Of a stretch of DNA of 64,000 nucleotides, positions 1 to 64,000 are shown piece by piece; the stretch's first letter is position 1; every line of letters starts with the position of its first letter. The position numbers and the translations under genes were made by a program. This stretch comes from Candidatus Eiseniibacteriota bacterium (GTDB lineage: Bacteria; Eisenbacteria; RBG-16-71-46; JABDJR01), in assembly GCA_963762255.1 (NCBI GenBank), contig CAVXKA010000002.1, positions 96,001 through 160,000 of the forward strand, in the 5' to 3' direction. The notes beneath the pieces were generated by a model. The model did not search any database, was not told the DNA's origin, and was given only the letters and a program-made list of their open reading frames with translations.

Positions 1-892
1 CATCGTGACCGAGGACGTGACCGTGCCGGCGGGTGCCACCCTCAAGATCGAGCCCGGAACCACCGTGCGCTTCAAGTCCGATATCAGGGACGGCAAGGGG
101 ACGAACATCTTCGATCTGGAGATCATCGTGGAGGGGACCCTCTCCGTGCGGGGCGCCGAAGCGGACACCGTCATCCTCACCAGCGACGCCCAGGCCGCCC
201 GGTGGACGGACTGGCAGGGAATCGTGGTCCGCGGAAAGGCCGCGCGCGTCGATCTTGTGGCGGTGAACATCGAGTACGCGAACGAGGGGATCAAGGTGTT
301 CGATGGAGAGCTGACCGCGAAGGACACAACGGTCCGGCTCTGCCAGCAGGCCGGCATGACCTTCATCGGCGGTCGGGGGACTCTGGAGAACGTGCTGGTC
401 ACCATGATCGGCAACACCGGAGGGACAGGAGTCGGCGTGAACGTCGACCGGGGCGCCCAGGTAACCATGAAGCGGTCGTTCGTGGTGGGGACGCAGAACG
501 GCATCATGTTCGCGCGCGGGAGCGGCGGGCGAGTCGAGGAGTGCACGGTGACGCTCTGTCTGGGGCGGGGCATCGTCGCTCGGCGCTCGGATCCGGTGAT
601 CACGGGCACCACCGTCACCGGCAACGACTGGGGGATCGTCCTTTCCGCCGGCGCCCGGGCAAAGGTGAACGGCAACAACATTTTTCAGAACGGCAACTCG
701 GACCTCAGCCTGAGCGGCTACGGCCCCGACCGGGTGGATGTGGACGTGAGCGGAAACTGGTGGGGTCAAACCAACGTGGCCGCCGTTCAGGAACGCGTTA
801 TCGACGGGCTGGACGACCCCAAAGAGAAGGGCATCGCCGTCATCGAGCCGATCTTGACCGAGGCGGTCACGCGCTCCGCCGCGCGGAAGTAG
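1..892 (+). CDS. Right-handed parallel beta-helix repeat protein (5'-truncated by window edge)
   Basis: Frame open from window start; TLKIEPGTTVRF, repeated G-I/N-turn motifs, C-terminal GNWWG typical of beta-helix proteins. Confidence 0.75.
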   Translation, partial: IVTEDVTVPAGATLKIEPGTTVRFKSDIRDGKGTNIFDLEIIVEGTLSVRGAEADTVILTSDAQAARWTDWQGIVVRGKAARVDLVAVNIEYANEGIKVFDGELTAKDTTVRLCQQAGMTFIGGRGTLENVLVTMIGNTGGTGVGVNVDRGAQVTMKRSFVVGTQNGIMFARGSGGRVEECTVTLCLGRGIVARRSDPVITGTTVTGNDWGIVLSAGARAKVNGNNIFQNGNSDLSLSGYGPDRVDVDVSGNWWGQTNVAAVQERVIDGLDDPKEKGIAVIEPILTEAVTRSAARK

Positions 893-894
893 GC

Positions 895-1248
895 GTGACC
901 GCGCCCGTCGCCCCCGACGTCGCCGTTGTGGTGCTGTCGACCGTGCCGGACGAGGCGACCTCCGAGCGAATTTCCCGAGCGCTGGTCGAGGAGCGGCTCG
1001 CCGCGTGTGTGAGTCGGGTGCCCGGGGTCGGCTCGATCTTCCGCTGGCAGGGGGCGATCGACCAAGCCGAGGAGATCCTCCTCGTCATCAAGACGCACGC
1101 CCGGCGCGCCCCGCAGGTGACGCAGCGGCTTCGGGAGCTGCACCCGTACGAGGTCCCGGAAATCCTGGTGATCCCGGTGGCGGCGGGCCTGGGCGCGTAT
1201 CTCGACTGGATTCGCAGGGAAACTCAGCCGGAGGGGGAAGAGACATGA
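895..1248 (+). CDS. cutA: Divalent-cation tolerance protein CutA
   Basis: GTG at 895 in the 202..1248 frame; LVEERLAAC, SIFRWQG, ELHPYEVPEI, YLDWI motifs. Confidence 0.92.
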   Translation: MTAPVAPDVAVVVLSTVPDEATSERISRALVEERLAACVSRVPGVGSIFRWQGAIDQAEEILLVIKTHARRAPQVTQRLRELHPYEVPEILVIPVAAGLGAYLDWIRRETQPEGEET

Positions 1249-2036
1249 CGCGGCCCTTCATCACGATCACGACCGACTTCGGCGAGTCGGGTCACTACAT
1301 CGGTGCGATGCGCGGCGTGCTCCTCAGCACGTGTCCGGATGCCGTCCTGGTCGACATCACCCACAGCATCACGCCGTACTCGGCGCTGGAGGCCTCGCTG
1401 GTTCTTTCCCAGGCCTGCCCGTTCTTTCCGAAGGGCACCGTCCACCTGGCGGTGGTGGACCCCGGTGTGGGAGGGCTGCGCAAGCCGATCATCGTCCGCG
1501 CGGGCGAGCAGTTTTTCGTCGGCCCGGACAACGGGATCTTTACGCCGTTCTTCGATGGGAGCGAAACGATCTACCGCATTCGGGATGGCGTGGGGCGGCC
1601 CGATCCCAGCGCCACATTTCACGGCCGCGATATCTTCGCTCCCGCTGCAGCGCGACTGGCTCGCGGAGACGACCCGGAGGAGATCGGCGAGCGCAGCACG
1701 CTTGCCGTGCATCTCCACACACCCAGGCCACGCCGGGACGGGGGATGGACCGTGGGGCAGGTGCTCTACGCCGACCACTTCGGAAACCTTGTCACCAACA
1801 TCCATCGCCAGGATCTGGGCGAGACGGATGACGCTCTCGAGGTCATGGTGGGCGTGCGCGCGATCCCGCGAATCTCGCGCACCTATCAGGACGGGATGCC
1901 GGGGGAATCGCTTGCCCTCTTCGGGAGTTCGGGCTACCTGGAGATCGCGGTGGCCCAGGGGCATGCCGGAGCGCAGCTCGGCATGGGGAAAGGGGAGCGG
2001 GTGCGCGTGAGGGTCCGCCCGCCGGTCCCCGCATGA
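1245..2036 (+). CDS. SAM hydroxide adenosyltransferase (DUF62; SAM-dependent chlorinase/fluorinase family)
   Basis: ATG 1245 overlaps cutA stop; TTDFG, VVDPGVG, TFHGRDIFAP, DHFGN motifs. Confidence 0.9.
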   Translation: MTRPFITITTDFGESGHYIGAMRGVLLSTCPDAVLVDITHSITPYSALEASLVLSQACPFFPKGTVHLAVVDPGVGGLRKPIIVRAGEQFFVGPDNGIFTPFFDGSETIYRIRDGVGRPDPSATFHGRDIFAPAAARLARGDDPEEIGERSTLAVHLHTPRPRRDGGWTVGQVLYADHFGNLVTNIHRQDLGETDDALEVMVGVRAIPRISRTYQDGMPGESLALFGSSGYLEIAVAQGHAGAQLGMGKGERVRVRVRPPVPA

Positions 2037-2791
2037 TCGTGACGCTGGTGGGCACGGGTACCCTCGTGCCCTCGGCGCGGCGCTCCACCGCGGCCCTCAG
2101 CCTGCAGGGTACGGGGTTCCAGGTCACCGTGGACGGCGGGTCCGGGTCGTTACGCCGGCAAGCCGAGCTGGGTATCGACTTCCGGAAGACCGACGCCCTC
2201 CTCTTCACGCACGTTCATCCGGACCACACCCTCGATCTGCTCCATTTCCTTTTCGCCTCAAAGTACACGCCCGGATTTCGCCGTACCGCCCCCGTGCGGA
2301 TCGTGGGCCCTCCTGGCTTCAGCCATTTCCTCGACCGTCTGCGGAACGGGGTGGCTTCCTGGACCGACGGCGGCGATGCGGGGTTCACGGTCGAGGAGGT
2401 CGAGGAAGGAAGTGAGTTCGCGGTCGGCCCATGGCGCGCCGAAACGCGACGGCTCTCCCACCAGGTCGTGAACCACGGGTACCGCTTCACCGCCGAGCAT
2501 GGGGGGACGATGGTCTTCACCGGCGACACCGCGTGGTGCGATTCTCTGGTCGATCTGTGCCGGGACGCGGACCTTCTCATCGCGGAATGTTCCGGGGATG
2601 CCGCCCATCCCGCCGAGGGTCACTTGACCGCGCCGGAAGCGGGGCGCCTGGCATCGGAGGCAGGAGTGAAGCAGTTGGCGTTGACGCATCTCTACCCGCT
2701 CCCGGACGACCGGGTGCGCGTGCGCGAAGCGGCCGACCAGTACTCGGGTCCCATTCTTCTCGCCGAGGACGGCGACCGGTTCGTGGTATAG
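2033..2791 (+). CDS. MBL-fold metallo-hydrolase, RNase Z/BN-like
   Basis: LVGTG start, THVHPDH, FTGDT, HLT and LTHL motifs. Confidence 0.85.
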   Translation: MIVTLVGTGTLVPSARRSTAALSLQGTGFQVTVDGGSGSLRRQAELGIDFRKTDALLFTHVHPDHTLDLLHFLFASKYTPGFRRTAPVRIVGPPGFSHFLDRLRNGVASWTDGGDAGFTVEEVEEGSEFAVGPWRAETRRLSHQVVNHGYRFTAEHGGTMVFTGDTAWCDSLVDLCRDADLLIAECSGDAAHPAEGHLTAPEAGRLASEAGVKQLALTHLYPLPDDRVRVREAADQYSGPILLAEDGDRFVV

Positions 2792-2792
2792 C

Positions 2793-3260
2793 GTGGGGCG
2801 CGTCCGCTACGAGCCGGCCCCGGAAGTGCACGCTGCGCTGTCGCACTTGGTGGACGTGCTCGAGTTCGGGCACGTGGACATGGCGCGCGTTCATTGTCGT
2901 CGGTCCTTCGGGTCGACTTCGCGCGCCTATGCGCGTATCTGGGAGTTGCCCACGATCTGGCAGGGGGCCCTCGGTGTGCGCCCGCAGTACGTGATCGAGG
3001 TGCTTGCCGAGCATTTCGACCCCGTCGGCGAGGAGGAGCGGACCAAGGTTCTGATCCACGAACTCCTGCACATCCCGAGCACGTTTTCAGGGGCGCTGCG
3101 CGGGCATCGCGGGCAGGGAGAGCGGATCGACGGGCATACCGTGAATCGCTACTACCGACGCTTCCTGCGGAATGTGGCGGAGCGACAGGCGCGAATCGAG
3201 AGGGAAGAGCGCGCCGAGGCGCCTCGCGACGCCGACGGCCAACTCGATCTTCTGCGCTAG
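2793..3260 (+). CDS. Putative small zinc metallopeptidase
   Basis: LIHELLHIP HExxH motif; AYARIW motif. Confidence 0.7.
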   Translation: MGRVRYEPAPEVHAALSHLVDVLEFGHVDMARVHCRRSFGSTSRAYARIWELPTIWQGALGVRPQYVIEVLAEHFDPVGEEERTKVLIHELLHIPSTFSGALRGHRGQGERIDGHTVNRYYRRFLRNVAERQARIEREERAEAPRDADGQLDLLR

Positions 3261-4459
3261 GGTTGCGTCTCGTCCCGATACATGTCGGAGGCGAGGTAGA
3301 GCGCATGCAGCTGCCGCGCGGCCACCGCCAGGACGAGGGTGAGGGGCACGGCGAGAAACGCTCCGAGGATGCCGAAAAGATCGGCGAAGACGATCAGGGC
3401 CAGGAGCACCACCATGGGATGCAGCCCCACCGCGCCCCCCACGATGCGCGGCGATAGAAACTGGCCCTCGACGAAGCCGATGCTGAAGTAGAGGATCGCC
3501 ACGCGAACAACGCCGACCCAGCCCACTCCGATCAGGCCGACCACCGCCGCCACGAGAAGGCTCACCCAGAAGCCCACGACCGGCAGGAAGTTGAGAAGCG
3601 CGGCCAGGGCGCCCAGCGCCAGCGCGTACGGGATGCCGAGAAAGTAGCTCCCGATCGCGGTGAGGGTGCCCACGATGAGCGCGACCGTGGCCACCCCGCG
3701 CAGCCAGCGCCCCAGCAACCGGTCCATCTCGGCGGCCGTCGCCGCAAACCACGGGTGGTAGCGGCGCGGGATCAACTCCGCGCCGCGGTGACGCACCCGG
3801 TCGTAGTCGCGTAGAAAGTAGAACGTGCAGAAGGGGACAAGGGCGAGCGCGGCAAGGAGGCTGCTCACGACACGGGTGGCTCCGGCGATGCCGGTGACCG
3901 CCTTGAGGAGGATCTCGTTCGCCTTCGCAACCACCTTCGGGAGCTGCTCGGCGTAGCGCGCCTCCAGATCCTGGAGGTTGAAGCGGGCCAGAAGGGGGGC
4001 GACTGCCTCCTGGACGCGGTCCGCCACTTCGGGCAGGGCGACCGTGATCTGGCCGAGTTGATGGACGATTGGAGGAAGGAGCAGGAAGACCGCGGCGACG
4101 AGGATCCCCACGACCGGAACCATCAGGAGAAGGATGGCGAGTTCCCGCCGAACGCGACGCCGCCCCAGCGCAAGCACCGCCGGATTGAGCACGTAGGCGA
4201 GGAAGAGCGAGACGCCGAGGATGAGCAGCACCCAACCGAATCTGCCGACCACCCAGATCAGCGCCGCCACCGTCACGACCAGCATCGTGCGTAGCGCCCA
4301 TTGCGCACGGCGATGAGGGAAGAGCAGGTAGAGGATGAAGGCGGCCAGGAGCGGCGGGGTAAGCGTCGAACGAAGGGCGACCCCAAAGGCGGCCAGGACC
4401 AGGCCCAGCACGACCAGGAGGGGCAAAGCGACCCGCGGAGCGGCAGTCTCACGGTCCAT
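3257..4459 (-). CDS. AI-2E family (PerM-like) transporter
   Basis: Multiple TM segments; LAYVLNP, FYFLRD, LNFLPVVG, EGQFLSPRIVG, LHP motifs; ATG at 4459 chosen from promoter spacing. Confidence 0.88.
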   Translation of the reverse strand: MDRETAAPRVALPLLVVLGLVLAAFGVALRSTLTPPLLAAFILYLLFPHRRAQWALRTMLVVTVAALIWVVGRFGWVLLILGVSLFLAYVLNPAVLALGRRRVRRELAILLLMVPVVGILVAAVFLLLPPIVHQLGQITVALPEVADRVQEAVAPLLARFNLQDLEARYAEQLPKVVAKANEILLKAVTGIAGATRVVSSLLAALALVPFCTFYFLRDYDRVRHRGAELIPRRYHPWFAATAAEMDRLLGRWLRGVATVALIVGTLTAIGSYFLGIPYALALGALAALLNFLPVVGFWVSLLVAAVVGLIGVGWVGVVRVAILYFSIGFVEGQFLSPRIVGGAVGLHPMVVLLALIVFADLFGILGAFLAVPLTLVLAVAARQLHALYLASDMYRDETQP

Positions 4460-4466
4460 GCCCGGG

Positions 4467-4495
4467 ATCATGCCGGGCGGTCTCCGTCGTGTCAA
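4467..4495 (-). promoter_or_regulatory. sigma70-type promoter TTGACA-N17-CATGAT (leaderless, AI-2E gene)
   Basis: Minus-strand hexamers with 17-nt spacer; ATG lies 7 nt past the -10; no SD. Confidence 0.55.
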
Positions 4496-4506
4496 CGAGA
4501 GCCGGT

Positions 4507-4535
4507 TTGACACGGGGGCGCGGTGTTCCTAACCT
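4507..4535 (+). promoter_or_regulatory. sigma70-type promoter TTGACA-N17-TAACCT (leaderless, folC)
   Basis: Near-consensus hexamers, 17-nt spacer, ATG 8 nt downstream, no SD. Confidence 0.65.
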
Positions 4536-4543
4536 CCCCGGCC

Positions 4544-5852
4544 ATGCGCTTTCGCACGGCTCGCGAAGCCGAGGAGTATCTCCTGAGCTTCGTCAACTAC
4601 GAGGCCCTCGCTCGGTACCGGCGGACGGCCCGCACGCATGACCTGCGGCGCTTCGCCGAGCGCCTGGACGAGATGGGGTGGGATCCGCGAGCGGTCCCGG
4701 CTGTGCACGTGGGCGGGACCAACGCGAAGGGGACGGTAGCTCATCTCATCGAGCGCATCCTTCGCGCGGGCGGCGAACGCACCGGGCTCTACACATCTCC
4801 GCATCTGCACACGATGAGGGAGCGGGTGCGGGTGAACGGCCGGCCGATCTCCGCCCGGGTGTTCGCCGAGACCGTCTCGATGATCGCGGAACACTTCTCC
4901 GTCGAGCCGGCGGCAGGATTCAGGACTACTTTCGAACACCTGACAGCGCTCGCCCTGCTCCACTTTCAGAAGGAACAGGTGTCCCGAGCGGTGGTGGAGG
5001 TCGGGTTGGGCGGGCGTCTGGACGCCACCAACGTCCTCCCGCCGGGTCCGGCGGTCTTGACGCCGATCTCGCTCGATCACCGCGCCGTCCTCGGACGAAC
5101 CGTGCGAGCGATTGCCACCGATAAGGCCTTCATCTTCAAACGGGGCGGCCACGCCTTCGTGATGCCGCAGTCTCCAACCGCCCTGTCTGCGATCCAAGCA
5201 CGGTTGCTCGCGGAGCGGATGAACGCCACCTGGGTGCGGGACGCGGTGCACGTGACCTTGGAGAGTGCGCACACCACGGGCGGGGTTTTCACGCTCCGCG
5301 GTCGTGAGGAGTACGGACGCATCCCGACCCGGCTCCTGGGTGCGCACCAGGCGGACAACATCGCCGCCGCGGTCGCAGTGGCGGAGGCGCTGCTACCGGC
5401 GCCGATCCTCCGGCGCGCGATAGCTCTGCGGGCTCCGAGACGGATGCGTGCCGGGACGGCTGGAGGTGGTCCGAAGCGGGGAGCGACACGTAGTGCTCGA
5501 CGGGGGGCACAACCCCGCGGCTGCTCGCGCGGTGGCGGCGGCGGTCCGGCTTCACTTTCCCGGTGCTCGCGTGGGGATGCTGGTCGGGATGGCCATCGAC
5601 AAGGACCATCGAGCCTTCTTCGAAGCTCTGGCGGGTGTGGCCCATGCCTTCGTTTTCACGCGAGCGGCGGGGGTCCGCTCGGCGCCCCCCGAGCTTCTGG
5701 CGCGGCGATCGGGGCGAGCGGGACGGTGCACGGAGACGGTGGTCCGGGGCCTCGACCGGGCCATGTCGCTCAAGGTTGACGTGCTCCTCGTCGCCGGCTC
5801 GTTTCTGGTGGTTGCGGAGGCGCGTGAGGCTCTGGGGCTGGCACCAAGCTGA
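4544..5852 (+). CDS. folC: Folylpolyglutamate synthase/dihydrofolate synthase, interrupted by a +1 frameshift near 5423-5430
   Basis: HVGGTNAKG, YTSPHL, EVGLGGRLDATN in first frame; PGRLE, LDGGHN, DKD, AGSF in second frame (5448..5852). Confidence 0.88.
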
Positions 5853-5876
5853 AAACCTGGGCGGTGCCGGGAGGTC

Positions 5877-5915
5877 AAAAAAAGAACCCCCCGCGGGGAA
5901 AGCCGCGGAGGGTCC
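5877..5915 (-). terminator. Rho-independent terminator of the secreted-protein gene
   Basis: Minus strand GGACCCUCCGCGG-CUUUCC-CCGCGGGGGGUUC 13-bp stem followed by U7. Confidence 0.85.
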
Positions 5916-5931
5916 TCGGTGCAAGGAGATC

Positions 5932-6645
5932 CTAGTTGTACTGTTGCTTCACCCGTCCCCAGGTGGTTGCCTCGACCGGGGTCGGGGCTCCGCAGGGGTT
6001 CCAGCCCGACATGCAGAACCCTGCGATGCCGAGGTGGGAAGGAACCAGGCCGTCGATCCGATCTTCAGAGGCCTTGCAGTTGGCGACCTTCGCGAAGCCG
6101 GAGACCGGCCGCGTGTCGATTGCGAACTGGTCCGGGCCGTAAAGCCAAACGTTCATCGTGCCGGCGATGGCGACGACGCTGTACGGCGAGTTCGGCTCGG
6201 AGGGGGTGGTCTGACAGTTGACCAGACGGTCCCAGACGATGATGGTCCCGGTGCCTGCAGCAGGCCAATCCAGCTCGGGTCCCGCGCCGTCACCCTGGGG
6301 GAACTCGAGATCGGCGCACATATTCCAACTGTCGACGTCAATCCCGGACGCCACGTCGCCGTCGTACTCGATACCGAACTCCAAACCGGCAATGCCGGTC
6401 GAGTCGGAAGCGTTGCAGACCAGGATCCAGATGCTGTAGCCGTCCGGGTACGGCATGCAGCCGACTTCCGTGACCATGGTCTTGGCGGTCGGCGTGGGCA
6501 TGTTCTCGCAGGGGCTCTTCTGGACAATGGGGGTGACATGGACGGAGATGGCCGCCTGGTCGTTATCCCCGCCTGCCAGAGCGATGGCGGACAGCCCCAT
6601 CGTCATGAAACAGCCGAGAAGCAGTCCTATCAAAGCGCGCTTCAT
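5932..6645 (-). CDS. Secreted Cys-rich hypothetical protein with C-terminal PTPVEATTWGRVKQQY motif
   Basis: Sec signal peptide (..ALA), perfect SD TAAGGAGGT, 8 Cys in mature part, own promoter and terminator. Confidence 0.85.
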   Translation of the reverse strand: MKRALIGLLLGCFMTMGLSAIALAGGDNDQAAISVHVTPIVQKSPCENMPTPTAKTMVTEVGCMPYPDGYSIWILVCNASDSTGIAGLEFGIEYDGDVASGIDVDSWNMCADLEFPQGDGAGPELDWPAAGTGTIIVWDRLVNCQTTPSEPNSPYSVVAIAGTMNVWLYGPDQFAIDTRPVSGFAKVANCKASEDRIDGLVPSHLGIAGFCMSGWNPCGAPTPVEATTWGRVKQQYN

Positions 6646-6820
6646 CTTGTACTACCTCCTTAGCGATAGGCACGATGCGGACACACAGTTCGCGATGACA
6701 GCTCGTTCGTTCTTGAGGCGAAACACCCCACGGGTAACGCAGGAGCCGCCGGGGTGGACGCCTTTGGCCGTCAGCGAGAACCGGCGGCCACTGGGATCTG
6801 AGTCCACCTGCACCGACAAA

Positions 6821-6849
6821 AGTGTAGCACGCACCCGAAGAACTGTCAA
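6821..6849 (-). promoter_or_regulatory. Strong sigma70-type promoter TTGACA-N17-TACACT
   Basis: Consensus -35, near-consensus -10 with TG extension; implies ~170-nt 5' leader. Confidence 0.75.
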
Positions 6850-7063
6850 CCGGAGCGCCGGGCTAACTGTGCAGCATTCAGTAGATTATAGATATCTGAC
6901 GAGTCGTTGACTGTCAGAATGACCGACATCCATTTCTGCGCCGCGCCCCGAAATGTTGGCGGGCGGAGTGGCAGCCCACGGGACTTGCCCAGGCTGCGAA
7001 GGGGTGAAGTATACTCCGCGGCTCGCCAAGCGAGGCTCGCTTCCATTCACGAAAGGTCGCGCC

Positions 7064-8503
7064 ATGTCGAAAGGGATCACCCCCCGGGCTGAAGACTATT
7101 CACGCTGGTACGGCGACGTCATCGCCCAGGCTCAGTTGGCCGAGAACGCACCGGTGAGGGGATGCATGGTCATCCGGCCCAACGGCTATGCCATCTGGGA
7201 GAAGATGCAGCGGACCCTGGACCGGATGTTCAAGGACACCGGCCACGTGAACGCATACTTCCCACTCTTCATCCCCGAGAGCTTCATGAAGCGCGAGGCC
7301 GCGCATGTGGAGGGGTTCTCCCCGGAGTGCGCGGTGGTGACTCACGGCGGCGGCAAGAAGCTGGAGGAGCCACTCTACGTGCGCCCCACCTCGGAGACGA
7401 TCATCTGGGACATGTACCGCAAGTGGATCATGTCCTACCGCGATCTACCCATCCTGATAAACCAATGGGCCAACGTGGTGCGTTGGGAGATGCGCCCCAG
7501 GCTTTTCCTGCGCACGACCGAGTTCCTCTGGCAGGAAGGGCACACCGCCCACGCCACCGAGGCGGAGGCCGACGAGGAGGCGCGGCGGATGCTGGACGTG
7601 TACTCCACCTTCGCCGAGGAGTTCATGGCGATGCCGGTGATCAAGGGGGTGAAGTCCGAATCCGAGAAGTTCCCCGGCGCCTTCAAGACCTACTGCATCG
7701 AGGCCATGATGCAGGATACGAGGTCCCTGCAGGCGGGGACGAGCCACCATCTCGGGCAGAATTTCGCCAAGGCCTTCGACGTGACGTTCCAGAACGAGAA
7801 GGGCGAGCGCGAGTACGTCTGGGCCACATCCTGGGGCGTGAGCACGCGGTTGATCGGCGGACTCATCATGACCCATTCCGACGACAAGGGGCTGGTGGTC
7901 CCGCCCAAGCTGGCGCCCATCCATGCGGTGGTGCTCCCCATCTGGATGAAGGACGATCAGGTCGAGACCATGAAGCGCGCCGGGCGGGAATTGTTCGAGG
8001 CCTTGAAGCGCAACCACCCCGATCTGGACCTTCACCTCGATGACCGCGAGCAGTACAAGCCGGGTTGGAAGTTCGCCGAGTGGGAGCAGAGAGGAACCCC
8101 GGTACGAGTCGAGCTCGGGCCCCGCGATGTGGAAAAGGGGCAGGTTGTCCTCGTGCGCCGCGATACGGGGGAAAAGCTGAGCGTGCCAAGGGACGACGTG
8201 GGGCGGCACCTCGTGGAGCTTCTCGACGGTATGCAGCGCGACCTCCTGGTGCGGGCGCGCGAGTTCCGCGAGGGGCACACCCACCGGGTGGACGACTACG
8301 AAACCTTCAAGTCGAAACTGGAGGAGCAGGGCGGCTTCTATCTCGCTCACTGGGACGGCACCGCAGAGACCGAGGCCAAGGTCAAGGAGGAGACCAAGGC
8401 GACCATCCGCTGCATACCGCTCGACGCGCCCAACGAACCCGGTACCTGCATGGTGACGGGGCAGCCCAGCACGCGGCGCGTGATCTGGGCGCGCAACTAC
8501 TGA
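7064..8503 (+). CDS. proS: Proline--tRNA ligase (archaeal/eukaryote-like type)
   Basis: [37 protein letters not shown]-terminal ARNY; SD GAAAGG before ATG 7064. Confidence 0.97.
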
Positions 8504-8516
8504 AGTCGATCGGTGG

Positions 8517-9425
8517 CTAGGGCCCGCAGCCGGTCCAGGCCGACTCGAACACCGGACGGAAGACCCCGGAGGAGAGGAGCTCGAGCACCACGGTGCGGCG
8601 CCCACGCTCCGCTTCTTCGCGGAGTATGGCCAGCGGCATCCCCGACTCGGGGGATTCCAGCACTCCAATCAGCCGGCGCGAGAGGCGGGCGGCGCCAGCC
8701 CGCGGTAGGTCGAGGAGGGCGAGGCGAAAACGGCGTTCCCCCGCGTGGGCGCTCGCCCAGAAGTGCAGCACAACGTCCGACGACGCGCCCCCTCCCTTGA
8801 GCCGGACCGCTCCATGCATCCTGCCCACCAACTCCAGCGTCTCCGGGTCCAGGCTTCGCGCAAGCCGCAGATTCTCGCGAACGAGGGGCACGGTCGGGTC
8901 GATCTCCAGCCCGGGCGGGAGTTCCTTCTCGATCTGCGTCCGCGCGTCGCGGGTCAGGCCGGAGAGGGCGCCGGCCAGGTCCTGCGGTCGCCCAAGCCCA
9001 TGCCACACTTGCGCCGGATCGTCGAGTGGCCAGCGCATCCATCCCGCCCGGGTCGTGCCGGGGATCGGATCCTCCAGACCGAGGTCGACCGGAAGCGATC
9101 CCGGCTTCCAGCGGCCTATCGCTACGTCGAAGGTGTCGCATGCCCAGAACGACGGGGCCCACCCCTCGGCGACGAACGTGCCCATCCCCTCGGGAGCGAA
9201 CACGGTGTCGAGCCCTGCTTCCTGGCGCTTCCCCGGAGCGAGCCAGGCCCCGCTTCGCAAGACGGCGATCGGCTCCCACTCGATCCGCCACAGGTACTGC
9301 TCTGGATAGCCTCGCCACTCGAGGACACCGAATCGCGTCTCCGCTGGGGCCGCATGGGCGAGGCCGAGCCCCACCGCGGTGAGGAGGGGGAGCACGGCCA
9401 ACACGATGAGGTTTCTGTGTGTCAT
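8517..9425 (-). CDS. Secreted hypothetical protein
   Basis: Signal peptide MTHRNLIVLAVLPLLTAVGLGLAHA; start overlaps upstream stop; 3' part of ORF 8517..11027. Confidence 0.65.
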   Translation of the reverse strand: MTHRNLIVLAVLPLLTAVGLGLAHAAPAETRFGVLEWRGYPEQYLWRIEWEPIAVLRSGAWLAPGKRQEAGLDTVFAPEGMGTFVAEGWAPSFWACDTFDVAIGRWKPGSLPVDLGLEDPIPGTTRAGWMRWPLDDPAQVWHGLGRPQDLAGALSGLTRDARTQIEKELPPGLEIDPTVPLVRENLRLARSLDPETLELVGRMHGAVRLKGGGASSDVVLHFWASAHAGERRFRLALLDLPRAGAARLSRRLIGVLESPESGMPLAILREEAERGRRTVVLELLSSGVFRPVFESAWTGCGP

Positions 9426-11146
9426 GGGGTTTCCCGATAGAGAGGTTCGACCACGGCGCGACCGTCGCGCACGCTGAGCCGGTAGGGCCGCCGCTCGCGG
9501 TGCCGCTCCCAGAATCGGACGTTGCTCGTTCCTAGATCGGCCACGTAGAGAATCGGATCGGACAGGTCGGGGCGAGGGTTGGGGCGCCCGTAGACCCAGC
9601 TCCGCGCCGGCTGCTCCTGCGTGGAGTTTACGAAAACGATGGCGGGAGGATCGACCGTCGCCCGCACCTCCGCCCAGGGTTCCGCGATTCCGGCAGTCAG
9701 CTCCCGCAGGTGCTGCACCTGTGGCGGCCAGAAGATCGCGAGGGCCGTTGCCATCGAGGCCATCGCACCCGCGGCGACGACGCGAAGGCCCCAGCGTTCT
9801 GCGGCGCGGCGCATGCCGAGCGCGCTGAGCAGCGCGACGGGCAGGAGCATCTCGTAGGTCTTCACCGGCCCCGTGTCGTTGACCCCGATGGACCAGTAGG
9901 GGACGTAGGAAAGGAGGCCGACGAGAAGGGCCGCTGTGGCGACCCGTGCGGCCAGGCTCTCGTGCGCGCGGTCTCCTCGACGCACTCGCAAGAGCGCCAG
10001 CGCCAGAGGAAGCACGGCGAGCGGCCACCCCCAACTCCAGAAGTGAAGTCGGACCGCGAGGAGAGCGGCGTTTCGCAGTCCTTGAACCGGCGTGTGTTCG
10101 TGCACACCGGGCACGATGGGCCCGAAGCCGAATTCGATCATGGAGGGACCGCGGGCGGCCTGGTATCCGGTCACGAACGGGTTTCCGGTCACCGCCCGGT
10201 TGTAGAGGAGAAGGCACAGACCGGCAAGGATCGAGACGGCGAGAGCCGCAAGGACAGCGCGTTGGCGCCGCCGCAGAGCGGCGACCGCGAGCAGTCCGGC
10301 GGGGAAGATGCCAAGGGTCAGCGCGGTGTATGGGCGAGTGAGGAGGAGCAAGCCGAGGCCCGCGCCGGCGGCGACTCCAGCGCCGATCCCGTCCCGAGCC
10401 GTGGCACGCAGGCTTCCCCACGTGGCGAGGGCCAGCGCGAAGTACGCGGTGGAATGGCTCAGCAGCGTGGAACCGGTCAGCAGGAAGAGCGGGGAGGTGA
10501 GCAGGAGCAGGGTCGCGGCGAATCCCCACGAGGGGCCGAGGACGCGACGAAGGATCGCGAAGGAGAGGAGCGTGTTGACCGCTGCCATGAGGATCGGCAC
10601 CGCTCGTGCCCAGCCGAGGAGGATACCCGGGATGAGCGCGATGGGCTGCCCCGGCGGGTACTGCCCGAACCAGCGACCGTCGCGCACCGTAACGAAGACG
10701 TTGCTCAGGAACTCGGGGAGTGCCGGCGCAGGAGCCGCTGCGTGGCCGGCGAGGAGAAGGCGCGACTGAAAGAGATACACGTACTCGTCGTCGGTGACCA
10801 CCTGGTCGCGCAGGAGAACCAGCGACACGATGAGCGTCATACAGGCTGCGGCAAGTGCGAGCGCAGCCGCGGTGACCTTCGGGCTGCGGGCCCAGCGGCG
10901 CCCCGCGTGGGTGAGGCGATCCGCCGCCGGTTCCAGGGCGTAGGTCAAGAACATTGCCGCGAAAATCCCGACGGAGAGGTAGCGAAGGTAGAACCCGATC
11001 TCCCCGGGCGTCAGTTTCAGGAACCACTCCATCCCGTAGGCGAAGAACGGGTGTCGGTCCAACCCCGTCGCTGTCCAGCCTCGTCCCACCGCGAGCAGCG
11101 CGAGTCCACCCGCGAGGGCAACGATGCGTCTAGCGGCGGCGCCCAT
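9422..11146 (-). CDS. GT-C fold membrane glycosyltransferase (ArnT/GT39-like)
   Basis: DDEYVYLFQ acidic loop motif, YPPG, many TM helices. Confidence 0.75.
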   Translation of the reverse strand: MGAAARRIVALAGGLALLAVGRGWTATGLDRHPFFAYGMEWFLKLTPGEIGFYLRYLSVGIFAAMFLTYALEPAADRLTHAGRRWARSPKVTAAALALAAACMTLIVSLVLLRDQVVTDDEYVYLFQSRLLLAGHAAAPAPALPEFLSNVFVTVRDGRWFGQYPPGQPIALIPGILLGWARAVPILMAAVNTLLSFAILRRVLGPSWGFAATLLLLTSPLFLLTGSTLLSHSTAYFALALATWGSLRATARDGIGAGVAAGAGLGLLLLTRPYTALTLGIFPAGLLAVAALRRRQRAVLAALAVSILAGLCLLLYNRAVTGNPFVTGYQAARGPSMIEFGFGPIVPGVHEHTPVQGLRNAALLAVRLHFWSWGWPLAVLPLALALLRVRRGDRAHESLAARVATAALLVGLLSYVPYWSIGVNDTGPVKTYEMLLPVALLSALGMRRAAERWGLRVVAAGAMASMATALAIFWPPQVQHLRELTAGIAEPWAEVRATVDPPAIVFVNSTQEQPARSWVYGRPNPRPDLSDPILYVADLGTSNVRFWERHRERRPYRLSVRDGRAVVEPLYRETP

Positions 11147-13364
11147 CAGCTCGTGCCGGCCCCATCGCCTGCAGGCGCGCCCGCGCCTCGCCAGCCTGGG
11201 GTGCGCGCAGACGCGTCAGTGCCTCGTATGCCGTGCGTGCATCCTCGATGCGGCCCGCCCTCTCGTACAGAAACCCCAGGGCAAGGAGCGCCGCCGGGTT
11301 GGGGGCTCCCTCGTTGGCGGCCAGGAGATACGGTTCGGCATCCTTGTCCCGCCCGAGCTCCACGAGGAGCCTCCCCATCTCGAAGCGCACCCCGGTATCG
11401 GAGTTCCCCAGGTCCTGGGCATGCTGATACGCACCGAGCGCACCCAGGCGATCCCCGATGCCCACGAGGGCCGCTGCGAGAGCGAGCGATCCCTCTACGG
11501 AGTTCGGAGCGAGCGCGGCGCCTCGGCGGGCCGCTTCCAGGGCCTTGGCCGGATCTCCGTTCTTGCGATAGGCGACGCTTAACGTGAGCCATGCGGCGGC
11601 GAGATCGGGCTGCGCGGCGACGGATTCCTCCAGATAGGCCAACGCCCGCGCGGTGTCTCCTTTGGCGTAGGTGAGCACGCCGCGCCGGTAGGCGACGGTG
11701 CCGGCCACGTCGCCGATGCGACCTCCGCGAGCTTGCTCCAGCCGGTCGAGAATCTCGAGCGCGTCATCGAGGCGTCCCGCCTTGCGGTAGAGCTCCTCGA
11801 TGTTGAAGTAGGTCTCCGCTTGCCCGGGGTCGACGGCGAGAGCGTGGCGGTAGTGATTCGTGGCCTCCAGGGTCTTTCCCTGAAGAGCGAGAGCGCGTCC
11901 CAGGTTGTTGAGCGCCTCGGGATTATTGGGGTTCGCGTCGAGCGCCCTTTGAAAGGCTTGTGCCGCCCCGGTGAGATCGCCCTGCTGGAGGAGCGTCGCG
12001 CCCTCGACGTTGGCCATGTGGGACCGCGCCAGCGCCTGTTGAACGAGCGGGATGAACGCGAGGCCGGCGTAGAGCGCGGCCGCCCCGACGACCGCGAGAA
12101 GCGGCACCGGGCGCCGTCGCCAGGCGAGGATGCGCTCAACGGCAAGCCCGCAGGCCGGCCAGAGCAGTACGGCCAGCGGAAGACGATAGCGTGCGGTGAC
12201 GAAGAAGAGCATGACGGAGAGCAGGAGCGCGATGAAGAACGTCGCCCATTCGCGTCGCCCGCTCCACCATGCGAGGGCGAGGCCCACTCCTCCCAGCGGG
12301 AGGAGCCACCCCAGGGTGGGAAGGAAGCGCAGCACGACCGCCTTGGCTCGGAAGTAGTCGTAATCGTAGTGGTTGGGGATCTCGTAGTCGTTGAGCGCGA
12401 GCAAAGCCTTGCGGGCGGTGAGCCCGAGGGCTCGGCCGGGCTCGCCGATCCAGAAGTCCGCGCCGCGCTGGAACCAGTGGCGATCGGCCTGCGCGAGAGT
12501 GAGCTTGTGCCCCCGGGCGCGTTCGGCAATCTCGCGCGCGCTCGTGAAGAGTCCCTCCGGGCGGTTCAGGAGGCCTGAATCCGGCGGGATATGAAAGGTG
12601 CCGTCCGCGTCGGGGTTGTTGCCGATGTAGAAGTTGATCCCACCGTTGGCGGAGATGAGGACCGGCTCTCCGGAGACCGCGAGGTTGCGGACGCCGGTCA
12701 TTGCGGGAAGAACGGCAAGGCCGGCGAGAAGGAGAAGCGCCGCTCGGCGATCGGGCCAACCCCAACGCGTCGGAGCGAGCAGCGCGGCAGCGGTGATGAG
12801 GCCGCCGGCGAGAAGGAAGCTGGGTTGGGCAAGTGCGGCCGCGCCAAGGCAGAGTCCGACAGCGAACGCGCTGCGCCGCCGGCCCCAGAATACGAGCGCA
12901 AGCTCGAGGAGAAACACCGCGAGCGAGATGGAGAGGAGCTCGCCCTCGAAGAAAATGAAGGGGCCGTAGAGCGCGCCCCCGGCGGCGGCCACTATGGCCC
13001 CGATCGATCCGGCCAGACGCCGTCCAAGGATCCAGAGGAGGCCCACCCCGGCGACCCCGAGCGCGAACTGCACCGCGCGGGCGCCGGCCAGGCCGAAACC
13101 GAGCGCGTTCATGCCGAAGAGGAACCAGGGATAGAGGGGGCCCTGGGTGTAGGGGGCGCCGGCGGGGGCAAGAGGGCCCTCGCGCTGCATCGTTTCGGCG
13201 AGGCCCACGTAGGTCGCGGCGTCTCCGGTCGGTTGCTGGAACAGGGGAAGGTCGCGCACCTCAGCCCAATACAGCGCCCGCACCACCATCGCGAGGAGCA
13301 GACAGAGAAGCAACGCGCCGCGGGCGATGCGCCCACCGGAATCGAAAGCCGCGGGAATCGTCAT
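11130..13364 (-). CDS. GT-C glycosyltransferase with C-terminal TPR array
   Basis: GDAATY, PLYP, FFEGELL, GINFYIGNN, EIPN, FFVTARYRLP, followed by TPR repeats. Confidence 0.8.
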   Translation of the reverse strand: MTIPAAFDSGGRIARGALLLCLLLAMVVRALYWAEVRDLPLFQQPTGDAATYVGLAETMQREGPLAPAGAPYTQGPLYPWFLFGMNALGFGLAGARAVQFALGVAGVGLLWILGRRLAGSIGAIVAAAGGALYGPFIFFEGELLSISLAVFLLELALVFWGRRRSAFAVGLCLGAAALAQPSFLLAGGLITAAALLAPTRWGWPDRRAALLLLAGLAVLPAMTGVRNLAVSGEPVLISANGGINFYIGNNPDADGTFHIPPDSGLLNRPEGLFTSAREIAERARGHKLTLAQADRHWFQRGADFWIGEPGRALGLTARKALLALNDYEIPNHYDYDYFRAKAVVLRFLPTLGWLLPLGGVGLALAWWSGRREWATFFIALLLSVMLFFVTARYRLPLAVLLWPACGLAVERILAWRRRPVPLLAVVGAAALYAGLAFIPLVQQALARSHMANVEGATLLQQGDLTGAAQAFQRALDANPNNPEALNNLGRALALQGKTLEATNHYRHALAVDPGQAETYFNIEELYRKAGRLDDALEILDRLEQARGGRIGDVAGTVAYRRGVLTYAKGDTARALAYLEESVAAQPDLAAAWLTLSVAYRKNGDPAKALEAARRGAALAPNSVEGSLALAAALVGIGDRLGALGAYQHAQDLGNSDTGVRFEMGRLLVELGRDKDAEPYLLAANEGAPNPAALLALGFLYERAGRIEDARTAYEALTRLRAPQAGEARARLQAMGPARADGRRR

Positions 13365-13484
13365 GTCTCGCGTATACCCCATCGGTTCGAACTCGTAACC
13401 CTTGCGCGTTGCTCCTGGAGGCCCGACAGTCTAGCATTGTCTTTGCGATTTTCGGACCCGGCCCCACACCCTCAGGATTGACCC

Positions 13485-14306
13485 GTGATTGGAACCGAAT
13501 TGACCGGCAAACATCAAGCGGCCCTGGATATCTTGCGTTCCCTGGGGGGCGCGGTGGTCGCCTTCTCCGCCGGCGTGGATTCAACCCTTCTGCTCCGGCT
13601 GGCCAAGGATGCGCTGGGAAACCGGTGCGTGGCCCTGACCGCGGTCTCGCCCAGCCTACCGGCGCGCGAGCGGGTGGAGGCGGAGGCGCTGTCCGCTGCG
13701 ATCGGGGTGCCCCACATCTGGCGCGAGTCGCATGAACTGGAGCGGCCGGGTTTTGCCGAGAACCCCACCAATCGCTGCTACTACTGCAAGAGTGAGCTCT
13801 TCGATCTCTGCTTCGAGGACGCGGAGCGACTGGGGTTCGAGACCGTGGTCTACGGCGCCACGGTCGACGATTTGGGAGATCACCGGCCCGGGATGGCGGC
13901 CGCCCGACAGCGGGACGCGCGGGCGCCGCTCCTGGAGGCGGGGCTCGGCAAGGATGAGATCCGCGCCCTCTCGCGCGAGCTCGGCCTGCCCACATGGAAC
14001 AAGCCGGCCATGGCCTGTCTTTCGTCGCGGTTTCCGTACGGCACCGCCATCGACGCACAGCGGCTCGGACGCGTGGAGCGGGCAGAGGAGGCGCTCCGGT
14101 GTGAGGGTTTCCGCGAGCTGCGCGTGCGATTTCACGAGGATATCGCGCGCGTGGAGTTGGGCCGCGCCGAGTGGTTGCGCTTGAGCGATCCCGCGACGCG
14201 CGAGCGGGTGGCGCAGGCGATCCGGGCCGCAGGTTTTCGATTTGTAGCGCTGGATCTCGAACCGTTCCGCAGCGGGCGCCTGAACGAGGGCGCCGCCGCC
14301 GACTGA
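13485..14306 (+). CDS. larE: ATP-dependent sacrificial sulfur transferase LarE
   Basis: PP-loop AFSAGVDS, NRCYYCK, DHRPG, ACLSSRFPYG, FRSGRLN. Confidence 0.92.
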   Translation: MIGTELTGKHQAALDILRSLGGAVVAFSAGVDSTLLLRLAKDALGNRCVALTAVSPSLPARERVEAEALSAAIGVPHIWRESHELERPGFAENPTNRCYYCKSELFDLCFEDAERLGFETVVYGATVDDLGDHRPGMAAARQRDARAPLLEAGLGKDEIRALSRELGLPTWNKPAMACLSSRFPYGTAIDAQRLGRVERAEEALRCEGFRELRVRFHEDIARVELGRAEWLRLSDPATRERVAQAIRAAGFRFVALDLEPFRSGRLNEGAAAD

Positions 14307-14315
14307 TCCGCCACC

Positions 14316-15803
14316 ATGACCATGCACGATCTGGAACGGCGCTTTTGCGCCAGCCTCAACGTTGCCACGGTCCGCGAGGCCGCCGCGCGGGCGCGAAGCC
14401 TCCCGCCGGAGGTCCCCCTGGTCGAGTTACGCGCGGATCTCCTCGATCCCGGCGAGATGGCGTCTGCCGCCTGGACGCGGCTTCCCGAGGAGACGAGCCA
14501 TCTGCGCTGGACTTTCACCTGGCGTTCCCCCGGCCAAGGGGGGCGGGCGCCGCGACCGCGCGGCGTGCTCGCCCGCGCTCTCGCCGCGGGCTTCGCGGTG
14601 GTGGATGTCGAAGCGGCTGACTTGGAGCGCGGGGACCCGGAGGCGACGGCTGTTCCCCCGGAGCGGAGATGGATCAGCCGGCACCGGCTGGATCCGCTGG
14701 CGGGGCCGGACGAACTCATGGTCGAGTGGGAGGGCCTGCGGTGTCACGCCGGCGCACTCCGCAAGTTGGTCGTGCCCGCACACGACTTTCGGGTGAACGA
14801 CTGGGTCTTGGCTCTGGTGTCCAGCGTGGCCGGCGGAGACGAACCTCCCTGCACGATCTTCGCCTCAGGGGGAATCGGCCATGTCTCCAGGATTGTAGGC
14901 TACTTGTTGGGAAATTCCGTGACCTATCTCGCGGTGGACGAGGGCGAGGAGACCGCGGCCGGCCAGCCCACCCTTCGGCAGGCCCTGGACGTTTATCAGC
15001 TCTCGCATCTTCCCCCCGATCCCCGCCTCTACGGCGTGCTGGGTGGGAAAGCGGGCGCCTCGCGGTCGCCCGAACTGCACAACCATGCGTTTCGGATGTG
15101 CGGAGAGCGATCGCTCTACCTTCCGCTGGCCAGTTCGGACCCGACCCCGGTCCTGGCCTGGCTTGCCACCGGGCGGCTGCGGGGGCTGAGCGTAACCATG
15201 CCGCACAAGGAGGCGGCGCTCACGGCCGTGGAGCGCATCGAGGAAGACGCGCGTCGGGTTGGAGCTGTCAACACCCTTTGGTCGGAGGACGGGCTGGTGC
15301 ACGGAGCCAACACCGATCTCGATGCGGCGCGCGGGATTCTGAGCGATCTCGGCCTGGTTTCGGGCAACGCGATCGCCGTCCTCGGCGCGGGAGGAGCGGC
15401 GGCGGCGGTGCTTGTAGCCGCGCGGACCCTGGGTCTCGAGTGCACGGTCTACAACCGCTCGCTGGGACGCGCCGAGACCCTCTGCGCGCGACTGGGCGGG
15501 CGCTACGCCGGCCCCCCCGAGGAATTGACTCCCCGGTCCTACCAAGGCGTGGTGAACGCCACCCCGATGGGCGGGGCGGTGTCGCTGCCAGAAAGCTTGA
15601 AGTGCGCCGACTGGTCCGGGGTCGCGGTCCTCGATCTGGCCTATGCGAAGGATGTGACCGAGCTGGAGAAGATCGCGGCCGCGGCGGACGCGCGGTTCGT
15701 CGGGGGGCTCGACTTTCTGGCCCGCCAGGCCGCGGGTCAGTTCCGTCGGTGGACGCATCGTCATCTCGATCCCCATCACTTCGCGGCAGGCCTGCGCCGG
15801 TGA
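14316..15803 (+). CDS. aroE: Bifunctional type I 3-dehydroquinate dehydratase / shikimate dehydrogenase
   Basis: N-term ELRAD, K of RKLVV, TAAGQ; C-term SRSPELHN, SVTMPHK, GAVNT, NTD, GAGGAA, NATP. Confidence 0.87.
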   Translation: MTMHDLERRFCASLNVATVREAAARARSLPPEVPLVELRADLLDPGEMASAAWTRLPEETSHLRWTFTWRSPGQGGRAPRPRGVLARALAAGFAVVDVEAADLERGDPEATAVPPERRWISRHRLDPLAGPDELMVEWEGLRCHAGALRKLVVPAHDFRVNDWVLALVSSVAGGDEPPCTIFASGGIGHVSRIVGYLLGNSVTYLAVDEGEETAAGQPTLRQALDVYQLSHLPPDPRLYGVLGGKAGASRSPELHNHAFRMCGERSLYLPLASSDPTPVLAWLATGRLRGLSVTMPHKEAALTAVERIEEDARRVGAVNTLWSEDGLVHGANTDLDAARGILSDLGLVSGNAIAVLGAGGAAAAVLVAARTLGLECTVYNRSLGRAETLCARLGGRYAGPPEELTPRSYQGVVNATPMGGAVSLPESLKCADWSGVAVLDLAYAKDVTELEKIAAAADARFVGGLDFLARQAAGQFRRWTHRHLDPHHFAAGLRR

Positions 15804-17332
15804 GCGCGGCGAGCGAATCGGCGCGCGCGCGGGAGTCGCGGCCGGATCGGGAAGAGTTCCATCGCCAAGCCACAGAGGCCCGCGTGGTATCGGTGGTGCG
15901 CACCCTCTCCGCGGAAGGATGGACACCGGTCTCGGCATTTCATCGTCTGGCCGGAACGAAACCGGACGTCTTCCTGTTCGAGAGCGTTGAGAGGGGCGAG
16001 ACGATCGGACGACACTCCCTTCTCGGGAGGCGCCCGTTCCTGCGTGTCGTCGCTCGGGGCGACCATGTCGAACTCGCGGGGGTGGACGCGAACCGGCACC
16101 GCGTCGAGGGGATGGACCCGCCGACGGCCCTGCGCGCCATCTTCGACGCGTACCGCCGCCCGTCTGCCCTTCCGCTTCCGCCGTTCGTCGCGGGGGCCGT
16201 CGGCTATTTCGGTTACGACACGGCGCGTTGGATGGAACGCGTCCCGGATCGCGCGCGGCCGGCGCCCCCCGAACCCGACCTCACTTTGCTCTTTCCTGAG
16301 GAAGTGGCTGTCTTCGACCACGCGCTCCAACAACTCCACCTGACCGTGAACGCGCGGATGCTCGCCGGCGAAGATTCGGACGGCGCCTATGCCCGTGCGA
16401 TGGGGCAACTGGATGCGTTCGAAGCGGAGTTGGGCACGCCGGCAGCGATGCCCGAGCGTGAAGAAGGGAAGGGGCGCGAGATCCGCGGCTCGGAGCCTGC
16501 GGCGCCCACGTCGAATCTGAGCCGCGACGCCTTTGCCGACCGGGTGCGCGAAGCCAAGCGTCTCATTGCCGGCGGGGACATCTTCCAGGTGGTCTTGAGC
16601 CGCCGCTTGCGCGTGCCGTGCCGCGCCGATGACCTCTCGCTCTATCGCGAGCTCCGCGCTCTGAACCCGTCCCCCTACATGTTCCTGCTGCGCCTGGACG
16701 GATGGAGCGCGGTGGGATCGAGTCCGGAGCCCCTCCTGCGCGTAACCGGAGATCGCCTCCAGTACCGTCCCATCGCCGGCACCGCGCCTCGATGCGGGGA
16801 CGACGTCGAGGACGATCGCCGCGCCGCCGCGCTCATCGCGGATCCGAAGGAGCGCGCTGAGCACGTGATGTTGGTCGACCTGGGGCGCAACGACCTCGGC
16901 CGCGTGGCCGTTCCAGGGTCGGTGCGAGTGGACGAGTTCATGACCGTCGAGCGCTACTCGCACGTCATGCATCTGGTGAGCGGGCTCTCCGCACGGCTGC
17001 GGCCCGACCTGGGTGCGCTCGACGCGTTCTTCGCCTGTTTTCCCGCGGGAACGGTGAGCGGCGCGCCCAAAGTGCGCGCGATGGAGATCATCGAAGATCT
17101 CGAACCGGAGCGGCGCGGTCTCTACGGCGGCGCGGTGGGCTACCTCGATTTCTCGGGCAACCTCGACACGTGCATCGCGCTGCGCACGATGGTGGTGCGC
17201 GACGGGGAAGTGCGGGTGCAGGCCGGGGCGGGCATCGTGGCGGATTCCGACCCGGAGCGCGAGTTCGAGGAGACGGAGCACAAGGCGGGGGCCCTCCTCG
17301 AAGCGGTGCGTCGCGCGGAGACGGCGGGATGA
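15800..17332 (+). CDS. trpE: Anthranilate synthase component I
   Basis: [45 protein letters not shown]; GTG overlaps aroDE stop. Confidence 0.93.
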
Positions 17333-17969
17333 TGCGCCGGCCGTGGGTCAAGGTGTGCGGGATCACGCGGCTCGCGGACGCCGAGGCCGCGATCGCCGCG
17401 GGAGCGGACGCGGTCGGGTTCGTTCTCGTCCCTTCGAGCCCGCGATGCGTCACGCCCGCCGAGGCCGCGCGCATCGTCGCGCGGCTGCCCGAGCGGACGG
17501 CGAAGGTGGGGGTGGTCGTGTCGGAGCCACCCGCAACCGTGCGAGCCCTCATCACGGAGATCGGCCTCACGGCGATTCAGGCTCACGGGGACGAAACCCC
17601 GGAGGAATGTGCCGAGTATGGCGTCCCGGTGGTGAAGGCGTTCGGCGTCGGTCCGACCTTCGATCCCGCGACGATCGAGCCGTTCGGCGCCCACGCGGTT
17701 CTGCTCGACGGCGTGGCGGGGGAGGCGCGCGGCGGCACCGGCCGGCTGGCGGACTGGGAAATCGCGCGGCGGCTGGTGGAGAGCGGCTACCGCGTGCTGC
17801 TGGCGGGCGGCCTCGCGCCGGAGAACCTCGTCGAGGCGGTGGAGACGGTCGAGCCGTTGGGGATCGATCTCAACAGCGGGGTCGAGCGCGCGCCGGGGAT
17901 CAAGGACCAGGATCGATTGGCGCGGGCCCTCGGCGCGCTGGCGCACTGGGCGCCGCCAAAGGAGAGCAC

Positions 17970-17982
<13 letters not shown>
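17329..17982 (+). CDS. trpF: Phosphoribosylanthranilate isomerase
   Basis: VKVCGIT, QAHGDE, GGTG, LAGGL, SGVE. Confidence 0.95.
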
Positions 17983-19167
<1,185 letters not shown>

Positions 19168-19175
<8 letters not shown>

Positions 19176-19950
19176 GCGCATCGAGAGGATGTTGGCCGGG
19201 CGCGGTGCGCACCCCCTCATCATTCCCTACCTCACCGCGGGATACCCCGACGCATCGGAGACGGTGGAGCTACTCCTCGCGCTGGAGCGGGGAGGGGCCG
19301 ACGCCGTCGAGTTGGGGCTTCCCTTCAGCGATCCCCTGGCCGATGGGCCGATCATCCAAGCTACGTCGCAGGTCGCGTTGCGTGCGGGGATGACCCACCG
19401 ACGCGCGCTCGACCTTGTCGCCGCGTTTCGCGCGCGATCCGCCCTGCCGCTCCTCCTCATGGGCTATGTGAACCCGATCCTGGCCTACGGTCCCGACCGC
19501 TTCTTCACCGATGCGGCCGCAGCCGGCGCGGACGGACTGATCCTGCCCGATCTCCCCCCTGAGGAGACCGGCCCCTTCCACGGCAGGGCAGTCGAGCGGG
19601 GGCTCGCCTGGGTCTTCCTCGCCGCGCCCACCAGCTCGGAGGAGCGGCTTCGAGAGGTGGATCGCCTCTCGACTCATTTCAACTACTGCGTCTCGGTGGC
19701 CGGGGTGACCGGAGAGCGATCCGAACTGGCCGCGGGCCTCGGTGCGTACCTCGACCGGGCGGCCCGTGTGATGCGAAAGCCGTTCGTCGTGGGCTTCGGC
19801 ATCTCGCGGGCGGAGCAGGTGCGCCTTGTCGTCCCCCCCGCGGCGGGGGTCGTGGTGGGGAGCGGGCTGCTCCGGGTCCTGGGCGAGGAATCCGATGCAG
19901 CCGGCCGGCGGCGGCGCGCGGAGGCCACCGTGCGAGGGCTTCGCCCGTGA
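19168..19950 (+). CDS. trpA: Tryptophan synthase alpha chain
   Basis: [33 protein letters not shown]. Confidence 0.96.
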
Positions 19951-20065
19951 CCGGTTGCTTTCGTGCCCGCGCCCGGTCAAAATCCTCGCCTCCCCGAGAG
20001 GCGGCCATCCCTCCGATGGGCTCCCTCGCACGATGCCGGTCCCGCGGTTTCTGGAGGTCTTGCGC

Positions 20066-21088
20066 ATGCTGATCGTCATGAAGAAGGACGCGAGTCCGCG
20101 AGAGATCGAGCATGTGGTGGAGACCGTCCGCCGCATGGGGCTCACCCCGCATCCGATCCCCGGCACGCAGCGCATGGCCATCGGGATCACCGGGAACAAG
20201 GGAGGTCTCGAGCCGCAGGCGATCGAGGGACTTCCCGGCGTACTCGAAGCGATCGCGGTGTCCAAGCCGTTCAAGCAGGTGAGCCGCGAGTGGAAAGACG
20301 CCGACACGATCGTCGACGTGAAGGGGGTGAAGATCGGCGGGCGCGGCATCGTGGTCATGGCCGGGCCCTGCGCGGTGGAGAGCTACGAGCAGACCCTCGC
20401 CACGGCCCTCGGTGTGAAGGCTGGTGGCGCGCACATGCTTCGCGGCGGGGCATTCAAACCGCGCACCTCGCCCTACGCGTTTCAAGGATTGGGGGAGCCG
20501 GGCCTGGAGATTCTGGCCCGCGTGCGCGACAAGGTGGGTTTGCCGGTGGTGACCGAGGCGATCGACGCCGAGGGCGTGGCTCTCGTGGAGCGCTATGCCG
20601 ACATGATCCAGATCGGGGCCCGCAACATGCAGAACTTCTCCCTTCTCAAGCGGGCCGGGCGGTCGCGGCTACCGGTGCTGCTGAAGCGGGGGATGAGCGC
20701 CACGATCGAGGAGCTGCTCCTGGCCGCCGAGTACATCGTGAGCGAGGGGAACCCGAACGTGGTCCTCTGCGAACGCGGCGTGCGCACCTTCGCCGACCAC
20801 ACCCGCAACACCCTCGACCTCTCCGCCATCCCGGCGGTCAAACGGTTGAGCCACCTCCCGATTCTCGCCGATCCCAGTCACGGAACCGGCCGGCGGGAGA
20901 AAGTGGTGCCCATGGCGCGGGCCGCGGTGGCCGCGGGGGCGGACGGGCTCATCATCGAAGTGCACAACCAGCCGGAGACGGCCTTGTCGGACGGGTACCA
21001 GTCCTTGCTCCCCGAGTCCTTCGCCGAACTCATGGAACAGCTTCGCCGTCTGGCCCCGGTGTTGGGCCGGGAAGTGCCGTCGTCGTGA
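20066..21088 (+). CDS. aroF: DAHP synthase (class I-beta, N-terminal regulatory domain)
   Basis: [34 protein letters not shown]; SD GGAGG before ATG 20066. Confidence 0.95.
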
Positions 21089-21807
21089 ACATCAGCGCGC
21101 TCCCGCGAGGGACTCAGATCAGCGGTCGCTACGAGGTCAAGGAGCGCATCGGCGTGGGGTGGGAGGGCGTCACGTACAAGGTGCGCGACCGCCTCGACGA
21201 CCGGGTCAAGGCCATCAAGTTCATCACCAACATCAAACGCCGAAAGGCCATCCTGCAGCAGGCCCGGGTGATGGTGCGGCTCCACCACCCGAACATCATC
21301 AACTACTACAACGTCGACACGATGGATTTGGAAGGGGAGAGCCACTACTTCCTGCTCGTGGAATACCTCCAGGGGCCCAAGCTCTCCCAGGTCATCCGGC
21401 ACCATTTCCGCCGCCACGACCAGCCCCCGCTCTTCTACGGTTTGCGCATCTTCTACCAGATCTGCCGGGGCATGGCCTACGTTCACGACCAGCGTATCCT
21501 CCACGACGACCTCCATACCGACAACATCATCCTCACCGGCGATCCGACGGATCCGGTTCCCAAACTGTTCGATTTCTGGGGGAGCCGGGGGGCGAACATC
21601 GGCGAGCGGCGCAGTTTCGATCTGAAGTGCGCGGGACAGGTCCTCTTCGAGACGATGACCGGTCACGGCGAGTACGATGCCGCCGAGCTGGCGCTCCTGC
21701 CGCGGGAGATCGCTGCCATCGTCCGCCGCGCGCGCGCCCGGGTGCACACCTACGGCACCTTTCACGAAATCGTCGAGGATCTGGAAAAATTGCGCGACTG
21801 GGACTAG
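21085..21807 (+). CDS. Short atypical protein-kinase-fold protein
   Basis: [25 protein letters not shown]; GTG overlaps aroF stop. Confidence 0.8.
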
Positions 21808-22421
21808 GGGTGAAATGCCTTCTCCCCGGCGCGGATGGCGACGGGGACGCGATTCTCCGGGGGGACGAGAGGGCAAGCCCAGCCGTCGTTGTACGCGCAG
21901 TACGGGTTCTTGGCCGTATTGAAGTCGACGATCAGGGTTCCGTTCGGCCCCGGCGCTACGTCGACGTATCGCCCCACATGATAGGTCTCGCTTCCGGTCG
22001 TGGCGTCCTGGAAGGGGAGGAACAGACTCTCGGTGGGCCGCGAGCGGAGCACGGTGAGGGTGAATGGCTGGCCGTCCCTCGTCAGATGCAGCTTCCCGTG
22101 GACGGTGTAGCGCCGGAGGTTTCCCTCGGTGTCGGGGAACTCGAGTTCTCCGCCGGCCCCTGTCTGATCGAGGCGCGCGACGAAACGGTACGAGGGGTCG
22201 AGGGGATAGTAGTGCAGGCCCGTGAAGCCCACCCGCTGGTCGGGCAGGAGCGGCGACTTCTCGGAGCGGAAGTACTCATCCACCCGCGTGCGGAAGGCGC
22301 CCAGGGAATCGGCCCACCCGGCCGGAACCTCGGAGACCGATTCCCGCCTCGACGAGCAGCCGAAAACCTCGAGAAGCAATACCAGGAGGACGGGGACTGG
22401 CCGCAGGATCCGGATCGACAC
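21804..22421 (-). CDS. DUF1684 family putative lipoprotein
   Basis: LPFQDATTGSETY, GRY, DFNTAKNPYCAY, CPLVPPEN, AGEK; lipobox-like VFGC. Confidence 0.88.
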   Translation of the reverse strand: MSIRILRPVPVLLVLLLEVFGCSSRRESVSEVPAGWADSLGAFRTRVDEYFRSEKSPLLPDQRVGFTGLHYYPLDPSYRFVARLDQTGAGGELEFPDTEGNLRRYTVHGKLHLTRDGQPFTLTVLRSRPTESLFLPFQDATTGSETYHVGRYVDVAPGPNGTLIVDFNTAKNPYCAYNDGWACPLVPPENRVPVAIRAGEKAFHP

Positions 22422-22436
22422 CGCGAAGACGTGCCT

Positions 22437-23000
22437 CTAGGGGTTGTTCTTCTGCCGTTCCCGGTCATCCCACTTGCCGATGATCGACTGGTACCAGGGA
22501 CGGCTGTCGAAGCGGTTGGCGAACACCCGGTTGATGGAATCCTGCTCAGTCGCGATGAAGTTCACGAACTCGGTGTGTTTGTCGAGCGTCTTCGTCATGA
22601 GGTCGAGCTGGGTCTGTAGCTTCAGGTCGATCTGCTCCTGCTGTCCCTTGAAGTTGGTCAGCACCTCGGCCTGGAAATCCTTGTTCTGGGCGGCGATGGC
22701 CTCGAATCGGGTATTGACCTCACTGATGATCTCGAGCTTGACCTCTTCAGGCCGGTTGGCGTAGGTCGACAGCTCGGCGGAAAGCTGGTCGGTTTTCTCG
22801 GTCAGCGTGGCCACGTTGGTGTTGACCGTGTTCATCTTCCGGTTGAGGAACTCGTTCTGCTGCTTGAGGAGATCGAGCTGCTTCTTGGTCGTGTTCTGGA
22901 GGTTGACGAGATCCTGCTGCATCTGACGGTTGCCTTGGCAACCGGAGAGGGCAACCCCTACCCCCAGGATGGCGACGAGCGAAACCAAGCGACGGTTCAT
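22437..23000 (-). CDS. Coiled-coil lipoprotein, hypothetical
   Basis: Lipobox LSGC; heptad-rich Q/N/K/E sequence; strong codon bias. Confidence 0.75.
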   Translation of the reverse strand: MNRRLVSLVAILGVGVALSGCQGNRQMQQDLVNLQNTTKKQLDLLKQQNEFLNRKMNTVNTNVATLTEKTDQLSAELSTYANRPEEVKLEIISEVNTRFEAIAAQNKDFQAEVLTNFKGQQEQIDLKLQTQLDLMTKTLDKHTEFVNFIATEQDSINRVFANRFDSRPWYQSIIGKWDDRERQKNNP

Positions 23001-23115
23001 GAGAGGCATTCCCCCTTGTACGGCAGGGCCCATCGGCGTCCTGCGCAGGCTTCCTGAGGAGGGTCGAAGCGGGCATTCCGGGCCCTCAACCCGGCCTACC
23101 CCAAAGCGTCGGCGG

Positions 23116-23144
23116 AGTGTAGTCGAGCCCCCAAAACGTGTCAA
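23116..23144 (-). promoter_or_regulatory. sigma70-type promoter TTGACA-N17-TACACT
   Basis: Same hexamers as the 6821-6849 promoter; -35 overlaps upstream stop codon. Confidence 0.7.
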
Positions 23145-25165
23145 GGCAATCGACTTCGGACGATCTCGGCGGCCTCGCGAGCTCTCGCTGCGCTTGCGGA
23201 GTCGGGCGCCGCCGCCTCCGCAGCGGCCAGATCGCGGAGCGCTGTGTCCCGATTTCCCGCCTCGGCCCGGGCAAGCCCCCGATTGTAGAGCGCCTTGAAG
23301 TGGCGGGGGTCGAGGTCGAGAGCGCGATCCCAGGCGGCCAGCGCCTCGGCGCGCCTCCCCGCCAGCCGCCGGTGCCTCCCCGCGCTGTTCCAGACCTCGG
23401 GATCCCGGCTTCCCTTCGCCACGGATTCCTCCAGCGCGCGCGCGGCGTCGCTATCGCGGCCGAGCGCTTCCAGCGTCAATCCGAGGGCGCCCAGGATCTC
23501 GGGATTCTCCGGAAAGGCCAGCACTGCCTCCTCGAGGTGGGGGATGGCCGCCTCGGGGTGTCCCTGCCGGTCGAGAATCCGCGCCCAGGTCCACTGGACG
23601 CTCCACGAATCGGGAATGCTCGCTCCCGCGATCTCAACCTCGCGGAGCGCGACATCGAGGTGGCCCCCTCGTTCGGCGAGCGCCGCCAGACCCAGATGGG
23701 CGCGCCCCTCGTCCGGGTCGAGAGCCAGCACGCGGGCGTACTCTCTCCCGGCCTCGGCCGCGCGGCCCGCGTTGAAGAGGGACTCGGCCCGCACCAGGCG
23801 GTCGCGGGGCGGATCCTCTGCGATCGCCCGTGCCCAGGGAATGTTGGCCGCGGCATAGGCAACCAGAAAGACGAGCCACGCCGCGGGGCGGCGGGCGCGA
23901 AGCCTCACCGCGCCGACGGCGGCGAGAAGCGCGAGGGCGGGCAATGCGGGCGCACGAAACCGGGCACAGACGAAGAAGAGGAGCAATGGGAGAAAGACGA
24001 TCCCGGCGTAGGCGAGCACGGGGCGCCAGCGGCGATCCCTGAGTTCGAGAAGCCCGACCAGAGCCAGGGGGATGAGAAGACCGCTCGGCCAATAGAGTCC
24101 GGGGACTTTCCAGAGAAGCGCGGGGAACCACGGGACGTCCTCGCGCGCCAGGTAGAGCGACCGGTTGTTGGGTGTCTCGAAACCATGGATGAGATAGAGG
24201 GCCTTGCGCGATGTGAGCGAGAGCGCCTCTCCCGGATGGGCGACCCAGAAGCGCATCGCTTCGCGCGTCCACCGATCGGATGCGGCGGCAGGGTCGAGCG
24301 GACGCTGCGCGCGAGTCTCGGCCAGGCGCACCGAGGCCTCGGCGAATTCCCGCCATCCTCCGCCCGCAGGAAGGCCGGGAATGTCCACCCCGCGGCCGTC
24401 GGCTCCGACGTGGTTTCCCGCGTAGAGGTTGATGCCGGCCTGGGTCGCAGGAAAACGAAAGCCGGCGCCGTGTGACGCCATGAGGGCGGCCGGTCCGACC
24501 CATACAGCGAGTGTGATCCCCAGGGTGAGAGCGGCGCGACGCACCCTCGGACCCCGAGCGACGCACGCGAAGAGCGTCCCCGCGCCGGCCAGGAGCGCCA
24601 AGGGCCCGCGCGCCAGGGCGGCGAGGCTCCAGAGGAAGCTCATCGCTGCCCACCAGCGAAAGCCATCCCGTTCCGACCCGGCGCCGGCACGAACGATGGC
24701 GTAGAGCCCCCACGCCCCGAGCGCCGTGGCCAGCGGCTCGCCCAGCAGCTCTCCCTCGAAGAAGATCTGCGGCGCGTAGAGAGCGGCCGCGAGAGCGGCG
24801 CCGACGCGGGCCGCCCGCGCCAGACCGAGGCGCGTGCCGGTGGCGAGCACGGCCAGGGCAGTCGTCACCCCCAAGGCGGCGTCGAACACGCGGCCCGGCC
24901 ATGGACCGGCGCCGAACAGGGCGTAGAGAGCGCCCAGGGTCCAGGGGAAGAGCGGCGGGCGGAAATAGGGCGCCCCCGCGGTCAAGTCGCCGGCGGCGAT
25001 CGCCCGCGCGAGGCCGTCATGGTACGCAGAGTCGAGGATGGGCGCGCTGAAGAAGGGGCTCCGCTCGAAGAACACGAAGTAGGCGACGCGGACGAGGATC
25101 GCCACCGAAAGCACGAGCCCCGCCTCTCGAAGGGAGACGCGGGGTTCGGATGCGGCGGCCGTCAT
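23141..25165 (-). CDS. GT-C glycosyltransferase with C-terminal TPR array (paralog of 11130..13364)
   Basis: LDSAYH, PPLFP, FFEGELL, GINLYAGN, ETPNN, FFVCARFR, then TPRs. Confidence 0.8.
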   Translation of the reverse strand: MTAAASEPRVSLREAGLVLSVAILVRVAYFVFFERSPFFSAPILDSAYHDGLARAIAAGDLTAGAPYFRPPLFPWTLGALYALFGAGPWPGRVFDAALGVTTALAVLATGTRLGLARAARVGAALAAALYAPQIFFEGELLGEPLATALGAWGLYAIVRAGAGSERDGFRWWAAMSFLWSLAALARGPLALLAGAGTLFACVARGPRVRRAALTLGITLAVWVGPAALMASHGAGFRFPATQAGINLYAGNHVGADGRGVDIPGLPAGGGWREFAEASVRLAETRAQRPLDPAAASDRWTREAMRFWVAHPGEALSLTSRKALYLIHGFETPNNRSLYLAREDVPWFPALLWKVPGLYWPSGLLIPLALVGLLELRDRRWRPVLAYAGIVFLPLLLFFVCARFRAPALPALALLAAVGAVRLRARRPAAWLVFLVAYAAANIPWARAIAEDPPRDRLVRAESLFNAGRAAEAGREYARVLALDPDEGRAHLGLAALAERGGHLDVALREVEIAGASIPDSWSVQWTWARILDRQGHPEAAIPHLEEAVLAFPENPEILGALGLTLEALGRDSDAARALEESVAKGSRDPEVWNSAGRHRRLAGRRAEALAAWDRALDLDPRHFKALYNRGLARAEAGNRDTALRDLAAAEAAAPDSASAARAREAAEIVRSRLP

Positions 25166-25178
25166 GACGGAAGGGCGG

Positions 25179-26351
25179 TCAGGCGAACGCGGGGATCCCG
25201 GTGATCTCCTGCCCGAGGATGAGGGTGTGGATGTCGTGGGTCCCTTCATAGGTCTTCACCGACTCGAGGTTCATCATGTGGCGCATGATCGGATACTCGG
25301 TGGTGATCCCGTTCGCGCCGAGGACGTCTCGCGCTGAGCGCGCAATGTCCAGCGCCATGGCGACGTTGTTGCGTTTGGCCATCGAGACGTGACCGAAGGT
25401 GAGCTTCCCTCCGTCCTTGAGCTGGCCGAGCCGCAGGCACAGAGCCTGCGCCTTGGTGATCTCGGTGAGCATATCGGCGAGCTTGGCCTGGGTGAGTTGG
25501 AAGGCGCCGATCGGGCGTCCGAACTGGATGCGCGTCTTGGAGTATTCGACGGCGGCGTGAAAGCAAGCCATGGCCGCGCCGATCGCTCCCCACGCGATGC
25601 CGTAGCGCGCCTGGGTCAAACAGGCGAGCGGCGCCTTCAGGCCCCCCGCGCCGGGAAGCAGGTTCGCGTCGGGCAGCCTCACATCCTGGAGGACGAGCTC
25701 GCTCGTCACCGACGCGCGCAGGCTCATCTTGTGCTTCATCTCCGGCGCGCTGAACCCCGGCCGGTCCTTCTCGACGAGGAAACCGCGGATGAGGCCGTCC
25801 TCGTCCTTGGCCCACACCACCGAGATGTCGGCGATGCTGCCGTTGGTGATCCACATCTTGGCGCCGTTCAGGACCCACTCGCTCCCGTCGCGACGCGCGC
25901 GCGTGACCATGCCGCCGGGGTTGGATCCGTAGTCCGGCTCGGTGAGGCCGAACGCGCCGATCAACTCGCCCGCAGCCAGGCGCGGCAGGTAGGTTCGTCG
26001 CTGCTCCTCGGTGCCGAACTCGTAGATGGGGTACATGACGAGCGCCCCCTGCACCGACGCGAAGGACCGGATGCCGCTGTCGCCCCGCTCCAGCTCCTGC
26101 ATGACCAGACCGTAGGCGATGTTGCTCATCTCCGCGCAGCCGTACTCTGCGGGGAGCGTGGTGCCGAACACGCCGAGTTCTGCGAGTTTCCTGGTGAGCT
26201 GCAGGGGGAAGGTGCCGCTCTCGTTGTGCCCCTCGATGATGGGAAGGACCTCGGCGTCCACGAAGTCACGCACCGCCTGGCGGGCCATCCGCTCTTCGTC
26301 GGTGAGGAGGTCATCGAAGAGGTAGTAGTCGTAGCCTGGAAACGTGGTCAT
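25179..26351 (-). CDS. Acyl-CoA dehydrogenase, glutaryl-CoA dehydrogenase-like
   Basis: ELERGDSG, FGLTEPDYGS, KMWITNG, TYEGTHDIHTLILG. Confidence 0.9.
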   Translation of the reverse strand: MTTFPGYDYYLFDDLLTDEERMARQAVRDFVDAEVLPIIEGHNESGTFPLQLTRKLAELGVFGTTLPAEYGCAEMSNIAYGLVMQELERGDSGIRSFASVQGALVMYPIYEFGTEEQRRTYLPRLAAGELIGAFGLTEPDYGSNPGGMVTRARRDGSEWVLNGAKMWITNGSIADISVVWAKDEDGLIRGFLVEKDRPGFSAPEMKHKMSLRASVTSELVLQDVRLPDANLLPGAGGLKAPLACLTQARYGIAWGAIGAAMACFHAAVEYSKTRIQFGRPIGAFQLTQAKLADMLTEITKAQALCLRLGQLKDGGKLTFGHVSMAKRNNVAMALDIARSARDVLGANGITTEYPIMRHMMNLESVKTYEGTHDIHTLILGQEITGIPAFA

Positions 26352-27286
26352 ACCGAGGACGCACTCTCCCGAGGTTCTTCGCCGCCGGTCTCCGGGTCCT
26401 CCTCGACGAACTCACCCTCCTCATCCTCGTCCTCGTCTTCGTACTCCTCATCCTCGAACTCGCCGTCCTCGTCGTCGTACTCCTCGAATTCGTCGTCGAG
26501 GTACTCGCCGTTACCGGTGCCTCCGGGAGCGACGGCGCGGGCGCCGCGATCGCCGAGCGCGATCTCGACGTCCTCGGACTCCCGATTCAGATGGAGGACG
26601 CGGTAGCCATCCGAGCGCTGCTGCTTCACGAGCAGGCAGTCCTGGATGGCCTGGGCTACGAACTCGCGCGCCTCGTCCTCGGCCAGGCCCGGAAACTCGG
26701 TGGAGGTGGTCATGGCCGCAGCCACGTACTTGAAGGTGATGAAGGGCTTGGATCGCTCGAGGCGATCCACGAAGCGGATGAAGGAGTCTCTGCGCGCATC
26801 GTCCGCCACCGCCTCGAACTCCAGCGGCTCGAACTGTCCGCCCGCCGCCTCGATGAGGTCGTTGCTCACGGAGCCGCGCACGCCTCCGATCACCACCTGC
26901 TTTCCGTAGCGGTTGCGGATCATGGTGGCGGCCCGGATGAATCGCCGGTCGCCGGTCATCAGGATGTACGTGGCGAGAAAGGGACGGTCGAGGAGCGACT
27001 CGAAGATCTCGATCAACATCTCCATGTCCGCGCCCCCCTTGGGGCGATCGCCGACCTGGAGCGGGGTCACGTTGACCGCGGTGATACCCGAAACCTGCAG
27101 ATCGCGCTGGACGCGCTCGGGGTGGTCGGTGAAGTCGGCGTAGGCGCGGGCGAGGGTGACCAAGCCGTAGCGGCGCGCGACATCCATCAACATCGATCCG
27201 CACAACTCGCGGTGGTACGTATTGAGGACGCTGTAGCGTATGTTCTCGAAGTCGACCATCAGGGCGACTTCGGCGGGGCGTTCCAT
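26348..27286 (-). CDS. NYN domain-containing protein with acidic C-terminal tail
   Basis: VDFENI, AYADF, KGGAD, MTGD motifs; D/E-rich tail. Confidence 0.82.
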   Translation of the reverse strand: MERPAEVALMVDFENIRYSVLNTYHRELCGSMLMDVARRYGLVTLARAYADFTDHPERVQRDLQVSGITAVNVTPLQVGDRPKGGADMEMLIEIFESLLDRPFLATYILMTGDRRFIRAATMIRNRYGKQVVIGGVRGSVSNDLIEAAGGQFEPLEFEAVADDARRDSFIRFVDRLERSKPFITFKYVAAAMTTSTEFPGLAEDEAREFVAQAIQDCLLVKQQRSDGYRVLHLNRESEDVEIALGDRGARAVAPGGTGNGEYLDDEFEEYDDEDGEFEDEEYEDEDEDEEGEFVEEDPETGGEEPRESASSV

Positions 27287-27590
27287 ACGACCTCCAGGAT
27301 CCGTCCCCGAAGCCGCATGGAGGGCTCCCCGGAGAAAGCCGGGGCCGAAGGCACGGGTGCGGACGTGAGTGTTCTAGGGAATCACAATCGCATTGTGGAA
27401 CCGGGACCGGCGAGTAACCACGCGAGCCGATCCCTACAATTGACCCCGTAAGTGTACGCTAGCGGGGGACCCCTCACAAGCGAACACGTGGCAGGCTGAT
27501 TCCGGCGCCTTCGTCTTGCCTTCGGCGCGGCCTCGCGGGATCATCTTCCGTTCGCACTCGCCCTCGTCCTCGTCGGAAAAGGAGCCTTTC

Positions 27591-28664
27591 ATGAGCGCAT
27601 CGCCCGTCGACCGCGGCAAGATCCTGGCCGTGCTGCAAACCATCATCGACCCCGACCTGCATCGGGACATCGTGAGCCTCGGCTTCGTGAAAGACGTGCG
27701 CATCGAGGACGGCAAGGTGGGGGTGACCATCGAGCTCACCACGCCGGCCTGTCCGGTGAAGGGGGAGATGGAGCGAGCGGCCCGCGAGCGGATCGCCGCG
27801 CTCCCGGGGGTCACCGCGGTGGAGGTGAACATGACCTCCAAGGTAGTGCAGTCGCCCGCCGCGCTCGCCGGGGAGCTCCTTCCCGGGGTCCGCCACATGG
27901 TGGCGGTCGCCAGCGGCAAGGGAGGAGTGGGCAAGTCGACGGTGGCGGTGAACCTCGCGGTGGCACTCGCGGAGACCGGGGCCTCGGTGGGGCTCCTCGA
28001 CGCCGACATCTACGGTCCCTCGGTCCCGATCATGATGGGACTGCGCACGGCGCGGCCGGCGGTGCGCGACGGCAAGCTGCAGCCCCTGGAGCGGTTCGGC
28101 CTGAAGATGATGTCGGTGGGGTTCATCGCCGGCGAGGACACGCCGGTGATCTGGCGCGGCCCGCTAGTCGGCAAGCTGGTGACGCAGTTCCTCTCCGATG
28201 TGGATTGGGGGGAGCTCGATTACCTCGTGGTGGACCTTCCTCCGGGGACCGGCGACGCGCAGCTCACGCTGACCCAGGTCGCTCCGCTCGCCGGGGCGGT
28301 CATCGTCACGACGCCGCAGGACGTCGCTCTGGAGGACGTGCGCCGCGGGATCCGTATGTTCGAGACCGTGAACGTCCCCGTCCTGGGGATCATCGAGAAC
28401 ATGGCCTACTTCATTTGTTCGAACTGCGGGACCCGGCATGAAATCTTCCACCATGGCGGGGGAGCGGCGGCTGCGGCGACCTTTGAGGTCCCCTTCCTGG
28501 GAGAGATCCCCATCGATCCCGCGATCCGGGAGGGGGGTGACCGAGGGGTCCCCCTTGTGGTGGGGCACCCCGACTCCCCCCAGACCGCTGCCTTTCGCCA
28601 CGTGGCCGGGGAGTTGGCCCGCCAACTGTCCATCCTCGCCTTTCCCGGACAGCCCGACTCCTGA
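27591..28664 (+). CDS. apbC: Mrp/NBP35 family Fe-S cluster carrier ATPase (ApbC)
   Basis: DPDL, TTPACP, SGKGGVGKS, DADIYGPS, DLPPGTGD, ENM..CxxC; SD AAGGAG. Confidence 0.93.
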   Translation: MSASPVDRGKILAVLQTIIDPDLHRDIVSLGFVKDVRIEDGKVGVTIELTTPACPVKGEMERAARERIAALPGVTAVEVNMTSKVVQSPAALAGELLPGVRHMVAVASGKGGVGKSTVAVNLAVALAETGASVGLLDADIYGPSVPIMMGLRTARPAVRDGKLQPLERFGLKMMSVGFIAGEDTPVIWRGPLVGKLVTQFLSDVDWGELDYLVVDLPPGTGDAQLTLTQVAPLAGAVIVTTPQDVALEDVRRGIRMFETVNVPVLGIIENMAYFICSNCGTRHEIFHHGGGAAAAATFEVPFLGEIPIDPAIREGGDRGVPLVVGHPDSPQTAAFRHVAGELARQLSILAFPGQPDS

Positions 28665-28669
28665 AGTAC

Positions 28670-28698
28670 TCGACAGCGCCTCGTATTTTGTGTAGGCT
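28670..28698 (+). promoter_or_regulatory. Putative sigma70 promoter TCGACA-N17-TAGGCT for the CarD-like gene
   Basis: Hexamers with 17-nt spacer immediately after apbC stop. Confidence 0.5.
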
Positions 28699-28789
28699 TG
28701 GAGCGATTTGGAACGGGACCGGACTTGGACCCCCTCAGGTCCGGCATCGCCCCTCGGTCCCTGGATCTAATCAGCAGGGGAGCCGGTCT

Positions 28790-29605
28790 TTGCCCAACAT
28801 CATAACTTCAAGCAAGAAGAAGACTTCAACGAAATCCGCTAAGGTCCCTCCGAAGCCCCGTCCGGCGGCGACGGCGGCCAAGCGACCTGTCGCATCGAAG
28901 TCGGCACCCAAGTTGGCGGCCAAGCCGGTGGCCAAGGCGTCGCAAAGCGTCCCCACCCGAGGCAAGCCCTCGGCGCCGGTCGCGCGATCCGCGGCACCGC
29001 AGGGCAAGGGCGCCCCCAAAGCCCCCGTGATCGCCCCGGCCCGGGAGAAGTCCCACCCTCCGGTGGCCCATGTGGAGGAGTTGCCCCTCCGCCAGACCGT
29101 CGAGCAGGCGCTGGCCTCCCTGCAGTACCGGGAGGGTCAGTTCGTAGTGCACCCCAAGTACGGACTCGGGCAGGTCGAACGGATCCTCGAGCGACGGTTG
29201 ACGACGCATACGGTCCCCTGCGTCGAGATCAGCTTCTCCTACCAGGGCATGCGGCTCACCATCCCGGTCGACCAGGTGGAGCGCTCCGGCCTCCGGCGAC
29301 CGATCGGCCGCCGAGAGATCGACGGGATCTTCAAGGTCCTCAAGGGGAGGGCCACCTTCGACGCCAAGCGGCGCTCGGCCAAACGGGTCGTGGACTACCG
29401 CAAGCGGCTCGGGCAGGGAGATCCCACGTCGCTGGCCGAGGCGGTGCGCGATCTCGGTCGCCTCTCGCTCAAGAAGTCCCTCTCCTACGAAGAGCGTAAG
29501 ATCCTCACTACCGCGCTCCGCATCCTGAGCCGCGAGGTTGCGCTCGCACGCAACCGCGAGCCGGACGAGGTCCGTCAGGAAATCGAGCGGATCGTCTACC
29601 GCTAG
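28790..29605 (+). CDS. CarD-like transcriptional regulator with Lys/Ala/Pro-rich N-terminal extension
   Basis: GQFVVHPKYGLGQV, IPV..V...GLR, LAEAVRDL, LSYEERK; TTG start after GGGGAG. Confidence 0.82.
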   Translation: MPNIITSSKKKTSTKSAKVPPKPRPAATAAKRPVASKSAPKLAAKPVAKASQSVPTRGKPSAPVARSAAPQGKGAPKAPVIAPAREKSHPPVAHVEELPLRQTVEQALASLQYREGQFVVHPKYGLGQVERILERRLTTHTVPCVEISFSYQGMRLTIPVDQVERSGLRRPIGRREIDGIFKVLKGRATFDAKRRSAKRVVDYRKRLGQGDPTSLAEAVRDLGRLSLKKSLSYEERKILTTALRILSREVALARNREPDEVRQEIERIVYR

Positions 29606-29614
29606 GCGGTGGCG

Positions 29615-30547
29615 ATGCGCACCGTGCCGCCCGCGAGCCTGGCCATCGTTCTTTCCATCGCCTCGCTCGTGGCGGCGCCTACCCCCCGCGCGTCTGCCTC
29701 GACTCCCGCCGAGTGCTCGGTGGTTCTCCTGGTCGGCGCGGATCATCGCGGGGAGTTGGCCCCCTGTCACTGTCCGGGACTCGAAGCGGGGAGTCTGGCG
29801 CTGCGGGCGGCGTTCCTGCGCACGGCCCGCCTCGGCGCGCGCTTCACGGTGGTCGCCGACGCAGGGGACTTCACGCCGCTTCCCGCCGACAGCGGGGATG
29901 TGACTCCGGCGTCCACCGTGGTCCAAGTTCTCGAGATGATCTCCTACGATGCGGTGGCCCTGGGCGAAGCCGAGCTGCTTCGGGGGCCGGAGTTCCTCGC
30001 CGAGGCCTCGCGGCGCCTCCCCCTGGTCTGCGCGAACGTGAAGCTGGCCGGCGAACTCGGCGCGCGCATCCCCGCCGTGCGCGTCATCGAGCGGGACAGT
30101 TGCCGCGTGGCCGTGACGGCCTACGTCGATCCGCTCCTCTACTACGAGTGGCCGCAAGCGTTTGAACGTCCGCCGGACAGCCTTCTGGTGACCGATCCCG
30201 CCGAGGCGCTCCGCCCGGTCCTGGCCAAGGCGCGTGCGGACGGACTACCGCTCGTGGTCCTCGCGCACGCCGACCAGGCTTCCGTCGCGGCGCTCTTCAG
30301 CGATCTTTCTCGGCCGGATGTCATCGTGGTCGGCCATGACCCGCAAGCGAGCCGGACCGCCACCCGCCGGGAGGACGCGATCTGGATCGATCCCAGTCCC
30401 CACTCGAGGAGCATCTCCCAACTCACGTTTCGCTCCGCGCGCGGGCAGCCGCCCGTCGTGGAAGCCTTCAGACTCCACGAGCTGAAGCAGGAGAGCCGCT
30501 GGGACGAGCGCATCGAGGAGCTCGTGCGGGCCGCCCAAGGCCGTTGA
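29615..30547 (+). CDS. Secreted 5'-nucleotidase/metallophosphoesterase-like protein with PCxC motif
   Basis: Signal peptide; GELAPCHC, DAGD, YDAVALG, CAN, LAH, VVGH. Confidence 0.65.
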   Translation: MRTVPPASLAIVLSIASLVAAPTPRASASTPAECSVVLLVGADHRGELAPCHCPGLEAGSLALRAAFLRTARLGARFTVVADAGDFTPLPADSGDVTPASTVVQVLEMISYDAVALGEAELLRGPEFLAEASRRLPLVCANVKLAGELGARIPAVRVIERDSCRVAVTAYVDPLLYYEWPQAFERPPDSLLVTDPAEALRPVLAKARADGLPLVVLAHADQASVAALFSDLSRPDVIVVGHDPQASRTATRREDAIWIDPSPHSRSISQLTFRSARGQPPVVEAFRLHELKQESRWDERIEELVRAAQGR

Positions 30548-30554
30548 GCGCGTC

Positions 30555-32030
30555 ATGACCCGCACCTGGGATCGGCACGCTCTCGACCCGCTCTTCGAGC
30601 GGGGACTCGCGATCGCCCCTTCCGCTCCCGGTTTCGATGCCTATCGGGACGACGTGGTTATGGAGGGGCACCCCGACGCGGTGGCGCGTCCCCGAAGCGA
30701 AGCGGAGATCGCGGAGATCCTGACCCACGCTCATGCCCACTCGGTGCCCGTCACCTTCGCCGGCGGACAGACGAGCCTCACCGGGGGAAGCGTGGCCATG
30801 GATGGCCTGCTCGTCGCTCTGGAGAAGATGGACCGGCTCGTGGACGTCGGGCGCGACCCGGAAACGGGGGGCATGGTCGCCGTCGCGGAGCCGGGGATTC
30901 TCCTCGGAGATTTTCAGCGTGCTCTGGAGGATCGGGGATGGTTCTACCCTCCCGATCCCACCAGTCGCGACGAGGCGCAGCTCGGCGCCACGGTGGCGAC
31001 CAACGCGACCGGCGAGGACACGCTTCTCTACGGACCGACGCGTCGCTGGGTGCGCGAGCTTCGCGTGGTCACGGCGGACGGCGCGGTTCGTAGCCTGCGC
31101 AGACCGCGCGACAGCCGCCCGCCGGAAGAGAAGGCTACCGCCGGCTACTATCCGGCGGAGCACGAGATCGACCTCCTGATCGGCAGCGAGGGAACCCTGG
31201 CCGCGGTCACCCGCGTTACCGTGGATCTCATCGCGCGCCCGCCGGGTTTCTTCTCCGGGCTCGCGTTCTTCCCGTCGCTGGCGAGCGCGCTGCGGTTCGT
31301 GGTTGCGGCCCGCCGAGACGCGGGTCTTGAGCCGAGAGCCCTGGAGCTGTTCGATCGCGCGGCTCTCGAGATCGCGCGGGACAACCCGGAAGGCATCGTC
31401 TGGCCGGACGCCACCGGCGCCGCCATCGCTTTCAAGCAGGAGTACCGCGATGCCGTGGAGCGGGACTCGCGGCTGGACGCGTGGCTGGGCTCCATCGAAA
31501 CCTCGCTGAAGCTCGATGCTGCACGGGCCATGGCCGACGCGGTGGTGGTGATGGACGACCCGGCCGCCCGGGGACGACTCCGTGCCTTCCGGCATCGCGT
31601 TCCGGCCACGCTCAACGAAAGGGTGGGGAAGTACCGGCAGGAAGGGGGAGGGAAGCTGGGCACGGATTGGTGGGTACCGTACCCTGAGATCCCGGAGTTC
31701 CTGGAGGGGTGGCGGCGACGGCTCGAGGTTGAGAAGATCGAGACCGTAATGTTCGGCCACATCGGCAACGGACACCCGCACGTGAACTTTCTTCCACGCG
31801 ATGCGGACGAGAAGGAGCGGGTGCATGGTCTCCTCCTGGAGATGTGCCGCGGGGCGGTAGCGCTGGGAGGCGGGGTGGCGGGCGAGCATGGCCTGGGCAA
31901 GCTGAAGCGCGGTCTTCTGGCCGTGCAGTATCCCGAGGTCCGGATCGCGGCCATGCGCGAGATCAAGCGCCGGTGGGATCCGCACTGGATTCTGGGCCGG
32001 GGAAACCTGTTTCCCCCAGAGAATAGCTGA
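30555..32030 (+). CDS. FAD-binding oxidoreductase (GlcD/D-lactate dehydrogenase family)
   Basis: GGQTSLTGG, YPPDPTS, IGSEGTL, FGHIGNGHPH, GEHGLG. Confidence 0.88.
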   Translation: MTRTWDRHALDPLFERGLAIAPSAPGFDAYRDDVVMEGHPDAVARPRSEAEIAEILTHAHAHSVPVTFAGGQTSLTGGSVAMDGLLVALEKMDRLVDVGRDPETGGMVAVAEPGILLGDFQRALEDRGWFYPPDPTSRDEAQLGATVATNATGEDTLLYGPTRRWVRELRVVTADGAVRSLRRPRDSRPPEEKATAGYYPAEHEIDLLIGSEGTLAAVTRVTVDLIARPPGFFSGLAFFPSLASALRFVVAARRDAGLEPRALELFDRAALEIARDNPEGIVWPDATGAAIAFKQEYRDAVERDSRLDAWLGSIETSLKLDAARAMADAVVVMDDPAARGRLRAFRHRVPATLNERVGKYRQEGGGKLGTDWWVPYPEIPEFLEGWRRRLEVEKIETVMFGHIGNGHPHVNFLPRDADEKERVHGLLLEMCRGAVALGGGVAGEHGLGKLKRGLLAVQYPEVRIAAMREIKRRWDPHWILGRGNLFPPENS

Positions 32031-32057
32031 CCGTTTATCGTGTATCCTGGAGGTAAG

Positions 32058-34868
32058 TTGATCGCTATTGGAGTGGATCGCCTGCGCCTGAGCTTGCTCC
32101 TCATCCTTCTCGCCGCGGCGATGCCGCACGCGCTGTGTTGGGCGGAGCCGCCGGCCGACCCGGTCGAGGAAGCTCGAAAGGCCGAGCAGGAGGGTCGATG
32201 GAGCGAGGCCGTGGCGGCGTGGGAGAACCTGGCGCGCTCGGCGGGCACGAGCGATTCCGGGGAGGATCTGATCCGGGTCGGCGGGTTCCTTCGGGCTCTT
32301 GCCGCAACCGGACAGGTGGAGCGCCTCGATGCCGAAGCGGCGAAGGCTCTCGCCGCGCGACCCGGATGGGACGAGGCGGTCATCCTGCGCGCGCAGTCGC
32401 TGGAGGCGCGGGGCAAACCGGAAGACGGCGTGGAGCTCTTGAAGCCGCTCGCCGTGCGCTCGCTGCCGGCGGCGATGGAACGGGCGCGACTTCTGGAGGT
32501 GATCGGGCGCCGTGACGAGGCCGCGGAGATCGCCGCGGGAATCGTAAAGGCCTACAAGGCCGCCGACGCGTACACGGTGCGCGAGAAGGTGGCCATCGGC
32601 GACGCTGCGCGTGCGCGGGGCGACTTTCGGGGCGCGGCGCGCATGTACGAGTTGGCCTACACAGACAGCGCCGACTACGTCGAGGCGCGCGTGTGTCTCA
32701 TGCTTCTCTTCCGCGACAAGTCGCAGTCGCAACTCGCCGGGGACGAACTCGCAGCGCTCGGGCGGGTCGCGCCGAGGCATCCCGATGTGCTCCTGGCTGC
32801 CGCCCGCCTGGCCGCGCTCGGCACCGACCTGACCCGCGCGGAGAACGCGGCGAAGGCGGTGCTGGCCGTGCGCCCCGGAGACCCGGGCGCCGCATCGGTG
32901 CTGGCCCGCGTGGCGATGGCAAGCGAGCGCCCGCAGGATGCGCTGGCGCTCCTGGCTCCGGTGCTGGAGCGCAATCCCACCGACCGCGAGGCGAGAGCGT
33001 TCCATGCGGCCGCCTACTATCTGACCGCCGATTCCTCCGGCTACCACCGGGAGGTGGACCGCCTGCTCGAGCAGGATCCGGGCTACCTGGATGTCTTCCT
33101 CGATCTGGCGCGGATCCTCGAACAGTCCCGGCGCAACGACGAAGCGATCGCTCTCTACCGACGCGTGCTCGCGCGCGATCCGGAGAACGCGGACGCGCTG
33201 ACCGGAATGGGTCTCCTCGCCATGCGCGAGGGGCGTGAGGACGAGGCGCGCGGCTACCTGGAGCGCGGCTTCAAGGGCGATTCGTACAACATCCGCGCGT
33301 TCAACCAGCTCGAGCTGCTGGACAAGATGGACACCTTTGCAGTGTATCCGGGGAAGCGATTCACCCTGCGCATGGAGGCGGGACCCGACACGCTCCTGGC
33401 CCCGCTCCTCGAAGAGCGGCTCGGCCGTATCTACGACGATCTCGTCGCCAAGCACGGCTGGACGCCGCCGGTTCCCACGGTCGTCGAGGTGTTCCCCGAC
33501 CACGAATGGTTCAGCGCCCGGGTGACCGGCTTCCCGTGGCTCGGGGGAATCCCCGCGGTCTGCTTCGGCCACGTCGTGGCAATGGACTCGCCTCGCACGC
33601 TTTCGGGATCGAACAACTGGGAGCAGATCCTGCGCCACGAGTTCGGGCACGTGCTGGCGCTCGGCATGACCGACAAGAAGGTGCCGTTCTGGTTCACCGA
33701 GGGCCTGAGCGTTCACCTCGAGCAGTATCCTCGCGGGCTTCCGTGGGATCAGAACCTCGTCGCTGCTTACGTCGACGACGAGTTGGTCCCCGTGGACTCG
33801 CTCACCCTCGCCTTCACCCGCCCCCGCGACTTCGATCAGCGGTTGCTGGCCTATCACGAGTCGGGGCTCATCATCGACGATCTGGTGGCGCGCAAGGGTT
33901 GGAAGGTGATCCCCGCGCTCTTGCGCGCGTTCGGCGAGGGGAAGGATCTGCCCGAGGCGCTGCGCGAGGAGGCGGGCGAGAGCTACGAGGCATTCGCCGC
34001 GCGGGGTCTCGATGTCGTGAGAGAGCACGCCGCGGCGCTGTCGGTCTGGCCGGCGGCGAGCCTAGAGCGCGTGGAGCGACTCAAAGAGCGGGCGCCGAAG
34101 CACAAGGACGATGCGCGCTTCGTCGAGCAGCTTGCCCTGGCCTGGATCCAGGTCGAGCAGTTCGACGACGCGGCGGCGAGCGCGCGCCGGCTTCTCGCGC
34201 TGGAGCCGGACAATGCGCGGGCGCGCACCGTGCTGGGGCTGGTTGCCCGGCAGAAAGACCAGCCGGACAGCGCGCGCGTCTGGCTCGAAGATGCCGTTCG
34301 TTCGGGGAGCCGTGACGTTCCTGCCTACCTCGCTCTGGCCGAGATGGCGGCGGGAGCGGGGGACACAGCGGCCGCCTTGGCCCACTATGCGAAGGCTCTG
34401 GAGATCTACCCCTTCACCAGCACGGCGCTGCAGAGGCGTGCCGGGCTCTTCCTCGCGACGGGAGATACCGCTGCCGCGATCGACGAGTACGAGCGCCTCA
34501 TCGCGCAGGACGACTCCCAGGGGCAGCCGGCGATGGACCTGGCCCGCCTGGAACTGGCGCGCGGAAACGCCGAGGGCGCGGCGCGGTCCCTTGAGTACGC
34601 GGTGGCCGTGCTCCCGCTGGACGCCGACGTGGAAGCGCTGCGCGGGCAGGCGTATCTCCTGGAGGATCGCGACCAGGAAGCGTTTGCGCTCTTCACCAAG
34701 GCGCGCCGGCTCGACTTGAAGAGCGTCGAGTCGATGGCGGGGATGGCCGGCTACTACCTCAAGCGCGGCGACGTCGAGGAAGCGACCTACTTCGCCGAAC
34801 TCGCTCTCAAGTACGCGCCGCACCACCCCGCGGCGCTCCGAGTGCTTGCCGCCGCGCAGGCCTGGTAG
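32058..34868 (+). CDS. Secreted TPR protein with central peptidase MA (gluzincin) domain
   Basis: Signal peptide; TPR arrays flank HEFGH...PFWFTEGL; exact start uncertain (32040/32058/32073). Confidence 0.78.
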   Translation: MIAIGVDRLRLSLLLILLAAAMPHALCWAEPPADPVEEARKAEQEGRWSEAVAAWENLARSAGTSDSGEDLIRVGGFLRALAATGQVERLDAEAAKALAARPGWDEAVILRAQSLEARGKPEDGVELLKPLAVRSLPAAMERARLLEVIGRRDEAAEIAAGIVKAYKAADAYTVREKVAIGDAARARGDFRGAARMYELAYTDSADYVEARVCLMLLFRDKSQSQLAGDELAALGRVAPRHPDVLLAAARLAALGTDLTRAENAAKAVLAVRPGDPGAASVLARVAMASERPQDALALLAPVLERNPTDREARAFHAAAYYLTADSSGYHREVDRLLEQDPGYLDVFLDLARILEQSRRNDEAIALYRRVLARDPENADALTGMGLLAMREGREDEARGYLERGFKGDSYNIRAFNQLELLDKMDTFAVYPGKRFTLRMEAGPDTLLAPLLEERLGRIYDDLVAKHGWTPPVPTVVEVFPDHEWFSARVTGFPWLGGIPAVCFGHVVAMDSPRTLSGSNNWEQILRHEFGHVLALGMTDKKVPFWFTEGLSVHLEQYPRGLPWDQNLVAAYVDDELVPVDSLTLAFTRPRDFDQRLLAYHESGLIIDDLVARKGWKVIPALLRAFGEGKDLPEALREEAGESYEAFAARGLDVVREHAAALSVWPAASLERVERLKERAPKHKDDARFVEQLALAWIQVEQFDDAAASARRLLALEPDNARARTVLGLVARQKDQPDSARVWLEDAVRSGSRDVPAYLALAEMAAGAGDTAAALAHYAKALEIYPFTSTALQRRAGLFLATGDTAAAIDEYERLIAQDDSQGQPAMDLARLELARGNAEGAARSLEYAVAVLPLDADVEALRGQAYLLEDRDQEAFALFTKARRLDLKSVESMAGMAGYYLKRGDVEEATYFAELALKYAPHHPAALRVLAAAQAW

Positions 34869-34889
34869 CGAGAGGCGCGCTGCGGCCGC

Positions 34890-37331
34890 TTACGCCGTTC
34901 GCCACGGAACGAACGCCCGCGCGACCTCGGCGAGTTCCGCCAAACGCTCGTCCACCCGGCGGAAGAGCGTCCCTTCGGCGAAGCGATCGTCGGGACCGCG
35001 CCGGCCGGCGGGAAGCCCGGTCACCAGCTCGATGCCTTCCTCCACGTGTTGGATGGCGTAGATGTGGAATCTTCCCTCCCGCACCGCCCGCACAACCGCG
35101 GGGCGCAGCATGAGGTGGGGCAGGTTCGGCGCCGGAATGATCACGCCTTGGGCGCCGGTGAGACCGCGCGCGGCGCAGAGGTCGAAGAACCCCTCGATCT
35201 TCTCGTTCACGCCGCCTACCGCCTGCACCTGACCTTTCTGGTTCATGGAGCCGGTCACGGCGAGATCCTGGCGCACGGGAACATCGCCCAGCGCGGCGAG
35301 GAGCGCGAACATCTCCGCGGTCGAGGCACTGTCGCCGTCCACTTCGTCATAGGACTGCTCCAGGGTGAGGCTCGCAGCCAGAGTCAGCGGGCGTTCGCTC
35401 GCGAACTTCTGTCCCAGGTATCCGGTCAGGATCAGGATGCCCTTGTCATGGTGGCTCCCGGAAAGGCGAGCCATGCGCTCTATGTTGGCCACACCGCTAT
35501 GCCCGGCGGCCACGCTCGCGGTGATTCGGGTGGGGCGACCGAAACGGTGGTCCCCGACGTCGAGCACGGCGAGACCGTTCACCTGTCCGACCGCGGAACC
35601 CTCGGTGTCGATGAGGATCACCCCTTCGCGAATGAGGCGCTGCGTCTTCTCCTCGACGAGGTTCACCCGAGCGCGCCGCTCGTCCAGAGCACGATGGACG
35701 TCCTCGGATCCGATGGGGCCGGGGTGGCGCCGGCTCGCCCAGAACGCAGCCTCCCGGACGAGATCGCCCACCTCGGTGAAGCGGGTGGTGATGCGGCTGC
35801 GATGGCCGGCCAGGCGCACGCCGTATTCCACTACCGCGGCCACCCCCTCGGCGGTGTACGGGGGAAGCTCGTCCTGATCGCAGATCCCCCGGATCATGCA
35901 CGCATACTCCGTGATGGCCTGGGGTCCGAGCTCCATCTCGGTGTCGAACTCCGCTTTCACTTTGAATAGCTTTGAGAAGTCGGGGTCGAGGCTGAGCAGA
36001 TCGGAGTAGAGGTCGATGGTGCCGATCAGGATCACCTTGAGATCCACCGGCACCGCCTCGGGGCGAAGTGCGCGGGGCATGGGGGCAGCTGCGGCGTCCT
36101 CGGTCTCGACCTGCACCTGGCCGGTGCGCAGGGTGCGCTTGATGACGCCCCAGGCGCGCCCCTCTCCGTCGAGATCCTCGACGTGCAACACGAGGAATCC
36201 GCCATGGGCCTGGATCATGGAGCCCGACTTGATGTGGGTGAAGTCGGCGACCACCATTCCGTTCGAGCGGACCTCTCGATCCACGGTACCGCGGAGGTTC
36301 GACACGGTGGGGTTGTTCTCCGTCACCACCGGCCTCGCCGTGCGCCCCGTGTTGTCGAGGACGAGGTTCACTTGGAGCTTTCGGAACGAGGCCTCGGTCT
36401 CCTCGTCCTCGCTCTCGTCCTCATCGTCTCCGTTCTCTTCCTCGTCGGCGCGGAAGAGCCCCACCCGCGCCTCGAGGAAGGCTTCCACATCGCGCAGGTA
36501 GTCCACGACCTTGGCCACGTCCTGGTGCTCCTGATAGACACCGCTCAGGACCAGGTTCAAGTACGGACGCGCCAGTTCCTGATCGAGGGTGGCGAGATCG
36601 GCCTCTGCGTCCTGCACCAGACGGTGGGCGGCTTCGCTGAAGGAGCGCAGAGCCGGATCGAGCGCGTCGCGGGCATCGAAGAGACGACCCAGCTCCTCGG
36701 CGGGGAACTCCGACGCGTCCACCTTCGTCTCGAGGTCCTCGAACGCAACCGGCTCGTTGTCGACGAGGGGGAGCAACTCGGCCTCGGTGTGCTCGCCCAT
36801 CTCGACCTGCACCAGCACGAGACCGACATCGGACGCCTTGTTCCTGAGCGGGGTCGCCAGCTCATCCATGCGCGTGGAGTAGCGCTTCACCCGCGCGCGG
36901 CGGCGCTTCACATAGACGTCGCTCTGGAAGATGCGGGGAATCCCGTCGCGCAGTCGCTCCACCGCATCGCGGATCGCCTCGCGAAAGAGGGCCCCGCGTC
37001 CCGCCGGAAAACGGAGAAGCGTGGGGCGGTCGGGATCGTGGAAGTTGTAGACGAAGCAGAGATCCTCCGGGGCATATCCCGGATCCTGGTACCGGTCGAG
37101 AAGGTAGCGAACGGTTTCCGAGCGGTTGGTCCCCGGATCGCCGGCCACGTAGACGTTGTAGCCGTGCCCGCGCAGGGCCAGGCCCAGTTCGAGCGCACGG
37201 ACCGCGCGATTCTGCCCCGGGGTCACGGCGCATGGCGCCACTTCATCGGTGCTCGCGAAGCCCAACTGCGAGGGCGGCAGCGTCCACCGAAGCTGCTCCG
37301 GATCCACCCGCAAGCGGTCTATGGTATTCAT
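34890..37331 (-). CDS. Lon-like protease (LonC/AAA_32 type)
   Basis: GQNRA, QAHGGFL, LFKVKAEF, GQVNGL, DGDSAS (catalytic Ser), GGVNEKIEGFF (catalytic Lys). Confidence 0.9.
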   Translation of the reverse strand: MNTIDRLRVDPEQLRWTLPPSQLGFASTDEVAPCAVTPGQNRAVRALELGLALRGHGYNVYVAGDPGTNRSETVRYLLDRYQDPGYAPEDLCFVYNFHDPDRPTLLRFPAGRGALFREAIRDAVERLRDGIPRIFQSDVYVKRRRARVKRYSTRMDELATPLRNKASDVGLVLVQVEMGEHTEAELLPLVDNEPVAFEDLETKVDASEFPAEELGRLFDARDALDPALRSFSEAAHRLVQDAEADLATLDQELARPYLNLVLSGVYQEHQDVAKVVDYLRDVEAFLEARVGLFRADEEENGDDEDESEDEETEASFRKLQVNLVLDNTGRTARPVVTENNPTVSNLRGTVDREVRSNGMVVADFTHIKSGSMIQAHGGFLVLHVEDLDGEGRAWGVIKRTLRTGQVQVETEDAAAAPMPRALRPEAVPVDLKVILIGTIDLYSDLLSLDPDFSKLFKVKAEFDTEMELGPQAITEYACMIRGICDQDELPPYTAEGVAAVVEYGVRLAGHRSRITTRFTEVGDLVREAAFWASRRHPGPIGSEDVHRALDERRARVNLVEEKTQRLIREGVILIDTEGSAVGQVNGLAVLDVGDHRFGRPTRITASVAAGHSGVANIERMARLSGSHHDKGILILTGYLGQKFASERPLTLAASLTLEQSYDEVDGDSASTAEMFALLAALGDVPVRQDLAVTGSMNQKGQVQAVGGVNEKIEGFFDLCAARGLTGAQGVIIPAPNLPHLMLRPAVVRAVREGRFHIYAIQHVEEGIELVTGLPAGRRGPDDRFAEGTLFRRVDERLAELAEVARAFVPWRTA

Positions 37332-37501
37332 CCGTCGCCGTCTCCCCGCGTGGTTGGGCTGTGAGGCCCGGACGCGATCCAGGCTTGCTCCGACTCGATG
37401 CGCGTGTTGTAGTCTCGCCGTACTTCGGTGAGCCGCGCAGAGCATAACGGAGCGGGCCGCGGGTGGACACATCCCGCAGCGGCCTGGGCGAGGAGGGTAA
37501 G

Positions 37502-37669
37502 GTGCGACTGTATCCGCGCGTCGGCGCGTATCTGAACGGCGGACCGGCGGCCGCGCTCCTCGTCGGGAGCATCGCGGTCAAGGTGCTCGAGAAGTGCGCC
37601 GCGCCTGTCCTGATCGTCAAGGAGAAGGGGGAGACGTTGAATCTCCTCGAGGCGCTGCTTCCGCATTGA
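37502..37669 (+). pseudogene. C-terminal fragment of a universal stress protein
   Basis: LLVGSIAVKVLEKCAAPVLIVK matches the USP C-terminal motif; no N-terminal portion present. Confidence 0.55.
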
Positions 37670-37679
37670 GGCGAAGGGG

Positions 37680-37766
37680 TGGTGCCGGAGGCCGGACTTG
37701 AACCGGCACATCCTTGCGGACGGGGGATTTTGAGTCCCCTGCGTCTGCCAATTCCGCCACTCCGGC
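37680..37766 (-). tRNA. tRNA-Leu(CAA)
   Basis: GCCGGAG acceptor stem, anticodon loop CU-CAA-AA, long variable arm, GGUUCAAGUCC, encoded CCA; 87 nt. Confidence 0.97.
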
Positions 37767-37844
37767 ATCGGTGGGTCGGGCGGGACGGGTCAGGATTTTC
37801 CGGGCCGCGTGCGGGCTCTGTCAACCGTTCAACGAGACCCTCGG

Positions 37845-37861
37845 CTGGTACGGCTCTTGCT
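37845..37861 (+). promoter_or_regulatory. sigma54 (-24/-12) promoter
   Basis: CTGGTACGGCTCTTGCT vs consensus YTGGCACG-N4-TTGCW (one mismatch). Confidence 0.65.
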
Positions 37862-37926
37862 CTAATTCCGGATGGACTGCGCGCTGGGCAGTATGCGCCC
37901 CCCGGCAGATCTGGAAAGGCAGCACC

Positions 37927-38085
37927 GTGACCCCGATCGATCTTCAAGAACCCGCCGTCCCTGCGGGGATGGATTCCTTCCCAACCGATGATGCCGCCGT
38001 GCTTTCCGAGGACATCGCCGCTGCGCTCGGAGAGGGGACGCTCTACCTCCGCCTGGATGCCGCCGCGGTCTGGCTGGTCGACTAG
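37927..38085 (+). CDS. Small acidic hypothetical protein (52 aa)
   Basis: GAAAGG SD + GTG, coding-like codon usage, downstream of sigma54 motif. Confidence 0.5.
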   Translation: MTPIDLQEPAVPAGMDSFPTDDAAVLSEDIAAALGEGTLYLRLDAAAVWLVD

Positions 38086-38100
38086 AGAGGCAGACACCAG

Positions 38101-38214
38101 TCCGTCTCGCACCGGGACCGGTACCCGAGGTCGCAGGGGGGAAGGGCGTATGCGCGGACCTGCTTCCCGGTCTCGTTGGGTACATTGGTTCCAGCATTCG
38201 ACCACTCGCACGGA
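38101..38214 (+). other. Long imperfect hairpin / candidate structured RNA between convergent genes
   Basis: Nested helices TCCGT/ACGGA, GGGACCG/TGGTTCC, GTACCCGA/TTGGGTAC, GGGAAG/CTTCCC. Confidence 0.4.
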
Positions 38215-38265
38215 GATTCGAGCCCCAAGGCGGATCGTGGGAAAGGATCGTTCAAGTAGGCCGCT

Positions 38266-40899
38266 TCAGGGAAGCCTCTCCTCGACACGCGTGATCCGAT
38301 AACGGCGGGTGCCGGTCTCGCGCGGAATATCGATCTCCTCCCCTTCGCGCCGGTTGAAGAGTGCCTGCCCGACCGGGGCTCGAAACGAAACCACGTTGTC
38401 GCCCAGCGCTTGATCCCCCTCGCCGAGAAGCCAGAGCGCCATCGAGGCTTCGTGCGGGTTGCCGTCGGCGGCGGCGAGGTGAACCTCGGTGCCCGGCATC
38501 GCCACCCCGGCTGGGCGCTCCAGGCTCTCGATCAGGCGCACGCGGTGGAGTTGGGTCTCCAGTTCCTCGAAGCGACGGGCGTAGGTGGCCTGCTTGTCCT
38601 TGGCCGCGTGATACTCCGCATTCTCCTTGAGGTCACCCAGCTCCCGCGCTTTCTGAATCGCTCGCGGGATCGTGGTCTTGAGTTCCATGCCGATCCGCGA
38701 GCGCTCCTCCTCGATGCGGGCCAGCGTGCGTCGCGTGACCACGAGATCGCCGTCGTAGGGATCGTCGGTCTCGAGCGCGATGCGTTGTCCGAGCTTGGCC
38801 GCCGAGCGCACGCGATGTCCCTCGACCTCCTCGGCGATCGCGGCGTGTCCGACTTCGCGCAGGAAGTCGAGCAGAGGGAAGCGGACGCGGTCGGTTCCCT
38901 GCCAGCGCTTGAGGCGCAGCGTGAACGTGTCCTGCTCCTCCTCAGGAACGGGCGCACGGAGGAGCCAACGGGCGAGCGGGGAAGTCGGCGTCATGAGCGC
39001 GAGGGCCCGCTTCTGATGGGTCTCGCGCGGTGGTCGCTCGAGCAGGTTCAGAAACGCGACCAGGTAGAGCGCGGTCCACACCGGATCTCCGGCCCCCGGG
39101 GCGCCGAGGTCGAGCCCTTCTTCCAGAACGAAGAGCGCTGCCTCGGGACGCTCCTGCGCTCGGGGCAGCAGGGCGCGCAGCGTCGCCTCGATCAAATCCC
39201 GCTCACCCAGGCGCGCCCAAACGTCGCGCCGTACACCGGCCAGACGGGAGTCGAGCGCCGCCATCAGAGCCTCGGGCCGGGTGAGCCGCTCGAGCAGGGC
39301 TTCCTGCTCCGACTTGCTCAGTGCGTTGAAGTCGAAGTCCGCCGTGACGGCGGCGGCGGGGTCCACTCCGGCCTTGGGGTCGAGACGCAGGAGCCACAGT
39401 CCGGCGGCGACTCTGGCCTCCGCCGTACGGCGAGCGTCGGAGACCACCGCCTCCACGCGCTCTCCGAAGGCCTCCAGCACGCGGTCCCGTTGCCGCGGGT
39501 GGTGGGCGAGGAACATGTCGAGGGCGGCCAGGTTCTTCGAGAGATCGCGTTTCACATCCCAGCCGGGGAGCTGGATCTCCTCCGATTCCTCGTCGCCGCC
39601 CGCCAACCGATAGACGTTTTCATAGGCGCGTCGCGCGTCGATGCGCGAGTCGGCGGCCACGGCAGCGCGCGCGCCCTTCCACCAACCCGCCCATGCCGTG
39701 GAAGGAAGCACGGCGGGCACGAGCACGCGGCGCAGGTCGTCGACCGAACCCTCCCCCTTCTTGAGCGTGGCCAGCGCAAGGACGGCGAGTTCCGCCGGAG
39801 CCTCGCGACGGAGGCGTTCGATGCGGGCGGGATCCACCGCGAGAACCACGCGCAGGTCTTCGGCGGCAAGCGGCTCCAGAGCATTCTCCGCCGTGGCGAA
39901 GGACATTCGATGCATCGGTTTCGACGGGAAATCGACGAGAATGTTCTCGGTGTCGTTCTCGCGGATGCGACCGATTCCCCAGCCGGAGTGCCGCGCGAAG
40001 TAGCCGGGAGGAAACCGCGTGGCGCGGCGCAGGCGTTCGAGCACAACCCCCGCGGACTGCGATGGACGCTCTATCTCCGACACGCGCAGGAGGGCCTCGG
40101 GATCCGGATACGCGGCCAGCGCCACGCGCGAGACGCGGGCGGCGGCGCGGCGCAGGCTCTCCCGCTCCGGATGCTTGAGCCACAACTCCTGCGTGACCGG
40201 CCACGCCAGATCCGCGGCGCGCTTGGTGGTGGCCGCGTCGGCGGCCAGATCCAGCACCGCATCGAATCGGCTCCACGCTTCCTGGCGTGCCAGAATCGCG
40301 AGCGCGGCCAGGAGGGCCTTCAGCGCGGCAAGGCCGGCATCCTCCGCCAGAAGGAGGAGCGCCTCGTCGGCGGTCTCGTAGTTCTTGTCTTCGAGAAGCT
40401 CCGGGAGGGCGATGGCAGCGGCAAGTGCGGCGCCGGCGGCGTCTCCACGAGCGACGCGGGCCTCCGCGGCCCGCCAAGCCAGAAGTCCGTGACGGGGAAA
40501 CGCGGCGTGCGCGGTCTCGAGAAGTTCGTCCGGCACGGCATCGCGCCCGCCCTGCGTGCGCGCGCGGGCGATGAGCGGCGCCGTCTCACGCGCATGGGTG
40601 TCGACCAGCGGCGCGGTGACCCGGGCCAGAGCCGTCCAGTAGCCGGCCTGGTTCAAGCGCTCGGCGAGAGCGAGGAGCACATCCGCGGCGGCGTCCGCGT
40701 CTCCGCGGGCGAGGAGCGCGCGGCCGAGCAAGCGATGCAGGCCGACCGTCACCCCCTTCTCCGGAAGACGGGCGCGCACGGCGGCGGCGGCAGGTAGAGG
40801 ATCGGCCTCGTCGGCTTGGGCCAGCGCGGCCAACGCCGCGTCCTCGGAGGCGAGCTCGACACCTACCTGGGCGGCCAGGCGATCGGTGAGTTCGGTCAT
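38266..40899 (-). CDS. greA: Transcription elongation factor GreA with ~700-aa N-terminal extension
   Basis: C-terminal AIQKARELGDLKENAEYHAAK, SFRAPVGQAL; long helical N-terminus. Confidence 0.85.
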   Translation of the reverse strand: MTELTDRLAAQVGVELASEDAALAALAQADEADPLPAAAAVRARLPEKGVTVGLHRLLGRALLARGDADAAADVLLALAERLNQAGYWTALARVTAPLVDTHARETAPLIARARTQGGRDAVPDELLETAHAAFPRHGLLAWRAAEARVARGDAAGAALAAAIALPELLEDKNYETADEALLLLAEDAGLAALKALLAALAILARQEAWSRFDAVLDLAADAATTKRAADLAWPVTQELWLKHPERESLRRAAARVSRVALAAYPDPEALLRVSEIERPSQSAGVVLERLRRATRFPPGYFARHSGWGIGRIRENDTENILVDFPSKPMHRMSFATAENALEPLAAEDLRVVLAVDPARIERLRREAPAELAVLALATLKKGEGSVDDLRRVLVPAVLPSTAWAGWWKGARAAVAADSRIDARRAYENVYRLAGGDEESEEIQLPGWDVKRDLSKNLAALDMFLAHHPRQRDRVLEAFGERVEAVVSDARRTAEARVAAGLWLLRLDPKAGVDPAAAVTADFDFNALSKSEQEALLERLTRPEALMAALDSRLAGVRRDVWARLGERDLIEATLRALLPRAQERPEAALFVLEEGLDLGAPGAGDPVWTALYLVAFLNLLERPPRETHQKRALALMTPTSPLARWLLRAPVPEEEQDTFTLRLKRWQGTDRVRFPLLDFLREVGHAAIAEEVEGHRVRSAAKLGQRIALETDDPYDGDLVVTRRTLARIEEERSRIGMELKTTIPRAIQKARELGDLKENAEYHAAKDKQATYARRFEELETQLHRVRLIESLERPAGVAMPGTEVHLAAADGNPHEASMALWLLGEGDQALGDNVVSFRAPVGQALFNRREGEEIDIPRETGTRRYRITRVEERLP

Positions 40900-41000
40900 G
40901 CGGGGATCCTCGAAGTGGGGTGAATGCGATGGCGAGTCATCGTAGCATAGGCGCCCGCGGAACCGGCGCAACGAGCGGGCAGTGACCTCGCATCCGCGCG

Positions 41001-41030
41001 TTGACACACGCGCGACCACACAGGTAAGCT
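41001..41030 (+). promoter_or_regulatory. sigma70 promoter TTGACA-N18-TAAGCT for tRNA-Ala operon
   Basis: Consensus -35, TAnnnT -10, GC-rich downstream region, 46 nt upstream of the tRNA. Confidence 0.6.
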
Positions 41031-41076
41031 CTTCCGCTTCGCGGCGGCTGCCGGTGTGCCGCCCGGATACCGCGAT

Positions 41077-41152
41077 GGGGCTGTAGCTCAGATGGGAGAG
41101 CGCTTGTCTGGCAGACAAGAGGTCACGGGTTCGATCCCCGTCAGCTCCACCA
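41077..41152 (+). tRNA. tRNA-Ala(GGC)
   Basis: GGGGCTG acceptor with G3:U70, anticodon loop CT-GGC-AG, GGTTCGATCCC, encoded CCA; 76 nt. Confidence 0.97.
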
Positions 41153-41177
41153 ACTTTCTCACCGTTCGGAGCGCGAC

Positions 41178-41816
41178 TTGGGCTTCACTCTCGAACCGCT
41201 GGCGATACCGCCTCTCCTTTTTGCGCTCTGTTTCCACGAGTACAGCCACGCGCTGACCGCGAACCGCCTCGGCGATCCCACCGCCGCCGCCATGGGACGT
41301 CTCACGCTGAACCCGCTGCGTCACCTGGATCCGATGGGGACCTTGCTGCTGTTCTTCGCAGGGTTCGGGTGGGCTCGTCCGGTTCCGGTGAATCCCTTGA
41401 ACCTGCGCAACCCGCGGCGCGACATGCTCTGGATCGCCGCCGCGGGGCCGGGCTCCAATCTGGCCCTGGCGCTTCTCTCCGGCCTTCTCCTGCGCGCGGT
41501 CGTCCCCATGATGGGGGGCACATCGAGCTTGGCCGGCGCCGCGGCTTCGATGCTGGTCTACTCGCTCCAGATCAACCTGGTCCTGGCGGTCTTCAACCTG
41601 ATTCCGCTCCCGCCGCTGGACGGTTCCTCGGTGCTGAAGGGCCTGCTTCCCCTGGCGCAGGTCCACGCATGGTCGCGGATCGAGTCGGTCGGCCCGATCC
41701 TCCTGCTCGTGCTCGTGGGCTCGCGGTTCATCCTCGGGTTCAGCCTGCTCAGCCTCATCATCGGTCCGCCGATTCGCGTGCTCTCTTCCCTGTTCACGTT
41801 CGGGCTCCTGGGATGA
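41178..41816 (+). CDS. Site-2 protease family protein (M50)
   Basis: [29 protein letters not shown]. Confidence 0.92.
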
Positions 41817-41837
41817 CGCCGGCGCGGGGAGGCCATC

Positions 41838-42830
41838 GTGGCGCACGATACTGATCCGACCATCCCCCCCGAGGATTCGCAGGAGGAGCGCCCCGAACCG
41901 ATCTACGCCAAGGGGCCGGCGCTGCGGGTGCCGCGCGAGGATGTGCAGCTCACTTTTCTCGATGCCGCCGCCACACGCCCCTCGGCGCCCGCCGGGCCCG
42001 ACGAGGTGGACGGCGAGGAGCCGGAGTTCCTGAGCACCACGCCGCTGGGCGTGCGCATCCCGGTCTTTGAGGGGCCGCTCGATCTGCTGCTCTACCTGAT
42101 CCGCCGCGATCAGCTCGACATCTACGACATCCCCCTTGGGCACATCACCGCGCAGTACCTGGAGATGCTCGGCGTCATGCAGGTGCTGGATCTGGAGGTG
42201 GCGGGGGAGTTCCTGGTGATGGCCGCGACGCTCATGCGCGTCAAGGCCCGCATGCTCCTTCCCACGTGGCCGGAAGGGGAGGAGGATGAGGAGGACCCGC
42301 GGGCTGAGCTCGTGCGCCAGCTCCTCGAGTACCGCCAGTTTCGCGAGGCTGCGCGCCTTCTGAAGGGGCGCGAGGAGGAACGCCGCCACTGGTACGGACG
42401 CGGTTTCATCCCCATCTTCGAGGGGGAGCTTCCCGCGGAACTGGAGCCGGTATCGCACTTCGCCCTCATCGAGGTGATGAAGGATGTGCTGGCCCGGGCG
42501 GGGGAGCAGTTCTTCTACGAGGTCACCCTCGAGGACGTCACCGTCGAGGAGAAGATCTTGCTCGTGCAGGGTGAACTCGCGGCGCATGGGCGCGCGCTTT
42601 TCCTGGACCTTTTCGCCCGGTTTCCCCGGCGACTGCACGTCGTGGTGACCTTCATGGCGCTTCTCGAGATGGCCCGTCAGGGGGCCATCGTCATCGCGCA
42701 AGAGAGTAACTTCGGACAGATCTGGATCTACCCGGTGCTGGAGGGGCGGGTCGTGCTTCCGGAAGTGGGGAGCGCCGAGGCCCCGGGCGCCGTGCCCCCG
42801 CCGGCGGAGGACGTGGATGGAAACGCTTGA
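41838..42830 (+). CDS. scpA: Segregation and condensation protein A
   Basis: FEGPLDLLLYLI, EFLVMAATL, EDPRAELV, TFMALLE. Confidence 0.93.
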   Translation: MAHDTDPTIPPEDSQEERPEPIYAKGPALRVPREDVQLTFLDAAATRPSAPAGPDEVDGEEPEFLSTTPLGVRIPVFEGPLDLLLYLIRRDQLDIYDIPLGHITAQYLEMLGVMQVLDLEVAGEFLVMAATLMRVKARMLLPTWPEGEEDEEDPRAELVRQLLEYRQFREAARLLKGREEERRHWYGRGFIPIFEGELPAELEPVSHFALIEVMKDVLARAGEQFFYEVTLEDVTVEEKILLVQGELAAHGRALFLDLFARFPRRLHVVVTFMALLEMARQGAIVIAQESNFGQIWIYPVLEGRVVLPEVGSAEAPGAVPPPAEDVDGNA

Positions 42831-43665
42831 TCTGACCCCGCTCCTGGAGGCGCTGCTCTTCGTCTCCGACCAGCCGGTCACCGTCGCCGCCCTGGTGAAG
42901 ACCGTGGACGACGAAACCGTGACCGCGGCCGAGGTGCGAGCCGCGCTCGACGCGCTGGCCGAGGCCTACGAATCCGAGAACCGCGGATTCCATCTGGCCC
43001 GTCTCGGTAGCGGCTACCAGGTGGTGACCCGGGAGCGATACGCCCCGTGGATCGAGTCGTTCCTCGCCGGGAGGCGCAAGGCACGGCTCTCGCGCGCGGC
43101 GCTGGAGACGGTGGCGGTCGTCGCCTACAAGCAGCCGATCACGCGTGGCGACATCGAGCGCATTCGCGGCGTGGACATCGGCGCGGTGCTCACCACGCTG
43201 CTCGAGCGGAACCTCATCCTGATCAAGGGTCGGGATCCCGGTCCCGGCCGGCCGCTGCTCTACGGCACGACCCAGGGGTTCCTCGACTATTTCGGCCTGT
43301 CCCGGCTCACCGATCTCCCGCGCCTCGACGAGATCGCGGCGCTGGCCAAGGCGGAGGCCCCCGCGATGTGGGGCGACGACGAGATCGCGCGGTTCGAGAA
43401 GCACGGAGTGGACGCCGCCGCGGTGCCCTTCCCCGACATGGAGCCGGCGGGGGAGGATGCGGCCCCCGAGATCGGCGAGCAGCGCGACGAGGAGCTGGCC
43501 GAGTTCCAGGACGTGGTGACTTCGTTCAGCGTGCACGCCCTCGACGAACCCGGAGCCGCCGCCGACTCGGTCGACGCCGGAGCGGAACTCGATTCACCGG
43601 ACGCGGACGAAGATCTCGACGACGACGACCCGCGCGAGGATCTGAACACCTCGATCGAGCCCTGA
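42817..43665 (+). CDS. scpB: Segregation and condensation protein B with acidic tail
   Basis: EALLFVS, LSRAALETVA, YKQPITR, IRGV, PGRPLLYGTT. Confidence 0.94.
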   Translation: METLDLTPLLEALLFVSDQPVTVAALVKTVDDETVTAAEVRAALDALAEAYESENRGFHLARLGSGYQVVTRERYAPWIESFLAGRRKARLSRAALETVAVVAYKQPITRGDIERIRGVDIGAVLTTLLERNLILIKGRDPGPGRPLLYGTTQGFLDYFGLSRLTDLPRLDEIAALAKAEAPAMWGDDEIARFEKHGVDAAAVPFPDMEPAGEDAAPEIGEQRDEELAEFQDVVTSFSVHALDEPGAAADSVDAGAELDSPDADEDLDDDDPREDLNTSIEP

Positions 43666-43689
43666 CCGCGGCGCGGACCGCGACCGCCG

Positions 43690-45468
43690 TCACAGCATGC
43701 GGAATCCCTCGTCCTCGTTGCCGAGGATCCACGCCACCACGTTGCCGATCTCGATGCGGTCGGAGACGTAGGTGGCCCGTGAGACGCGGGAGGTGGCCCA
43801 CCCCGCTCCCTCGGCGCGCGAACGACTTTCCTGCATGCGCGCAAAGGTATCGAGCCACCAGGCGATATGCGTGGGACGCAGGTCGATCCAGGTCTTCACG
43901 TACTCGTCGATCTTCTCCGGGGTGATCTCGATCGTGCTCCTGAACTTCCGGTACGGCGGAGCATTGATCACCGGCCCGCGCAGAAGTGTTTCGCCGTCGG
44001 GGCAGAGGATCGGGATCCCCACCGAGGCGGCGAGGCTCGCGAGGAGCGGTTCCGCCTCGAGCAGGGCGAAAAGCTCCCGGCTTACCGCTTCGGCGGCCCC
44101 CTTGGTTCCGCGCCGCGAGACGACCTTGTCGATGGATCCGTAGACCCGGTCGAAGAGATACGCTTCGAAGAGGTGCTTCGCGAGGCCGGGAGGTCCAAGA
44201 CGCGCCAGCGCGATGGACGGCACTCCGTGCTCCTTCTCCAACTCTTCGAGAATGGTCAGCGCCGCTCCCCGCAGGAGCCCCGCCTTGTACGTCGACCCGA
44301 GCACCGACGAGTCGATCGCGCTCACCACGTCGCGACCGGTGCCGACCCCCTCGACCTCGAGCAACACGATGTCGGCGATCTCCTCGGGGGTGATGTACTC
44401 CATCTGGTCGAGCGACGTGATGGCCTCGAACTCACCGCGGGTGAAGAGACCGTTCTCTCCGGTATCCACGAGGGGCACCCGGAACTCCGACGAGCCGTCG
44501 GGGAGGGCGAGGGGCTCGTACCCGGTGGGATCGGGGGTGAGGTCGAGTGCCTTCCCCAGATCGACGCGCCGCGCGTGATACAGAATGTACGGCTCGCTCC
44601 CTTCCGCCTGCTCGTAGGCCACGCGTCCGCCTTCCTCCACGCGGTGAAACTGCTTGCCCACCGCCGTGCGGAAGTCCACGCCGCGATATCCGATGAGCGC
44701 GGCGGGCTTCAATTCCTTGATGATCGGGCCACCGGGGGTGCGGGCCATGAGGAAGAGCATGCCGGTCTGCGCGAAGGCGATGGCGTTCTTGTTGAGGAGC
44801 TGCGGACTCGGCCGCTCCTCGCCGTGGGTGTAGGGGATGTTGAGCCCCATGCCGCCGGTGCCGGTGGTCCCGACCTTGAGATAGAGCCGGGCACCCACCT
44901 CGACGAGCGCGCGGTTGAGGATGCGCACGTGGAGGATGAGCTGAGGGATGGAGATGGAGACCATGAGCTTCTCCACGCTCTCCTTCAGTTGATCCCAGGA
45001 CGCGGGTCCCTCGTTCAGACTCGATTCCACCGCCTGGCAGGACGTGAACACGTCCTGATAGGAGATGCCGGTGGCCGTGTTCACGCAGTCCACGACCACG
45101 TCGGGCTTTTCGGCCAGGATGAGGCGCGACAGGAAGGACTCCCGGTACGCGGAGTCGAAGTCGCGATAGGTGTCCTGAAAGAGACGCCGGCGCAGCGAGG
45201 GATCGCGGCGATGGGGCTGCGGGCGCTCGGCGTGTTCCGCCGGCGAAGGCTCGCCGGGAAGGAACATGTCGCCGTAGTACCCCTTCCACGTGTGTTTGGG
45301 GAAATCGCGTCGCAGATCCTCCACCGCCGTGCGCGTTTCCTCGCGGAAGCGCGCGGCGATGACAAACTCCCGAATGTCGGTCCGGCCCGCAAGCTTTCGC
45401 GCGACCTGATAGCCAACCAGTCCGCTCCCGCCGAGGATCACCGCCTTCTTATCACCCTGACCCATCAT
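43690..45468 (-). CDS. Uncharacterised NAD(P)-binding Rossmann-fold (SDR/KR-like) protein
   Basis: GGSGLVG, DCVNTAT, KVGTTGTGGMGLNIPYTH; SD AAGGAG. Confidence 0.72.
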   Translation of the reverse strand: MMGQGDKKAVILGGSGLVGYQVARKLAGRTDIREFVIAARFREETRTAVEDLRRDFPKHTWKGYYGDMFLPGEPSPAEHAERPQPHRRDPSLRRRLFQDTYRDFDSAYRESFLSRLILAEKPDVVVDCVNTATGISYQDVFTSCQAVESSLNEGPASWDQLKESVEKLMVSISIPQLILHVRILNRALVEVGARLYLKVGTTGTGGMGLNIPYTHGEERPSPQLLNKNAIAFAQTGMLFLMARTPGGPIIKELKPAALIGYRGVDFRTAVGKQFHRVEEGGRVAYEQAEGSEPYILYHARRVDLGKALDLTPDPTGYEPLALPDGSSEFRVPLVDTGENGLFTRGEFEAITSLDQMEYITPEEIADIVLLEVEGVGTGRDVVSAIDSSVLGSTYKAGLLRGAALTILEELEKEHGVPSIALARLGPPGLAKHLFEAYLFDRVYGSIDKVVSRRGTKGAAEAVSRELFALLEAEPLLASLAASVGIPILCPDGETLLRGPVINAPPYRKFRSTIEITPEKIDEYVKTWIDLRPTHIAWWLDTFARMQESRSRAEGAGWATSRVSRATYVSDRIEIGNVVAWILGNEDEGFRML

Positions 45469-45643
45469 CCTGCTCCTTCCTCGCCGCGCGAAGAGCGCCT
45501 CATCGCCGGATCGCGGGGGCGGGATAAACCGCCCGCATTGTACCGACGCGGCGCGCGCGGAGCGAGCCCCTTGAGCACGAACGTGCCGGCGGATACACTC
45601 GCACGGTTTAGCCCATATCTTCCGAGAGACGGGGTTTTCGTTC

Positions 45644-46921
45644 ATGCATGCCCGCAACGCCGCCAACAGGCTCCGCTGGAAGCCCCGGCTCCCCGGCGAC
45701 AAGTCGATCACGCACCGGGCCTACCTTCTCGGCGCTCTCGCCGAGGGGACGACAGTGGTCGATCGTCCCAACGAGGGGGAGGATTGTCGGGCCACGCTTC
45801 GTGCGCTGGAGTCGCTCGGCGTGCGCGTGGAGCGGAGCGAAGCGCGCGTTCGCGTGGGTGGGTGCGAAGGCCGCCTGCGGGCGCCGGGCACACCCCTCGA
45901 TCTCGGCAACTCCGGAACCGGATTGCGGCTCTTGCTGGGAGTGCTCGCCGGACAGCGGTTCACGACCCTTCTCACCGGGGACGCATCGCTCCAACGCCGA
46001 CCGGTGGAACGCGTGCTCGCTCCGCTGCGAAGCATGGGGGCGCGCGCCGAGGCCCCCGGAGACCATCCGCCTGTGACGCTCACCGGCGCTGCTCTCACCG
46101 GCATCGCGCATCGCCTCGCCACGCCCAGCGCCCAGGTCAAGTCGGCGCTCCTTCTCGCCGGAATCCAGGCGAGCGGACGCACGCGCCTCGAAGGGATCGC
46201 CGGCTCGCGGGACCACACCGAGCGGCTCCTTCCCGCGTTCGGGTGTCCGGTTGTCTTGGCGCCGGACGCGATCGAGGTGGAGGGGCCCTGCGCGCTCCGC
46301 TCCGCCGATGTTCGGATCCCCGCCGACCCCTCGGCGGTGACCTTCTATTTGCTGGCTGCCGCGCTCCTGCCGGGTAGTGAAGTGACGCTTGAAGGGGTGA
46401 GCCTCAACCCCACACGAATCAGTCACTTCGACATCTTTCGCCGGATGGGTCTCGCCCTCGACGTGACGCCGGAATCGGAGCCGGGACCGGAGCCTCGGGG
46501 GCGGATCGTGGCTCGGGGAGGAGAGCTGCGCGGCGTGGAGATTGGTCCCTTGGAAGTCGCCGGCCTCATCGACGAGCTTCCCGCCATCGCCGTTCTCGCC
46601 GCCTTCGCCCGCGGCACGACGCGAGTCACCGGCGCGGCCGAGCTTCGGGTGAAGGAATCGGATCGCCTGAGCACCGTGGCGGCGGGCCTGGCGGCGATCG
46701 GAGGGCGGGTTACCGCTCTGGCCGATGGGTGGCTCATCGAAGGGAGCGCGGGAGCGCCTCTGCCGGGCGGCGTGGTGGAGACGCAGGGCGATCATCGAGT
46801 GGCCATGGCGTTCCTGATGGCGGGGCTCGCCACCCGGGGCGGCGTCCGTCTCGCCGGAGCGCCCATGATCGAGACCTCGGATCCGTTTTTTCTCTCCAAC
46901 CTCAAGGCTCTTCGGCCCTAG
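45644..46921 (+). CDS. aroA: 3-phosphoshikimate 1-carboxyvinyltransferase (class II EPSPS)
   Basis: PGDKSITHR, GNSGT, SAQVKS, RDHTE, ELRVKESDR, DHRVAM. Confidence 0.96.
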   Translation: MHARNAANRLRWKPRLPGDKSITHRAYLLGALAEGTTVVDRPNEGEDCRATLRALESLGVRVERSEARVRVGGCEGRLRAPGTPLDLGNSGTGLRLLLGVLAGQRFTTLLTGDASLQRRPVERVLAPLRSMGARAEAPGDHPPVTLTGAALTGIAHRLATPSAQVKSALLLAGIQASGRTRLEGIAGSRDHTERLLPAFGCPVVLAPDAIEVEGPCALRSADVRIPADPSAVTFYLLAAALLPGSEVTLEGVSLNPTRISHFDIFRRMGLALDVTPESEPGPEPRGRIVARGGELRGVEIGPLEVAGLIDELPAIAVLAAFARGTTRVTGAAELRVKESDRLSTVAAGLAAIGGRVTALADGWLIEGSAGAPLPGGVVETQGDHRVAMAFLMAGLATRGGVRLAGAPMIETSDPFFLSNLKALRP

Positions 46922-46922
46922 C

Positions 46923-47642
46923 ATGAAGCGCATGAAAACCACCCCGCGATCCCTCGCCCGCATGCGCATCGCCATCGACGGCCCCGCCGGAGTCGGGAAG
47001 ACGACCACCGCGCGGGCGCTGGCCGACGCCTTCGGCCTCCTCTACGTGGACACCGGAGCCATGTACCGCGCGTTGGCGGTCCGTGCTGCAGCTGTGGGCG
47101 TTTCGGTGGACGACGCCGAGGCCTCGACGGCGCTCGCGCGGCGCATGCGCGTCTCACTCGACCGTGAACCCGGCGGTGGCTTGCGCGTCCGCGTCGACGG
47201 CGAGGACCTCACCGAGGCCATCCGTAGCCCGGCGGCTTCGGATGGGGCGAGCCGCATCTCCGTACACCCCGACGTCCGACACGAGTTGGTGCTCTGGCAG
47301 CGCGAGATGGCCGAGCGCAGCGGCGTCGTCATGGAGGGGAGGGACATCGGAACGGTGGTTCTCCCGGAGGCCGAGGCCAAGATCTTCCTGACCGCGTCCG
47401 CCGAGGAGCGGGCCCGGCGCCGCCACCGGGAGCTGGTGGCCCGGGGAGAGAACCCGGCCTTCGAGGCGGTGCTGCGGGACATCCGGGAGCGCGACGCCCG
47501 GGACCAGGGGCGGGAGGCCTCGCCGTTGCGTCCCGCCCCTGACGCGATTGTGATAGACTGTAGCGCCCTTGACGCCCCGTCCCAGGTGGCCGCGGTCCGC
47601 CGCGTGGTGGAAGCGTGGGTCGCCATGTCCGATAGACCCTAA
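46923..47642 (+). CDS. cmk: Cytidylate kinase
   Basis: IAIDGPAGVGKTT, DTGAMYR, MEGRDIGTVV; start may be 46932 or 46962. Confidence 0.95.
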   Translation: MKRMKTTPRSLARMRIAIDGPAGVGKTTTARALADAFGLLYVDTGAMYRALAVRAAAVGVSVDDAEASTALARRMRVSLDREPGGGLRVRVDGEDLTEAIRSPAASDGASRISVHPDVRHELVLWQREMAERSGVVMEGRDIGTVVLPEAEAKIFLTASAEERARRRHRELVARGENPAFEAVLRDIRERDARDQGREASPLRPAPDAIVIDCSALDAPSQVAAVRRVVEAWVAMSDRP

Positions 47643-47750
47643 CCCCCGGCAAGCCGGTGCACCGAGCGAATGCTCGGCGCGGGCGCGGCCGGACCGTGGA
47701 AGGCCGCAGAGCGCGGCTCTCCCTGGAATCATAAAGGAAGCCCAACCACC

Positions 47751-49604
<1,854 letters not shown>

Positions 49605-49618
49605 GAGACATCCGCGGC

Positions 49619-50974
49619 ATGAACAGAATGCCGCACGCGATCGCGGAGGCGACCCGCCCGGTGCGGGTCGCCTTCCGCACATTCGGGTGCAAACTCAACC
49701 TCTACGAATCCTCGGGCATGGCTCAGGCCGCGGCCCGGAGCGGCTATCGCATCACCGAGGAGTTGGACGACGCCGACGTGGTGGTCGTGAACACCTGCTC
49801 GGTGACGGCGCGTGCCGACCAGGAGGCGCGCCAGTTCCTGCGGGCCATGCACCGTCGTCGCCCCGGCGCCCGGCTGGTGGTGACCGGCTGCTACGCGCAG
49901 CGCGCGGCCCAGGAGCTGGCCGCGATCCCCGGCGTGGCCCTGGTCGCCGGCCACGGCGAGAAGGATGACCTGCACGAGCTTCTCGGCGCGCTACCCGCTG
50001 CCGGTGAGCCTTCCCGCATCGCGGTGAGCCCGCTCTCGGGCAAGACGATGACGCGGCTGCGAGCGGTGGGGGTGGAGGGGCGCACCCGGGCGCTGGTGCG
50101 CGTGCAGGACGGCTGCGACTCGGCATGCACCTACTGCATCGTCCCTCGCACGCGCGGTGCCTCGCGGAGTCTCTCCCTGGAGGAATCGATCGAGGAGGCC
50201 CGGCGCCTGCTCGCCGCCGGCTACCGGGAACTCGTGGTCACCGGCACGCACCTCGGTCAGTTCGGGACCGATCTGTCGCCGCGCCGCTCGCTCGCCGACC
50301 TCGTCGAGGCGCTCATCGCCCTGCCCGCCCCGCACTTCTTCAGGATCCGGCTCTCGTCGATCGAACCTCAGGAGATCGACGCCCGTCTCATCGAGATGCT
50401 GGCGGGCTCGCCCGCGCTGGCGCCGCACCTTCACCTGCCGCTGCAATCCGGGAGCGACGACTTGCTCCGCGCCATGCGCCGCTCCTACCGCACGCCGGCG
50501 TACCGCCGGCAGGTGCAGGCGGTGACGTCCCGCGTCGCCCCGTTGGCCTTGGGCGCGGATCTCATCGTGGGTTTCCCCGGAGAGACCGAGGCCGACTTCC
50601 GGCGCACCCTGGAATTCCTGAACGAGCTTCCGTTCACGCACCTCCACCCCTTCACCTTCTCGCCCCGGCCAGGCACCCCCGCCGCAGTCCGGCCCGGCCG
50701 CCCTCCGGGGGACATCTCCGCCCGCCGGCTCGCCGCCGCCAACTCTCTGGTCGGCGAGAAGAACCGCGCCTTCCGGCGAGCGCTCCTCGGCCGCACCGCG
50801 CGAGTGCTGGTCGAAGAGACCGCTCCGGACGGCGTGAGCGAGGGTTTCAGCGAACACTACGTGCGCGTGCGTTTCCCGGCCCCGCGCGATCTCGCCGGGT
50901 TCTTCGCCGATGTGGCGCTTTCCGAGTTGACCGAGGACGGCCTCTCCGGTCACCTTATCGAGGCACTCCCTTGA
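49619..50974 (+). CDS. mtaB: tRNA t6A37 methylthiotransferase MtaB
   Basis: TFGCKLN, NTCSVT, TGCYAQ, VQDGCDSACTYC, RLSSIEP. Confidence 0.9.
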   Translation: MNRMPHAIAEATRPVRVAFRTFGCKLNLYESSGMAQAAARSGYRITEELDDADVVVVNTCSVTARADQEARQFLRAMHRRRPGARLVVTGCYAQRAAQELAAIPGVALVAGHGEKDDLHELLGALPAAGEPSRIAVSPLSGKTMTRLRAVGVEGRTRALVRVQDGCDSACTYCIVPRTRGASRSLSLEESIEEARRLLAAGYRELVVTGTHLGQFGTDLSPRRSLADLVEALIALPAPHFFRIRLSSIEPQEIDARLIEMLAGSPALAPHLHLPLQSGSDDLLRAMRRSYRTPAYRRQVQAVTSRVAPLALGADLIVGFPGETEADFRRTLEFLNELPFTHLHPFTFSPRPGTPAAVRPGRPPGDISARRLAAANSLVGEKNRAFRRALLGRTARVLVEETAPDGVSEGFSEHYVRVRFPAPRDLAGFFADVALSELTEDGLSGHLIEALP

Positions 50975-50993
50975 GGCCCGGCCAAGGACCCCT

Positions 50994-52319
50994 ATGAACG
51001 CCTACCTCGAAACGTACGGCTGTCAGATGAACCTCAACGAATCCGACGTCCTCGGGCGGCGGCTCACTGAGGCGGGCTTCGTCATGGTGGCACGCCCGGA
51101 GGACGCCGAGGTCGTGCTGCTCAACACGTGCAGCATTCGGGAGCACGCCGAGCACAAGGTGGTGAGCCGGCTCGGCGTGTTGCGCAAGCTCAAGGACGAG
51201 GGCACCTGTCGTGTCCTGGGCGTCACCGGCTGCATGGCACAGCGCCTGGGGGGCGAGTTTCTGTCCCTCGCCCCGTTCCTCGACCTCGTCGTGGGCTCGG
51301 GGGCCTACCCGCGATTCCTCGACACCCTGCGCGCGCAGATGGACTCCGGCCGGCCGCAGGTGGACGTCGGCTACGCCCGCGACTTCGAAGCCGAGGATCT
51401 TCCGCAGCTCGAGCCCGGAGAGATCAAGACCTTCCTCAGCATCATCCGGGGCTGCGACAACGCCTGCCATTACTGCATCGTTCCCTTCACCCGCGGCCGG
51501 GAACGATCCAAGCCGATGGGGCAGATCCTGCGCGAGACCGAGTGGTGCGTGGAGCAGGGTGTCAAGGAGATCACGCTCCTCGGTCAGAACGTGAACCATT
51601 ACCGGGATGGGGAATTCGGGCTGGCCGAGTGCCTGCGTCTGGTGGCGCGGGTGGCCGGCCTGGAGCGGGTCCGCTACACCACGTCGCACCCCGGGTACAT
51701 GACCGACGACGTTCTCGTGGCCATGGCCGAGGAGGAGCGGGTGATGCCCCATCTGCACCTCCCCGTGCAGTCCGGCAGCGACCGGGTACTCGCCGCCATG
51801 AATCGCGAGTACACTGTCGCGCGGTACCGGGCGCTGGTGGATCGGGCTCGCGACCTGATGCCGGACATCGCCATCACGACCGACATCATCGCGGGCTACC
51901 CGGGCGAGACCGAGGAGGACTTCCGAGCCACGTATCGACTCATGGAGGACGTGCGCTTCGATTCCGCCTTCATGTTCAAGTACTCGCCGCGCCGGGGCAC
52001 GGTCGCCGCGGGAACGCCCGACGACGTGACCGGCCCGGAGAAACAGCGGCGCCTGGCCTCGATCATCGATCTGCAGCGCAAGATCACCCACGAGCGCTCG
52101 GTGCGCTTCGTGGGGCGGGAGGTCGAGGTTCTGGTGGACGGGATGAGCGGCCGCGGCGGCGGGGCGGTGACGGGCAAGACCCGTGAGTTCAAGAGCGCGG
52201 TGCTGCCGGGGGATCCTTCGTGGATCGGCACCCTGCGGCGCATGCGGGTGACCGAGGCGCGCGGGGTGACCCTCACCGGCGTGCCGGCGCGAACGGAGGC
52301 CGCGGTCCCCGCGGCGTAG
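50994..52319 (+). CDS. miaB: tRNA i6A37 methylthiotransferase MiaB
   Basis: TYGCQMN, NTCSIRE, GCDNACHYCIVP, LLGQNVN, TSHP, TRAM domain. Confidence 0.94.
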   Translation: MNAYLETYGCQMNLNESDVLGRRLTEAGFVMVARPEDAEVVLLNTCSIREHAEHKVVSRLGVLRKLKDEGTCRVLGVTGCMAQRLGGEFLSLAPFLDLVVGSGAYPRFLDTLRAQMDSGRPQVDVGYARDFEAEDLPQLEPGEIKTFLSIIRGCDNACHYCIVPFTRGRERSKPMGQILRETEWCVEQGVKEITLLGQNVNHYRDGEFGLAECLRLVARVAGLERVRYTTSHPGYMTDDVLVAMAEEERVMPHLHLPVQSGSDRVLAAMNREYTVARYRALVDRARDLMPDIAITTDIIAGYPGETEEDFRATYRLMEDVRFDSAFMFKYSPRRGTVAAGTPDDVTGPEKQRRLASIIDLQRKITHERSVRFVGREVEVLVDGMSGRGGGAVTGKTREFKSAVLPGDPSWIGTLRRMRVTEARGVTLTGVPARTEAAVPAA

Positions 52320-52329
52320 GAGGCGGCAG

Positions 52330-52683
52330 ATGTGGTTCGTGAAGGCCCTGCTTGGGATTGTCTTGCTGGCGGCCGCGCTGTGGGTCGGCTATCTGAACAT
52401 CAATCAGGAAGTCAGCATCTACCTCACCGACCCCAACATCCCCAGCTTGCCCTCGGTGCCCCTGGCCATGGCGCTCTTGGGTGCGTTCATCCTCGGGATC
52501 CTCGTCTGGTTCGTGATCTCCTTCTACCAGGTCGTCTCGGCCAAGTCGGAAGTGGCGGCGCTCAAGCGCAAGAGCCGCCAGTTGAGCCGGGAGTTGACCG
52601 ACCTGCGGAACATGCCGGTCAAGGATCTCGATCCGGAGAGCCTGGTGACGGAGGGCGCGGATGAGGAAGGTCGCGGCCGCTAG
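52330..52683 (+). CDS. lapA: LapA family membrane protein
   Basis: Two TM helices plus coiled-coil tail; directly upstream of lapB-like gene. Confidence 0.65.
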   Translation: MWFVKALLGIVLLAAALWVGYLNINQEVSIYLTDPNIPSLPSVPLAMALLGAFILGILVWFVISFYQVVSAKSEVAALKRKSRQLSRELTDLRNMPVKDLDPESLVTEGADEEGRGR

Positions 52684-52704
52684 GCGGCGGGGAGGCGTAT
52701 CGCG

Positions 52705-53859
52705 ATGAAGCCGTCGGAAATCCTCCTCCTGGCCATCTTCTCGCTCGCTTTGATCGCCCTGCTCTGGCTCCTGTGGGCCTGGGTTCGGGTGCAGCGACGC
52801 CGAGCGGCCCCTCCTCTGGCCCCCTATACGCAGGCGCTTTCCGCTCTGGTCGGCGGGGACCGCGTCGAGGCGCTGCGCCGGCTCAAGGAGGCGGTGCAAC
52901 TCGACTCCGAGAACCTGGATGCGTACGTGCGGCTCGGCGATCTCCTGCGCGAGAGCGGCCAAGTGCAGAAGGCGCTCGCCGTGCACCGCGACCTGACCGT
53001 GCGTCCGCGCCTGCAGGAGGCCGATCGGGTGCGCATCCTCGAAAGTCTCACGCGCGACTACCTCGCCGCGGATCGCTTCGAGGAGGCGGGCCAGAGCGCG
53101 GAGCGCCTGCGCCACATCGATCGCACCAATCGTTTCGGTGCGCGCGCCCTGCAACAGGTGGCGGAGGCTCTGCACGACTGGTCCCGCGCCCTCCAGGTGG
53201 TGGAGGAGCGGACGAAGCAGGAGGGGCTCGACAAGACCTCTCTGTCCCGCTACCGCGGATTCGTGGGGGCGGAGGAGCTGGCCGTCGGGCGGACCAAGGA
53301 GGCGCGCCAGCACTTCGAGGAAGCCCTCAAGCTCGACCCGGAATGCCTGCTCGCCGAGCTCTACCTCGGGGACATGGAAGAGACGGAAGGGCGCATGGAC
53401 AAGGCGGTGGATCACTGGCGCAACGTGGCCCTCAAGGCCCCGCAGCACGCCGACCTCGTCTTCGATCGTCTCGAGCGCGCGTTCTTCGAGCTGGGCAACT
53501 ACGGCGAGGTCGTCTCGTTTTATCGGGAGCTGCTGGACCGGTCGCCGCGCGAGGCATCGGTGCCCGCCCTCCTCGCACTCGCCGAGATCCATCGCCGCAA
53601 GGGGGATCTCGTGGAAGCCGAGGCCTTCATCCAGGAAGCGCTCGAAGTGGATCCCGACCACATGCGGGCGCGCCGACAACTCGTGAAGCTCGCCCTGGAT
53701 CGGCGGGATCCTCACGCGGCGCTCATCCACGTGGATCGTCTCCTCTCGAACATGGAGCGCGGCGAGGGGCCCGGGAATTGCCGCCACTGCAGCCGCCCCC
53801 TCGATCGCGCTCTCTGGCGTTGCCCGCACTGCCGGGGGCTCAACCCCCTGGGGCTCTAG
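52705..53859 (+). CDS. lapB: LapB/YciM-like TPR protein with C-terminal rubredoxin motif
   Basis: N-terminal TM, LGDLLRE.G...A..VH, TPRs, CRHC...WRCPHC. Confidence 0.75.
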   Translation: MKPSEILLLAIFSLALIALLWLLWAWVRVQRRRAAPPLAPYTQALSALVGGDRVEALRRLKEAVQLDSENLDAYVRLGDLLRESGQVQKALAVHRDLTVRPRLQEADRVRILESLTRDYLAADRFEEAGQSAERLRHIDRTNRFGARALQQVAEALHDWSRALQVVEERTKQEGLDKTSLSRYRGFVGAEELAVGRTKEARQHFEEALKLDPECLLAELYLGDMEETEGRMDKAVDHWRNVALKAPQHADLVFDRLERAFFELGNYGEVVSFYRELLDRSPREASVPALLALAEIHRRKGDLVEAEAFIQEALEVDPDHMRARRQLVKLALDRRDPHAALIHVDRLLSNMERGEGPGNCRHCSRPLDRALWRCPHCRGLNPLGL

Positions 53860-53860
53860 G

Positions 53861-54979
53861 GTGCGACGGTCGCTCCCTTGGGTCGCCGCGTCGATCGTTC
53901 TGCTCGGCGCCGCTGCGGGGCAGGCAGCATCCATCGGAGATGTGCGCGTTTTGCTCGACCGCGGTGAGCGCGCGCAGGCCCGCGAGACGCTCGACGCGAT
54001 GCTTGGCGGCCAAGGCGGGCTTGACGGGGAGGCGCGCGACGAGGCCGCCATCCTTCGCGCCGATCTCGAAGAGGACGGCGCGCTCTACGAAGAGCGCCTG
54101 CGTGAGCTGCTGGACGACGGCGGCAGCCCAGCGCGGGAGGCCCGCCTGCGGCTGGCGCTCGGGCACGCGCTCTTCGCGCGCGGGGAGATCCATCTCGCGC
54201 TCGGTCAGTTTCAGAAGGGGCGCGAAAAAGGACTCATCGAGGAAGGCAGCCTCTGGGAGGGCATGTGCGCTCTCGCACTGGGCGACCCTCCTTCGGCTCG
54301 CGAGGCGCTCGACCGGGCGGCGTTCTCGGGGAACCCCGCGACGCGTCAGCGCGCGCTCCTCGCTCTCGGCGACTCCTACCGCCTGGCCGGGGATCCGGAA
54401 GAAGCAATGGCCTGGTATCGGCGAGTCACCGACGACTCCGCCGACGGACCGGGTTGGTCGGCGAGCGCCCGACTCCATCACGCGGAGTGCCTGCGCACTT
54501 TGAAGCGCGACGACGAGGCGCAGGAGATTCTGCGCGAGTTGCTCGACACCGCGCCCGCTTCCTACGACGCGCCCGCGGCCCGCGCGCTGCTACGCGCGCT
54601 CACCCCCGCGCCGCCGGCTCCGCAACCGGTGTCCGACGTCGTTGAGCCTTCCGCGGAGCCGCCTTCCGGTGCGCTTCCAGATTCCGCGGTCGTCACGCCG
54701 CCGACCGACGACGCGACGGACGGTTCGGGCGATGCGCCTGCGGCCGGCACCTTCGCCGTCCAGCTCGGCGCGTTCACTTCGGAGGAGAACGCGGTGGCGC
54801 TGGCCGCCGCGGCGCGGGAGCGCACCGACCGCCGGGTGCGCATCCTGAAGGGGAGCGACGGGCTGCTTCGCGTGGTCGTCGGGGACTTCTCCGATCACGC
54901 CGCGGCAGGCGCCTTCGGAGACTCCCTGAGCTCGGCGATCGGCGCGAACGCGTCCGTCGTGCCCGCCCCCGGAGACTGA
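53861..54979 (+). CDS. Periplasmic TPR + SPOR domain protein
   Basis: Signal peptide, TPRs, Pro-rich linker, FAVQLGAF..NA SPOR motif. Confidence 0.82.
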   Translation: MRRSLPWVAASIVLLGAAAGQAASIGDVRVLLDRGERAQARETLDAMLGGQGGLDGEARDEAAILRADLEEDGALYEERLRELLDDGGSPAREARLRLALGHALFARGEIHLALGQFQKGREKGLIEEGSLWEGMCALALGDPPSAREALDRAAFSGNPATRQRALLALGDSYRLAGDPEEAMAWYRRVTDDSADGPGWSASARLHHAECLRTLKRDDEAQEILRELLDTAPASYDAPAARALLRALTPAPPAPQPVSDVVEPSAEPPSGALPDSAVVTPPTDDATDGSGDAPAAGTFAVQLGAFTSEENAVALAAAARERTDRRVRILKGSDGLLRVVVGDFSDHAAAGAFGDSLSSAIGANASVVPAPGD

Positions 54980-54980
54980 C

Positions 54981-57572
54981 GTGGCACGCGCGCCCAGCCC
55001 CTCGGAAACCCCGGTGATGCGTCAGTATCTTTCCTTCAAGGAGCGGCACCCGGACGCCATCCTCTTCTTCCGCATGGGCGATTTCTACGAGATGTTCTTC
55101 GCCGACGCGGAGCTCGCCGCCCGGGAACTCGGCCTCACGCTCACCTCACGCGACAAGGGGAGAGAGGGCTCGGTGCCCATGGCGGGGGTGCCGCACCACG
55201 CCGCGGAGGGCTATATCGCCCGGCTCGTGCGCAAGGGGTATCGGGTGGCGGTGTGCGAGCAGCTCGGCGATCCGGCGAAGACGCGTGGGATCGTGGACCG
55301 CGGGGTGGTCGAGGTGATCACGCCTGGCACCGCGCTCAGTGACGCGCTCGTCTCCGAGACCGTCAACAACTACGTGGCCGCCGCGCACCGCGCGCGGGAT
55401 GTGGTGGGGTTCGCCGCCGCGGACATCACGACGGGTGAGTTCTTCCTGGAGGATTTCCCACTCGAACGCTTCGAGCAGGACGTGGCCCGGCTCTCGATCG
55501 CGGAGTGGGTGGTGCCGGACGGAGAAGAGATGTTCGCGCTCCCCCGAGACGCCGCGCCCCCCGTCCGACGGCCGGGCTGGTGGTTCGACGAAACGCGGGG
55601 GCGGCGCGAGCTGGAGGCGCACTTCCGCGTGCAGAGTCTCGCCGGCTTCGACTGCCACGACCTCGGTCCGGCCGTCGGCGCGGGGGGCGCGCTTCTCGAC
55701 TACTTGCGCGAGGTGCGAGGTCCCGAGCTGCGTCACGTGGTGCGCGCGAGGCGTCTGGGCGCCCGCGACTTCATGGTGCTCGACGCCACCACGCGGCGCA
55801 ACCTCGAGCTCACCGCCTCGCTCCTCGGCGAGGGGCGCGATCTCACGCTGCTCGGCGCCATCGACCGCACGCTCACGAGCCTCGGCGCGCGCCGGCTGCG
55901 CGCGTGGCTGGAGCGCCCTCTCGTCCGGCGCGAGGCGATCGAGGCTCGGCTCGATGCGGTCGAGGAGTTGGTGAACCGGACCGAGGAGACGGAGCTTCTC
56001 GCCGAAACCCTTCGCCGGTTCCGCGATCTCGAGCGGCTGCTGGGCAAGGCGGCGTGCGGCAAGGCCTCGCCGAGGGATCTGCGGGCGCTCGGCGAGGGAG
56101 CGCTGGCCACCCCGGAACTGCGCGAGCGCCTCGGCATGTTCCGCGCCGCGGTGCTGCACGACTTCGCGACCGCTGCGCCGGACCTGTCGGCCCTCGGCCG
56201 GCGCCTCGACGAGGCCCTCGTGGACGCCCCGCCGCTCGCCGTAGGAGAGGGAGGCGTCTTCCGACCGGGCTGGAACGCGGAGCTCGACGCGCTTCGCGAC
56301 CGCTCCCGGGGGGGCAAGGACTGGATCGCGCGCCTGCAGGAACAGGAACGCCAGGCGACCGGCATCGCGACGCTCAAGGTGGGCTACAACCGGGTGTTCG
56401 GCTACTACCTCGAGGTCACCTCCGCGCAGCAGGACAAGGTGCCGCCGCACTATATCCGCAAGCAGACGCTGGTCAACGCGGAGCGCTACGTCACGCCCGA
56501 GTTGAAAGAGGAGGAGGAACGCATCCTCGGCGCCGAGGAGCGCCTTCGCGCGCTGGAGATCGAGCTCTTCGCCGCGCTGCGCAACGAGGCGGTCGATTGT
56601 GCCGGAGACATTCAGTCGGTGGCGGAGGCGGTGGGAGCTTCGGATGCGCTGCAAGGGCTGGCGCGGGCTGCCCGCGAGGGACGCTACGTCCGCCCGGAGA
56701 TCGTCGAGGAACCGGTGCTCGACCTGCGCGACGCGCGCCACCCGGTGGTGGAGCGGCTGCTGGCCGCGGGAGAGTTCGTTCCCAACGACCTCGCCCTGGA
56801 CGCCTCGGCGCGCCAGATCGCCATCATCACCGGACCCAACATGGCCGGCAAGTCCACCTTCCTGCGCCAGGCGGGCCTTCTCACCCTTCTCGCGCAGATG
56901 GGCTCGTTCGTTCCCGCCACGCGCGCGAAGGTGGGGATCGTTGACCGTGTCTTCACGCGCGTGGGCGCCTCGGACAACATCGCGCGCGGCCAGTCCACGT
57001 TCATGGTGGAGATGGAGGAGACCGCCACCATCCTCAACGCGGCCACCGGACGGAGCCTCGTCCTCCTCGACGAAGTCGGCCGCGGGACGAGCACCTACGA
57101 CGGGCTAAGCCTCGCCTGGGCGGTGACCGAACACCTTCATGAGCGGCGGGAAGGACGTCCCCGCACGCTCTTCGCCACCCATTATCATGAGCTGACCGCG
57201 CTCGGGGAGCATCTTCCGCGGGTGGTGAACCTGAACGTGCAAGTCAAAGAGTGGAACGGCAAGGTGATCTTCCTGCGGAAGATCGTCGAGGGCGCCGCCG
57301 ACAAGAGCTACGGGATCCACGTCGCCGAGCTGGCCGGCCTGCCGGCGGAAGTGGTGGCGCGCGCCAAAGAGGTGCTGGCGAAACTGGAGGAGGGGCGCTT
57401 CGCACGCACCGCGGGTGACACGCGATCGCCGGAGCCCCAGCTCACGCTTTTCGAGCCGGTCGGTCACGAACTGCTGGACGCGCTGGCCGACCTGCGACCG
57501 GAGGCGATGACCCCGCTGGACGCGTTGGCGCTTCTCACCGCGTGGAAGAAACACTATGGAGGACCTTCGTGA
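54981..57572 (+). CDS. mutS: DNA mismatch repair protein MutS
   Basis: TPVMRQY, FRMGDFYE, TGPNMAGKST, STFMVEM, LDEVGRGTST, FATHYHEL. Confidence 0.97.
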   Translation: MARAPSPSETPVMRQYLSFKERHPDAILFFRMGDFYEMFFADAELAARELGLTLTSRDKGREGSVPMAGVPHHAAEGYIARLVRKGYRVAVCEQLGDPAKTRGIVDRGVVEVITPGTALSDALVSETVNNYVAAAHRARDVVGFAAADITTGEFFLEDFPLERFEQDVARLSIAEWVVPDGEEMFALPRDAAPPVRRPGWWFDETRGRRELEAHFRVQSLAGFDCHDLGPAVGAGGALLDYLREVRGPELRHVVRARRLGARDFMVLDATTRRNLELTASLLGEGRDLTLLGAIDRTLTSLGARRLRAWLERPLVRREAIEARLDAVEELVNRTEETELLAETLRRFRDLERLLGKAACGKASPRDLRALGEGALATPELRERLGMFRAAVLHDFATAAPDLSALGRRLDEALVDAPPLAVGEGGVFRPGWNAELDALRDRSRGGKDWIARLQEQERQATGIATLKVGYNRVFGYYLEVTSAQQDKVPPHYIRKQTLVNAERYVTPELKEEEERILGAEERLRALEIELFAALRNEAVDCAGDIQSVAEAVGASDALQGLARAAREGRYVRPEIVEEPVLDLRDARHPVVERLLAAGEFVPNDLALDASARQIAIITGPNMAGKSTFLRQAGLLTLLAQMGSFVPATRAKVGIVDRVFTRVGASDNIARGQSTFMVEMEETATILNAATGRSLVLLDEVGRGTSTYDGLSLAWAVTEHLHERREGRPRTLFATHYHELTALGEHLPRVVNLNVQVKEWNGKVIFLRKIVEGAADKSYGIHVAELAGLPAEVVARAKEVLAKLEEGRFARTAGDTRSPEPQLTLFEPVGHELLDALADLRPEAMTPLDALALLTAWKKHYGGPS

Positions 57573-60121
57573 TGCGAACTCCTTGGCGATGCCGGTGGCA
57601 GACGGGGTTGGCGGCCGCGCTTGCGGGGGTGCTGGGAAGCATGTCGGTGATCGTATCGGCGAGCGCGGCTGACGCGCCCGCGCGTCTCGATTCGCGGCTT
57701 CGGCTCGCCGCGTCGCGCCACGTGGCCGCGGCGCTCGCGCCTTCCTCGAGGCAGGAGGGGGAGAGCCCGGCCCAATCTCCCCGGGTCTCGCTCTTCCTGA
57801 AAGGCGATCCCGACCTCGCAGCGCTGGACCGCCTGGGCGTTCGCCTGCGGACGCGCGTCGGCGATCTCTGGACCGCCGACGCCCCGCTCGACGCGGTGCC
57901 CGGTCTGACCCGCGTGCGCGGCCTCGCGGCGGCCTCCCTCGGCGCTCCCATGGTCACGTTGCTGGACGCCTCCGTGATCGCCGTGAACGCGGACACGCTG
58001 CGAGAGCGGGCGGGCGATGCCTGGTCGGGGCGGACCGGCGAGGGGGTTGTGGTTGGGATCGTGGACACGGGGATCGACTTCACCCACGAAGATTTCCAGC
58101 GACCCGACTGGACCACCCGGATTCTCTATCTCTGGGATCAGGATGACGTCGTCGGGCCGCCCCCGGGCCAGGAAGTCCTCACGGACGGGTACGGCACGGA
58201 ATGGACGTCCCTGCAGATCGACAACCCGGGCGTCTCGGTGCGCGCCAGAGACGAGGTGGGGCACGGGACGCGCGTGGCGGGAGTGGCCGCGGGCAACGGA
58301 CGCGCCTCCGATCTGGAAGAGCGGCGATACCAGTACGCCGGCATCGCACCGGAAGCGGACCTGATCGTGGTGAGCGTCAAGAACTTCGTGACCGACGCCG
58401 AGATCGTCGACGCGATCGGCTACATCTTTCGCCGCGCAGAACTGTTGGGGAGACCGGCGGTCGTCAACCTATCCCTCGGAACGCATTTCGGTCCGCACGA
58501 CGGCACCGGTTTTCTCGAGCAAGCCATCGACGGCCTCGTCGGTCCGGGTAGGCTCCTCGTGGCCGCCGCGGGGAACGAGGGGGACGACAGCGTTCACGCC
58601 GAGCTGCACGTGCCCGCATTCGGCGGAGACAGCGCCACGGTGGCGGTCGAAGCTCCGGCGGAAGTGGCCGTCGAACTCTTCAGCATCAACGCCTACTGTC
58701 GCCGCCCGGACTCCCTCGCCGTCACGCTGGTGAGCCCGGCGGGAAAGCGATTCGGCCCGTACCACCTGGGCGACGAGGAGGACCCGGGAAGGCTCACCGG
58801 AGAGGGAACTCTTGCTCTGCTCTATCAGGACGTCGATCCTGTGGGGAGCAACCTCGAGGTGCTCATCGATCTCAGCGATTACAATCCTTCGGGCAGCGGG
58901 ACGGTGCCTCCTCCGGCCAAGGGACTCTGGCGGGTTGTATTCACCGATCTGAACGGCGCTCCCGGAGGAGGTGAGGTCGATCTCTGGATCGCCCAGCACT
59001 ACCCGACATCCGCTCAAGCACACTGGCGGGGGCACGGCTACGATCCGACGGAGGAGATCGCGTCACCGGGTACCGCCATGCGGGTCATCACCGTCGGCTC
59101 CTTCAACAGCAAGCGCTGTTGGACCAACCCCAGCGATCAGTCGCAGTGCACAACCGCTCCCGAAGCGGTGAGCCAGATCGGGCAGGTCACGTTCTTCTCG
59201 AGCCGCGGTCCCACGCGCGACGGACGGCTGAAGCCGGAACTCTGCGCACCCGGTTTCATAGTCGCCTCGGCCTTCTCGCATCAGATGGACCCCACGTTGC
59301 CGGCGATGGGGTTGGGCCAGACCGTGGACCCCGACGGCCAGCACGCGGTCTTCGCGGGAACGAGCATCGCCGCGCCTCACGTGACCGGGGCGTTCGCGCT
59401 CCTGCTCGAGACGATGCCCACCATTACACCGGAGGAGACGATGACGCGCGTGCGCTCCTCGGTGCGCACCGACGAGTTCACCGGCCCGGTGTGGAGCGCC
59501 GCGGGAGGGTTCGGGAAGCTGGACGTGGGCCGGCTGGTCGATCCAGCGCTGGTCCCGGTGTTGGAGCGTCGCTTCCTCGTCTCGACCGGCGAAGGCGGGC
59601 TCCCGGTCCTGTCCTGGGAGGCGCTCCCCGAGGACCCGACGATCGCCTTCACGTTGCAGCGGAGCGACGGCGGTCCCGACTGGAGCGACCGCGCGTTCTT
59701 CACCGGCCCCGGCCCGCACCTCTGGCAGGAGCGGATGCCGACCCCCGACGGCACACGGTATCGGCTGCTGGGACGGACTCGCTCCGGCGAGAGCGTTCTC
59801 TGGGGGGAGACGGCCTGGTGGGGGAGCGCCCGCCAACCCGGGCTTGTCCTGGCCCCGCCGATGTCGAACCCGTTCCGCTCCACCGCCGAGGTAGCGTTCC
59901 GACTGGATGGGGCGACCGGCCCCGTGCCGCTGCGAGCGTCGATCCGCGACGCGGCGGGGCGTCTCGTTCGCCTCCTCGGTGAGGTGATGACCTTCGGAAG
60001 CGGCAGCGTGCGATGGGACGGCCGCGACGATCGCGGCACCGAGGTTCCCGCAGGGGTATATTGGCTCAGCGTGGAAGCGGGCCTCTTCGCGAGGTCTGTG
60101 AAGCTGGTTCGTTTGCCATGA
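57572..60121 (+). CDS. Secreted S8 (subtilisin-like) serine peptidase with C-terminal FlgD Ig-like domain
   Basis: VDTGID, HGTRVAG, AGTSIAAPHV; C-term NPF...AGRLVR..WDGRDD.G..V.AGVY. Confidence 0.88.
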   Translation: MRTPWRCRWQTGLAAALAGVLGSMSVIVSASAADAPARLDSRLRLAASRHVAAALAPSSRQEGESPAQSPRVSLFLKGDPDLAALDRLGVRLRTRVGDLWTADAPLDAVPGLTRVRGLAAASLGAPMVTLLDASVIAVNADTLRERAGDAWSGRTGEGVVVGIVDTGIDFTHEDFQRPDWTTRILYLWDQDDVVGPPPGQEVLTDGYGTEWTSLQIDNPGVSVRARDEVGHGTRVAGVAAGNGRASDLEERRYQYAGIAPEADLIVVSVKNFVTDAEIVDAIGYIFRRAELLGRPAVVNLSLGTHFGPHDGTGFLEQAIDGLVGPGRLLVAAAGNEGDDSVHAELHVPAFGGDSATVAVEAPAEVAVELFSINAYCRRPDSLAVTLVSPAGKRFGPYHLGDEEDPGRLTGEGTLALLYQDVDPVGSNLEVLIDLSDYNPSGSGTVPPPAKGLWRVVFTDLNGAPGGGEVDLWIAQHYPTSAQAHWRGHGYDPTEEIASPGTAMRVITVGSFNSKRCWTNPSDQSQCTTAPEAVSQIGQVTFFSSRGPTRDGRLKPELCAPGFIVASAFSHQMDPTLPAMGLGQTVDPDGQHAVFAGTSIAAPHVTGAFALLLETMPTITPEETMTRVRSSVRTDEFTGPVWSAAGGFGKLDVGRLVDPALVPVLERRFLVSTGEGGLPVLSWEALPEDPTIAFTLQRSDGGPDWSDRAFFTGPGPHLWQERMPTPDGTRYRLLGRTRSGESVLWGETAWWGSARQPGLVLAPPMSNPFRSTAEVAFRLDGATGPVPLRASIRDAAGRLVRLLGEVMTFGSGSVRWDGRDDRGTEVPAGVYWLSVEAGLFARSVKLVRLP

Positions 60122-60132
60122 ACGGAGGGGGC

Positions 60133-60775
60133 ATGATCACGCGCGTTCTTCTGGTGACGCTGGCGATGAGCGGGGCGGCGGCGGTCGCCTGGGCAGAGGC
60201 GCCCATCGTTCCCACGCCGCATATCTATCTGAGCCCCACGGCCGGGATCGCGCGTTGGGACAAGCACTCCTTCGAGAGTGCGGAGGTACCCGATCGCACA
60301 GCCCCTCTCTACGGGGGGCGAGTCGGGTACACCCCGATCGAGGCGTTCTCCGCCGAGGTCGTTCTGTTGACCGGCCGCAACGATGTCGAGGTTGGGGGCA
60401 GCTCCCATTCGGTGAGGCTCACCTCCGCCGAGGCCTCCATGCTGGTCAACTTCAAGAACCCTCATGGACACGCCGGTCTATCCATTCCTTGCGCTGGGGG
60501 CTGGAGCGTCGATTCGCAGGGGGCCCGCCGTCGTTCTTCCCGAAGCGTACGACTTCGACGATACGCATCTCAGCTTCCACCTCGGCGGGGGGGCGAAGGT
60601 GGATCTGGCCCCTCGGTGGGGAGCGCGACTCATCGTGCGCGATACGTTCTTCACCGACACCCAGGTCGAGGAGAATCGTGAGACGCAGGTGACGGTGGAC
60701 GTGGTGGAGGTGAGCGCCTCGATCGAGTACCGCATCCCATTGGGGCGTGGCGGAGGTCCGAAGCGGCTGCGGTGA
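60133..60775 (+). CDS. Outer-membrane beta-barrel protein, interrupted by +1 frameshift at CCC 60459-60461
   Basis: SD GGAGG, signal peptide, YGGRVGY in frame 1; YPFLALGAG, FHLGGG, SIEYRI in frame 2. Confidence 0.72.
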
Positions 60776-60837
60776 TTGGATCCCGCGGGCGTCGGCAAGT
60801 TGCTTTCCATCGAGATGGAGGATTTTGGGCGGCTCCA

Positions 60838-60866
60838 TTGACAGTTGGCAGGATTGCACTTAGATT
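60838..60866 (+). promoter_or_regulatory. Strong sigma70 promoter TTGACA-N17-TAGATT
   Basis: Consensus -35, 17-nt spacer; predicted start ~60873 coincides with the 5' end of the rod-shaped fold. Confidence 0.75.
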
Positions 60867-60872
60867 GAGTTG

Positions 60873-61053
60873 AACCGAACGGGACCACGCCGACTCGAAT
60901 GGGGGGTGTCGGGGTGGAGCGGAAGGGCAAGGCAGCAGCGATCAGACTCTGGCATTTCTGACCTCCTTAGCACCAGGGTTCGGTCGAAGACCCAACTGCC
61001 GCCCCGGCTCCCCACTACTTTGCTCCTTGGCTTGGTCGGTGGTTCCCTCGGTT
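60873..61053 (+). ncRNA. Candidate ~180-nt rod-shaped ncRNA (novel sRNA or divergent 6S RNA)
   Basis: End-to-end nested helices with several G-U pairs on + strand; own promoter; anti-SD apical loop. Confidence 0.6.
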
Positions 61054-61184
61054 GGACTCTGGACCCTCCCCGGATTCTTCTCCCGCGTGATGCGGGCCTG
61101 CTGTCCGCTGCCTCGCCTCATCTGATACCATCAACGATTCAGACGCAGCCCCGGATCCTCGGGCTTGGGAGCGAGTGTACCGGC

Positions 61185-61643
61185 ATGTTATATCGATGGT
61201 TCCGCCGTCCGGCGGCTTGGCTTGCGGTCGTCGGCCTGCTGGCGCAGACCGCGTGCGCCGGGGGTGCCAAGACCCTGAACCTGGCCGACTTGGCCGATCC
61301 CAAGCCGGCCAGCGCCTATCTCGTTTTCCTGCGTGACGGAACTGCCCGAACCCTCATCTCTCTTCATCGGGAGGGAGATTGGCTCCTGGGCACCGAGCGA
61401 ATCACCGTGACGCAGACCCTCGGCGAGGGGGAGACCGTCCGCACGAACGTCACCAATCGCTATCAGGATGTGCGGCTTCCCATGGCGGAGGTGGAACGCG
61501 TCGACGCCGAGGGGAGTAAGGGGATGGACGGGAGCCTGTTCATGGCCGCCGGAGGCCTTATGCTCGGGGTGGCGGCTTTCATCCTCCTCACCCAGGATTC
61601 CGACCCGGCTTCCTCCGATGGGGGAGGCGTCAAGACAAAATGA
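61185..61643 (+). CDS. Hypothetical lipoprotein with C-terminal hydrophobic helix
   Basis: Lipobox-like QTAC after hydrophobic stretch; C-terminal TM segment. Confidence 0.65.
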   Translation: MLYRWFRRPAAWLAVVGLLAQTACAGGAKTLNLADLADPKPASAYLVFLRDGTARTLISLHREGDWLLGTERITVTQTLGEGETVRTNVTNRYQDVRLPMAEVERVDAEGSKGMDGSLFMAAGGLMLGVAAFILLTQDSDPASSDGGGVKTK

Positions 61644-61710
61644 AGCGGGCCGTCGGCGGCCATCACAAAGACATCAGCTTTGCAGTCAACTGGAAGGAGA
61701 TCGCTCTAGA

Positions 61711-62043
61711 ATGGGAAAGAACACGGTAGAGCTCACGGACGCCAACTTCGCCACGACGGTGGAGCAGTCTGAAGTGCCGGTGATGGTGGATTTCTGGGCG
61801 CCGTGGTGCGGGCCCTGCCGACTCGTCGGCCCCATCGTCGAGGAACTGGCCGAGACGTACACGGGCCGGTTGCAGGTGGGGAAGCTGAACACCGACGACA
61901 ACCCCGCGGTGGCCTCGCAGTTCAACATTCGCTCCATTCCCACGATCCTCTTCTTCAAGAACGGCCAGGTGGTGGATCACGTCGTGGGTGCGGTTCCCCG
62001 CGAGAAGCTGCAGAAGAAGGTGGATGAGATTCTGGGCGCCTGA
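61711..62043 (+). CDS. trxA: Thioredoxin
   Basis: DFWAPWCGPC, IRSIPT; SD AAGGAG. Confidence 0.96.
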   Translation: MGKNTVELTDANFATTVEQSEVPVMVDFWAPWCGPCRLVGPIVEELAETYTGRLQVGKLNTDDNPAVASQFNIRSIPTILFFKNGQVVDHVVGAVPREKLQKKVDEILGA

Positions 62044-62062
62044 TACGGCGTCGAGCTCGAGC

Positions 62063-62100
62063 GCGCCCCGGGTCCACGGCGGGTCCGGGGCGTCTTCGTT
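62063..62100 (+). terminator. Probable intrinsic terminator after trxA
   Basis: GCGCCCCGG/CCGGGGCGT stem followed by CTTCGTT. Confidence 0.55.
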
Positions 62101-62116
62101 CACCGCCGGAGGCGCG

Positions 62117-62145
62117 TTGAGCCTCTCGGGAGCGCGTGCTAGCGT
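62117..62145 (+). promoter_or_regulatory. sigma70 promoter TTGAGC-N17-TAGCGT (leaderless methyltransferase-bshC)
   Basis: 17-nt spacer, TG extension, ATG 7 nt after the -10, no SD. Confidence 0.55.
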
Positions 62146-62152
62146 CACGATC

Positions 62153-62899
62153 ATGCCCCCCTGGTACGATCGCGCCTTCGGTCCCTGGTATCTGAAGCTC
62201 TATCCCCATCGGGGCCGGGACGAGGCGGAGCGCGCCGTCTCCGCGCTGCTCCCGTTCCTGCCAGCCTCGGGAGCGCTGCTCGACGCGGGGTGCGGATCGG
62301 GCCGTCACATGGGAGCACTCGTCGAGCGAGGCTACCGCGTCACGGGACTGGATCGTTCCCGCGTCCTCCTCGCCGAAGCCGGGCGCGATCGCGCCATCGC
62401 CGGATCTCTCGTGCGAGGTGACATGCGCCGCCTGCCGTTCCGATCCGGTGCGTTCGCCGGCGTCCTCAGCATGTTCACGAGCTTCGGCTACTTCGAGACC
62501 GCGGACGCCAACACACGCCTCCTGACCGAGTACGCGCGTGTCGCGCAGCCGGCGGGGCTGCTCGTTCTGGACTATGTGAACGCGGCGCGGATTCGAGCCT
62601 CCCTGGAGGAGGAGAGCACGCGGCGGGTGGACGGATGCCACGTGAGGGAGCGGCGACGCATCGAGCGCGACCCGGATGGCGAGCGCGTCGTGAAGGAGAT
62701 CGACATCACTGCGGAGACGGGCGCCGTCGTAGAGCGATACTGCGAGTCGGTCGCTCTCTACGACCGTCCTCGACTTCTGGAGATGCTCGCAGCGGCGGGG
62801 TGGCGCGAGCGCGCCAGCCTCGGGGACTACGGCGGGGGGCCCTGGCACGCCGAGGCGGAGCGCCTCATCGTGATCGGCGAGCGCGGTGGAGATCGATGA
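62153..62899 (+). CDS. Class I SAM-dependent methyltransferase (candidate bacillithiol N-methyltransferase)
   Basis: LDAGCGSGRH, GLD, GDMR, MFTSFGYF; stop overlaps bshC start (ATGA). Confidence 0.85.
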   Translation: MPPWYDRAFGPWYLKLYPHRGRDEAERAVSALLPFLPASGALLDAGCGSGRHMGALVERGYRVTGLDRSRVLLAEAGRDRAIAGSLVRGDMRRLPFRSGAFAGVLSMFTSFGYFETADANTRLLTEYARVAQPAGLLVLDYVNAARIRASLEEESTRRVDGCHVRERRRIERDPDGERVVKEIDITAETGAVVERYCESVALYDRPRLLEMLAAAGWRERASLGDYGGGPWHAEAERLIVIGERGGDR

Positions 62900-64000
62900 A
62901 GGCGCCCCTTCTCTCCTGGGTGTCGCCGGGCGCGCCGGTGGGACTGCCCGAACTCCCGCCGCCCGCTCCCAAGCATCTTTCCGCAGCGTTGATCGATCGC
63001 TGGCGCACGGCGCTGGGCGAATGGGGGGCGCCGCCGCTGGTGCGATCCAAGCTCGAATCGCTCTCGGATCCCCGAACCGAGGTGATCGTGACCGGTCAGC
63101 AGCCCGGCATGTGGGGCGGGCCGCTCTACTCGATGTACAAGGCCGCCACCGCGGTCGCGCTTGCCGAGCGTCGCGCACGATCTTCCGAAATTCCCACCGT
63201 GGCGGTCTTCTGGATCAACGCCGACGACACCGACTGGGATGAGGTGGCGTGGGGCGCGATTCCGCTTCCCGACCTGTCGCTCTTCCGTGCCCGCTGGGAG
63301 GGGTCCCCGGGCGCGCGGCGCTGGGTCGGGGGCGCCCGGGTGAGCGAACCGCCCGGCGCGCGTGAGGCCTTTGGAGCGTGGCCAAGCGCCGGCCCTCTGG
63401 TCGGCGGGCCGCGCGGCGAGGACCCGGTGGAACTCGGTGACGCCTTCGCGCGCACGCTCCTCACCTGGTTCGGCGACCGCGGCCTCGTGCCGCTCGACGC
63501 CCGCTGGCCGGAGGTGCGAGCCGCCGCTGAATCGCTCTGGCGCGACTACATGGACCGCCACGATGCGCTCGCGGCGGCGGTGCGCGCGAAGGGTGAGGCG
63601 TTGAGGCGCCTCGGCGAAGCCGCGCCGATCGACGACGAGGCGGCGGAACGCGGGCTCTTCATTCTCGACGGGGATCGCCGTCTGGCTCCGGACACGCCGG
63701 AGTGGGCGGCGGGCGTCCGTGCGCTTCTCGACCGCGGGGAGGCGGCGCAACTCGCTCCCTCGGTGCTCCTGCGCGCGGTGTTGCAGGACCGGATGTTCGG
63801 TACGTCCGCCCATGTGGTGGGCGACGCCGAGGCCGCCTACCTGAAGCAGCTTGCTCCGGTGTACGAGGCGCTCTCGGTGCGTTCCCCCGCGCGGGTACCG
63901 CGCTTGCGCGCGACCATCGTGCCGGAAGGGCTCGCTCCCCTCGATCGCATCGCGGAGGTCTGCTCGGATCCGGAGGCGTGGCTGAGCGAGGAGGCACGCG
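62896..64000 (+). CDS. bshC: Bacillithiol biosynthesis cysteine-adding enzyme BshC (3'-truncated by window edge)
   Basis: Manual translation: VTGQQPGMWGGPLYSMYKA, VFWINADDTDWDEV, PSVLLRAVLQD, VVGDAEAAY; absent from ORF track because no stop in window. Confidence 0.85.
   Translation, partial: MKAPLLSWVSPGAPVGLPELPPPAPKHLSAALIDRWRTALGEWGAPPLVRSKLESLSDPRTEVIVTGQQPGMWGGPLYSMYKAATAVALAERRARSSEIPTVAVFWINADDTDWDEVAWGAIPLPDLSLFRARWEGSPGARRWVGGARVSEPPGAREAFGAWPSAGPLVGGPRGEDPVELGDAFARTLLTWFGDRGLVPLDARWPEVRAAAESLWRDYMDRHDALAAAVRAKGEALRRLGEAAPIDDEAAERGLFILDGDRRLAPDTPEWAAGVRALLDRGEAAQLAPSVLLRAVLQDRMFGTSAHVVGDAEAAYLKQLAPVYEALSVRSPARVPRLRATIVPEGLAPLDRIAEVCSDPEAWLSEEAR

Follow-up and report, generated by a model that had tools for sequence, protein, structure and literature searches.

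Our analysis reveals, at 60838..61053 on the + strand of the window (the whole stretch of DNA that was analysed, 64,000 nucleotides), the gene of a structured, promoter-driven RNA that is real and has no Rfam family. The gene and its promoter are established, as are its structure, its conservation among relatives and its occurrence in RNA libraries. We lean towards the reading that the product is an Hfq-independent, trans-acting small RNA (sRNA) whose loop pairs with Shine-Dalgarno regions; its action in trans, the repression and the identity of its targets we infer.

Promoter, strand and structure of the RNA

A promoter-driven, rod-shaped RNA had been proposed here by an earlier note on this DNA. 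Its promoter, TTGACA (60838-43) and TAGATT (60861-66) with a 17-nt spacer, is present as described, and a scan of 60400-61400 for sigma-70-type promoters found this single site against 0.1 expected from shuffles. The seven helices of that note are likewise all found in their places: helices 1-4 are AACCGA/TCGGTT (60873-78/61048-53), GGGACCA/TGGTTCC, CCGAC/GTCGG and TGGGGG/TCCCCA, helices 5-7 are GTCGGGGTGG/CCGCCCCGGC, CGATC/GGTCG and GACTCTGG/CCAGGGTT, and the loop of 20 nt, CATTTCTGACCTCCTTAGCA, spans 60953-60972. The parts of the locus, together with its neighbours and a candidate target gene in the window, are listed below; f1 and its sister family f2 are the two families of the window's order in which the RNA occurs.

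60838..60866, +: sigma-70-type promoter (TTGACA, 17-nt spacer, TAGATT)
60873..60899, +: 5' leader, from the predicted start to the hairpin; the start, at about 60873, is placed from the -10 box
60885-60894, +: conserved CCACGCCGAC in the leader; CCACRCCGR is kept in most f1 sequences
60900..61013, +: conserved core, one long imperfect hairpin of 114 nt (model R1, alignment A2)
60902-60917/60999-61013, +: basal helix of the core
60921-60926/60992-60997, +: middle helix of the core
60940-60952/60973-60985, +: apical helix of the core
60931..60939, +: unpaired GGCAGCAGC, the 5' side of the internal loop beneath the apical helix
60953..60972, +: 20-nt apical loop CAUUUCUGACCUCCUUAGCA
60960-60971, +: conserved seed GACCUCCUUAGC in the 3' half of the apical loop
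61014..61053, +: 3' tail, with pyrimidine-rich ACUACUUUGCUCC immediately after the hairpin
In the 3' tail after ACUACUUUGCUCC, +: the leader partners GTCGG, TGGTTCC and TCGGTT, which close the rod in the window genome (minimum free energy, MFE, fold)
61058..61084, +: weak terminator-like hairpin UCUGGACCCUCCCCGGA, then UUCUUCUCCC; a possible 3' end
61119..61131, +: CATCTGATACCAT, extended -10-like element (TGnTACCAT) of a putative separate lipoprotein promoter, found by eye
61185..61643, +: gene of a lipoprotein-like protein of 152 aa with a signal peptide ending in Cys
Within 61468-62043: thioredoxin gene, downstream of the lipoprotein gene and followed by methyltransferase and BshC genes
5932..6664, -: gene of a 237-aa secreted protein, a candidate trans target in the window, with a ribosome-binding site (RBS) complementary to the loop

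Folded alone, the RNA of the window is weakly better than chance: the + strand of 60873-61053 reaches -79.5 kcal/mol (z = -1.74, with 12 of 200 shuffles equally stable) and the - strand -69.0 kcal/mol (z = -0.42). Since one sequence is unconvincing in such GC-rich DNA, the case for an RNA rests on comparison. RNAalifold folds the f1 sequences into one long hairpin. In alignment A2 (MAFFT, 12 sequences, 30 pairs scored), 91.9% of the cells are paired and both sides have changed in 10 of the 30 pairs (31 cells). Not one of 500 shuffles comes up to A2 in share of paired cells, in number of changed cells or in covariation score, while 7 of the 500 do so in number of compensated pairs; in a control in which the 3' partners were slid by 1-3 columns, pairing falls to 40-58%. 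Most of the covariation signal lies in the apical helix (7 of its 12 pairs), and with f1 and f2 taken together 8 of 11 apical pairs are compensated. The earlier note had named covariation as a way to check its fold, and by the shuffle test the core hairpin, 60900-61013, is conserved with compensatory changes, which indicates that its structure is under selection.

The same alignment bears on the strand. The earlier note had argued that G-U pairs select the + strand, and A2 agrees: a U-G pair at columns 54/141 is conserved in 11 of the 12 sequences. Such pairs would be A-C on the opposite strand, so the + strand is taken to be the RNA, and the conserved U-G pairs together with the promoter point firmly to it. 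The promoter is itself a family feature: of the 14 homologues, 13 (all but M162) have TTGAC(A/G)-N17-TAnnnT upstream of the RNA, and among the 11 f1-type sequences with this promoter the hairpin follows 31-33 nt later in nine. A promoter of its own that is kept in this way among relatives is what is expected of an sRNA gene.

The outermost part of the fold is less constant than the core. The end-to-end rod of the earlier note is present in the fold of the window, but closure is restricted to some lineages. For the leader-tail duplex, z is -1.66 for the window, -3.33 for G004 and between -0.80 and +2.34 for the nine other sequences scored (G001 was left out); the three outer helices have a duplex z close to 0 in the majority of relatives. 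In the f2 RNAs the closing stem, GUGAGGCGCCG/CGGCGCCUCAC, is another one, and a clear one. A closed rod thus appears to recur, but as no family-wide feature of the alignment. By eye, G001 and M167 retain rod closure with compensating changes. The pseudoknot or alternative helix GGAGC/GCTCC suggested earlier did not survive comparison, as it exists at that place in the window only and is unconserved.

Sequences from this locus are also found in RNA libraries, three metatranscriptome runs containing small shares of the words of 60600-61400. In run X3, from soil, one 180-nt contig corresponds exactly to 60897-61077, with none on the rest of the 801 bases. Run X1, from ice and from another study, has a 277-nt contig (60908-61184) that ends at the base before the lipoprotein ATG, and also contigs on the upstream outer membrane protein (OMP) gene, 60600-60720. 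Neither X1 nor X3 has a contig on 60721-60896, which takes in the region upstream of the predicted start. Run X2 covers 61262-61400 only, inside the lipoprotein gene, and run X7 has no contig on the stretch. The X1 and X3 contigs fit a transcript from the predicted promoter that reaches at least 61077, although at their low depth they show neither transcript ends nor strand, and DNA carry-over is possible. Two G-U pairs become A-U in the RNA-library contigs, through the variants 60945 G>A and 61001 G>A.

Distribution among genomes and the neighbouring genes

At gathering score, Rfam 15 matched two tRNAs only in the whole window, and at E<=10 it returned chance matches only on 60700-61250 (HOXA11-AS1_2, mir-1236 and v-snoRNA-1, all with E>1). 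A blastn search with 60800-61184 against 60 relatives matched the locus in all 7 f1 genomes (E 3.5e-34 to 3.5e-4) and gave nothing convincing outside that family. Model R1, a covariance model of the 114-nt core, found exactly one copy in G000 and in each of the six f1 genomes sampled (83-116 bits), and no copy in 144 other genomes of the phylum, the two f2 genomes among them; the genome sample takes in one unpublished genome, G054.

A wide pattern scan of genome contigs (GGCAGCAG-N15-40-GACCTCCTTA) gave at least 119 stretches, and R1 was run on 141 loci, made up of 119 pattern stretches and 22 weak blastn loci. Among the 141 loci listed, high scores were obtained only for L065 and L094 (110-115 bits), both Candidatus Eisenbacteria records, with lower scores for L128 (21.5 bits) and L017 (18.2 bits). 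A group of 45-nt matches in Acidobacteriota was set aside, as it falls in a conserved coding region and has no relation to the RNA. The corresponding scan of metagenome contigs yielded seven loci, four of them homologues (92.6-111.8 bits) and three not; because the pattern required the loop sequence, these four are not independent evidence for conservation of the loop.

Synteny uncovered diverged homologues in sister family f2, upstream of the lipoprotein orthologue (G008 and G009). With model R2, which covers the apical part and was built on 14 sequences, every one of the 10 genomes of the order is matched (E<=6.3e-7), and the best match in the 141 other genomes of the class reaches only E = 0.023. 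Over the 151 class genomes, R2 gave 29 weak matches (E 0.023-0.99) outside the RNA loci of the order, and the 12 of these that were inspected are coding sequence and lack both the loop motif and the promoter. Several of the twelve are one and the same protein-coding gene in different genomes. There is one RNA copy per genome in all 10 genomes of the order, and as far as searched the RNA appears to be confined to this one order.

The neighbouring genes are also conserved. In f1 the order is S8 peptidase, beta-barrel OMP, RNA, lipoprotein, thioredoxin and methyltransferase; by tblastn the peptidase and the OMP are found at 7 of 7 f1 loci and the other three genes at 6 of 7, because the G005 contig is cut. 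In f2, MutS lies upstream instead of the OMP, with lipoprotein and thioredoxin still downstream (2 of 2 genomes). The homologue search that had been proposed for the lipoprotein-thioredoxin locus therefore places the RNA upstream of these genes, on the same strand, in both families. The lipoprotein itself has no Pfam or NCBIfam family.

That the RNA stays beside the lipoprotein and thioredoxin genes in both families, despite a different upstream gene, is the main argument for a cis-acting leader. The RNA would then be the 5' part of the lipoprotein-thioredoxin mRNA, or be processed from it, and would control read-through or translation of the operon; we regard this as unlikely. The X1 contig does bridge 60908-61184, and a strong terminator is not conserved, nor is any clear intrinsic terminator; the terminator-like site at 61058..61084 (one found against 0.9 expected) is not significant alone. 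If the RNA did end there it would be about 205-210 nt long, which is possible. The X3 contig, against the leader reading, stops at 61077.

A promoter-like element separate from that of the RNA also lies between RNA and lipoprotein gene in both families, and this too counts against a leader. The element reads TGnTAC(C/G)AT in f1 (CATCTGnTACCAT in G000, G001, G005, G006, G007 and M163, CATCTGCTACGAT in M167 and CTTCTGCTACGAT in G004) and TTGAAT-N16-TA(A/G)TCT in f2; the promoter scan did not call the element at 61119..61131, which has no -35 box. One possible mechanism for a leader is alternative pairing of CCACRCCGR with the 5' strand of the basal helix. The leader CCACRCCGR could pair with GUCGGGGUGG in 85.6% of the cells, against 30-55% in slid controls, but this alternative helix has no covariation (198 of 500 shuffles are as high) and is absent from f2. 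In the window fold (MFE) the leader pairs with the 3' tail instead. Finally, the lipoprotein gene has no Shine-Dalgarno at normal spacing, and pairing of the anti-Shine-Dalgarno with the Shine-Dalgarno of the next gene, as looked for in a cis leader, was not found, since the loop pairs with the lipoprotein start region at -14.2 kcal/mol against a genome mean of -14.5. Both neighbours were rejected as targets, the OMP (-14.7 kcal/mol) being as average as the lipoprotein.

The apical loop and its candidate targets

In the apical loop, all eight f1 genomes whose detection did not depend on GACCTCCTTA as a search pattern have it unchanged; CCUCCUUAGC is kept without change in 13 of 14 sequences, and CCTCCTTAGC is present in 13 of 14, f2 included (G001 reads AAC instead of AGC). 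The loop is more conserved than the stems, so that the test of loop conservation put forward earlier returns an invariant seed between co-varying stems; a conserved single-stranded seed of this kind is a property of sRNAs. The two bases 5' of CCUCC vary by family, GA in f1 and GG or AG in f2. The 16S 3' end of the genome is GGAUCACCUCCUUUCUAAUGG (16S at C2:815456-817011), and the loop does mimic it, as the earlier note had said, with ACCUCCUU common to both; the identity is 8 nt and the flanks differ, GAUC-ACCUCCUU-UCU in 16S and UCUG-ACCUCCUU-AGC in the loop. A second unpaired motif, GGCAGCAGC at 60931-60939, is invariant in all eight f1 genomes found without using it as a pattern, and its f2 counterpart is GGCACCGAC.

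The earlier note had read the loop as both anti-Shine-Dalgarno and anti-AUG. The anti-Shine-Dalgarno part is conserved, but the CAU that would face a start codon is not family-wide: on the minus strand, a start codon 3-15 nt after the Shine-Dalgarno sequence occurs in 2 of 12 sequences only, and the anti-AUG part thus appears specific to the genome of the window. The same count weighs against a small protein gene on the minus strand, where the reversed loop would be a perfect ribosome-binding site (UAAGGAGGU, spacer, AUG) followed by a 31-codon frame. The minus strand of the window does read TAAGGAGGTCAGAAATG, with the ATG in frame within ORF 60860..61015(-) and 31 codons left. The stem changes are compensatory and not codon-like, and the G-U pairs and the conserved promoter indicate the + strand, so that such a gene is highly improbable; it was rejected as a family-wide feature.

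According to the reading that we favour, a small non-coding RNA of about 150-210 nt would be made from its own strong sigma-70-type promoter and fold into a long GC-rich hairpin that displays the open 20-nt loop, leader-tail pairing extending it to a rod in some lineages. In the loop, GACCUCCUUAGC is of the same sense as the anti-Shine-Dalgarno tail of 16S; without Hfq, for which no gene was found in this 93.6%-complete genome, it would base-pair with certain mRNAs at Shine-Dalgarno regions of the AAGGAGGU type. Such pairing would keep the 30S subunit off these mRNAs and lower their translation. The best candidates for targets would be lineage-specific small secreted proteins ending in [ST]WGx[IVL]K.

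These candidates come from a target scan of 3,490 ATG starts with a Shine-Dalgarno core and an ORF of at least 100 aa, in which the duplex energy has a mean of -14.5 and a standard deviation of 3.4 kcal/mol and the start-site calls are crude. The first-ranking frame is arginine-rich and looks non-coding. The best candidate target is second of the 3,490, a 234-aa secreted protein (C3:688188-688892(-)) at -29.5 kcal/mol, whose duplex with the loop has 12 bp over the Shine-Dalgarno and 5 bp over the AUG. The complement of the loop (Shine-Dalgarno, spacer, AUG) thus matches a real translation start region in the genome of the window, as had been predicted. Leaving the RNA gene aside, G000 and G002 alone contain the exact 12-mer complement, and in G000 it stands only at this 234-aa gene.

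All three RBS sites with at least 11 contiguous complementary nt belong to the family of secreted proteins with the [ST]WGx[IVL]K tag, and 53 frames in the genome end in this motif. One, encoded at 5932-6645 on the - strand, is the 237-aa protein of the window, which has a C-terminal TTWGRVKQQYN tag and the RBS CGCUAAGGAGGUA, with 11 nt complementary to the loop and a duplex of -23.9 kcal/mol; judged by this complementarity, it may be a trans target. No NCBIfam or Pfam family matches the 234-aa protein, and no Pfam family the 237-aa one. A 527-aa FMN-enzyme-like gene with CGCUAAGGAGG was rejected as a conserved target because it is restricted to genus g1 (2 of 10 genomes).

In 7 of 8 f1 genomes, with GA-CCUCC in the loop, the orthologue that best matches the 234-aa protein carries GGAGGUC (G003 has GGGGGUC); in both f2 genomes, with GG-CCUCC or AG-CCUCC in the loop, it carries GGAGGUU. 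Since the f2 RNA has GG or AG instead of GA, its pairing with GGAGGUU would be kept. In f8 and f10, which lack the RNA, the 16S-optimal GGAGGUG is found in 8 of 12 homologues and GGAGGUY in none of the 12. The base after the GGAGGU of the orthologues thus appears to differ between lineages with and without the RNA, an association that amounts to about one evolutionary event, so that shared ancestry could explain it. GGAGGUC is also common at RBS-like sites in the genome of the window (100 of 337 GGAGGU sites). In 7 of 8 genomes, fewer sites come within one mismatch of the 12-mer complement than of the reversed control, the two numbers being equal in G002, and there is no genome-wide excess of complementary sites in these eight genomes.

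A more specific form of the preferred reading would make the RNA a dedicated translational gate for the [ST]WGx[IVL]K secreted family. The seed and the ribosome-binding sites would have co-evolved away from GGAGGUG (to GGAGGUC in f1 and GGAGGUU in f2), and in these uncultured bacteria without Hfq the RNA would be in direct competition with the 16S tail over its private class of Shine-Dalgarno sequences; we hold this to be doubtful. Alternatively, the loop may be a decoy that mimics the 16S tail and titrates a protein that binds it, such as a maturation factor, a ribosomal protein or a nuclease, with GGCAGCAGC as a second contact. About 11-12 loop nucleotides are invariant, beyond the needs of a generic Shine-Dalgarno partner, the second invariant unpaired stretch has no predicted RNA partner, and the lack of a genome-wide excess of complementary sites would also suit a decoy. 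We nevertheless judge it quite improbable, since identity to the 16S tail of the genome extends over 8 nt only, with different flanks, no candidate protein gene is linked to the locus, and the two bases 5' of CCUCC vary by family in step with the candidate mRNA.

Of the earlier proposal of a trans-acting RNA that masks ribosome-binding sites, the conserved anti-Shine-Dalgarno loop and a matching start region are supported, and action in trans on such sites is inferred.

Comparison with known RNAs

The earlier note had added that the size of the RNA fits a divergent 6S RNA, which would bind RNA polymerase. 6S RNA has a large central bubble between its closing and terminal stems. The RNA of the window is similar in length (about 180 nt) and rod-like in its own sequence, but in its consensus fold a single long hairpin bears a 20-nt terminal loop and internal loops that are small and asymmetric, a large central bubble is missing, and closure of the rod is unconserved. 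There is no match to RF00013 on 60700-61250 even at E<=10 (the gathering score is 46.4 bits), and a canonical 6S lies elsewhere in the genome, at C2:243811-243989 (87.3 bits), with a second match at C1:103435-103588 (49.6 bits). A genome usually has one or two 6S RNAs. Since this one has its own canonical 6S, the 6S reading fails, as far as models of sequence and structure can show, and has next to no probability. SRP RNA (RF00169) has no match in the window either; that of the genome is found at C3:338012-338111 (67.4 bits).

Closer parallels are found among RNAs that act on Shine-Dalgarno regions. RsaE/RoxS of Firmicutes are conserved sRNAs whose several C-rich, unpaired motifs pair with G-rich Shine-Dalgarno regions of a central-metabolism regulon, without need of Hfq. 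They are shorter than the RNA of the window, which is another family (no Rfam match), and differ in that the seed described here copies the 16S anti-Shine-Dalgarno over 8 nt and the candidate regulon consists of secreted proteins. The 16S 3' tail is itself a parallel. It has ACCUCCUU in common with the loop, so that competition between the two for the same mRNA sequences would be expected. On either side of ACCUCCUU the bases are not alike, and the RNA comes from a gene with its own promoter, far from the rRNA operon.

The rhizobial sRNAs NfeR1/alpha-r14, which are related to AbcR1/2, act in trans, and an ultraconserved anti-Shine-Dalgarno motif, CCUCCUCCC, is exposed in the unpaired loops of their hairpins, whose stems vary (PMC10746234). 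They are described as having three hairpins with CCUCCUCCC in each loop, the motifs being redundant, and as blocking ribosome-binding sites by base pairing; NfeR1 silences its targets independently of Hfq, with the seed in a long open loop above a stable stem (PMC10746234). The RNA of the window resembles NfeR1 in its co-varying stem, its invariant CCUCC loop and the lack of a detected Hfq gene. It differs in being a single 114-nt hairpin with one loop and the motif CCUCCUUAGC instead of CCUCCUCCC, in belonging to another phylum and in having no Rfam match; on these features, membership of the alpha-r14/NfeR1 family was rejected.

Among the literature matches listed, no regulatory RNA is described in the candidate phylum Eisenbacteria. 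With its conserved promoter, covariation-backed structure and RNA-library contigs, this RNA would be a well-supported first one. If the candidate regulon is true, the RNA would be tied to tagged secreted proteins that form a large and unannotated family, and it would offer a testable case of co-evolution between seed and ribosome-binding site. It is a new RNA family without an Rfam model that works, on the reading preferred here, by a known principle, so that the finding is solid and its mechanism, being of a known kind, would not surprise a specialist. The use of a loop-displayed copy of the ribosomal anti-Shine-Dalgarno as a seed, without a detectable Hfq and as in the NfeR1 of rhizobia, would be a case of convergent evolution.

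Sequences flanking the small-RNA gene

Upstream of the small-RNA gene, the window's own genome (G000) carries a beta-barrel OMP gene that is broken across two reading frames near window positions 60455-60465. The coordinates are as follows:

60133-60775 (+), OMP gene
60013..60681 (+), first frame, used to about 60459
60464..60775 (+), second frame

In the related genome G001, by comparison, both parts lie in a single frame, and the break in G000 is either a frameshift, which would make the gene a pseudogene, or an assembly error. The start codon is likely the ATG at window position 60133, which is preceded by GGAGGGGG.

On the other side of the small-RNA gene, short conserved motifs within window 61100-61184 precede the lipoprotein gene and occupy the same place in the stored loci L002-L008, L211 and L212. 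Their order is CTGTCC, CATCTGnTACCAT and GGGCTTG(G/A), the last about 20-25 nt ahead of the ATG. GGGCTTG is found in G009, a genome of the sister family, as well. These motifs possibly represent a promoter or 5' UTR element.

Additional matches and copies

The 6S model has a second match in G000 (C1:103435-103588 (+)) that scores 49.6 bits, barely above the cut-off; the main 6S RNA is at C2:243811-243989, and the genome may carry two 6S RNAs. The loose search pattern for the small RNA also matched Acidobacteriota records (L044, L046, L067, L078, L082, L087, L104, L125 and L129). These matches are unrelated to the RNA: they are a conserved 45-nt stretch on the antisense strand of a Bryobacterales and Solibacteraceae protein-coding gene. 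In addition, the 527-aa FMN-enzyme-like gene, a rejected target candidate, has an incomplete copy in G000 at C2:1376340-1376900 (-). This copy covers its last 187 residues at 99% identity, lies some 3 kb away from the complete gene, and is either a partial duplication or an assembly artefact.

Possible C-terminal tags of secreted proteins

Genome-wide, 53 frames in G000 carry the motif [ST]WGx[IVL]K at their C-terminus, with 1-8 residues after it, typically in the form TTWGRIKxLY. Most are 190-250 aa long and have a signal peptide. Examples include:

C3:688188-688892 (-), 234-aa candidate RNA target
window 5932-6645 (-), 237-aa candidate RNA target
C3:652179 (-), tag-bearing frame
C3:651217 (-), tag-bearing frame

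The 234-aa protein matched neither an NCBIfam nor a Pfam family, and for the 237-aa protein there was no Pfam match; homologues are present in further families of the class (f8 and f10). The motif appears to be a C-terminal sorting tag that has so far gone undescribed. The S8 subtilase (window 57542-60121 (+)) carries at its C-terminus a FlgD Ig-like domain (PF13860, 31.8 bits), a type of domain frequently used as a secretion tag.
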